Source: Hormiphora californensis (lineage: Eukaryota; Animalia; Ctenophora). Taken from it: a stretch of DNA of 64,000 bases. A program made the position numbers and the translations under genes. The stretch is from assembly GCA_020137815.1 (NCBI GenBank), contig CM035351.1:1736001-1800000 (forward strand), written 5' to 3'. Positions 1 through 64,000 of this stretch are shown in pieces. How positions within the stretch are numbered: the stretch's first letter is position 1; every line of letters begins with the position of its first letter. The notes under the pieces are model-generated. The model was given only the letters and a program-made list of their open reading frames with translations, ran no database searches and had not been told where the DNA came from.

Positions 1-80
1 TAAAGTTGCATAAGATTCGACCTTCGTATACCCATTTTGTTTTGTTTGTTGTTTCGTGTCCATTTCATGTTTCAACGCAG

Positions 81-672
81 GAGGAGGAAGAAAGGCTGAA
101 GATGGAGGAGGAGATGAGGAAGATGAAGGAGTTGAGAGTCCAGGACGAACTGGCGAGATTGTTAGAACGCAGCAAACAGAGGCAGGAAGAAGATAGACTG
201 AGAGCAGAGAGACAATCTCGGTATCGAGGTAAATATCGTATGACCATTTGAAATTAAATGTCCTATAATTTATTGACACGCAACCAAATGTAGATACTTT
301 GACTCCCCCCCCCTAGATAACCTATTGACACGCAACCAAATGTAGATACTTTGACTCCCCCCCCCAGATAACCTACTAGAGGATGAGGAACCTGATAGTG
401 CCTCTGAGGAGAGTGAGGGAGGGGATGATGGGACTAAAACACGGCAAGTAGCACACTCCTGGCGTCGCAACGCAAAGAGGCAGCACAACAGGGCTACCTT
501 TGAGAGCATGCTAAAGAAGAACAGTAAAGTTTTGTATAGGACACTGGTTAAAGAGTTAATTGTGAGCAAGCAGGCTGCTATGGTTTCTGACATCCCCGGG
601 TTTTCTTATTTCTTGTTATTGAAATATACACTTGATGCTGAGGAAATGCATGACATATTGTGTGATATTTGA
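81..672 (+). CDS. 3' exons of an unknown E/R-rich coiled-coil protein (exons ~81-228 and 368-672); 5' end lies outside the window
   Basis: cag|GAGGAG acceptor, cgag|gtaaat donor (phase 1); cag|ATAACC exon reads open DNLLEDEEPDS...HDILCDI* to TGA at 670-672. Confidence 0.6.
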
Positions 673-1287
673 GAGACATATGATCATCAAGGTCACAAGT
701 TATAAAGCTTTGAAATGCAGTGTCGAATCAGGTTATCAAGTTGCAGTAATGGTGGGTTGATTATTTGCGTTTTACTGTTGTTCAACAGTTTCTACAGAAC
801 TCTACAAAATTGATGTATGAACACTGAATCTGTATCTGTATCGGTTTGAAATGAAAACGTTGTTGTTTTTTCCCCAGAATTTGTTTGTTCGTTCTCCATA
901 ATGATATCCTGTGTTTTATAGCGTTCTATATTTTCTGTATTCACTCACGGTCTAGGTTTGTCTGGTACAACACCCCACAGCTCACACTGCTCACATCCAC
1001 ACGTGTATTTCACGAACACAGCTGTGTTATAATACCACCCACGTTAGATTTACAAAGCGGGGCACTTTCACACTACTACCACAAACGTGCGGCATGTTTT
1101 GTACTAATTTTATTTCACGATTCATTCAACAACAAACTCACTATCTCACGCTCAATTGTAAACTACACGCACTATCACGCAATTATTAAATCTACCTACA
1201 TAGTCCTCATTTTACCACGGAGTCCCGGTATGTCACTAATCACTGCATGTGGTGAAATAGTGGTACAATTTTATCCTAACCACCCCG

Positions 1288-1514
1288 ATTACCAAAAAGG
1301 ATCCTCGTGGCTTTTCAGAGATTACCAATATACGGGTTCTCGTGGCAGAAGTTAAGATTACCAAACAGGGTTCTCGTGGCTTTTCAGAGATTACCAATAT
1401 ACGGGTTCACGTGGCAGAAGTTAAGATTACCAAACAGGGTTCTCGTGGCTTTTCAGAGATTACCAATATACGGGTTCACGTGGCAGAAGTTAAGATTACC
1501 AAACAGGGTTCTCG
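1288..1514. repeat. 69-bp tandem repeat, about 3.3 copies, itself a dimer of ~34-bp gattaccaa...cgtggc subunits
   Basis: Unit gattaccaaacagggttctcgtggcttttcagagattaccaatatacgggttcacgtggcagaagttaa seen directly. Confidence 0.95.
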
Positions 1515-4500
1515 CATACAAAGTTGCTCTTTACTACGAACTCGTACTGTGGGGCACCCCTGTCTATCCACTTTCCATGTCTCCAGGGTCTCTGGGGGTC
1601 GTAAATTATCTGGACGTAGGAGGCACCGGGCTTCATTCGGTCCGTCTGCAAATGAGAAAAAGAAGGTAGTGAAGGATGAAAAACGTTAACGCATTATTTA
1701 GTGATCCCGGCATGATCTGAGCTACTCTGTGTAGCACCCCCTGATCATGTATCACCTGACACCCTAGCCCATCTAGATCACGTACCATGTTATCAGGTTC
1801 AGGTCTAGATACCCTCCCAAACTTCCTCAGATACCAGTTGGTAAAGGGTGTTATGGTGTTATCACCTAGGCAACGATACACCCCATCCTCATCGACATCA
1901 ACCACACCCAACCACGAGTTACCTCTGTAATGGGGGAGGGGGTTATAGAACATGGAGAGAGGGACTAATAAACAGGGATCATTGTGAACTAGAGAGTCAG
2001 ATAATGGTAGTGTTATAGTGGAGGCTGGAAGAAAGAGAAAAGCTTCCTTCCCAAAACATTTCTATCAACTACCATCTCTTACCGTATGGTATCTAGGATG
2101 CGGGCTTGTTGAATTGAGTCTTTAGGGCACGCCAGATTGCCCCCTCTAGAGGAACAGAAGTTCTGGGCGTCACCGTGTGTCAGATGCAGGTAGTGATAGG
2201 AATAACGGACCAGACCTAGATGAGGGAGAGGGGTTTAGTGACATGCAGGATATAACGGTAAAGGATTGGGCGGGGGGTACGTCACCTTTTTTTTTGCCCA
2301 CATTTGCCCACATTTGCCCACATGGGCAAATTGAAATCTCAAAAAACAGGTATAATGTGGGCAAAGTGGGCAAAAAGTGGGCAAAAATATTATAAGCATC
2401 AAAACTTTACCAGAAAACCCTCTGTGACAAATGTTTTTCACCTCCAATGTCTTCCAAGAGGTCCCCTCTATCGATTCCAACCGATAATTAATGTACTTTC
2501 TTATGACTTAGGGTTGATAAGGCTCCATGTCCGACTGGACAAAAGTGGGCAAAAAATTTTGGCAAAATTAGGCAAAGGCCAGTGATTTTTCGTCATTTTG
2601 GGGCTATTTAGGGAACTGATACATAACAAAGGTTTTCCACTTGCATTGTACTCCAATGGGGTCCCAGGAAAACCAGAAAATTTTTCCACTCCAACCATGT
2701 GAGAAACGTGCCTAAAATGACCAATTTTCCTAATTTTGCCAACATATTTTGCCCATTTTCCCCAGTTGGATATGGAGCCTTATCAACCCTGAGCAAATAA
2801 ATTATCGGTTGGAATCGATAGGGGGGACCTCTAGGAGGACATTGGTGGTGAAAAACCTTTGTCACAGACGATTAACTGGTTGATAGCATATATTTTTTAT
2901 GGATTTAAATTTTTTGCCTACTTTTGCCTACTTTTGCCTACTTTTGCCTACTTTTGCCCACTTTTGCCCACTTTTGCCCATGTGGGCAAATTCAAAATTT
3001 AAGAATAATGTGGGCAGTGGGCAAAAAAAAGGTGACGTACCCCCCGATTGGGCACGTCGCGCCCCTAATGTTCGCGCGCCCTGCAGGGCGATCCCCTCAC
3101 ACACGGGGCAAGGTAAAGAAGTATCCTCAGCACTAAATACCGTCTAGAGTTGTTGAAGGGAGGGAAACAGACAGTCATGATGATTGAGTGAAGAACACCT
3201 GTAAACAATTTCAACCTAACCCAACATATCATGGACTGGGGAGTACTGCAGCTGCACCCCCCCCCCCTTCTCCCTCTTGTACTAAAAAGACTGGATTTCT
3301 GTACAGGGGGATTGTGGGCTACAGCTGCTGTCTGTATTTATCTTGATTTCTTCTCACAACTTTTCACACTATGCTATGACTTCTGTTTTTTCTTCTCCTT
3401 TATACATTTGCTCTTAATTGCTCACTCACTCTTTCATCACTACATATAATCTATCTCTGCTCTCACACAATCTCTATCTCTGTGTCTATCGCATGAGTTT
3501 TCACGTGTTCTCACTATCAAGTTTCAACAACTCACTGTGAAGCACTCTTCAGCTATCTAACTCACTTACATAACATCATTTCTACGAGATTCGGCTTTAC
3601 TTTGTAGGATGATATTTGTTGTCTCTCAATAATTGTACTGGATTACTGGTCTTTGTAGGATCTCGAATCTACTTCATATTTGGGACGGGACAATATAACG
3701 TCAGACAATCAACCACTCCTACAGTTTGTTACCCCCTAGTATAATTATAGTGAACCTGAAAACTGGGCAGGTTTCCCGTCCCATGCCCTACCTGGCATGT
3801 ATACAGTATAGAGCAAGTACCTAATACACGTTTACCTTGTTGCCCATCCTTTGAATCATGCTCGTGTGCCAGTCCGATAGATCGTAGTTTGTTTTCTTGG
3901 TGCGTTCTGAACAGCGGCACATAGACTCCCTCTATAACAATACGGGGTCATGTGTTAGATCATTAGAGAATTACTTAGTTACATTTGCTAAAGGCTGAAT
4001 GTTATTGTTGAGTAACCAACTTAACAAGAACATTCCCAATTAATTTTACAATTTACACAACTTTATCAATATACCTGAGTTGATGTTCCCATAATCGCTC
4101 TGTGCTAGAGCTGCTGTATTGTCCCTTGGTAGGGGGCACTGACACAGGACAGGGAGGGAGAAATACCCGTGAAGAGGTCTGACCCGGCCACTTGATCTGC
4201 TGTACCCAGCATAGAGGGGACCTGGAGGGGGAGATCACTATTTAGCTGGGGGGGGGGGGTAATCATGGTGACAAATGGTGACATATGGTGACATATGGTG
4301 ACAAATGGTGATGGTTACATGGCCAAAATTTTGAGATGAGTCACCATTTGTCACCATTCTCTCTGGAGCTTCCTACAGGCATAATATGATGTTATGGGAC
4401 ATAATATGATGTTATGGGACACTGGGGGACACTTCTACCAAGCTTCAAGTCGATTGGATGTAATTAAGGGGTCACAGGTGGTTAATTGCGCTTTTATGTG

Positions 4501-7256
4501 TTGTGCGAGGGAGGTACACCCTCAACGTGACTTTTGGGAAGTTAATTTTAGCGGTCCAAAACACTACTAGTCGATCCAAAATGGCCATGTTAACAACTTA
4601 TGAACAAATATATCGGTCTAAGGAAATTAATAAATTTCATCAAATTTTTAAAGAAATTCTGTCGAAATCCGCATATTTCGTCCAAAAATGGTGACAAATG
4701 GAGAAAAATGGTGACAAATGGTGATGATGACATACCCTAAATGGTCAGATGAGTCACCATTTGTCACCATTTGTCACCATTTGTCACCATGATTACCCCC
4801 CTTTAGCTGCAGAGAATGTTTTGATATTTAGTAAAGATGGTAAATCTGCTGCTGCCTGATATCAGATATGGCCGTGTGTTTGAGCTCTAACAATGTAGAG
4901 AACTGGACAAACAATGATCGTGGGGTGGATAACAATGGGCGGATAGCTTGTCAACCTCTTCAACAACACAAGGGGGGTGTTTTATGTGTGTCTTGAGGTT
5001 TTAAGGAAGAGGTCTCTATCTCCCTCCCTCTTTTTCTCTCTCTCTCCCTCTCTCTTTTTCTCTCTCTCTCTCCCTCTCTCTTTTTCTATCTTTTCCTCTC
5101 TCTTTTTCTATCTTTTCCTCTCTCCTCTATTTCTCTTTCCCCTCATTTTTTCTGTATATTTTTCTCTTTCCCTGTTTACATCTCTTCCTATCCAGTTATA
5201 CATATCTGTTTCCCTATTTGTTTATTTTAGGCCCCTCTAACTTCTGATCCCTGGCCTTTCTGAACCGGGACTCTGTTGTTACTCAACATGGCCTCTGTGT
5301 AGCGTGAAGTACGTGAAGAACCAGTCATGTAGAACATGGCAGGGGCTACATACACAGTACACACTTTGCTTTGAACAACTAGCTGCATGTGTAACATTGA
5401 CACACCTGTGTGTGTGTTGTGTGTTGATTCGATAACATGATTTGTGTTTTTCTTTGAACTACCTGCTAAACACACACACACACACACATGTACAACTATT
5501 TGACCATGAGCTGCTGCTGCTCAGTCAAATACTTTGTTTTGCTCGGCCCTCTCTCACTGCGCTAGATACAGTTCATTCTAAAGTTATGTTATCAGTATAT
5601 CTCTTACCTTGGGTCGGGAAGGTGACACTTTTCTCCCACCGTATATTCCTAGCCGCTGAACCGTCCGCCCACAGCCATTCTCCTTGGGCTACTGCATCCC
5701 TTCCATCTACCCAGAACTGAAAGTGAAAAACTGTATAAACATAAATTGTATATGCAGAGAATAGGGCCCTTTAGGGCCGAAATCCGAATCTCGAAGCGCA
5801 TCATCTATGTACGCAGTCAGAGAATAGGGTCGAAGTGCACCATCTTGTAAAGTTATGTACCTAGTAAAACTTAGTTTTATTCGAAGGGCTTGTTCGAATG
5901 ATTAACACACCCTGGCTAGTCCAGGATATGCGAATTGTACATGATCATTGTGCTAACCTAATTAGGGTGAGGAACATTTTACAAAACTTTTCTCTATCAG
6001 ATTCTCTCTTCCTATCCTATAGCTATCATCAAACCCCAGTCAGACACTACTCTGAGTTGTCGAAATACCCAACAAGACATAATATCAGCAACTTTGTATA
6101 TATTCAGAATGTCTGCAACATATTCAGTTTATTTTCAACAAGTTTCCCCGAAAAAAAATATATGGACACTCTGGCTTTTTTTGAAAGTTTTAGTGTTACC
6201 GGTGGTGTGAAATTATCCTTATCTGACACGGCTGACCCTAATTTCTATCCTAATTTTTGATCATCTTGCCCTAAATTTTTCCCGTTGACCCCCCCCCCCC
6301 AGCTAGTTCTCATATGTTTCTTGTTGTCGAAACTAGTTTCTTGGTCAGTATTACTGCATTTGATCCTCTCTATCTCCGCACCCCGACGAGGGTTAGAACA
6401 TAACAAAAACTTAACAAGAGTGATGACATGCATGAGCGACATACGCTTCGTTTTGTTACACTTCAGCGGCTTTTGACCTTAGTTTCTAATGTACACTTTA
6501 TATAATGTACAGTACATTTTACAAAGTACATTATGTACTTATTGTATACACCAGTACACGTAATTCTCTCTCGCACACTGCTTCTTGAATCTTGATGTAG
6601 CTTGACATGCACGATTTGAAATCCTACTTTCGCAGCTAGATGGGACTTTCCACTTTCATTCTTCTTGAGCTTGTTGTATAACTGTGTAACTTACTATTTA
6701 GTAGGTGTTTGTTATGACATGATCTGAGGAAGCTGTAAAGCCCTAACTAAAGGAACTACACCGGAGAATTATACTAATCAGCTAACATAGAACCAGATAA
6801 AAAGAGTAATGATTGGATCAGGGATGGCCAGGAGGCTTCTTACAACAATGCTGTCAGGTATACGTCATAATAAAACAATGATAGCGCTGGCATAGCATAT
6901 AACATATGAATACTGAGATAAGTCTCTCAATTCTCAATCGTTCTATTCATTCAATAGTGCTGTTCAATCAATCACTTCATATGCTACACATTACACTTGT
7001 CACTTATTATCCTCTCTTGTAAATATTAATACTCTTGTAAATACTTCAATATTTCAATATTCGCGTGACTGAATATTATAAAGTTGAATCGTAACTGCGC
7101 ATCCAATCAATCAGTCCCTTTTGCTCACGCGCCTCAAGTAGGTAACTACAACGATCATACCACATAACCAGCAGAAGATTTCGAGTGATTTGACAAACTC
7201 GTAAAATCCAACCGTGACTTTTCTTGATCTTCATCTTTGATGTCTTTATTCGTCAT

Positions 7257-7306
<50 letters not shown>

Positions 7307-7867
7307 CCCTCTCTCCAATCTCTGCTTGGGAGGTATTATATAGCAGTTGGAGAGCCCACATGTCAATTAATCAATGTCACAGTGTTGCGTGCCCGTTTTT
7401 TACTCATACCGCGTGGCCCCCTGGCTTTTCTTTGTCGTCCCTCTCTCTCTCTCTCTCTCTCTCCCTCTATCGATCGCCAATTCACACACACACCCATGAC
7501 ATATCGGTCAAGAAGCAATCAACCAATACACTACGTTTTGTGTCCTATGTCTGGCCTTATTCGGTTTTATTTGAATTTTGAAGGGTTGTCAAATTCTATC
7601 TATTGTAGTAACGCATAGCAGACTTTCTCTTCTTTAGTTTAGTTGTAGTAAAGTAGATCAGTAAAGCTTTGAATTCCGTGTCGTTCCTTATTAGATGACC
7701 TCTACCGAATAGTTTATAGGACTAATTTCACTCACTGAACTTTCTCTACTACATCTGCAAGGGGGGTCCTGCTGTTCTAAAGGTGCCGCGGGATGAGAAC
7801 TGCTACTTTTATTAGTACTATCTATATCATTTGCATCCCCTCTCTTTCCTCTCTCTCCCGGTCTCTC

Positions 7868-7948
<81 letters not shown>

Positions 7949-9026
7949 TCTCGTAGTAGTAATTAACAGGGATGGTGGCAATGTCATAATGAATAGTGCA
8001 TAGTGCACATAACAGTAGGGGGATCTCTTCAAAGCGATTCATGAACAGGATCAATAAAGCTATGAGATGAATTTGGTCGAGAGAGGGAGGGAGGGAGGGA
8101 GAGAGGGGGAGGGAGAGAGAGATAGAGGGAGGGAGATGGTCGTTAGATTCAGATGCTATTGAAGCTAAGGAACGGGGTATGTAAATTGAGATCACTATTC
8201 ACTATAATAGATTTGGGTAAATCTTACCTTTGAATACTGACTATATTGCCATTTTCTATCTTAACGCAGACAAGAGGCATTTGATTCGTTACCTAGTTGG
8301 TTATTTAAGGGTTCGCACTACAAATGACTCGGGCCTTTTAACAAACACATGAGATTGAGCATTCTTTCTCCCCCCTCTACAACCTCTCTTTTCCCTGGTA
8401 TTCACAAAGACCAGCTGACCTGTGTATTCTTTGTGTATGCTGGGTAGTTAATAGTCATACGCTTTTGTTATGTGAGTGTTAAAGATCCCAGAGAGAGGCA
8501 GCTTTTTTGACCCTAATCTGAGAGATGCAGCTCTTTTGACCCTAATTCAAGAGAGGTAGCTCTTTTGACCCTGACCAAGGTGTACAAAAATTCAGGTTCT
8601 GCGCCTTTAGTTTAGTACCCTTGGCTTACACTTGCGGATACATTTCCACCCTGTACAACCACATTACACCTTTCTTACAGTTCAAGAGAGGCACCACCAT
8701 GTCGATAGTAATGACTGTACCTCTTCAGATATTGTAATTTCAAGCCTTTGTAGTATTGTATTGCCACCTTCGATAGATGTAATGAGTGTCATAATCAAGA
8801 AGTTAATTTGGGATTGGAATACTGTAGTTTTTTCTCTTTTCCGAAATGAACCATCGAGTCTCAATTTGTCACCATACTCAGCATCACAACTCTCTCGTGA
8901 TGTATAGACACCGTGATTCCAGTCGGAATTAGAGGATGCCCATATAATACACTGACATAAGATGGTCGAGTGAGTGGTCGAACAATGCCATTAGCCGGCC
9001 TACTTAGTGGAGAGAGAGGGGAGAGA

Positions 9027-9113
<87 letters not shown>

Positions 9114-9226
9114 GAGAGAGAGGGGAGAGAAGGAGAGAGAGAGAGAGGGGGGAGAGGGGGGAGAGAAGGGAGAGAGAGAGAGAGAGAGGGGAGAGAGAGG
9201 GAGAGAGAGAGAGAAGGAGAGAGAGA

Positions 9227-9306
<80 letters not shown>

Positions 9307-9831
9307 AAGCGAGGGGAGAGTCCTTATAGCACGTATCTTTGTATGTATTGACCTTCTTTGACCTCCAATGTACCTACTACTCAAAAAGTATTATATTGGG
9401 AAAGATGTGAGTTTAGGGATGATTTTCTTAACCCTAGCTAGACTATGCAAATTAGTGGACGAAATTCTGTAGTTTAGAAAAACTCATGAGCTTTCTAGTG
9501 ATGTCTCCCTCCTATATCTTTGCTATGTCCTCTAGTTCTACATTTATAGTTTTTATTTGAAATCGCAATACCAATACTAAATTAGTAATTACGGATGCGG
9601 GCAGCACTATGAAAATAACTAGTACAGAAATTTCTTTCCGATAGTAACTAGGCCATATTGCTCAAATTTTCCACACTCTCCTTCGTTCTCTCGCTCTCTC
9701 GATTTCTTTCTCTCCCTCTGACTTTCTGTCTCTCACTCCCTTCTTAGTTATTATCACAGGCCTGACTTTCCACAATTTCCTTCTTCGTCGAGCGCAGTTT
9801 GTGTGCCAGCAGAAAGGGGATGAGAGAGAGA

Positions 9832-9928
<97 letters not shown>

Positions 9929-12900
9929 GAGAAAAAGAGAGAGAGAGAGATGTGTGTGATAGTTGGGATTATTGCACACGTTGCTCAATACAGTTGTTAC
10001 ATTAACATACACAGAGAGGAGTTTTAACTGATACAACTATAGGCGCTGTTGAAGTTAGTCAAGGCGCCTACATAGAGAACCTGTCAAAACCCAAGCTTCT
10101 CTTGACAGTTTTAGTGTAGTAGTAGTCTTGGCTTGTTCTCTCTCTATCTCTGTCTCTCTGTCTCTCTATTTCTGTCTGTGTCTCTCTATTTCTGTCTCTC
10201 TCTCTCTGTCTCTATCTCTCTATCTATCGTTCTCAGTGGTACTTTTTGTTCAGTCATATGATGTGTTAATACCTAGCTGTCATCTTGTTCTAGAGCTCTG
10301 CATCTTCTGAGGGAGCTGTAACCATCAACTATTAACTTTATTGACAACCCGCAATCTCTCTCCCTCGTCTCTCTCCCTCACTCTCTCTCTCTCTCTCTCC
10401 TCTCTTCTCTACGTCTCCTTTTCTCTCTCTCCGTCTCTCTCTCTCTCCATCTCTCTCTCTCGGCATCATCTCTCTCTCTCTCTCTCTCCTCATCTCCTCT
10501 CTCCGTCATCGTTCTCTCCGTCTGCTCTCTCTCTCTCTTTCTTTCTCTCTCTCCTTTCACTCTCGTCTCGCGAGAGCACTTTGATTTGATCTCTTTCCCC
10601 CCCTCTCTCAAATCTATTTTCAATCATATGTCAAGAACTTTTATTCGACTGCTTTCAATACGTTTACTATCTCGCCTGATTATCGAGCTCTTATATTATT
10701 TCACTTAGTCTACCCTTTGTCTCTACCAATATCTACCATTGTTGGAGTTGTTTGAATGTGGGCACCTACTAGGCACTAATATAACCTAAGAAAATCTTTG
10801 AAAGAAAAATAAAAGGTGGATTTTGAATAAAAGGGGTAGAGATTGTTGTGCAAAACAGACTGTGAGAGAGGAAAGACAAGACGATTTAAAGATAGGGTGA
10901 CTTTGAGTGAACTCCCCATGATGTAATGTGGCACAGTATTGTAAGAATGAAATTGTTACAACATCAATGGTGAAAGAGTCCCCTTTTACAAGATTCAAGA
11001 GTTGGGAGGATCAAAGTGAGAGGAGTGGGAGTTCATTAGAATGGTGCTGCACAGCTTAAGTTTTTAGAAATATCTTGCACCTATGATCTTTCAACACCTT
11101 GAGTTCTCTCGGGTCGGATCTCTTTATCTTCTCTTCGTATCTTATTCTTTCAACCGTTGATACTATCTAAGATGGGGGCCCGGGTCCATTTTCGAGCTTT
11201 CTCTATGTTTCTCATGCCATCTCTCGACTGGCTCTACACATGTTTCTACTTCTTTCTCTGTGCCATGTAACAGTCTCTGATCTCTAGTGCATTTCCGCTA
11301 TTATTGTACTGTGGCAGCGTGACTAGTTGATAATATAGATATTAAAGTTACATCCAAGCAATACTTCATTCTTCATCATTTCCCTTCACGATTCAATGCA
11401 TTGATACTTCACCTGTACCCATATAACAGCATTCTGAGAGCCGAACATTATTTTATCTAGCTATGTAAGCTTCATTTGTAAAAGTACGACTGTCAATACC
11501 TTTATCATAGGACTAAGTCTTAGGTCACTTGTTATTTGTCTACTACTGGTGTTGCGACTTTTAAAATCCCGTTATAATATGCTTCAGTTAACTTACTAAC
11601 CCCTTCTTTCTTCCTCGTCTAGGCTACTGGCTACTGGTCTCAGTCTCGGCCCAGGAAGTTATAAGTAACTGCCAGGATACAACCACCACTAACACAGACA
11701 AACAGAAGGAATTAGGACTGGTCGGGTGTCCTAACAACACCTACTACTTCTACTTTGTTGCGGGGATCTTCATTGCTGGTCTCCTCGTCTCCTACATAAT
11801 CCTCAAGGTCATTATACGATGCTCTCAGATCGGTGTTCAGAAGAAGGACACGAAGAAGAAACCTACGGTAAAGGAACCCAAGAAAGACACCAAGAAGGAG
11901 GGTGCTGCGGCGGGAGAGAAGAAAAATGGAGACCTTCAAACCAAAGTTTGAGAACAATCATCTTCCTCTCTCTCCTATCAGTATCTGAGGGTGCTAGTAA
12001 ATACTACAGGCGGGGTCGGCAGCCTGATAACACTACTGTATGTTTCGGGGACGCCTCATCATGGTGCCCTAGTGTCAATCTGGTGCTCTTCCTCATGTTT
12101 TCAGCAGCAGTAGTTGCAGGCATGACAGTCAGTTATGGGATCTTATGGGTGGTAATGGAACTTAGTAGGAAACATACTGCCAAGTGAGGGAACTCAGTAG
12201 GAAATATACCGCCAAGTGAGGGAACTCAGTAGGAAACATACCGCCAAGTGAGGGAACTTAGGTCGTGGGATAACGAGTGGTCTCTGGAACGGAGAGTGGA
12301 GACGAATCACAATACTGAGATACTGGACCCACTGGGGGATCTGCATGAGAGGGAAAGTAAAACTTAGACAATACGGGAACTGGAAGAAGTGTGGAGGACA
12401 TTGAAAGGGCCCGCTAATCATGTCTGTTGTTTGTTTGTTTGTTTAAGAGCTGCAATGTGCTGTGTATTGTTTGCTTACGTGACAATTTATATTTCGCTAA
12501 CTAACAATTTTAACTTGTTCTCGGTTACTGAAAAAAAAATCGTTTCCATAGTTACCCATAGTTACCCATATTCACATACCCATGTTGCCTTGCTCTGATG
12601 TTTGGTTATCCTTCTGATGTCCACTGCGTCCCTAGCCCCAGTCACCCTTGCCAAGGCACCTCCAGGGCACCTTTTGGACGCCTCCTTGGCTGTGGTACTG
12701 GCTCCAGTGCCCACTATGAACTTACCTATATCAGGGGATGAGATGTTACCGGGATTGTAAAACTCACTGATACTTCCACCGGTCACCCCTGACCCTGACC
12801 CACATCTTATTTACCACTCTCCGATCTTGGCCACCCTTTCCTATAATCCCATTCTAAAAAGCCTAAACCTACGTCGAATAGAGCACACAGTGGATGCGGA

Positions 12901-13698
12901 TAGTTTGGTATTGGTAGTGGTCCACTCCCCTGTGGCCAATATTAGGGTGTCCGCACCACTCGAATCATAGTAACCTGAAATAGAAGATATCATAAATACT
13001 AGTTGTATCTTGGGAGGAAGGGTTAACATATTGGAGAGATCAGAGCTAGAGAAAGCGTCAAGAATGCTTTTTGAGTACAGTGATCTCTCTTGTTATGCAT
13101 CCTTCATATTCTCATTTTTGTTAAAAAGGTTGGATACCACACGAAACAAGATTGACTCCCATGATGGACCTACCATTGTGGGAGAGTCGTGTGTATGTCA
13201 TATCACTACCATCACTCCACCATTTCCCTTCACCCGACACAAACAAACCTATCCAGGCTTTCTCCTGAGACAGAGGAGCTGTGAGATGTTTTCAAGCCTA
13301 AAATGGTTTGATTATTCAGTTGTTAAAGAAAACTCCATTCAAAGAATCATATTCATTGTTCTAAGTTATATTTCTCTCTCTCACTCTCCCCAATCACCAA
13401 TGTCCCCATGGGAGGTAAGTGGTTTGATTGCATGCTCAGTAAGACAGTATGCGATAACAAACTGAGGTGCGTGTCATAGCATTATTACGCAATCTTGGGG
13501 GGGGGGATCTGGGTGCGCTAGTTAGTTAAATCTGTCACAATTCTTGGTTACCTCATAGGCTGCCCGTAGAAGTGACATAACTTCTTCATTTTCACTCTCT
13601 GATCGGATGGCGGCTAGGGTACCTCCCCTACTCTCACACTCTTCCTCTGCTCCAGACCGGGTCAGTTGTACACCTGATATCAGCTCGTAACGGCAACC
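1496..13698 (-). CDS. Multi-domain C-type lectin protein (three CTLDs); exons ~13698-13552, 13265-13173, 12974-12874, 12725-12580, 5717-5608, ~5345-5240, ~4221-4074, ~3909-3836, ~3144-3102, ~2215-2083, ~1925-1786, ~1646-1496; N-terminal exon not found
   Basis: Spliced translation gives CTLD motifs: AEEECESRGGTLAAI / AWIGLFVSGEGKWWSDGS; KATW|FWVDGRDAVAQGEWLWADGS; DAQNFCSSRGGNLACP / SWLGVVDVDEDGVY / FTNWY / GKWIDRG...NFVCE. GT-AG junctions are phase-compatible. Confidence 0.75.
2272..3045. mobile_element. Non-autonomous foldback-type DNA transposon with poly-G termini and 8-bp TSD (gattgggc); intronic
   Basis: TIR ggggggtacgtcaccttttt...aaaaaggtgacgtacccccc; TSD at 2264-2271 and 3046-3053; 10-bp subterminal repeats (tttgcccaca); internal inverted arms ~2420-2510 vs ~2800-2868. 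Confidence 0.9.
4249..4801. mobile_element. Non-autonomous DNA transposon with poly-G termini and 8-bp TSD (tttagctg); intronic
   Basis: TIR ggggggtaatcatggtgacaaatggtgac...gtcaccatttgtcaccatgattacccccc; TSD at 4241-4248 and 4802-4809; 10-bp subterminal repeats. Confidence 0.9.
7258..10570. repeat. Cluster of (GA)n/(CT)n microsatellites (~7258-7300, 7871-7944, 9010-9302, 9820-9950, 10140-10570)
   Basis: Seen directly; these produce the spurious ER/SL-repeat ORFs. Confidence 0.95.
8490..8575. repeat. Three degenerate ~28-bp tandem copies (agagaggcagctcttttgaccctaat)
   Basis: Seen directly. Confidence 0.8.
11623..11951 (+). CDS. Terminal exon of a small single-pass membrane protein (signal-peptide end, 2-Cys ectodomain, TM segment, Lys-rich tail), antisense inside a C-type lectin intron
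   Basis: tactaac branch point, pyrimidine tract and ag acceptor; phase-1 frame YWLLVSVSAQEVISNC...GCPNNTYYFYFVAGIFIAGLLVSYIILKVIIRCSQ...KKNGDLQTKV*. Confidence 0.6.
11982..12187 (+). CDS. Second, paralogous terminal exon of a small membrane protein
   Basis: ctctctcctatcag acceptor, phase 1; VSEGASKYYRR...CFGDASSWCPSVNLVLFLMFSAAVVAGMTVSYGILWVVM...*; shares the CP...AG..VSY.IL.V pattern with the 11623 exon. Confidence 0.5.
12157..12262. repeat. ~32-bp tandem repeat x3 overlapping the stop codon (ggaactcagtaggaaacataccgccaagtgag)
   Basis: Seen directly. Confidence 0.85.
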
Positions 13699-16000
13699 TG
13701 CAATATATGGGATCAATTTGTAGTGATGGTTAGTAAGCATTTAGTATTTTAACTTTCATGGAAGACTCTCGGTTCGAGAGTGAGTGTACTTAAACCGACT
13801 GTATCTAATATAGGACGTGTTAGCAAGAAAACGTGAAAAGTCCTGCACTTAGACTTACTGAAGAAGGTTCCAGTCTCTCCCTTATTTATCAAGGCCTTCT
13901 CTCGCACATCTTCAGCAGCACTGAAACATGGGAGTAAGAATTCAAACGAACTTTCATTGAACCCTACACTCGCCACCTCCCGATTCCCAACTGCATACAC
14001 AGAGCAGACTCCTAGAATTATCCCGGGAAGTGATCCCTTATCAGTACAGACTCAGCCCCAGCAGCTAGTACCTTAGAATATGAGTGGTTGAAGCGCCAAA
14101 GAGAACCAAAGCAAACAAAAACAGCATATTTAGTAGTGCAGATACTAATTCAGGAACATTGACAGGGAGAAGTTTTTAAACGCAAACCGGGTGCAAGAAA
14201 GAGAGACACAATTTGCTGCTGTTGCACCAGTGGCGTGTATGCAAAACTGCTAAAACGGGTGCAAAATTTAGATTTAGCTTGTCCTCTACCACCTCTGTCT
14301 CTCTTTCTCTCCAACTGAGATGTCTCTATAGTTCTCAGTTTCAGCTGTCGTGTACCAAGCAAAAATTAAAAGCAAGAGAAACAGACAGGGACAGAGATAT
14401 ATACAGACGTGGAGGTGGAGAGAGAGACAGAGCTAGATTTAGTGCGTGGCTCGATACTAATGTCACAACTGCTGTGGGGAACCATTAGAGACACTGATTG
14501 TTTTCTCTCCCATTCATTGTATGCCCCATCCGGAAATTGGGAAAGGTGGCGATATCAGTAGGGCGTATGCGATCACCAGGCTGCATTCATAAATTCAACT
14601 TGATTATTAACAAAGGCGCCACATTTAGTCCGGTAGCTGAGAGGAAGGTAGAGAGACTGACTGCCACAATTCCCTAAAGATGCTGTCATGGGTTTGATGG
14701 GAAAATAATTTACGTAATATAAGACGCGACATAAAGATTGAGAGCTTGGGCCTCAAAGATATTTTGCATAAATTATATTCATTTAGCAAGTGACAAAGCC
14801 TAAAGCTGCAGTGGGACTATAGCAAGCCTTGGCAGGCGTGGGAAGTAGGTTAAAGAGACCTCAGCTGTTTTCACGGGAGGGAAAACACACACACTAAGAT
14901 GGAGAGACATGCTGGAGAAGTAGGGACTTGTCGTCAGGGATTAACGGGGGGGGGGGGGGTCATGTTAATTTTGTTAATTAACATCGAAAAAATTTAACGT
15001 CAATTTATCGAGGAAATGGGCATCTAAAAAACCCAGCTCAAATGATACTATCATTGATATAACTGCATGATGCTTGCCCCTTGCTCGACCCTCTCTCACT
15101 GTGCCCCGTAAAAGAAGAACATAACAACATGTTATTCGATAACTTTCATGGTGCGTGTTGATATGCCACATGGTCCACAGTACACCATGACTCTACCTAG
15201 AGAGTGTGACAGTCGTTTCCTGTACAGGTGTCGTGGTACCAGGGGGATGGCGGGCTCCCCTCCCCACCACCAGTGTGACAAGTCCCTAATTAGCAGAACA
15301 GTAGACTCAGAGAGAGAGAGAGAGGGAGAGGGTGATAGGGAGTCTCGTCTCTCCCTCTCTCAAGCGAGAGGGTCAAGCAGCCCGGCGACGATGGCGGCAC
15401 CCCACCAGTCCACTGAATCCGGGCACATTGCCAGTCAGCCAGTCAGCTGTGTCAGGCTGTTAGAGACTTTAATTAGAGAGGGAGATCACAGGGGGGAGGG
15501 GGGGCTCCGTCATAGTTCCCTCCACCTGGATCTCCCTTGCATTCTTCGCAAACATTGTCCCTGTCAATAATAGCCTCATCTATTATGGATCAACTACTTT
15601 ATCCATCGTCATCCCTACCCAGTCCTTGAACCCGGTGCCTCCTTTGCTGCTGCCCATTTTGGCATTCCTCGAACCGATCCAAACTGCCAGTTGTGGGGGT
15701 AGTAATAGGCTCCATTCAGCGAAAATATCCCAGGTCTCTCCCCCATACCGATCGATATAACCTTATTTCCGCTCATTGGTAAAAACCCAACTCATTGTCC
15801 CCATATGATGATTACTCACATCATCGATAGTGGGTTGAGCGTCAAAAGGGTGTTTCGGAATTGAGGAGGGCCACCTGGAGATCACCACCACTTGTACGGA
15901 ATCCCCCTCCCTCAGCGCCACTGAGCTATTATGAATTGTCAATTTGGTGACAGGATGTTGGGCCACTATTAACTAGATCACTAGATCAGGGAGATAGAGG

Positions 16001-16046
<46 letters not shown>

Positions 16047-16335
16047 GAGTGAGAGATAGCGAGAGAGTTTGTGTGGTATGTGGAGAAGAGAGGATAGCTA
16101 AAGACGGGAGATGCAAAGATAGTCGACTTGGCCCACTTATATTATTACTAAGATTCCAAAAATATAAAACGATCAAAAAAAAGACACCCCGGCCATTCTC
16201 TCATTGTCCCCAAGATACCTCACCCAAATAACTTTCAATTTCATTTCCATTTTCATCTGATCCATCCCCTCTCTCTCCAGCTCTCTCCCTCCTCTATTTT
16301 CCCGCACCCCGTTGACGGTGGTAATTCCATTTCAG

Positions 16336-20234
<3,899 letters not shown>

Positions 20235-21281
20235 GGGATCAACTAGAATATATCTGATAGGAGAGAGATACAACTCATGGATAGGAAATAGGAAGACACC
20301 CGCAATGGATGAACAAGAGACAATCACAGCACCTCAAAACACAGTCACCTGACTATGGAGTTGGGGTGATTTCAGACAAATGGACGAACCTCGGTGCAAT
20401 AAAATGAAGAAAAATGACAATTCTGGAGTTTGTGCTGCGGGAGTACGTGTGTGTGTATTATTTGAGACCCAAGGACAGTTTTATATCCGGATGACACAAT
20501 GCGCAGAATCACAATCTTTATATATTTTCGCCTGTTTTAAGGCGAGATCAGATAGCATTGGTCAGCTGCAAAAATCGTGGTTACATTTCATGCTTTTGTG
20601 TTACATTATATCGACACATAATATTTCTTTCAAAACACCCTGAAAACTTGTTTGTAACCATCATGGTAACCGTGACTACTGGAACAATTCTACTCAAAAA
20701 ATCCTCACTACAATCAATCACTGGTAATGCCCATAGGAGGGGTGCTGGTGGCTACAAATACATTGGGCTGCACCTGTTTTTGGTGATAACCCAAGTTCCA
20801 ATCAACTATGGATAGATTTTCAGGGACTAGACAACACACCTCTTCAGGTCTACTCAGAGCACCATACCCAATCTACTCAGCAGCAGACAGTACCTACTCA
20901 CAGTTCATCATAGAGTATCGATATGATTGGGGATCACTCCCCCTCCCCCTAATCACTAATCAGCTGGTAGATTGGGGAGGGAACAAGGAACCACGAAACG
21001 TTATCCAATCATAACACAGGTGTGACATATCACAACAAACAAATCAGGGAGGGGGATCTCATCACAGAGACAATCTGAAGTTCAGGGCGGCCTACTAACA
21101 AGCGTGGCGTGGGATACACCGCGGAAATGTGATCGCACCGCCCATCTGATATGAAGAAGGGGAGGGGACCTCATAATTGCCCCCCTAGGGGGGAGCCAGC
21201 CCTAGGTACGGAAGGGTGGTAGGGGGGTATAAGAGGGGGTCCACTCCAGTTTGAGTTATTAACAATTCTTGTGTTGTCATT

Positions 21282-23778
21282 ATGAGTTCCCTGCCATTAC
21301 CTGTTTTTGCAACTCCCCCTGCCTCCTACCATCACCATCCCCACCAGCATCATTGGACTTCAGCCCCACCATTCAAACCCGCCATACCTCAAGGTAAGAA
21401 TAGTGTTCAATGAACAACACAGCTCAGTCAAAGTGTTCTTTAGTGTTCAATGAACAATACTTGTTGAGTAAGGGTTGAGAGAGAGAGATCTCTCACCCCT
21501 TACTCAACAATGAACAACTTAGTGTATGTGTTCTTTTAGGTGTAATTCAAACACTCTTCACAGCACTAGTTTGTTAATGTGTTTTTTCAATTCAATGTAT
21601 GCCGTCATGTTTAGTGATGAAGTTTGGTAGTATCAACTTCCGTTGTTTTTAATTTGTAGTATCATACTCCATTGTTTTCAAGTATGTGGCCACAGTTTCA
21701 TTCAGTAAATAAAGTAGCTGTAAATCTAGTGCAGGGGTCCTGACAAATCTCCTAGTATACGATTTACTTGTTGTATTGGAAATCACACGAAATACGTAAC
21801 ACGTGTTCCCTGATTAGCTTCATCTTGACCCTCTTCCTCACATCACACCATGGTCACCTCACCACGTAGCACCACGTTTCGGGTCCGATATCGCTCTCTC
21901 CTAATTAAGCCATCACAACACCTAATTAGGGCACACTCTTGCAGCACATGGTGGTGTGCAGTGACGGATAGAACCGGTGTATTCGTATGTTTGTGTCCTA
22001 CACAACACATGCCTCTCTGTGTGTGCTGCTCTGTTTATATTTAAGCACCGGTACGACAGATGTTGTCCAGGATTAGCCACACTCTATTTTTACACTTGCA
22101 CTATTGTTCTACTGCTGATACCATGACATACGTAGACCTACTGGCATGTGCACCCACTGGTGGAGGGTCCGGATCATCTCCCCACCATCACCATCATCAC
22201 CAGTTTGGAGCAGCACCACCCCCACCACTACCTGGATCTGGGATACTCCACGAGCACTTAGGTTGTTGTTAAAACACACGTGTCGTGTTGATTGGACAGT
22301 TAATTGGTCGTTAGGAACAAAGATTGTTTAGAACCTATATCACATGTGGCCCTAACTGCACTGCCTGATTCTATCTCACTTCTCTGTTGAGTTGCAATAG
22401 TTTGTTGAGCAACTCAAGCAGTAGTAGTTTTATTTTTGATGTTGCTAACACTTGCTTCTCTCCACAGGTGGTCCCAGTTCCCCCCGGACACCTCCCATTG
22501 CCAAGACACCCACTTCTCAGTTCTACTTTCAGTTCCCTCCAACACCGGTGGTAAGTTCTTTCGACACCTCTTGTTTGTTTAGATAGTAGTATGGCATTGC
22601 AAGTGTGTTTGTACATATAGACTGCAGCTCAGTAGAGCTATCTAGCACCTCTCCCGTGAAACTGTTTGTTTCTTTAGTGCTGCAGTCATGTTGGTGCTGT
22701 TGTACTGCCTATCAGTTTAGGTTACATCTGTATTATATGTCTGAGGTGAGATATTCACTCAGTTTAGCCTAAAGATTAGGACCTAAAGTTTAGATTGTTT
22801 GAAGCTGTAGAAGATCGTATTAATATTGCGACTATTAGTTCTTCTCTCTATTAACACCACTCTCTCCCCCCTAGACGCCGACCTACAGTCCCAGTACACC
22901 AGTCCGATCGGAGCCCATCTTTACCTTCCCTGAACCCCTCCAAATCACACCTCCACTACAAACAACAACCTCTCCCGGCCTCCCTCCTCTCTCCTCGTCA
23001 CCACCCCTCTGTAACCTCCTCCCTCCCCACCCTCCCCTGGATGTACTGAACGATGTCACTCTCTGCCCACCCCTGGACACCACCCAGGACGGATCCGGAC
23101 CATACATCGTCCCAACTACCACCTGGGGACCTCCTCCCCCACCCCACCACCACGACCCCTACACCAACTTCCTGCTGCAACAAAACCCCTGCCACCCTGT
23201 ACCCGATCTGAGTGAGGAGGTGATCAAGAACAGCATCAGCAGCAGTGAGCTGTTTCTCAGTCACCATGGTTACCAGCCTACCTACCCACCACCCCCACCC
23301 GTTACCACGACCAACACCACGGTGACAACCCAACAGCAGCGGACACCACCCTCCAGCCTGCATGATAATGAGAAATACTTTGTAACTGGGGCACCTCACG
23401 GAAACTTCTGTTATGTTACTCACGGCAAGGTAAGGAACAATTCCCCCTATCTCCCCTGTTCTGTCCTAGACCGAAGTGATTGATTTCCACCCTGACCCTA
23501 TTGTATCCCAATTTGACCAACCCTAAATACATCGCAATATATCTCTAACACGTACCTCTCTCCGTCTGCAGGTGAAACCAAGGAAAAGGACAGCCTTCAC
23601 AGAGCGCCAACAATTCCAACTCGAGGAGGCCTTTGAGCGAAAGAACTACATCAGCACAGCAGAACGGCACCAGCTATCCCAGGAGATCGGTCTGTCCGTG
23701 CACACCATCCTTCTCTGGTACCAGAACAAGCGGGCCAGGCTGAAGAAACGAGGCATCCCTGCTAAGCGATGTGATTGA
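21282..23778 (+). CDS. Divergent ANTP-class (NK-like) homeobox transcription factor; exons 21282-21393 (or alternative 22123-22261), 22468-22550, 22875-23429, 23572-23778
   Basis: Homeodomain KPRKRTAFTERQQFQLEEAFERKNYISTAERHQLSQEIGLSVHTILLWYQNKRARLKK; Pro/His-rich N-terminus; junctions in phase; TATA-like tataag at ~21228. Confidence 0.9.
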
Positions 23779-24501
23779 TGTGAGAGAGATGGGAGGAAAG
23801 AGAGACTAAGGGTCGGGGACTTTTTATTTTCTTACATTTCTAGTAAGATTATTATGTTTTTAGATTCAGCTGCTTTCTACTTGTGTTTTCTGCAGTATTT
23901 TAGCTTTAGATTTCGAGAGAGAGATTTATTTTTTAGTATTTTAACTATCAATTGAGTGAGAGAGCGAGAGAGAGCGAGAATCTGATCTATACTTTCTTCA
24001 TTTCTTTGAAAGGGTTGCTACTGATTTTTAGGTGTGCTTCTAACGAATTCTACGCCGGTGTAGTGTGTTACTATTTACTATTTCTCAGTTTAACTGAAAT
24101 TACACCAAACCTAAATCTTGTGTTTTAATTTCATGGCCTATTGAAGGGGGGGGGGGGGGGTCAGTGGGATTGTTGGGTACTAATCAATTTGTCCTCAATA
24201 TATGGCTCATTTTATGTTTGAGTGAATTTAGCTAGTGGTGCTATTAGATTAGTAGTTCTATAGACGTGTGTCGAATGCCAGGGCCCAGCCCCTGCCGGGG
24301 AGAGTTTTCTACTGTGTACGTGTGTCAGTGGTGTAATAAAGTTAGCTTTTTATCCCTCTCTCTATGTTTATCCATAGATTCTACAAAAAATAGCTGGTCG
24401 ATTGGATTTAGGCCAAATAAATTAAGAGAAAAGAAAGCATAAACACACGGCTCCCGTACACACCAAACACGTGCCATAAAAAACAGAGTCCCACAGCTTT
24501 A

Positions 24502-25917
24502 TCATGATATTCTGAAGACCTTGACACTACCACTATCATCACATGTCACCACTAGATTCTCGGATATCCTCATGTCCAGTAGTTGGGAGGAATGTCCACC
24601 CGTTACCTCAGCAATTACCTCTCCCTGGTCCACATCCCATACCCGCACAATTCCGTCCAGACAACAGGTTACCAGATGATGCTCACTGTCCCCCGCCCAC
24701 TGGGTCTTCACAACACCATCGGGGTGGGTGAGGATGGTTCGGAGTCGTTGGAGGGCTGTATCCCAGACACACACACGATCCTTCACATAGGAGGCAGCAA
24801 CTAGGTGTCGTTTTGGATGAAATGCAATGTGCTCCACAGAGTCATCCATGTTACCCTTAACTCCAGGGACCTTCTCTCTCAGTGTACCGATCACTTTACC
24901 GCCCCCGGATATCAGATGCAGGGTTGAGTCAGTTCCCCCAACTAGTAAGAGCCCATCATCAGGTGCCCGGCCAACACTCGTCAACTCAGCCCTCACCTCA
25001 ACCGACACAGACGCCTCCCCAGATTTGAGGTCTAGGACCTTGATTCCTCCGTCCTGGTAACCCACCAGGAGGTGCCTGTTGGTAGACAGAAAGGCAGCAT
25101 CCACAGGAGGTGCCGATGAGAGCTGGATGGTTTTAGTTTCAAATGAGGGGACCTTCCACATCCAGATACCACCCTCAACTGTGCCAGCCAGGAGAATCGG
25201 GACGACAGGATGCCATTTCACCCACAGCACATCACCAACTTCAAAGTCCCAGATCTTGGAGTGGGTTGCTGTCTCAAACATTTGGATGAATCCAGAGAGA
25301 TCAGCAGTGAAGTAGTACTTGTCCCCCGCACAGAACCCAACGTGAGTTACCGAGTCCTTGTGGCCCTCAATCTTCTTCGTGTCTTCTTTGTCGTCTGAAA
25401 ACGGGGAAGGTTGGAGTTAGAAACAGTGGAAATTCTTTCCCCAGGTTCCATCTCATAATTGCAGAACGAAAAAAAAACAAGGGGGACCCTAAACATAAAC
25501 ACACTTACTGGCATCGTTTGCGATGTTCCACACATATGCCAGGTCATCCTCTCCTCCTGATAGGACAATCTGTTCATTTCCAGATATAGCAACACAGAAC
25601 ACAGAGCCAGAGTGAACATTTAGTGTCCTCTCTGACATGTCTTCATCTTCTACACCCTGAAATACATGTTACTTAGCATTGTATGAACAGACACATGAAT
25701 ATATAAAAAAAGAGTCCTCTCTATAGAACTGAGGGGGAGGTAAAAAGTTGAAGAGTATTTCCCTCATAATCACCTCAATTTCGTCAGGTATATCGATGAT
25801 ATCGTCCTCCTGCTCCTCAGGACCACCATCCCCCTCATCATCAGCCTCAACATCCTCACCCATCATCTCTTCCTCCATGTCCTCCTCCCTACTGTCTGGT
25901 GCTCCGTCTGTCATCAT
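24502..25917 (-). CDS. AAMP: WD40 protein AAMP (Sqt1-like uL16 chaperone); three exons
   Basis: Acidic N-terminus, HSGSVFCVAI...SGGEDDLAYVW, GHKDSVTHVGF, WVKWHPVVPILLAGTVEGGIWMWKVP. Confidence 0.85.
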
Positions 25918-26375
25918 GATGGTGCTGTGCTAAAGGAGGATAGGTGGGTTAATTAGTGGGGTATGGGAGGAATATAAAGGGTTAGGGGGCTGTGTACTAC
26001 TACCAGGTAAGTGGCGATGGTTGGAGAGGTCAAAGTCAAGAGGATCGTTGAACTTGAACTTGAAGTTGTGAGGTGTGGGTAACACATGATGGCGCGCGTG
26101 ATGGAAAAAACTAGTGCTGACAAATGCGCTTTTCACAGATTTTGTCGGTTTGGAGATTGCGCCAACGCGCCAAGAGTGGGACAGAGGTTGTGCCACACGG
26201 AGTGCAGCTGCAGAATTCAATTCCCCGGTGGTTGATTCCCAATTCTTACTTGGGAATGGACCGGGGAACTAAACTGAATTCTAGAGGGGGGTTGATATTA
26301 AAACACTCAAAAGTGACAGTATTAAAAACAAGGGCTACAACAGGTCCAAAACTGGTTAAAACACAGAATCCTCTC

Positions 26376-27980
<1,605 letters not shown>

Positions 27981-28180
27981 TGCTAAACACTGATACAAGA
28001 TAAGGATTAGTATTTGACAGTGAAAAGTGAAAGGTTGATTATGCAAAGATAATTTATTCGATTCTAGTTGAATAAAAAGTAACTCATTTTATGGGGCCAA
28101 TAAATTAGTAACTTAACAGTACAAAACCGAGATAGCAACACTGACAAGACAAAGAGTTAGTTCATTTCAGATTTTCCTCC

Positions 28181-28672
28181 TTAGGTACAACCCTCTGTAG
28201 AACACTCCGTGGCTTCCGGGTGATAGATCCTATCCACACTAACATACAACTTATCCTTTCCATTCACTGTCTCCCAGTGATACCTGACCCGCCCTAGGGC
28301 ATCAGCTTTCAGTACGTTTCTCCCATCTCTTGATCTCTAGGTAGACGTTGTCTCCCGCTAGGATTGTTTCTGCGCTTCGGATCCTAGCAACCACCCGGCC
28401 AGGACTAACACCATCTCCTACAAAGGATATTGAAGTGTTATTAAGTGTAATCAGAAATGATCAATGGAGAATGGTCAGATTACAAAATGAGATGACGAGA
28501 AACGGATAACAGTTAAAAAAAGGAGGGGGGTAGTTATGAACTAACCATCTTCGTAGACGCGTCCCCAGAACTTGTCTTTGTTGATAGGCCGTCTCCGGTT
28601 ATAGAACTCACTGGTAAACAGACCTCTAATACAGGTAGTTCGAGCCAAGCTTGGAACTCTTGTCAGTGACAT
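28181..28672 (-). CDS. MRPL27: Mitochondrial ribosomal protein bL27m-like; two exons; apparent +1 frameshift near 28330-28340
   Basis: Arg-rich presequence-like start; GDGVSPGRVVARIRSAETILAGDNVY, then in the +1 frame SRDGRNVLKADALGRVRY...KLYVSV, resembling bL27. Confidence 0.6.
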
Positions 28673-28838
28673 GGATAGGGCTACGGAAGGTGAAACTGTT
28701 CGAGATGGAGTAGGGTAGGCTTGATAATCAATGAAGAGTCAGGAGACAGAAAACGTTAGTTGTTGTTGGATGGTCAAAAGTTTAAAAGTTCAATAAATTA
28801 GATAACAAAAAAAAGCTGCAACTGTCTCTAAAACTTCT

Positions 28839-31800
28839 CTAACCATCTAATTCATTGCTTTCTTTTAACGATTTAACCAACTGTTTCTTTGTTTTTCGCT
28901 TCTCTCGTTTTAACTTCTGTTCCTTCTTCTTTGACCAACTCTCCATCACCTTTCCCCTACCCTCTCTTTTCACCTCCTTAGGCCCGTCCTGCAGTCTTTT
29001 CAACCTTATTTTCTCCCTAACTTTATCCTTGTATGGGATCCCAGAGGTATCGACTGTCCCACATTTCACCTCAACGCCCCTTCCCTTCAGTTCGGGCACC
29101 TTTGGGACTTCCAATAGGGCATATGACTCAACAACCCCTCCCACATCGAGCTCCTTTAGGATGAAGATCGCCTTAGAGCTGTGTTTAGTGTAAAACTGGA
29201 TAAAAGAAACAAATGCCCTGACTGATTTCTCAAACAAATCTCGATCATGCATCAGCATCTTTCGAACTTTTACAGTAGCTGGGAGGATTTCAAATGCTGG
29301 GGTGTACTCCTGAAAACGGAAGAAAGCAACATTAATCTGTGAAGAAAAGAATTACATAATAATAATTTAGCTTTGAAAACCAAACTTTAATAAAAATTCG
29401 AACCTCTAAGGGAGCTTTCTGACTGATCTTTAAATAATCCACATAAGCGAGTTCAGAAGGTGCCAGGAACAGAAGTGCCCTTCCCTCCGTCCCCATTCGG
29501 GCTGTTCTGCCACAACTGAGAAAAATCGTAATTCTATATGGTACTAAGTAAATCGATTTAAAAAAGGACATGTCATTAAATATATATATCCAATGCAATG
29601 TACCATTAGAAGTTTCAATATGTTTACCGGTGAACGAATTCCTCAGGTTCCCGGGGAGGATCAAACTGTAACACCCACTCCACGTTAGGAACATCAACAC
29701 CCCTTGCCAGTACACTGGTACACAACAATATACCCCTGTTCATTGTGCGGAACTGGGAGAACAGATCATCCCTGTTCTTCTTCATTTTACCGTGGAGTAG
29801 GAGAACCTGTGGTGGAACAGTACCGTTCACGGCGTGCCTGGTGAAATTTTAACACGACCTAGCATGCGACGGGAAACCACCACTTGTACGTGGTAGCTGA
29901 GGGTCTACAGAATGGCGCTACGGTGCGGGATAAAAAAATCCATTCCCTAAAATCTTGTTTTTTACTTTTATTTGATTTGGGTCAAAATTGGCTATATTAA
30001 ACGTGGTCCCGAAAAATCCATAATGACTTAGCACACGAAATATGTCACCCCTACCTATTTTTGCACGTAGAATCGATTGCCGTTGAAGTCGAATCACTAA
30101 AATGACTGTAAAATGGTCAAAAGTTGATTTTTTACCATTTTTTGGAGGTTTTTGGCCCCTAAACCATTGAAAACGTTGAGATAGGAATTTGAAACTAGTG
30201 CCAATCGTTAAAATGGTCATTTTTCTACCAAGAACCAAGTTTTCGTGTATATCCGATTTATGGTTAGATTTGGGCAAATTGTTGAAATCTGCCAACTAGG
30301 AGAACCGTAACTTGATTTTCTTGTTTTTTGGATTTTGGCATTTTTGACAAACTTCTGATTGAAATGGTCAATCGGGACCATGCTTAAGTTGTTTATGGGA
30401 CAATTTTCGACTAAAATCCAAGATTTCATACCAATCCAATAACAGATCGTTGATTTATAGAAAATTTAAGTAGGCAAAACGGTCAAAATAAGCAAGAAAA
30501 GTTGTTATTTTGACCGTTTTGCCTACTTAAATTTTCTATAAATCAACGATCTGTTATTGGATTGGTATGAAATCTTGGATTTTAGTCGAAAATTGTCCCA
30601 TAAACAACTTAAGCATGGTCCCGATTGACCATTTCAATCAGAAGTTTGTCAAAAATGCCAAAATCCAAAAAACAAGAAAATCAAGTTACGGTTCTCCTAG
30701 TTGGCAGATTTCAACAATTTGCCCAAATCTAACCATAAATCGGATATACACGAAAACTTGGTTCTTGGTAGAAAAATGACCATTTTAACGATTGGCACTA
30801 GTTTCAAATTCCTATCTCAACGTTTTCAATGGTTTAGGGGCCAAAAACCTCCAAAAAATGGTAAAAAATCAACTTTTGACCATTTTAAAGTCATTTTAGT
30901 GATTCGACTTCAACGGCAATCGATTCTACGTGCAAAAATAGGTAGGGGTGACATATTTCGTGTGCTAAGTCATTATGGATTTTTCGGGACCACGTTTAAT
31001 ATAGCCAATTTTGACCCAAATCAAATAAAAGTAAAAAACAAGATTTTAGGGAATGGATTTTTTTATCCCGCACCGTAGCGCCATTCTGTAGACCCTCAGC
31101 TACCACGTACAAGTGGTGGTTTCCCGTCGCATGCTAGGTCGTGTTAAAATTTCACCAGGCACGCCGTGCGTTAGTTTATTATCAGTTGAGCTTGCTAATC
31201 AGTGAATCAACCTATTGTATTCATCATATTATGATAAAATAAGTGAAGACTGAAGGGCATACTTGAATTCAGGGCATTATTCCCTACCTTGTTTTGCTAG
31301 ACCCTGGCCTGTCTCACCCTACCTTGGTGTTTTTGAAGATTGTAGTGATGAGTTTCCCAAGGTACTCCACTGCCGCACACGTACTGACAAAAACCATCTT
31401 CTTACCATCCTTCTCGTGCCGTAAAAAGGAGAGGAGGGTAGAGAGCTTCATTTCTTCTTGACAACAGATGTAGTAGTTCCGTAGTGACAGAGGTGTCTTC
31501 TGGATCTGGGGTGGTCAATGGCCGTGAGAATTATGGTGATATAGATTTTAAGAAGTATAAAGACAAACCTAACTCACTCATAAAAAGGGCATGAACATCA
31601 TGTACCTGTCTTGCTGCATTAAATTTCTGTTTCACAGTCACTCTGTAAGGGTTCCTGAGACCTGCCCTGATCAGATCTTCTACTTGATCTGTCTGGGTTG
31701 CACTAAATAGTCCCGTACGTCTCTGAAAGAGAGGAAGATCATTTATTAAATTCAAATACAGGCTCTGTTGCTCAATACACAATACTGATTACTGGATAGC

Positions 31801-32544
31801 GTAACACAGAGTAAACGCTGCACAGTGAACACTGAACAGTCACATGAAAAAGAGGAACCCCCCACTAACATGTTTGTTTGTTTGTCAACCAACCTGTTTA
31901 GGGAGTGAGGTGAGTATAGAAGTTAGTTGTTTCTGGAAGCCCAGTCTCAGCAACATATCAGCCTCATCCAGCACCAACATCTCCAACTGTTTGAGATAGG
32001 GTGCCAACCAGGGTAGTGCCTGATCGAGTCTCCCTGGTGTGGCTATCAGGATATTACCACCCAATGTCTTGAACTGTTTCTGATCCTCCTCTGGTTTTGT
32101 GTGACCCCCAACAAAGGTAGCAATTGACATGTCAGGTATTTTGTTGGTGAACTTCTTGACAACCTGTTCCGTCTGGAGAGCTAACTCTTGGGTGGGTGAG
32201 ATGATCAGGCCGATAACATCGGTCTTCCTTGGTGGTGTGGAGAGGGTGACGAATTTGTTCAGCATTGGCACGACAAACGCTAGAGTCTTTCCTGAAAGGA
32301 GAAAAATTTAATGATACGTGAACAAATAGATGTCATCAGTCATCACCACTACCAAATACCGGATGCTGCAGTGAAAACAGAATCTCTAAATACCTGAGCC
32401 AGTGACCGCTTCAACTGCGACATCTTTACAAGTGAGAAACAGAGGAATACAGTGCTCCTGGACTGGTGTCAATGAGGTGAACTGGAAATCTTCTGTAATC
32501 GTATCAAATACCTGTTTTCGTATTGACAAATCATTCCATTTCAT
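28839..32544 (-). CDS. DDX55: DEAD-box RNA helicase DDX55/Spb4; seven exons
   Basis: [26 protein letters not shown]|[66 protein letters not shown], Lys-rich tail. Confidence 0.95.
29828..31168. mobile_element. Near-perfect 1341-bp palindromic DNA element, CAC...GTG termini, 4-bp TSD (cgtt); Chapaev/CMC-like non-autonomous element in a DDX55 intron
   Basis: 664-bp inverted arms, 13-nt loop at 30492-30504, one mismatch noticed; TSD at 29824-29827 and 31169-31172. Confidence 0.92.
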
Positions 32545-32627
32545 CGCTGTTTTCTAAATCGAAAGAATTAGATTATTTCGATTCGCCTGATAAAATAGGG
32601 GGAAAGACAAACCAATCTATAATAAGA

Positions 32628-32840
32628 TTATTTTTCCAAGTCCCGACACTGGTCACTGTCGATTGAACAGTGTTCAGTCATAGTGGGAACTGTACAATAA
32701 GGTAAGATATATAGCAGGGGCAGTGGACAACGTGGGCCTTTGCTGTAATGGGATTCTGGGATCGAGGGGGGGGTATAATTCGAATAAAAAGCCCAATTTT
32801 TAAAATAAATTAACATATGTATCTATAAAACCAACATTTT
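32628..32840 (-). pseudogene. Relic duplicate of the BTB gene 5' end (acceptor, ATG and upstream flank)
   Basis: 32671-32840 resembles 34831-35011 (tgttcagtcatagt..actgtacaataag..aggggcagtg..ggggggt.taattcga.taaaa..cccaatttttaaaata.attaacata); the frame MTEH... stops after 17 codons. Confidence 0.6.
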
Positions 32841-33161
32841 TTAAAACCCACATTTATAAAACCAACTGAATTGTCAGCTATGAAAGAAAAGTCTAGAACT
32901 TAAAAAGTTTTAAAAAATTATGTAGGGGAGTCCGTGAAATTTTTCTTCACTTTCTATAGCAACCCTGGGCTTTGTCAGGGTGTCGTCAACAAATAGTTCG
33001 GTGGAATGGATCTGCAGTTCTGGTGGTGATGCTTTGGGAGGGTTTGAAAAGGCATCTAAGGCGAAACTCCACTAACCTCGGGGATGATTAAAGATTATTG
33101 CAGTAGGAAGGATCTCAAATCCTCATACATGGCGCAATCCAGAAGGAAGTGAGTCTCGTCT

Positions 33162-34841
33162 TTAGTAATGGGGTTGAAGTGTGGTAGCTCCATCATAGAT
33201 TCTAGAACGTACAGATCGGATGTGTTCCAGGAAGGACACATCCATTCCTCCTCCATTTTTCATCGAATCAAGTTCAACTGTCGGCCAGAGAATAGAAAAG
33301 TTAGTTTTATCATAACTACGAAGTTTCCAGACACCGTGTAATTTATCGAGAGAAGGAGTTAGAGTATTTAGGTTGCTACAGACAGCAATATGACTGCCGA
33401 TCGGCAGCTCAGAAACGTAGAAATATATATGTTGTAGAAAATCAGGGTCTTGGTGAAAGTGAACATCTGTTTGAGCCTCTAGAATTTCCTGATCGTGGAC
33501 CAAAGTTAATGTAATGACGGGCCATGACTGTTCATCTTCCAAAGTTACAAAAACCTCAACAGCCACTTTACATCTTTTATCGGACCCTTTTGGGTTATCA
33601 TTACAGTAGCTAGGTCCAACAACTCCATGCAGATCGAGAAACAGGCGCTTAGAATGGTGAAAAGGAAAACTCTGCTTAAAAATATTGAAATCAGCATGAA
33701 CTAATTTACATAGACTGCTCTGCTTTTTCACCATACAATTCCACATAATATTCTTAACTTCACAATTGTCGTAACGCAATAAAGGGTAACCCCACAAATG
33801 GTTTCCAGATGACCGTTTATCCATTGCTGCTGTTATTGCATTAACAACGTCCGGTGATAATTCGAAACCAAAAACGTCACAGCAGTAGTCCAGAGAGGAT
33901 GAAAACTGGGTGCATGACCTAATTCTCGGTTCATTATCAAGTACTTTGATGGCATCCAACATTGTTTTACATTCTCCAAGGGCGGGTATCACAATAGGGT
34001 ACACAATAGTGTTCTGGGTATTTGAAGTATCTGAGCTAGTACTACTAATGTCAGAAGGAGAAGCAGTGACCCTTGCAAACACATCAAAAAGAGACAGAAG
34101 GTCTTCCTTAGAGAGAGACCGTTGAACAGTAGTCACTAGTTGCAGGTATAAAGCTTGATCAGCTTGGAAGCAGAGAGTCATGGATGGGAGAGTTAGGAAC
34201 CTCTTTTCAACATCAGTTAGTTTCACAGGATGGGGTTTACCTTCCAAATTACCAATAAGCCACTTGTACAGAAGTATCGCCTCCCCCTCCCCTGCCAGGG
34301 ATAAAGACAGGTGGGTATACCAGAAGTCCTGATTGTTGGGATCACGGGATAGGAAGTCTTGGATCAGTGCCAATGGGAGAGATTCCCCCAGTTTGGAGCA
34401 CAGAGCATCTTGGAGGTGCCTGTTGTTTCTCTCCTTTAGAATGTAGGCTGCTTCTTCAAATAGATACCACGCCATCTCTACAGAGTGTGAAGTGCTGCAG
34501 AGGTCGGTGTAGTACTTCAGACACTCTTCTACCATCCATTGCACCTGGAACACTGCACTCAGTTTGTTGACCTCCCGGAATGTACCCCTGGTGAGATCCA
34601 CAGATCCAGAGTAACACGCCTCAATGAAACACACCACTGAACAGTGGGCGAACTCCTCTACATCCAGTTCCTTGAGCTGTTCCTCTCGAACCAGGTCACG
34701 AATTACTGGGCTGTTCATCGCTAGAGGAAAGGAACTGGAGGACACAACTTCTCCCCCGCTACACACTAGCTGCAGATCGTTCAGACCCCTCAACTCCAGG
34801 TAGTGCCTTCCAAAGTTCATGGGCACTGTCTGTTCAGTCAT
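33162..34841 (-). CDS. Intronless BTB/POZ-domain protein
   Basis: ~559-aa ORF; NDLQLVCSGGEVVSSSSFPLAMNSPVIRDL...FIEACYSGSVDL...LSAVFQVQWMVEEC is a BTB pattern. Confidence 0.8.
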   Translation of the reverse strand: MTEQTVPMNFGRHYLELRGLNDLQLVCSGGEVVSSSSFPLAMNSPVIRDLVREEQLKELDVEEFAHCSVVCFIEACYSGSVDLTRGTFREVNKLSAVFQVQWMVEECLKYYTDLCSTSHSVEMAWYLFEEAAYILKERNNRHLQDALCSKLGESLPLALIQDFLSRDPNNQDFWYTHLSLSLAGEGEAILLYKWLIGNLEGKPHPVKLTDVEKRFLTLPSMTLCFQADQALYLQLVTTVQRSLSKEDLLSLFDVFARVTASPSDISSTSSDTSNTQNTIVYPIVIPALGECKTMLDAIKVLDNEPRIRSCTQFSSSLDYCCDVFGFELSPDVVNAITAAMDKRSSGNHLWGYPLLRYDNCEVKNIMWNCMVKKQSSLCKLVHADFNIFKQSFPFHHSKRLFLDLHGVVGPSYCNDNPKGSDKRCKVAVEVFVTLEDEQSWPVITLTLVHDQEILEAQTDVHFHQDPDFLQHIYFYVSELPIGSHIAVCSNLNTLTPSLDKLHGVWKLRSYDKTNFSILWPTVELDSMKNGGGMDVSFLEHIRSVRSRIYDGATTLQPHY

Positions 34842-35108
34842 AGTACTGTACAATAAGACGTGGGTTAGATATAGAACAGGGGCAGTGAATGTTATACGAT
34901 AGCCTTTAAATTGTAAGGGAATTCCGCCTTCTGCGATTGGGGGGGGGGTTTAATTCGACTAAAACCCCCAATTTTTAAAATACATTAACATACATTTATA
35001 AAATCAACATTCGGGGGTGGGGGGGTGCAGCCCCAAAAAAAATCAAACTTTTTCCGAAACCCAGGGTATGGTTGGTTTTTTGTTGGTTTTTTTTGGTTGA
35101 AATTTTTT

Positions 35109-37118
35109 CGATTTTTTTTGGTCGGTTTTGATTTATTTGATCAAACATCAAAAACATCAAAAAAAAATCAAAAACGATAAAAAAAATCAAAAAAGATCAA
35201 AAAAGATCAAAAGTTTTTTTAAAATCAGCCACATATTACCTGTAACAGGTAGACCTAGATAGACCGGTATCGTACCAACAGGACAAATAAAATTGATTGT
35301 GAAACTTGTTCAAAAGTCAAAAGTTAAAACGAACTTGTCAAAAACAGGTATTTTAACAAGTACAGGTGTCTGGTGTTTCAGTCCTCCTCCTCCCCTTCCA
35401 GTTTTCACCTTAGCTACAGGAAGCCAGAAGTGCGCTGTGTAGCCAAAAAGGAAGACCTTGACCAACGATACAGTCCCCTACGCTGCGGGCTTTTGAATAG
35501 AGCTTCAACGGAAAACCGAGAGAGACAGGGTTTAAGTTTAAGTTTAAGTCGCTGGGCCTTCGTACCTGTGCAGTGTGCGCCCAGGGGCTTTGGGCGGCAG
35601 CCCGTGTCTGGGGGCAGGGGAGTGGGGGTGAAACCCCGCTACAAGCAGGGTATGGGGTTGTAAGCCCCGATGGGGGTCGAGGAAGCGAAAATCTCTTCCA
35701 AAATTAAGTTTTTTTTTCAAAAATGAAAAAAGTGTCTTGTTTCCTTTTTTCTATTTACTGCACGAGATAATAATAAGACTTTGAAACAATTGGCTGAGAA
35801 GAAGGCGACTAAAACAGGATATTCATACGATCAGTGTATCCGGTACCTGAGGCTAAGGTTGTCATTTGCCATGGTCCGCTCCGTCACCATTTCCATCAGG
35901 GGGCACCGCGGACGACTGAGGGCAGAAGGCAGCAGCGGTCGGGATGACAGTATCTACCAAATAGACTAAATCTTTTATTTATATAATTTATTGACCCCGT
36001 TTGTTTAATTTATTATTGACATTGTAAGTGTGTGTACCACTATTTATATTCAAGGCCAATATCGGCCGACCCCCCCCAGTTTTATTTACTGCACGAGCGC
36101 TGAATTCGCGCGTCGATTTTTTTTGGTCGGTTTTGATTTATTTGATCAAACATCAAAAACATCAAAAAAAAATCAAAAACGATAAAAAAAATCAAAAAAG
36201 ATCAAAAAAGATCAAAAGTTTTTTTAAAATCAGCCACATATTACCTGTAACAGGTAGACCTAGATAGACCGGTATCGTACCAACAGGACAAATAAAATTG
36301 ATTGTGAAACTTGTTCAAAAGTCAAAAGTTAAAACGAACTTGTCAAAAACAGGTATTTTAACAAGTACAGGTGTCTGGTGTTTCAGTCCTCCTCCTCCCC
36401 TTCCAGTTTTCACCTTAGCTACAGGAAGCCAGAAGTGCGCTGTGTAGCCAAAAAGGAAGACCTTGACCAACGATACAGTCCCCTACGCTGCGGGCTTTTG
36501 AATAGAGCTTCAACGGAAAACCGAGAGAGACAGGGTTTAAGTTTAAGTTTAAGTCGCTGGGCCTTCGTACCTGTGCAGTGTGCGCCCAGGGGCTTTGGGC
36601 GGCAGCCCGTGTCTGGGGGCAGGGGAGTGGGGGTGAAACCCCGCTACAAGCAGGGTATGGGGTTGTAAGCCCCGATGGGGGTCGAGGAAGCGAAAATCTC
36701 TTCCAAAATTAAGTTTTTTTTTCAAAAATGAAAAAAGTGTCTTGTTTCCTTTTTTCTATTTACTGCACGAGATAATAATAAGACTTTGAAACAATTGGCT
36801 GAGAAGAAGGCGACTAAAACAGGATATTCATACGATCAGTGTATCCGGTACCTGAGGCTAAGGTTGTCATTTGCCATGGTCCGCTCCGTCACCATTTCCA
36901 TCAGGGGGCACCGCGGACGACTGAGGGCAGAAGGCAGCAGCGGTCGGGATGACAGTATCTACCAAATAGACTAAATCTTTTATTTATATAATTTATTGAC
37001 CCCGTTTGTTTAATTTATTATTGACATTGTAAGTGTGTGTACCACTATTTATATTCAAGGCCAATATCGGCCGACCCCCCCCAGTTTTATTTACTGCACG
37101 AGCGCTGAATTCGCGCGT
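35109..37118. repeat. Apparently exact 1005-bp tandem duplication (35109-36113, 36114-37118)
   Basis: Identical ORFs offset by 1005 (35373/36378, 35781/36786). Confidence 0.9.
35767..36082 (+). mobile_element. Heavily 5'-truncated RLE-type (CRE-like) non-LTR retrotransposon 3' end with 15-bp TSD; second copy at 36772-37087
   Basis: KQLAEKKATKTGYSYDQCIRYLRLRLSFAMVRSVTISIRGHRG is homologous to the C-terminus of the 48749-49891 ORF; TSD tatttactgcacgag at 35752-35766 and 36083-36097. Confidence 0.8.
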
Positions 37119-37819
37119 CTCACTTGCAGTGGTTTCACAAATTAATTTAATTCGCGCGTTACAACCAAATCAAGATGTGTTGACCCAACACCGCGCCGCG
37201 CGGCGAAGAGAGAGAAGAAGGAAAATTTGAAAAATTCTAAAAACTGAAAACACTAAAAATACAAATTTGGGAAGTTTGACCGGCCCGGCCGCTTGAAAAG
37301 CGCTGCCTTATCCCGCGCTGCTATCGGGGGCCAGCAACGTTTGCCAACCCGGCCGCCGACGATGTCCCGTTCCACGACGCCCTGTGCATCAGGGAGTAGG
37401 GACTAAGCTGGCAGTTATGCATCGGGAGCCAGGATTGTGTGGCTAGAATACAAGCAGGAGCCAGCTGCCAGGGCGTTATAGCCTATAGGAGACGGAGGCC
37501 GTAGCCCCCGTGAAGCTTGATCGAATAATTTATTGTACTAAAATCTAAATGTACAGAGGAGTGAGGACTGCAGTGTTCGATGAAGCTGGTGGCTTCCACA
37601 TGTTATTACTAGGTAGATTATTCTCTGGATTTGAGTGGAGGTTTTCAGCATACGCCCTAAAAGTATTTTCCCAATCCGGGTCCAATGACGGTCGTGTGGC
37701 TCTAACCAACCAACCAACCAACCGCACAAGGCTGGTTGAGAGCTCTGGCGTTTTTATCATGAATTTGTCTCTGTTTTTGCGTTTATCTCTTAACTATGAC
37801 TCTATTTATTTAGCTGAAT

Positions 37820-39003
37820 ATGGTGTTATCGTTTGTTGACTACCTCGAATCTCCGCCTGTCTTTGAAAGTGTAGTAGTGGGAAATACAGCCTGTGATCTG
37901 GACTCTGTTGTGTGCAGTCTTGCTCGAGCTTACCATCTCACATGTCAAGGTAGTAATTTGATCCGTGTAGTGGCTAAACAATGTCAAGGTGTAGTAATGT
38001 GATCCAAGGTTGTTGAAGTGCGATCCGTGATGTATATCGAAACAGAAGTTGGCTCGTTCATTATGAAACTCTATAAGTGCCACTTCCTTACCTCTCCCCC
38101 TGTATTTCAGGTATCCCTAGCACCGCTATACTTCCCATCAAGTCTGCCGACCTGCCCCTCCGAACTGAGGTCATCTACATGTTGCAGCTCCTCAAGATCT
38201 CACCCTCTAAACTTCATTTCACAGACTCTGTCCTCCAGTTTCCTGACAATGTGACCCTTCACCTTGTGGACCATAATATATACGCACCCGGTACCATCCC
38301 CATTCTTACATCCTACACGGTGGACTCTGTTGTTGATCACCATGTAGACGAGGGTGGCCCTGCAAACACTAAAACTATCAAAATGGTCGGGTCTTGTGCA
38401 ACACTCGTTACCGAGATCATGACAAGTGATGCCAGCTTCACCATTCCTTTAGATCTCAAAACAGCCCTTGCTGGTACAATTCTACTTGACACGATAAACC
38501 TTGATTTGCAACAAGGTAGGACTACCCGGCTGGACTTCGACATGTTCCAGAAAGTTAGAACCCCAAGAGAGAATCTTTTTAAGGATCTCATTGCGGCTAA
38601 AACAGATATTTCGTCCCTGAATGTGTTTGATCTTCTCCGCCGTGACTTCAAGATGTTTACATCACGAGAGGGTAGTGTTGTTTGTATAGCCTCCATAACC
38701 GGTGCAAATTGGGAACAATACTCCTCACTTCCTGAGCTTCAATCCCTAACTGACAAGTTTCTTACCGAGTTTGGTGTTAGTGTCCTAGTGGTAATGTTGG
38801 CATATCATGAAACGAATGGGGTCTTCTCTCGGTATCTAGTGCTAGGGAAAGGGAGCAGTGTCATTGATGTTGAAGAGTTGAGAGATGAGCTAGATTTGAA
38901 GCTGATTAGGACACCAGATAGTGATGTGAGGGTGTTCAGCCAGAGAAACTTGAAGGCGTCCAGAAAAGTTGTCATGCCATTAATTAAAGCTCAGCTAACA
39001 TGA
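37820..39003 (+). CDS. PRUNE1: Exopolyphosphatase PRUNE-like (DHH family); intron ~37950-38110
   Basis: VVGNTACDLDSVV, LRTEV, LVDHN, VVDHH, VGSCATLV, TILLDT, LRRDFK, ASRKVVMP. Confidence 0.9.
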
Positions 39004-39184
39004 TCTTGAAATGTTACTCTAGATGTTAGATGTTGCAAATTATTTTGTGTTGTTGTTTTTTTGTACTTTTTAGTTTTCTACATTTCAATCCACATATTTT
39101 AGTTTATAGCTAAATATTCAAATTGTTTTTTATCTTATACATCTGTGATCTGATTAATAATAAACCCAAAATGTCTAGGCCAGG

Positions 39185-40672
39185 ATGAAGTCAATTCTCG
39201 TGTTAGCCCTGCTTCACCTAACCCTCGGTAAGTTTTTTAATACATCACCGGATATGTATTATTTGCTTCCCTATACACTTTATAATGTACTTTTTTATCC
39301 TAGATTATTCATTATAGTTCTTCCGCTTCTTATTTCAACTTCTATTAGGACATATTTTAATCAACATCTCTACTCCAGGTTGCTCCAACTTTGATGTAAA
39401 GAGTTACACGACAACAAACATTGCTCTAGCAACAGAGACAGCTGTGCTAGTGGAATTCACATCTGACTGTGGGGACGCTAAACTATCTGCTGTTGTTGGT
39501 ATGTTGAACTCAATGAGTTTACTTCTTGACTTTCTCTATCCTATAGCCTAAAGTAAACAAGGTATACATGGAATCCTAATTGAGTCTAGCTTTGCTTCCC
39601 CAACTTTGTGTATAGTACGTGTGATCATGACAGGCAGGGGTATGTGTGTGAAGCAGGAGTATTGAGACAATATTCTCCTCCCTTTATTATACACCTCATT
39701 GTACACGGCAGCTCCTAAAGCCTGGTCTGTGTTTATCTCTCCATCTTACTTCCGCCCACCATTGTGTAGCAACACACGAATGGTGTTGAGTTGTAGACGT
39801 GTCAGCTGTTCTGTGACCACTTGAAAGTTGAAACACGACCCTAGCTGGGGTATAATGGGGTGTTGAACATCAATTAGCTTCAACTTCTCATGATAAGATT
39901 ATGGCGACAATCTCCAACCTATTTAAAAACCGTACCATTGGCGACTAACCAGACCCTTATTTGGCAATAACTAACTAACCTCCCTCCCCCACCACCCTTC
40001 TACAGACGGTGAAGTACTGCCAGTGTACAGTGCAGGAGAGAAGAGCATGGTAACGGTTGTTAAGGAACATTCCCAACTCCCTGCCAACACATACACTGTG
40101 AGTAGCTAATCATTCATTGTCTTTATTCTCTGTTCATATTCTCTCACCTCCTATCCAAGAAACTCCTTTCTCCCTCTCTCTCTCAGGTTGATCTCTATGA
40201 TGAGGCCGGTATTGTTGCCTTCAAGAACTTTGCTAAGGAGGGTGCCGGTGATGCCCCTAAAGCTATCCACTCCATCTCTGTTGTGCATCCTGTAAGTAAT
40301 ATAACACGTGACGTATACATGTGACGTCATCGCGCTGCTCCTGCTCCGCTGCTGCTGCGGGGTCTACACGACACGTCAAGTCGGAGAGAGGGATTTGGAC
40401 TGCGCGCAACTACTGTCAGCACTTCTCACGCGTGTCACTGAGCCGCGCACACCCTCTGACGCGTACCCAGAGCGTCATCAAACACCTCTCTCCAGTGACA
40501 GGTGTGCAGTGTGTGATTGTTTGTTTGCAGAACACAGTAACCAATCCTTCCTTTCTTTGTACAGGGTGTTTCAAAGGAAGGACTCCCCATCCAGTCTGAA
40601 TTCATTGTCATGGTCGTCGCCCTGCTTGTGTGGTGGGGAGCCAACAGTATCAAGGCCAAGATCTCGGAGTAA
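39185..40672 (+). CDS. SSR4: Translocon-associated protein delta (TRAP-delta); five exons
   Basis: Signal peptide, CSNFDVKSYTTTNIALATETAVLVEFTSDC, TYTVDLYDE, ISVVHPG...QSEFIVMVVALLVWWGANSIKAKISE*. Confidence 0.85.
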
Positions 40673-41001
40673 AGAAGGAAAGCACATTCCTAATTTCTTC
40701 TACTACGTTTTATCACATTTCTTGTTTCGAACTGTACAGAGGTTTGACCAAGGGGGAGACCTTTAGAACACATAACACAGACGTGAGACAGAGGTCTATT
40801 TGTTGGAACTGTTGTGAGTCATGTGAGATTGAATTTTTAATTCCCATCACTCCTATAACACTCTTGTTTTACATCCCCTCTTGTTATCTCAAGTTCGAGA
40901 AACCCAACCCCCCTCTCCTATTGCTTGTTATGTTCCCTCACTTCTCAGTTCTCCCCCAGTCCCACTGCTAACCCTCCACCATTTCCCTTGTAGCACTCAC
41001 C

Positions 41002-41802
41002 ATGTTGTGGAAGCTTCTCCTCATTGCCTCCCTCTGTCTCTCCCCGGTCCTGGTTAGGGCCCAGGAGGAGGACCAGATTATGGATGGAGATGAGGATTCT
41101 TTGGATGATGGAGCCCCTCTAGATGACGGAGCCCCTCTTGATGACGGAGAACCAATTGTACATGAGGAGACAGCTAACGCTGAGGAAGAAGATTTCGTAA
41201 TCAAGGCCTCCCCCGATGCTAAGGTGTTCTATGCTTTCCCTAAGATGAGTGACGAGACTAGGTTCCCTGGTGGTAAGATGGTCAAGGCTCTTATCGGATT
41301 CCAGAATAACGGACACAAGAGCTTCATTGTGGATAATGTCGAGGCTGGCTTCCGATACCCCATGGACTACAACTATGTCATCCAGAACTTCACCAGTTTC
41401 AGATACAACAGAGAGGTTGCCCCAGGTGCCACTCAGACCTTCCTCTACATGTTTGTGCCCAGTGAGCAGCTGGCTGGAGGCAGCAGGACCTTCTCTCTGG
41501 TCATGTCCCTGAACTACAAGGATGACGAGGGTAACCTCTTCACTGACTCCCCCTTCAATGAGACCGTGTCTGTTCATGAGGTTGATGAGGGATTCGACAC
41601 TGAGATCTTCTTCATGTACATCCTGCTTGCTGCATTTTTTGGTATCATGCTCTTTGGTGCCCAGTACCTGCTGTCTAGTGCTTTTGGTGGTCGTAAATCC
41701 GCTAGGAAGGCGATCGAGACGGGAACAAGTGGAGGAATCGACTACGACTACATCCCCCGGGAGCACCTCAAGAAAACTGCCAAGGCCGGAAAACGAGACT
41801 AA
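41002..41802 (+). CDS. SSR1: Translocon-associated protein alpha (TRAP-alpha); intronless CDS
   Basis: Signal peptide, acidic stretch, ASPDA, LIGFQN, FRYPMDYNYVIQNFT, FNETV, TM segment, IETGTS..DYDYIP. Confidence 0.95.
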   Translation: MLWKLLLIASLCLSPVLVRAQEEDQIMDGDEDSLDDGAPLDDGAPLDDGEPIVHEETANAEEEDFVIKASPDAKVFYAFPKMSDETRFPGGKMVKALIGFQNNGHKSFIVDNVEAGFRYPMDYNYVIQNFTSFRYNREVAPGATQTFLYMFVPSEQLAGGSRTFSLVMSLNYKDDEGNLFTDSPFNETVSVHEVDEGFDTEIFFMYILLAAFFGIMLFGAQYLLSSAFGGRKSARKAIETGTSGGIDYDYIPREHLKKTAKAGKRD

Positions 41803-42265
41803 TTCCTCCCTAGATTTTTACCCCACAACACCAAACCGTTCACAACAACATGAAACATCCCTGAAGAAGAAGAAGGAGGCCCCATCTTGTGTCTGTGTCC
41901 TGTATTGCAGTCAGTGGATGTTCGATCTAGATCCTGCATTTCAGTGTGATAGACTATTGGGACTCCTCTCTCTCTCTCTATCATCCCTAGGTTACCATGG
42001 TAACAAAATCCCCCTTTTTATAGTCTCGGGAAGAGTATTTAACATCCTGTATTTATAAGAAATTCGGACCCCCACTCGTGTTTATCACGTGGTGTGTGTT
42101 GTATATTGATGTTTTTGATGTGTTAAGGTTTACATTTTACTTCACACGATAACCGATCTATATTACTACCCTTCCCTCTACTACTCCTCCGCCCTCCCTC
42201 TATTACTCCCCCGCCCTCCCTCTCTTTCCCAACTAACCCACCTCTCTCCGTGTAGCTAGAGAAAC

Positions 42266-42785
<520 letters not shown>

Positions 42786-43939
42786 AGATTCAGAGAGGGA
42801 TACAACCGGGGAGAGAGGGACAGTTTTTGGGAGTGACGGGGGTGCTATGTTTTATTGAAACCACATATTGAGTGTTTGACACGCGTGTTTACTGTATCAT
42901 TCTGTTCAAATTCTTCAACAATCCATTAGATATTGTGTTCATTTTCGTTTCAAGGATTCTTTGGTCAGGAGGTTTCAGTTTCACGAAATGTGGCGACCTT
43001 TTCGCCCTTCTTAATTGGGTCACCGACGTCATGTCAAGCATGGGGGCCGTTGGGGGAGGGGGGCTCAAGCATGCCTTGCCTTCACTCGCTATTTTAATTT
43101 TGTAACCGACCGATACTGCCAAACAATCGTTAAGAGAAATGAAACACTTTTTTTCTTTAATTTGAACATTAAAATAGCACAAGTTAGGCTACAGCTAGCT
43201 CCCATTTTCTCAATTATTGTGAAACTAAAAACCTCTGGAGCTTGGCAAACGATTAGGTATTTTCCTAACAAAATAACGTCAAAACGTGGATTGTAATCTT
43301 ACACTAAAAAACTATAATCGTCTCCCAAAAATTATCACTCGGAGAAAAATAACAGTCTGTTATCATGCTTTGTATCGCTACAATTGCTGGGAATGACGCT
43401 AAGGCAATATAATACATGTATATCCGAACTGTCTGAATAAATAAATTAATCCGGATTAATATCAGCAGATTGACAGCCAAATTAAAATTGGTCTGCTACT
43501 ATGAGTGTAGAACATATTCTCAATTTTATGAAAAAAATTAACCAATACTGTCTCAATGCCAACTCAAAAAATCTCTTTCACGGGTGAGGGTCAGTATGAA
43601 AAACGTTTACACAATGCACTGAACAATATGTGAATGGTGGAACGCTTTGTCAACCAGAAATCAATTCTTCACACACAGTACACACAGTTGATCTAAAAAC
43701 TTAGTGTTGTGCTAAAGCGTCATTCCCAGCAAAAATGCGAATTCGAATTGAAACACCGTCTCAATCGTGTAATTGATACACATCCCACATCCTTATCATT
43801 AGTCCATCACCAACTGATTGTCTTGCACCGCTTCTTCCTTGCCCTCCCACCTGCTGTATAGTTACACAGGGTAGTGATACATTGGGAAATGGAATCATCA
43901 ATCATCGGTAGCAACCCGCTAGTATCCATTGGACCGTGT

Positions 43940-46900
43940 TCATGCAATAGACATACTGCGGTTCAACTGTTTTCCAACCAGTCTACTGCTTCCACCCCCA
44001 CCAAGGGCCTTGGTCAGTGGAGAGTCCTTTGCTTTCTCTAACTCCCTGCGAGATTGTGTTAATTAGGATTCGGGCAGTTGCATTCTGGCAGTGAAATTGA
44101 AGCTGATCAAAAGTTGAAAAAGCACGCCAGATTCTAACCTGAGTAGTCGAAGGTTCTCTATCTTTTCCTCGTGTAGCTTCTTTGTCAGCTCAAATATCTT
44201 CTCCTCCTCCTGGCTGATCAAGAAAGGATTCTTCAGGATTGTAGCAGGGCTGGGTCTATCCTTTACATCGGGTCGGATCATCCTCAGCAACATTCCATGT
44301 AACTTGTCTGACATGTTATCTGACTGCTCCAACTTCCCTTCCCGTATAGCATGCCACTCTGAACCGTGTTTTGGAAGCTTCTTCAAGGTGCCCTGGGTAG
44401 GAAGTGGGTCAAAAACAGCTGCACATGCAGGAGTAGCCAGCGGCAAAACAAAACCACTACCATGTGGGTCTGTTGAAAGCCGCTCGCGCGCGGCTGACAC
44501 CACTTGGCTTTGTATAGAAAAAGCGCGCAGGCCGAGGGTGAGAGGGCGGCATATTTGAATCGCTCACTGGGACACTCAATATCTCTCGTAACAAGATTAC
44601 AACACGCCAGAAGATGATGGCCTGACTTCACTCACCGTTTCATAGACTGTGAGGGCCAGAGAAAACACATCTGCTTTCGTGAGATCAGAAAAGTTCTGAA
44701 AGGAGAGAGGAGTTAGTTAATTCTAGTATAAACTCTAAACTCTAAACACACAAGCCTATCAACAGGTGCACATGTTAGGATAAATCCTAAAAATAGAATT
44801 CTCACCTCTTGCATTATTTCTAGAGGCAGGTATCGCACGTCCCCCTCCTCCACGACAGGGTCCGATACTGTAGTCACCAGACCCAGATCACCAATCTTAT
44901 AACACGTTCCTGTTCTATTCTCATCATCCGCAACCTGGGTGGGGATCGTTATCATGATACCATGATGACGTCATAATGACGTAACTTATATCGGGCAGTT
45001 AAATTCGGCATAATAATGCGAGGTTAACTGTCTTGATCACTAAAACAATGGGTATTTATGCCACTATAAACTGTCAACTGTAATTATAACTACCTCTCTA
45101 TGTGAGATGAAGATGTTTCCAGGTTTTATATCGAGATGTGCCAGACCCATGGAGTGCATGTACCGTAATCCCTGCAGAGAGGAATGTTATTGAAACTCTA
45201 ACACCCATTCTTTGAATTCCATGATCTCTAAAAACAGTGTAGCTGAATGTTTCTAGAACATAATTTGATACCCTACACCAATCCCACCCCATGACAGATC
45301 ATAAAGAGCTGCAGAAAGTTCTGCACAGCCACCCTCTCCCCACGCGTGGAAGTGGAACTGTCACCTCCCTTCCCTGTTTATATACAGGGTGTCCCATACA
45401 TTTGTAACACACATACCTTGGAGACCTGAACCAGTATCTGTATGAGATCTCTCTCCAGTGGTATCTCATTATTGATTCTCAGATTCACTATTCTATCTAG
45501 GAGACTTCCCCCGTTGCAGTATTCGTTCTGTATTATCATGTGCTTGTCCTCCGCCCAGGCACTGTAATATTGTAGGATATGTTGGTGTTTTCCAAGTAGG
45601 GCATGAGCCGTCACCTCCCTCATCGCTGTAGTCCTAGGGATGGAGAGGATAATGTTATAGTTGTAGTCTAGGGAGATAGGGAGGGGTCATTTAGTATAGT
45701 AGTCATAGAGAGGGGCAGCTGGGAGATTATATCAGTAGTCCTGTAGATATGGTGTAGCTATACGTAGTAGTAGTGGGAGAGGAAGTTGTTTAGTTGTCTT
45801 GTGAGTGTTGATGTCCATTGGCCACCAAAGTGCAGTACTGATAGTTTCTAAAGGGAATTAAGAAACAGATGCTTACTCTTTATTCGACCCAGCCAGGGGT
45901 TTTATCAATCGCTTCAGTGCATAAAAGCACCGATCCACTTTATTCTGACACTTATACACCTCTCCAAATTCTCCCTTTCCAATGAGTCTGTGTTCTACAA
46001 ACTCGTTCCGGTACCGAGACTGGTTCAGATCAAATCCCCCGTGGCAGGAGTCCCTGTGGTGTCGTGAGTAGTTCGCAGGAACGGGGCGACGTAATTTGCT
46101 GAACAACGCTACACGAACATCGTTTAGTTCTCTGGGGAAAGGGAGGGAGGGGTTAGGAACACGTTTTGTTAACAGTTAGCGCCCACGTTTTGTTAAACAT
46201 ACATAGTAGATCGTCAAGAATTTATTGCTAATTGGCAACTAAAGAAGTTCAAGTGGATATCCAATCAATAATTGTGAGTTTATCACCACTTACTCTTCAT
46301 TCTCGTTGCACATTTTTCTTCTTTTCTTTTCTGATAAACTGCTTGATCTCACGTCTGCTGGTGTACTTGCCTGTGCAGAGGGCTAAGGTAGTTATAGCTT
46401 CATGTTCGGTGTGAGTGAAGATGTGATGGAAAGCGGATTGGTACCGGAATGAGAATTTTTCTTTCCAGTGTTTTTTGAAAAAATTAATTTGAAACTAAAC
46501 TAAAGCTGGATCTATGAGACGTCAAAAACATGACGATACATGTCTGGAAGAAGCATGTAACTTACCACGAAAGGGGCAGCAAGGGGAGAAACAGGAGATG
46601 AAGTTCCACTAGAGGATCGCTTTAGAGTACTAATCCTACTGGACCGTCGAACACTACACTGGGAGCGACTACCAGTTAGTACCGAGGGAGACCTGGGGGA
46701 GGGGTGTAATTAGTTGCTGTCATTCACTCTCTGACATTCTCAACAATAGTACATGATATCCCTATTATATTCCCTCTCTTTGTACTATTCGGAAGCCACA
46801 CGGGACTGAATTTGTGAACACTTTCTCTCTATAAAGCACAGATCCAGGAGGACTGAGTTAGTATAACAGCTGGTGCCCCTTGAAGCCTCACATTTCAGCC

Positions 46901-47416
46901 AGTGCAATATGTGCACCACCCCACACCACTTACAGTTCACTCTGAGAAGATCGTCTAAGAAGGGTGGCGGGTGTAGATGGAGTGGCCAATAGTTGTAGGG
47001 AAGCCCGGGAGACAGATCCCCGCAGGAACCTCTTGGAGCTTGGCGGGGTTCTTGGGGAGCCATCATCAAACGTTAAACTCAACCGTTCATCGCTGGTTTT
47101 ACCTGACAGGTTATGGGGTTATAATTACCTGGTGCAGAAAGAGTTAAATCGGGGTGACACTAAATTACAATGCTAACAAATGTTACAAACATTAGCGCGA
47201 TCGGCCTGTTATATAGTTACAAACATTAGCAGGGGGACATGTTAATTGTTAAATAACATGCCCCCCCCCCCCCATTAGTATGGTCATTGACATTATATAT
47301 TAACCTGGAGTGGCGAGTTCAGCTGACCAGTTGAGCTCATCGCACATTTCATCAGAGTTGTTTGAAGAGTAAGAGGAGTTCATATCAAAAGAGTTAAAAA
47401 GAGAGACAAGAGACAT
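43940..47416 (-). CDS. WEE1: Wee1 kinase; multi-exon
   Basis: SRYRNEF...[82 protein letters not shown]-terminal coiled coil, [12 protein letters not shown]. Confidence 0.95.
47232..47272. mobile_element. 41-bp minimal derivative of the poly-G TIR family seen at 56191-57011
   Basis: gggggacatgttaattgttaaataacatgcccc...; flanked by cattagca / cattagta (8-bp TSD, one mismatch). Confidence 0.7.
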
Positions 47417-47969
47417 CACTGTCTACTTGAGATGAGCCATTACACTAGAAGGGAGAAGTTGTCAATCAATAATCTGATAGATTGAATGTTGAATAATAAA
47501 AACATGAGAGGAAGTTCAAGGATTACATTGATGAAGAACTTTCCTTTGTTATCGTTGGAAAGCAATTAATTATACCTAATGTAAATTTCCCTATTTAGGT
47601 AATCGATTCTTAAAATATTCCACAGCTAGGAATAAGGAAGTAGCCAAGCGAATTGGCGACTGGCCGGTGGCCCACGCGATCGTGATAGCCGATCGGTGAA
47701 GGTCTTAAAAAGAACCAGGAGTGTCCATGTAAATTGACATTTCTAATAATTAAAACGTTCTGCAGAGAGAGAGTGTGATTTAGAAAATATTCAAGATATT
47801 ATCGATAGACCACCGAAATAAGCGTCCCTATGAATTATGAAAGTTCATCCTTGCCCCCGCGTGATCTACATTGACTTAACAACGCGTAGAACGACTTGAA
47901 ACATGCAAAGGTACACTAAGCTATGATTGGCCAATGTAAATTACTAGGGGTGTGTAAAGGTGTGATAGA

Positions 47970-48430
47970 CCACCAGTCTCCGGATACAGCCGTCAAAACA
48001 ATAATTCAAGTCTGGAGTGGGCCCGCGCCCGTGGGACTGCTTCATGCTTGTGCGGGGGATGCTCGATTGGACTGACACCATTACAAGATTACAAGATTAC
48101 AAGATTACAAATAAGTTTTAGTATACATAACAAATGAATACAACGCACTCAGCAGAGCTTCCGCGTGATAAAATGATATTCCCTATATGAGTGAACTACT
48201 TCCCCTCAGTGAGCAGGGCAACAAGGGAGTTATCTCTAGGGCTCGAGTATCCTCTGACAGGTGGAAAGTCTGGTATGGTAGCAAGGAAGTCTCCAAGTGT
48301 GACTTTTAGGTTCTCGATTGATGTTGCCAGCCGTACTTCCTCGGGCATCCTGTTAAAGAGTTGAACCGCTCTAACTCCGAATGATGCATCCCGTAGCGTC
48401 TGGACTGATTTATATGTTGATATATCAAGT
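47970..48430. mobile_element. Two CR1-group LINE 3' fragments tail to tail (+ ~47970-48110 ending in (attacaag)4; - ~48430-48111)
   Basis: Plus strand PPVSGYSRQNNNSSLEW; minus strand SFGVRAVQLFNRMPEEVR...IPDFPPVRGYSSPRDNSL; both are typical CR1-group ORF2 C-termini. Confidence 0.7.
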
Positions 48431-48641
48431 TTGCAGAGAATAAGGATCGGTTGATTGTTTATCAAGTTTATTACAAAGTTACAAAGGGACCCCTAACAGT
48501 TAACACGCAGGAAAATCGTGGAAACGACGATCAAAGCGAATTTTTCAAGTTTGTTTCGAAAATCTTGAAATTTTTGGGTTGAAATTTTTTGTCAAATTTT
48601 TAATTTTGTGTCGCGCGCGTGACTAAATGCCGCGTAACAAG

Positions 48642-50667
48642 AGGGATCCCTAAAAAAGTTCAGTATTTTTTTTTGTGAAAGCCGGGGTTGCCGGTCCAAT
48701 TAAAACGGAATAAAAATCAAGGTAATCAGTACATATAAGATTAATAAATTAGATTAGATTAATGTCATTGGTTAAACTACAAAACCGAGTCCATTTATTC
48801 CCCCTGAACCCCCTGATGGAAATGAGTACAGTTTTTAGGAGTGAGAAAGAAAGTCGTAGTCTGATATAGCGCACGCTATCATTATAGGTATGCCCGGTTT
48901 TGTCGGCGAGACGGTTCGCAAGCTTCTTGTAAAATACCTCGGCTCTTGGACCCATGACCCCAGTTGTTGAGAAAACCAGTGGAGTGAAAGTTGCTTTCTC
49001 CACCTCAACTACTCGTGCATCATAATGAAGTACTTTTTCTCGCTCATGCCGCTTGATGGTGTTTTTGAGTGGCTGAGAAATGTTAGTAGGTGCCAGGCTA
49101 TTGAAGACTCGGATGTCAGTGAATACCATATCGAGGTCACTCCACACATTCCGGGCAGAAACATCCAAACGGGCACTGTTAACAGTGATAGCAGATTTGA
49201 ATTGGAATGTTTCACCAGTTATGGGTAGGAGCTGCGGCTCAATACGGACGTCTTTGCAGCCGGCCTCCACGAGGATGTTAGCTGTGAGGTCTCGGATGTT
49301 ATTATGCCGTAAATACACGTAACCTCCCACGGCACATGAAAGGCAGTGTTCGAGAGTGTTCGATTTTCCACACGCACAAACAGATGGTATGCCCTCAAAG
49401 GGTAAGTTGTAGCGTAGTAGCAGGGCATCTCTGAATTGCTGTTTATTCAGGACAAATCCGTGTTCCACCAAGGGCAGAGCAGTTAACCAGCTAGAGGCCC
49501 CTCTAGACGAGATCTCCTCGAATAATCGCTGGTCAAAGGTTGAAAGTAGTGCCCGGGTTTGTTCTTTTTCGGCATTCTGTGTAGATCGTTTTACTTTCAG
49601 GACTGCAGCCTTAGCTCCTTTCGCTTCCCACAGGAGGAGTTCCGAACGTTCTTCACTGATTAGGAGTTTTTGTTCCAGAATGAGATTTTTAAGAGGCTGG
49701 GTCGCCTGAGAAGAGTTTATGAACTCAGCAGCCGCCTGTTCTGTAGGAATCAAAATTCCGAGCCCACCATCACGTGCAGGGAGAGAGAAGAGAGCTCTGA
49801 TGTTGGGAGGGGTGTTTGGACCTATCAGGGCTGAGGGCAGGGATAAAAGAATCCTTGATACAGGTCTCCAAGGGCGTAAAGAGTTCTGCAATCCCTGCAG
49901 TTGTTCTCATTAGAAATAACCACTTTTTAGATAAACCAAAAAAGTTCAGTATTTACACAGAGTTTACACAGTCTTTACTGGGCGCGATTATAATCTGGGT
50001 GCCTTGCAGCGAGTTTACAGGTGCGCGCTGCCAAAAAAGTACACCTAAAACCACTTAGACCGACTTTTTTCAAACGGCTATAGCCGCGTAACCACATGGC
50101 CGATTTGAGTAAACTAAACGGTATCTGATAGAGAATCGATAGCCCTAACCAATAACCCCAAACCAAACCCTAACCCGACCCTAACAACAGCCCTAACCCG
50201 TCGCGCGCGCCAAAATCGATGAATTGTTAGCAATGAAAGGCACCCAGATTTTAACGTTTTCCGTCTTTACTCAGTCGTTAAAGTCCATTTTTATTCAACT
50301 GTTCACCCTCCAACTCGTGCGCGTGCGATATTTTAATTTACGCTGCGCGCGCTACACGTTAACATGTGATAGACGCGCAAAACAATTCCGCGCACGACTT
50401 TGGGGGGTGAACAGTTGAAAAAAAATGGAGTATACACCCAGAGCGCCCGCGCCGCTCTGGGTGTAACGACTGCGTCTTTCGCACTCGATTTGCAGCGTTT
50501 TCGGAAACTTTTTTCGCCGCAGCGCTCAATTTTGTCAATTGTGCAGCACACAATCCAATATTTTCTAGGAAAAAGCCACTGTGCGCAGCACGCGCCGCTC
50601 TGGGTGTAACGACTGAGTAAAGACTGTGTAAACTCTGTGTAAATACTGAACTTTTTTAGGGATCCCT
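48642..50667. mobile_element. MITE with ~50-bp TIRs (agggatccctaaaaaagttcagtatttacacagagtttacacagtctttact), left TIR interrupted by a retrotransposon; internal degenerate (ccctaa)n at ~50143-50199
   Basis: Right TIR 50616-50667 is the reverse complement of 48642-48668 joined to 49955-49979. Confidence 0.8.
48669..49937 (-). mobile_element. 5'-truncated RLE-type (CRE-like) non-LTR retrotransposon: end of RT, CCHC knuckle, RLE endonuclease, poly(A) tail, 17-bp TSD
   Basis: ORF 48749-49891: PARDGGLGI, CACG...HCLSC, RHNNIRD, RLDV, DIRV, EREK...Y, FTPLVFSTTG; TSD aaaaaagttcagtattt at 48652-48668 and 49938-49954. Confidence 0.88.
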
Positions 50668-50762
50668 AGTAATAAATTTAGCGCGTTCCATACTTTACTA
50701 TATTCGCGACGCTTCCACGAAAGAAACATGCAATGCATATTTTTTAACAACTTTTCAAGATG

Positions 50763-51033
50763 TAAAGTCGGATTTTTTGAAACTGTCACCCCCCTTTTCA
50801 CGCGCGGCGTCGTATTTGCGCGTGACAGCCCCCACTTCCTCTCACTTTTCGGCAAAAAGCCGCATATCATCGGAAAAAGCATAATTTTGTGAGTCCGTAA
50901 AACTTTGGTTTGACGAAATTGGTCAAGAAACAAAGACGTGAGAGCCAAAACAAGTCTCTGACACGTTTCCGACGCGCAAATAAAAACTCGCGCGCCACCC
51001 AGGGGGGTGACAGTTTCAAAAAATCCGACTTTA
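50763..51033. mobile_element. MITE with ~30-bp TIRs and probable TA target
   Basis: taaagtcggattttttgaaactgtcacccccc ... ggggggtgacagtttcaaaaaatccgacttta. Confidence 0.8.
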
Positions 51034-52476
51034 ATTTTTTGTTTTGTTAAAAAGCTTTCCAAAAAAAAAGCTTTCCAAAAAAAAAAAGAAAAAAAAAAGA
51101 AAAAAAAGCTTTCCAAACTGTTGAAAAGCGCTGCCTTATCCCGCCAGCAACGTTTGCCAATCCAAACTGTTTCTTTCGTTGATTCTTTTGATGATGCTAA
51201 TCGCTAAATCGGTGTTTATGTTGGGGCCGGGGTGCTTTTCTTTCCAAACTTTCGAAATTTGCATGTGCTACTGAGCTGCAGTACCTGGGAAAATCGTCTG
51301 AAGAGAAACTTGTCAAGAGATTCCTATTTCCCAGATCGCCAACCGGTACTCAGAATTCGGATACCCAAAAGTCAAAACAAAACAAGAGGTGAGGCTCTGT
51401 GAGGAACTGACACCGGTGTAGTATCTAAAAAAAGAAGATTACAAGATTCAGCCTTCAGGCATCCCAGCGAAGGGGGATAATAGGTATTCAGAGGGGCCAC
51501 AAAGTTTCAAAACCCCGTTACTACTAGAAAAACTAAATTTTGGAATAACCTCGGAACCTCCCAAGTGATGTGAATTCGGCAGAAGGCCTGACTGTGTTCA
51601 AAGTGCTCGGGGAATGGTTGAAGAGGATACTGAATCGTCCCCCGGTCCAAAACAAAACAGCAACTAAAGTTTGGGCTGGGCACAGTTCACGAATTTATCC
51701 AGGGAAGGGAAGGCTCTGTCTGTATGTTATTAAAATATTACAGTTAGCACTCACCATAGTACGGTGTAACTGTATACCAACTTATTTTGCTGCCCGCTCA
51801 GAGCCGACCATTCCATGCACATATTTCTTCATGTTTGTTTACAAATTAAGTTTTGATACTACAGCATCATATCCCCCTCTATGGGTCCAGTGTCCACCTA
51901 TGCATGGGTAAAATGCTGTGCGAGCTTTTCCTTACTCTGGATTGTACTGCCACGGTCAAATATTGGAAAGATCTCCACCTATGCTTGAATGGACACTAGA
52001 CCCTGCACAAAAACAGAATGTATGAAGAAGCTATGTGTTAAAGGTAGTTCCACTAATTTATAGCTCGGACGTCGCGTCCTGTAATTATGAATTCTACATG
52101 AAACACTGTCTCTTGGCCACTACAATCAAGAGTAGCAAAAATATACCTATTGGAGCGATAAAACGGATATAATAGCGTTACACGTTTTCTTTGCCTTGCT
52201 CGACCCTCTCTCGATACCCGATTAGTTGCCCACGATTCAGTATAACATGATCATTGATCTGGCTAATGAGAAAAAACAAATATCTACCATGTTGCTCATT
52301 TGAGGTCTTCCAAGTGATCTATTTTGCTTTTCTCCATGGCGGTATCCACAAATTATATGTGGAGATACCTTTCATCGCACCAGAGAAACACATGACTAAA
52401 AGCTATTACAGAAAACGGATTCATGTCTTCTTGCTTTGCTTGCTCATTTAGTTGTTCATTTCTAGATAAGTCAGAT

Positions 52477-54768
52477 ATGTCAGCAGATTACCAAGGAGCT
52501 CATGTTAGAGTTCAGCTCACTAACGGGGAATCAATGGAAGGGATCGTATCATCTCTCACATCCTCCCTCCTCTCCCTAACACCTGCAGATAGACGGGTTA
52601 GTTTTAGATTCAATGTTTCAAAACTAGTTTTCAATCAGCAGTATAATAATTTTAACCAGCATATACATATAGTAGTTTTAACCAACGTCATATTTTTGCA
52701 GAGCAGCAAAATTGATTTGTTTAGTTACGAGGTCGCAGATCTGGAAATACTCGATTTGAAACCATCCCAAAAGGAAAGGTAAGTTAAATTTTGAGAGTCG
52801 TAAACCTTAGGTTACGGTCCGTAGCCCAGAGTAGGTAGTATCATTAATCAAACTAAAGATGATGAACTCCTAAAGTAGTACAATACATTCACCCTTCAAA
52901 CAAAAGATATTGTTTTGTTATCGTTTATTATTTCAATTCTAATTCCCTTATTTTCAGCAGTAGCAGTAGTCCCTCACCACCCCTTCCTCCATCCCGTAAA
53001 CCAGTATCCATTATGAAGAGACAGAGTCCACCTCCCCTCGTTGAAAGACACGATGGTCGCAAAAAGGTACATAGTTGGAGCGCGCGAAGTGGTCTGTGTT
53101 GTATGTTAGCATTCAACTTTACTCGCGCCCACTGCTACAGTCTCAGTCTTAGAAAGCTATTCCCCGATGATTAGATATCTCATATCAGCTTGTTGCTTCG
53201 AGCTTCCTTAATCCGTTAGAAGCTTACCAATTCTAATTACTGGCTTGCTATTCTAATACTAAATTTCGTTACAGGGCAGTGCCTTCTCAGTTCCAGTCTC
53301 CCGAATTGACACAGATTTCGACTTTGCGTCGAGTAACAAGCTTTTCCAAAAAGACGAGATATTCGATGAGTGGAGGGCACAAGAAGGGAGGGAATGTTAG
53401 TCATCACAACCCAGAAAAGATAAAGCCATCCGGAGATGGTGCTACGCAGATCCCCAGTCCGGACATTTACCTTCTCAGGGGAGTTCCAGACAGACGAGAA
53501 GATTCCAGTAGTTGGATTGTCCTTGTCACGTCGTATAGCTGTATTCAAGAATGCAATTAATAGTGGTCTGAGTTATAGTCACGTTGTCAGTGTAGCTGGT
53601 ATGGCAATGGCCCAGATGACCATCCAGCTTCTAGGTGGAACATGCCGGGTTAACCCTCAGAATCATAACAAACCACCTGTGGCAGTGGTGTTAGTGTCCA
53701 GTGGGGATGGGGGTAAGGTGGCCCTAACAGCTGCACTACACCTCTCTCAGCATAGTGTCAGTGTACAGGTGTTGGTCCTTGATAAGCCTCAGGGGTGCGA
53801 TGGAATGCTGAATGTCCTTAGCAAGTATCTGGTACAGAGTGTCTCCTGCCTTCCTGCTGTGGTGGATATCATCATTGATGGAATCCAGGTAATAACTTGT
53901 TATGTACATTTGTATTTCGAGGGTGGAGCTCGCCAAAAGGGGTCGAGCTAGGCAAGTAATAACCTCACATACACACACCACATATAATATCTATTGTCGT
54001 GTTCACGTTAGTTAGTAAAGGCTATACTACTGTTATAATAGGAGAGAGAGAGAGTAAGCAATCCAATATTCAATATTGCATATTTGTGGGGTTATGGTCT
54101 ACCAATAAGATATACTATAAGTGAGGGAAGATGATTGCATTTCTATCGAAAGTACTCGAAACATGTGCGGTTGAGATTGAATGAATTTAGACATTCTCTC
54201 ACTACCCCCCATCATTCATCAACCCCTTCAAGATTCAACCCCCTTTCAGGACAGAAATACATTGCTTCGTTGGCCTGGATGGTTGGATTCAGTTATTGAC
54301 TGGACGGAAGAGTCAGCAGCCCCTCTTCTAGCAATTGATCCTCAGCACCCCAACAAACTCCCCAGAACACCACCTGTAGCTAAATGGAGCTGTGCTCTCG
54401 GGGCACCTCTCTTGTCACAAGGCAATGTAAGTTATTCCGGTTGTTCAAACTAAACAGTTATATTATTATGTGATCAGTGCGTTGCTTTACCACCCTAGTT
54501 TCCTTGATGGTTAGCCTGTGAAGCCACTAAATGAATCCCTTGGTTACGAAGTCACCCCTGTTATGAGCTATTATAGCGCGGAGGGGTAATTTCATTACCA
54601 ACTGAATCGCCAGCTCACAGTTATCAAATCCCTCCTCTCCGCCAGGTTGGTCGATTGTTCCTCATGGACATTGGCCTATTTCCCTCGGCCTTCCAAGATC
54701 AAGATATTGCTTATACCTCACCCTTCTTTGATAAATTCGTGATACCTCTACACCGGACCACCTCCTGA
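52477..54768 (+). CDS. EDC3: Enhancer of mRNA decapping 3 (Lsm, FDF and YjeF_N domains); two apparent 1-nt insertions at ~53391 and ~53422
   Basis: MSADYQGAHVRVQLTNGESMEGIV (Lsm), DTDFDFASSNKLFQKDEIFDE (FDF), LLGGTCRVNPQNHNKPPVAVVL, LLAIDP, VGRLFLMDIG...SPFFDKFVIPL. Confidence 0.9.
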
Positions 54769-54919
54769 TAACCAGACTACACACCATGTTGACCCCTCCC
54801 TCTATCACCACGTCGCGCTCTCTGTGTGTTCTGAGCTGCTTCATCAGTTCTCTTGTTATTAATTGTCCTGAAGAATATGCAATGTTTCAATAGAACCGTT
54901 TTTTAATAACCCCGTCCTA

Positions 54920-55315
54920 CACCTACTCCCCCGCCCTCCTTCTACTCTCCTCCCTCCTTCTACCCCCTCCTTCTCTACTGACTACCCCTCCCTCCTTCTA
55001 CCCCCTCCTTCTCTACTGACTACCCCTCCCTCCTTCTACCCCTCCCTCCTTCTCTACTGACTACCCCTCCCTCCTTCTACCCCCTCCTTCTCTACTGACT
55101 ACCCCTCCCTCCTTCTACCCCCTCCTTCTCTACTGACTACCCCTCCCTCCTTCTACCCCTCCTTCTCTACTGACTACCCCCGCCCTCTTTCTACTCTCCT
55201 CCCTCCTTCTACCCCTCCCTCCTTCTCTACTGACTACCCCTCCCTCCTTCTACCCCCTCCTTCTCTACTGACTACCCCTCCCTCCTTCTACCCCCTCCTT
55301 CTCTACTGACTACTC
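54920..55315. repeat. C/T-rich minisatellite, ~38-bp unit (ccctccctccttctaccccctccttctctactgactac)
   Basis: Seen directly, about 9 copies. Confidence 0.9.
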
Positions 55316-55595
55316 CGTCCTTGAGTGCTGCTGACTCAGTATACAACGTGTCTAAACCTTACCTACTTCAGTACTTCGTCATCAGCATTCAAAACACTGA
55401 ATACGACATTATCAGTATCTTGACATATCAGTTTACCTAAACAATAATGATGAAGTGAAATATCAATGTCTGGCCAAATAACTCGGATAATGCAGGAAGA
55501 AATCAATATCTCCCTGTCTCCACTTTACATAATTGTTCCCTTGATTTACCATTTCAACTCTAATGCTATACCTTCTATTTAGTTTACATGGCAAG

Positions 55596-59234
<3,639 letters not shown>

Positions 59235-59959
59235 TTATTGTATGCGTCACCATGACATTCTGTTAGAGATATGGGGAGAAGGGGAGAGAGATGGAGGGAA
59301 CAGGGGAGAGATAAATGAGAACGGGAGATAGCAGAGACTAGAGATATATTGGGGAGACAGTGCCATGATAGCTTCAGTCTGAACTTCAGACAAGGGAGAG
59401 AGAGCAATCGATAACCATTTAACTTGATTGGTACTTCATTCTTCATACCAACTCCATTTCACCGAAGTTTCTCTTCTTTGATAGCTCCAGGCAGTGCGAG
59501 TATCATGTTGTTGGCGAACCCAGAGCAGCAGCAGCTGCTAGAGGTGTCACGTGGTCACATCACGTGTGCCTCTTCCTTGCATAGCACATCTACCACGTGA
59601 TACCCCACGTGCCCCCTGACCTGCCTAGTGTTTTGTGCCGCGCTGGTCACCTGATATATACCACGTGATCCCCTACAGAGAAAGAGAGAGAGAGAGGGGT
59701 GGAGAGTGACGTGGCGTTGTGTTGTCTTTACCTGCGCCAGCCCCCCTTCTTCAAAGAGCCCCCCTCTCTCTCGTGTTGCTGCTGCTCCTTGGTCCTCATC
59801 GTGTTTGCTTCCTTGTTGAGTGTGTGTAATGGAAGCTGTGCGTGCTGTGCTGTACAATTATTATACACGTAGCAAGTGAAGACTCTCCCTGTAATACACG
59901 TCACCTTGTGTGTACACGTGTCTCAAGATAGGAAGAGTGAGAGGGAGAGTGAGAAAGAG

Positions 59960-60020
<61 letters not shown>

Positions 60021-60703
60021 ATAATATATATAGTGTTGTATTTCTTGCTAACGGTCTAATTATGCTTTTCTGTGTACCAAACGTCCCCTACATCTTTGTA
60101 TATACAGTGTGATAGTCAGATATTTATTTCAGTATCGTGTTATAAATCCATTTGTTTCATTGTTTTATGGTACTGAGTCCTCTAACGAAGACTACAGCTG
60201 TCCTCTCCTGTCCTCTTTATCTCTCTAGCCTACCTTTCCATCTACCTTTTTGTGGTGCTCCGTCATATTATATTGGCCGCCCGCATAAAGTGTTGCCTAC
60301 GACGGGCGTCGTGGGCGATGCTGTGCGAACGGCCAATATGAAGGATCAAGGAGCACCACTGTCTCCATGCAATAATTCATTTGTCCATCTCCCCTGTCCT
60401 ATATTTTACCATTGTCCATTTGAATATATTCAAATGATACTGGCATCCCTCTAATGCATTTTCCTTACAACATCTCTGAGTACCCTTTGAAACTGAAGAA
60501 TCCATTAGCCAACACATATATGCATTTTGACACCTGGAATTGAGCATATTTCAACATATTTGAACATTATAATGCCATCCCCTCATGCCATCGTTCTCTT
60601 TCTTGACCTCGCCTCCAACTTCTGTTATGCAACTAACCCCGCCTATAACATCTTCCATTGCTAACCCGAGCTACTTCTCTCCAATAGCTCTCCAACCCAC
60701 ACA

Positions 60704-61732
60704 ATGGCCGCTGTGCAGAGGATGAAACAGGCTAATGCCAAACACGACAGCAACATCAACAAGAGAGGCGTCGTCTCCAAGGTAACGGGGGTTGTCATGG
60801 TAACGGGGGTTGTCATGGTAACGGGAGTTTTCATAATAAGGGGGGTTGTCATGGTAACGGGGGTTGTCGTGGTAACGGGGGTTGTCATGGTAACGGGGGT
60901 TGTCATGGTAACGTGGGTTGTCATGGTAACAGGGGTTGTCATGGTAACGGTGGTCGTCATGGTAACGGGGGTTGTCATGGTAACGGGAGTTGTCATGGTA
61001 ACGGGGGTTGTCATGGTAACGGGGGTTGTCATGGTAACGAGGGTTGTCATGGTAACAGGGGTTGTCATGGTAATGGGGGTTGTCATGGTAACTGGAGTTG
61101 TCAAGGTAATGGGGTTGTCATGGTCCTCACCATACTGTGTCTTTATGAGGCTGAAGGCTCCATTGCAGTATAACAGCAACATTTTGCTTTCTTTTGAATT
61201 TCGTGACAATTGTTTCATTCCTAGACAATTTCATATTCTCTCAGTCTCAGTAGAAAACTGTCAGAGTATTGGCCTGACAGGTAGAAAGGCGGTATAGGTA
61301 ATCTTAGGTGGTCTGGACTCTGGGTAATAAAAGGGGCCTGAGTAATCAAAGGGACTAAATCCTCCCACCCTCTCGACTAAATAATTTCTCTTTGTGTGAA
61401 TGAAGGCAATTTATGTGCTAAATTTTGAAATTTTGTCTCGCCTAGACCTAGACTGAAAGAGAATATGAACATGTTGTTCAACAGCTTTTCTCTTTCTTTA
61501 CCCACCTTGGGCTCATATTATTTCTTTCAACTCATTCAACCTGCATATTTTTTAAGTATTTAACTTTAAGCACCTCTTTATTGAACCTACCCATTCTCAA
61601 TGAGTATTCTAACCCCCAATATATTTTCAGCCCAAGGAGGAAGCAGCCTCTGTTGGACCCTATCTAGTTGGACTGTTCCTGTTCCTTGTCTGTGGATCTG
61701 CCATTGTCGAGATCCTCCAGAGTTTCCTCTAA
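60704..61732 (+). CDS. SERP1: Stress-associated ER protein 1 / RAMP4; exons 60704-60781 and 61631-61732
   Basis: [26 protein letters not shown]|[33 protein letters not shown]. Confidence 0.93.
60782..61124. repeat. 18-bp minisatellite (gtaacgggggttgtcatg), about 18-19 copies, starting exactly at the SERP1 splice donor
   Basis: Seen directly. Confidence 0.95.
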
Positions 61733-62404
61733 ATCCCATCCTTCAGAGAATTGTGGAGAGCGGTGTGGAGGACATTCCGCAGCTTGAGATCACAAACAAC
61801 GTGGACATTTTTAATTGCATTTCACACACACAATCATCTGACGCATGGAGAGTGTTGGAATGGCTCATTAACCCGATCTAGTGAACCAACAACACCAGGG
61901 AACACTGTATTGTTTCTTGTTGGGTTTCTTACTCAACAAATATTGTTTCGGTGTGCGAGTGAGTTGAGTGGTGGATTTTTAAACCGGTTTTGAGCAGTGT
62001 TTTTTCTAGGATTTAACGGTTTACAGTGAGAGAAATAATCAGGGAAAGTTTAAAAAGGAAAGTTAATTCTGTACATTTGTTGATTTGCTATAATAACACA
62101 GTTCAGATAAATAGCGAGAAACGACTATGATTCTTATATTAATTCCCCAATATAATAATATCTGCTCAAGTCTGAATCTCTCTATAAGATCAATGAGATC
62201 ATGTGTATTTATAGAGCTGACAGATTGGCTTCACATGCACACCTCGAGAATGGTGCAATCAGTTTAACTTTACGAGCGATTTGTTGAATTTGGGAAGAGC
62301 ATCTCTCACTCGACCGGGGCTAAGGGAATGAGTTAAGTTGTCAGTGCATGTCAGAGATGATTTGATAAAATATCTGTCTGGCGCCGCCAGACAGTAAAAT
62401 AGTA

Positions 62405-63768
62405 CCTTGTTTTAGAAATTCCCTCGGAAGTGAATCCCCGGAATAAGCCATGCTCTGCTGGTTCTTCAAGATTAGCGGCCGTTTGGGAGCGAGTATTGAC
62501 CGGCTTGAAACGACTGAAAGGAACGGAATTTAAGTCAGAAAATAGTATAACACTCAAACTAAGTTAATTCATCCCCACATGAGTATGCATGGTTATTGTG
62601 TAATGTGTCTACCTGACGAGTAGCTTATCCCTGACTTCTAAATGGTTGAATCTTCTAAGATCCTTGAGGTCTCTGTCTATCATTTTGAGTGGTATCTGGG
62701 GGTCTAGGGATATCTTTGGTAGGAAGGCACCCCGGGGCAGACGACGGAACTTCTTGATATTGATATCTTCGTTATCCACGTCCTGGGAGTGGGAGTTAGA
62801 AAGCAGGAATTGGGGAGTTAGGGAGTTAAAGATTGGACTATTGGAGTACATTGTTAGGTGCAGTGGCCAGTATAGGGCTGTTTTGAAAGGTTGTCACTTG
62901 TCAGAGCATTGTCCTGACAGTGTTAGGCTTATCCAGGGAGTAATTAGTGAACCCTAATGGTGTCGCACGAAGTAGTTTTAGTTATACCTGCATTAGGCGA
63001 AGGAGGGAGTTTTTGAGGCAGTTGATATCTTCAGTTGACCTGATAAGATTATTCATTTCGTGATCAGGTAGCATCATGATGTTCCTTTGCACTACCTTCC
63101 TCTCCTTCCTATACCCCTCTATACTCTCCTCTAGTTGCTCCATCTCCTTCTGGAAACAATTCGATCGGGCCTGCAGCAGGGAGGAGGAAGTTGTTGTTGT
63201 TCAGTTGTATTAGAGAGGGAGAGAAAGAAGAGTCGCGTGAAAGAGAGGGAGAGAGAGAGAGAAAGAAGAGAGGGAGAGAGATGGTGTGTGTAGCTTGACT
63301 TGGTGTATTATATAAATTATAAAGTGACGTGTGGCCATTGTCTCGGGTTCTTCTACTGTCCATTGTAAGCTATGTACCTACGTAAGCTACCTACGTCCAA
63401 CAATCTTGAACTATAAGAGGGAGGGAGTGTAGCAGTTAATATTGTAGCTAGCTAGAGCTTGGGTTGATCTACCGAACCCTCTCAAGTAAAATGCGGGAGC
63501 TTGCGAGGAACAAAGAAAGCCCCTACATGGTCACTATATTCACTAACAATTGAACTACTCATACAGATGAGAAATACTTCCCCCTTACTCAACAAAGAAA
63601 TACATGATCAGATGAGCACTACACCTTTCTCTCATTGTCTAGGACACGAAACTGGAAGTCCAACTGATGCATCACTCGCATGTTCTTCTGTCTCACTCTC
63701 TTCATGTTCCTGAAACTCTGTTCCTGCATCCTCCGACGGGCCTTCAGCCGCTCACCAAAGGAAGACAT
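62405..63768 (-). CDS. Unknown coiled-coil protein; exons ~63768-63625, 63170-62988, 62782-62613, 62513-62406; 3' end unresolved
   Basis: MSSFGERLKARRRMQEQ...NERK|ARSNCFQKEMEQLEESIEG...LLRLMQ|DVDNEDINIKKFRRLPRG...; GT-AG junctions in phase. Confidence 0.55.
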
Positions 63769-64000
63769 AGTGTGGTGGACGGTTAGCAAAAGAAAACGAG
63801 ATAGATTTAATGAGCTCTTGTGAATTGACCTCCTGCGTAGACTGAAAGAGAGGGAGAGAGACATTCCACAGCTTCTTTCTAATCACCGGCAGTTCACATT
63901 GACACACACTCATTGTACTGGCACATTAGGTTGCTCTGGAAACCGCTAAAAAGTGTGATTGTGTACTTGTGGCTACCTGTATGGCGCAGCAGAGCCCATC

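Follow-up and report, generated by a model that had tools for sequence, protein, structure and literature searches.

Can an intron still be spliced when a hairpin of more than a kilobase lies between its branch point and its acceptor? This question is raised by intron 4 of a helicase gene of the ctenophore Hormiphora californensis, which lies in a window of 64,000 nucleotides (assembly GCA_020137815.1, contig CM035351.1, positions 1,736,001 to 1,800,000). The coordinates of the relevant features are summarized in Table 1. The protein encoded by the host gene shares 67-69% identity with its two closest relatives and 47-49% with named DDX55 proteins. A PDB search with exon 2 retrieved DEAD-box helicases but left the subfamily unsettled, and the name DDX55 was taken from the comparison with the named proteins. 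DDX55/SPB4 is an essential ribosome-assembly helicase in yeast. The exon 4/5 junction is collinear in all four relatives compared, and a neighbouring gene encodes a product with 79% identity to a protein that clusters with named Bolinopsis and Mnemiopsis members.

Table 1. Features of the DDX55 locus and of the inserted element (window coordinates)
Feature	Position	Strand	Remarks
Host gene, DEAD-box helicase DDX55/SPB4	28839..32544	-	seven exons, 536 aa
DDX55 exons	32544-32394, 32291-31894, 31722-31606, 31505-31323, 29806-29628, 29515-29404, 29309-28839	-	from the reading frame
DDX55 intron 4	29807..31322	-	1516 nt with element; GT at 31322, AG ending at 29807
Palindromic non-coding element	29828..31168	none	1341 bp, CAC...GTG ends, 37% GC
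5' arm	30505..31168	-	664 nt; first transcribed in the DDX55 pre-mRNA
Loop	30492..30504	none	13 nt; bridged by an 87-nt X1 contig
3' arm	29828..30491	-	664 nt; transcribed second; A>G / T>C clusters in family RNA contigs
Target-site duplication, copy 1 (AACG)	31169..31172	-	contains the predicted branch A
Target-site duplication, copy 2 (AACG)	29824..29827	-	direct repeat beside the element
Predicted original branch site ACTAAC	31170..31175	-	branch A 31171; largely single-stranded in the predicted fold; stem starts 2 nt further on
Rival branch site GTGAAC	29825..29830	-	branch A 29826 (-20); distance fits, motif poor; GTG predicted to pair at the base of the stem
Rival branch site TTTCAC	29841..29846	-	branch A 29842 (-36); fits the motif, lies buried within the 3' arm
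Cryptic acceptor CAG in the 3' arm	29838..29840	-	use adds 31 nt, stop at codon 300

An earlier note on this DNA had described a palindrome with 664-bp arms, a 13-nt loop, CAC...GTG ends and a 4-bp target-site duplication. All of these features were confirmed by the coordinates and by a direct-repeat test. The two arms differ at a single position in 664 nt (30108 vs. 30888) and form by far the longest inverted repeat of the window, the runner-up being 154 nt long at 89% identity. When flanking direct repeats of 2-10 nt were tested, only a length of 4 fitted (AACG, minus strand, 31172-31169 and 29827-29824). The longest stop-free frame within the element comprises 125 aa, a search of Rfam gave no match and the 64-kb window holds no second copy. 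With its non-coding sequence, its long inverted arms and its target-site duplication, the element is likely a non-autonomous palindromic (foldback/MITE-like) DNA transposon, and likely a young member of a high-copy family. As far as its identity alone is concerned, we are confident that we deal with a transposon hairpin.

To compare the element with other copies, we used contigs from five of the 22 listed runs (X1, X5, X7, X17, and X19) and the window stretches 30460-33200 and 28600-30540; the other runs (X2-X4, X6, X8-X16, X18, X20-X22) were left out of this comparison. An 87-nt contig of X1 spans the loop with more than 31 nt on each side, and its depth (1428.9) is about 24-fold that of the flanking gene (58.4). 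Among the contigs listed for X5, 12 cover position 30506, which adjoins the loop. Hence, the centre of the palindrome, which the earlier note had named as a possible assembly artefact, is bridged by contigs of two samples. The summed X1 depth over the arm was 1e4-1e5, and the family may comprise tens to hundreds of copies, depth being a rough guide here and not a copy number. Foreign flanks joined to the element end were also observed, as mixed flanks before 29828 in X5 and X19 and as a 417-nt flank in X7. The CAC/GTG terminus recurs in a diverged X7 copy, which has a loose end at 31139.

A diverged subfamily is represented over 30308-30479 by a 294-nt X1 contig (depth 1175.6) with 20 differences and another internal order, and it also carries a variant sub-terminal sequence at 29873/31123. 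The loose ends at 31123/29873 were considered as a shorter-ended variant of the element, but this idea was dropped, since the X1 letters before 29873 share TTTTAACACGA with the end of the window copy and fit the diverged subfamily. At 30900/30096 and 31039/29957, the two arms of the window copy have letters in common that are absent or rare in the X1, X5, and X7 copies. Such letters may stem from concerted evolution by arm-to-arm copying or have been introduced by polishing. At 30506, most family copies carry a C and their arms end 2 nt earlier; the letter of the window lengthens the pairing by 2 nt.

Several other repeats were observed in the window. A perfect tandem duplication with a 1005-bp period (35108-37119) is either a recent duplication or an assembly artefact. 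Inverted ends of 24 bp, a candidate direct repeat of 6 bp and nested inverted sub-repeats mark a 776-bp element (2271-3046), and another element of 821 bp (56191-57011) combines G-rich inverted ends of 20 bp with a direct repeat of 8 bp. Two inverted-repeat elements made of short sub-repeats (17914-19286 and 4254-4801) have 154-bp arms at 89% and 49-bp arms at 96%. A stretch of 2026 bp (48642-50667) with 27-bp inverted ends and an inner 42-bp inverted pair (49938/50657) includes a 385-aa frame (48749-49906, minus strand), which by eye resembles the C-terminal part of a reverse transcriptase. Directly upstream of DDX55, a single 595-aa frame (33162-34949, minus strand) starts with a BTB-like sequence, again judged by eye. 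The depth of X1 and X5 rises near 33128-33200, which suggests a multigene family for this frame.

The insertion is not fixed. A 1679-nt X1 contig matches the window at 28732-29809 and at 31169-31728 with no element in between and thus represents an element-free allele. A 377-nt X5 contig ceases to follow the window at 29809, and the remaining 191 letters of this contig show no match to the arm. Because the X1 contig lacks the element and the X5 contig leaves exon 5 into non-arm letters, the insertion in intron 4 of DDX55 is polymorphic, with element-free alleles in both of these samples; the polymorphism that the earlier note had proposed to look for was therefore found. When the element and one copy of the repeat are removed from the window, the reconstructed empty site reads ACTAAC, the A of which lies 20 nt away from the acceptor G. 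This reconstruction differs from the only element-free allele of measurable length: in X1, 50 letters separate 29809 from 31169 instead of the 14 predicted (36 nt more), and ACTAAC is located at -56 of an intron of 198 nt. The 18-nt tail of the window (29810-29827, before the acceptor CAG) is not matched by the main allele of X1 or X5, and both samples diverge from the window at 29810. Among the contigs listed, no DNA or RNA contig with the junctions of this insertion was found.

The branch-site signal was evaluated with 26 other introns as controls, which were annotated by hand from the reading frames of four genes (window 24502-54645); two of them were confirmed by RNA and five belong to DDX55. 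These introns are short (90-361 nt) and have a clear, position-constrained TAAY branch motif. The branch consensus of human introns is loose, and the TAAY motif of the introns studied here is stronger. TAAY was found at -15 to -32 in 18 of the 26 introns, whereas shuffled sequences gave a mean of 6.1 and none of 1000 shuffles reached 18; in shifted windows, the motif occurred in 6, 10, and 9 introns. The longer motif CTAAY was present in nine introns vs. 1.8 in the shuffles. For scoring, we used a small model seeded with T at -2 and leave-one-out controls. The reconstructed ACTAAC scored 5.2, a value at least as high as that of 23 of the 26 controls. On the inserted allele, GTGAAC at -20 is the highest-scoring site between -13 and -32, and its score (-1.2) reached or exceeded that of only one control. 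TTTCAC at -36 scored 3.2, which is above the control median of 2.5. One control intron scores as low as the inserted allele, and thus weak branch sites can work.

Since ACTAAC scores high and the GTGAAC created at the new junction very low, the insertion likely displaced the branch site of this haplotype, as judged from the letters of the intron. The earlier note had claimed such a displacement with a branch point originally about 20 nt from the AG. The part concerning the motif stands, since ACTAAC, in contrast to the new junction, agrees with the branch motif found in this genome, but the original spacing is less secure, as the element-free X1 allele is 36 nt longer before the AG.

Would folding of the element bring the displaced site back into reach? 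With the element in place, the branch A is 1365 nt away from the acceptor G along the linear transcript, but 24 nt if the stem is skipped. In the fold predicted at 15 C, the terminal base pair is formed (0.98), ACUAACG is mostly unpaired (0.66-0.99), both rival branch sites are buried and the tail shows weak local pairing. The predicted folded form conceals all 49 internal AGs and leaves the native branch site and the tail free. Stems that bridge branch point and acceptor, shorten their distance and mask AGs have precedents in yeast (PMC3239191, PMC12350175, PMC9508853), and in the prediction the ctenophore hairpin does both. Human introns with distant branch points were found to be unstructured and are thought to be scanned (PMC3239191). 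However, the stem starts 2 nt past the branch A, and the roughly 21 stem-free nucleotides expected from yeast structures are not available. The yeast spliceosome is threaded by the 33 nt that precede the branch point and the 21 nt that follow it, and such intervals are depleted of stems (PMC12350175). The earlier suggestion that folding restores the spacing leaves aside that the stem begins inside the stretch threading the spliceosome.

Opening of the 19 terminal base pairs would cost a computed 44 kcal/mol at 37 C to 56 kcal/mol at 15 C and would also expose TTTCAC and the frameshifting CAG at 29838. When editing was mimicked by converting 30% of A to G, the stem end remained unchanged in the fold, but this proxy carries little weight since G-U overstates the stability of I-U. 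Nested self-splicing of the element was rejected because of weak splice signals: its CAC/GTG termini have no splice sites of their own, and the nearest internal GT dinucleotides (+7 and +14) are weak.

Splicing of the host intron was observed in RNA. In one X19 contig, exon 5 adjoins sequence that agrees with the end of exon 4. RNA joints were also seen in X17 and X19 for introns 5 and 6 of DDX55; the X17 RNA does not cover the exon 4/5 junction. However, the SNPs of the spliced X19 contig (29740, 29765, and 29768) match the element-free samples and not the inserted haplotype, and thus this contig is no test of the inserted allele. The junction 31323/29806 predicted in the earlier note consequently exists, but it was seen for an allele that appears to be element-free.

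RNA of the family itself differs from the DNA in one direction. In X19, 18 of the 27 listed changes are T>C, one of which (29740) is an exon SNP that is also present in DNA, and in X17 9 of the 10 listed changes are A>G. RNA differences were listed from a share of 70%, with further ones beyond those listed. After exclusion of the exon SNPs, 21 listed arm sites were retained, of which 13 are T>C changes of X19 and the other 8 are A>G changes of X17. Five listed arm changes of other types were left out of this set, and all of them also occur in DNA. At 15 of the 21 sites, neither DNA run contains the changed letter at summed depths of 1.6e4 to 1e6; at the remaining sites it was found at less than 1% (five sites) or at 3% (one site). 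A 5' G precedes none of the 21 sites but 17 of the 89 adenosines in the covered ranges (P=0.006), and a 3' G was not enriched (P=0.43). Avoidance of a 5' G by ADAR has been reported for all metazoans (PMC9989829). These data suggest that the RNA of the family likely carries an ADAR hyper-editing signature, the basis being three contigs of other copies with a depth of 2.2-6.8. The RNA runs stem from a single environmental study without matched DNA, and one X19 contig originates from another insertion site. The proposal that the arms are a substrate for ADAR is thus supported for other copies by clusters that run in one direction, are near-invariant in DNA and avoid a 5' G. As an alternative to the hairpin, the double strands of the edited RNA might arise from sense-antisense pairing, which is common in ctenophores (45% of sites; PMC9989829).

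With a probability of about 45%, we favor the reading that the element is absent from other alleles, forms an ADAR-edited hairpin and leaves the allele to be spliced from the upstream ACUAAC to the normal AG by way of the fold. The element would have been mobilized in trans by a CAC-ended DDE transposase (Chapaev/CMC-like). Its RNA would fold in this copy into the 664-bp hairpin, which is likely edited by ADAR, and the fold would bring the upstream ACUAAC to about 24 nt from the normal AG. U2 could then pair with the single-stranded ACUAAC, while U2AF would hold the tail of 21 nt, which the insertion left intact and which contains the pyrimidine tract and the AG. During activation, some 19 terminal base pairs would have to stay open, either because U2/SF3b loads ahead of the synthesis of the second arm about 1.3 kb further on, or through the action of a helicase. 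After activation, the terminal pairs may re-zip and conceal the 49 AGs of the element. Splicing of the inserted allele is likely less efficient than normal. A stronger statement appears doubtful to us, namely that transposons of this family, as perfect hairpins on the kilobase scale, escape the animal spliceosome purely through the folding of their RNA and can thus land and persist even inside the 3' splice signals of a genome with short introns. In that case, a branch point would act across the stem on an acceptor 1365 nt downstream, roughly threefold the largest spacing given for yeast in the cited papers, and ADAR would blunt the double-stranded RNA.

A serious, though improbable, alternative is that the insertion damages splicing, by retention of the intron or by use of a cryptic AG (e.g., 29838) followed by decay. 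The haplotype would then be a recent deleterious heterozygous allele of a very polymorphic species that is not rescued by the hairpin. The clash of the stem with the region downstream of the branch A speaks for such damage. The insertion is not the main allele in either of the two other samples, and the introns of this gene carry numerous allelic indels. Use of the CAG at 29838 would stop translation at codon 300, and AGs of the 5' arm with fair branch scores (e.g., 30926 and 30536) are transcribed before the second arm exists. On the other hand, the 536-aa open frame of the inserted haplotype is intact, although that of a young allele would be intact either way, and the concealment of the AGs with a free branch site and tail in the folded form argues against damage.

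A second serious, though unlikely, alternative is that the allele is correctly spliced from a new branch A, either in GUGAAC at -20 or in UUUCAC at -36, with the stem end open or unformed when U2 binds. The duplication keeps AAC at the original -20 together with the native tail, the score of TTTCAC exceeds the control median and human branch sites without a U at -2 are used (PMC5224494). However, GTGAAC lacks the T at -2 (weight 0.81 in the fitted model), and TGAAC occurs in the scanned range of none of the 26 controls. Moreover, both sites have their upstream side in the stem and need a wider opening than the upstream ACUAAC; opening of 48 bp costs 103-132 kcal/mol. The hairpin would also probably zip while the second arm is made. 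Finally, an erroneous placement or empty-site reconstruction (a collapsed repeat misjoined to the intron, or four nucleotides that agree by chance where the end of the intron was rearranged) is highly improbable: no independent contig among those listed carries these junctions, the element-free alleles differ right at 29810 and polishing of the palindrome could explain the letters shared by both arms, but loop and arms are present in short-read contigs of two samples, the arms are separated by one mismatch, and a mis-join is not expected to yield a target duplication that rebuilds the best branch motif of the genome at the usual distance.

Returning to the reading of a transposon hairpin bypassed by folding, we compared the element with known systems. 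Transposons of the Transib/RAG-like type have CAC ends and a 5-bp target-site duplication, and this assignment was rejected, since solely a 4-bp repeat fits here. Terminal inverted repeats with CAC/GTG ends and non-coding multi-copy derivatives are shared with Chapaev (CMC) elements, which have duplications of 3-4 bp (PMC4079192), but in our case the whole element is an inverted repeat. The 4-bp duplication was seen on both sides at one site only, and no transposase was found for the element, which has no long frame. Scans with the end motif yielded 21 stretches in metagenome contigs, two in viral contigs and none in prokaryote genomes, and the seven of these 23 that passed the blastn cut-off each matched just 19-21 nt of the arm. 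The element is therefore best called Chapaev-like, as its ends and its one duplication fit the hallmarks described in PMC4079192. Of the Chapaev-type assignment made in the earlier note, the termini stand and the duplication at this one site fits, but no transposase could be linked to it.

Palindromic repeats and long-inverted-repeat transposons of C. elegans, which are edited by ADAR (PMC7084138), are likewise non-coding, located in transcribed genes and predicted to form hairpins. They belong to another lineage and have other termini, and the available part of that source describes no insertion between branch site and acceptor. Hyper-editing of animal repeats, including those of Mnemiopsis (PMC9989829), likewise shows clustered A-to-I changes and 5' G avoidance. 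The stems of yeast introns (COF1 and UBC13, PMC3239191; "downstream stems", PMC12350175; branchpoint-distant exons of S. pombe, PMC9508853) also shorten the distance and mask AGs. Their spacings reach 166, 185, and 471 nt without homology to transposons in what these sources present, whereas the ctenophore case involves 1365 nt and a stem that is likely transposon-made. Unlike them, this stem is near-perfect, resides in an animal and begins 2 nt from the branch A. The symmetrical stwintrons of Hypoxylaceae (PMC8469720) likewise place a symmetrical repeated element in a splicing signal of the host intron; they are excised as introns themselves and have no target-site duplications (PMC8469720). 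Both stwintrons and introners were rejected as an explanation, since the ends have no GT/AG, the internal GTGAAA at +14 is weak and a CAG lies 10 nt from the end; unlike the stwintrons, the element also has a target-site duplication. Introners, too, are symmetrical repeated elements lodged in a splicing signal of the host intron and excised as the intron itself.

In the literature, the coverage of which was incomplete, neither this family nor a hairpin of transposon origin that spans the distance from a branch point to its acceptor was found to be described; the available portions of PMC12220107 and PMC5224494 contain nothing on such hairpins. We regard the element as a further example of a familiar type of palindromic transposon and its position, with a plausible 1.4-kb bypass, as the new part.

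The allele described here bears on the largest distance between branch point and acceptor that an animal spliceosome can bridge, and on whether a stem is jumped or has to be scanned. It is a natural extreme test, as SNPs tag the haplotype, the introns of this genome are short with a clear branch motif, and the large polymorphic family offers many further cases. If the allele is mis-spliced, the insertion would be an unremarkable deleterious one, although the element itself is curious. A working bypass would make full-length palindromy a route by which a non-coding transposon becomes tolerated in genes. The family also provides a concrete, likely substrate for ADAR in ctenophores.
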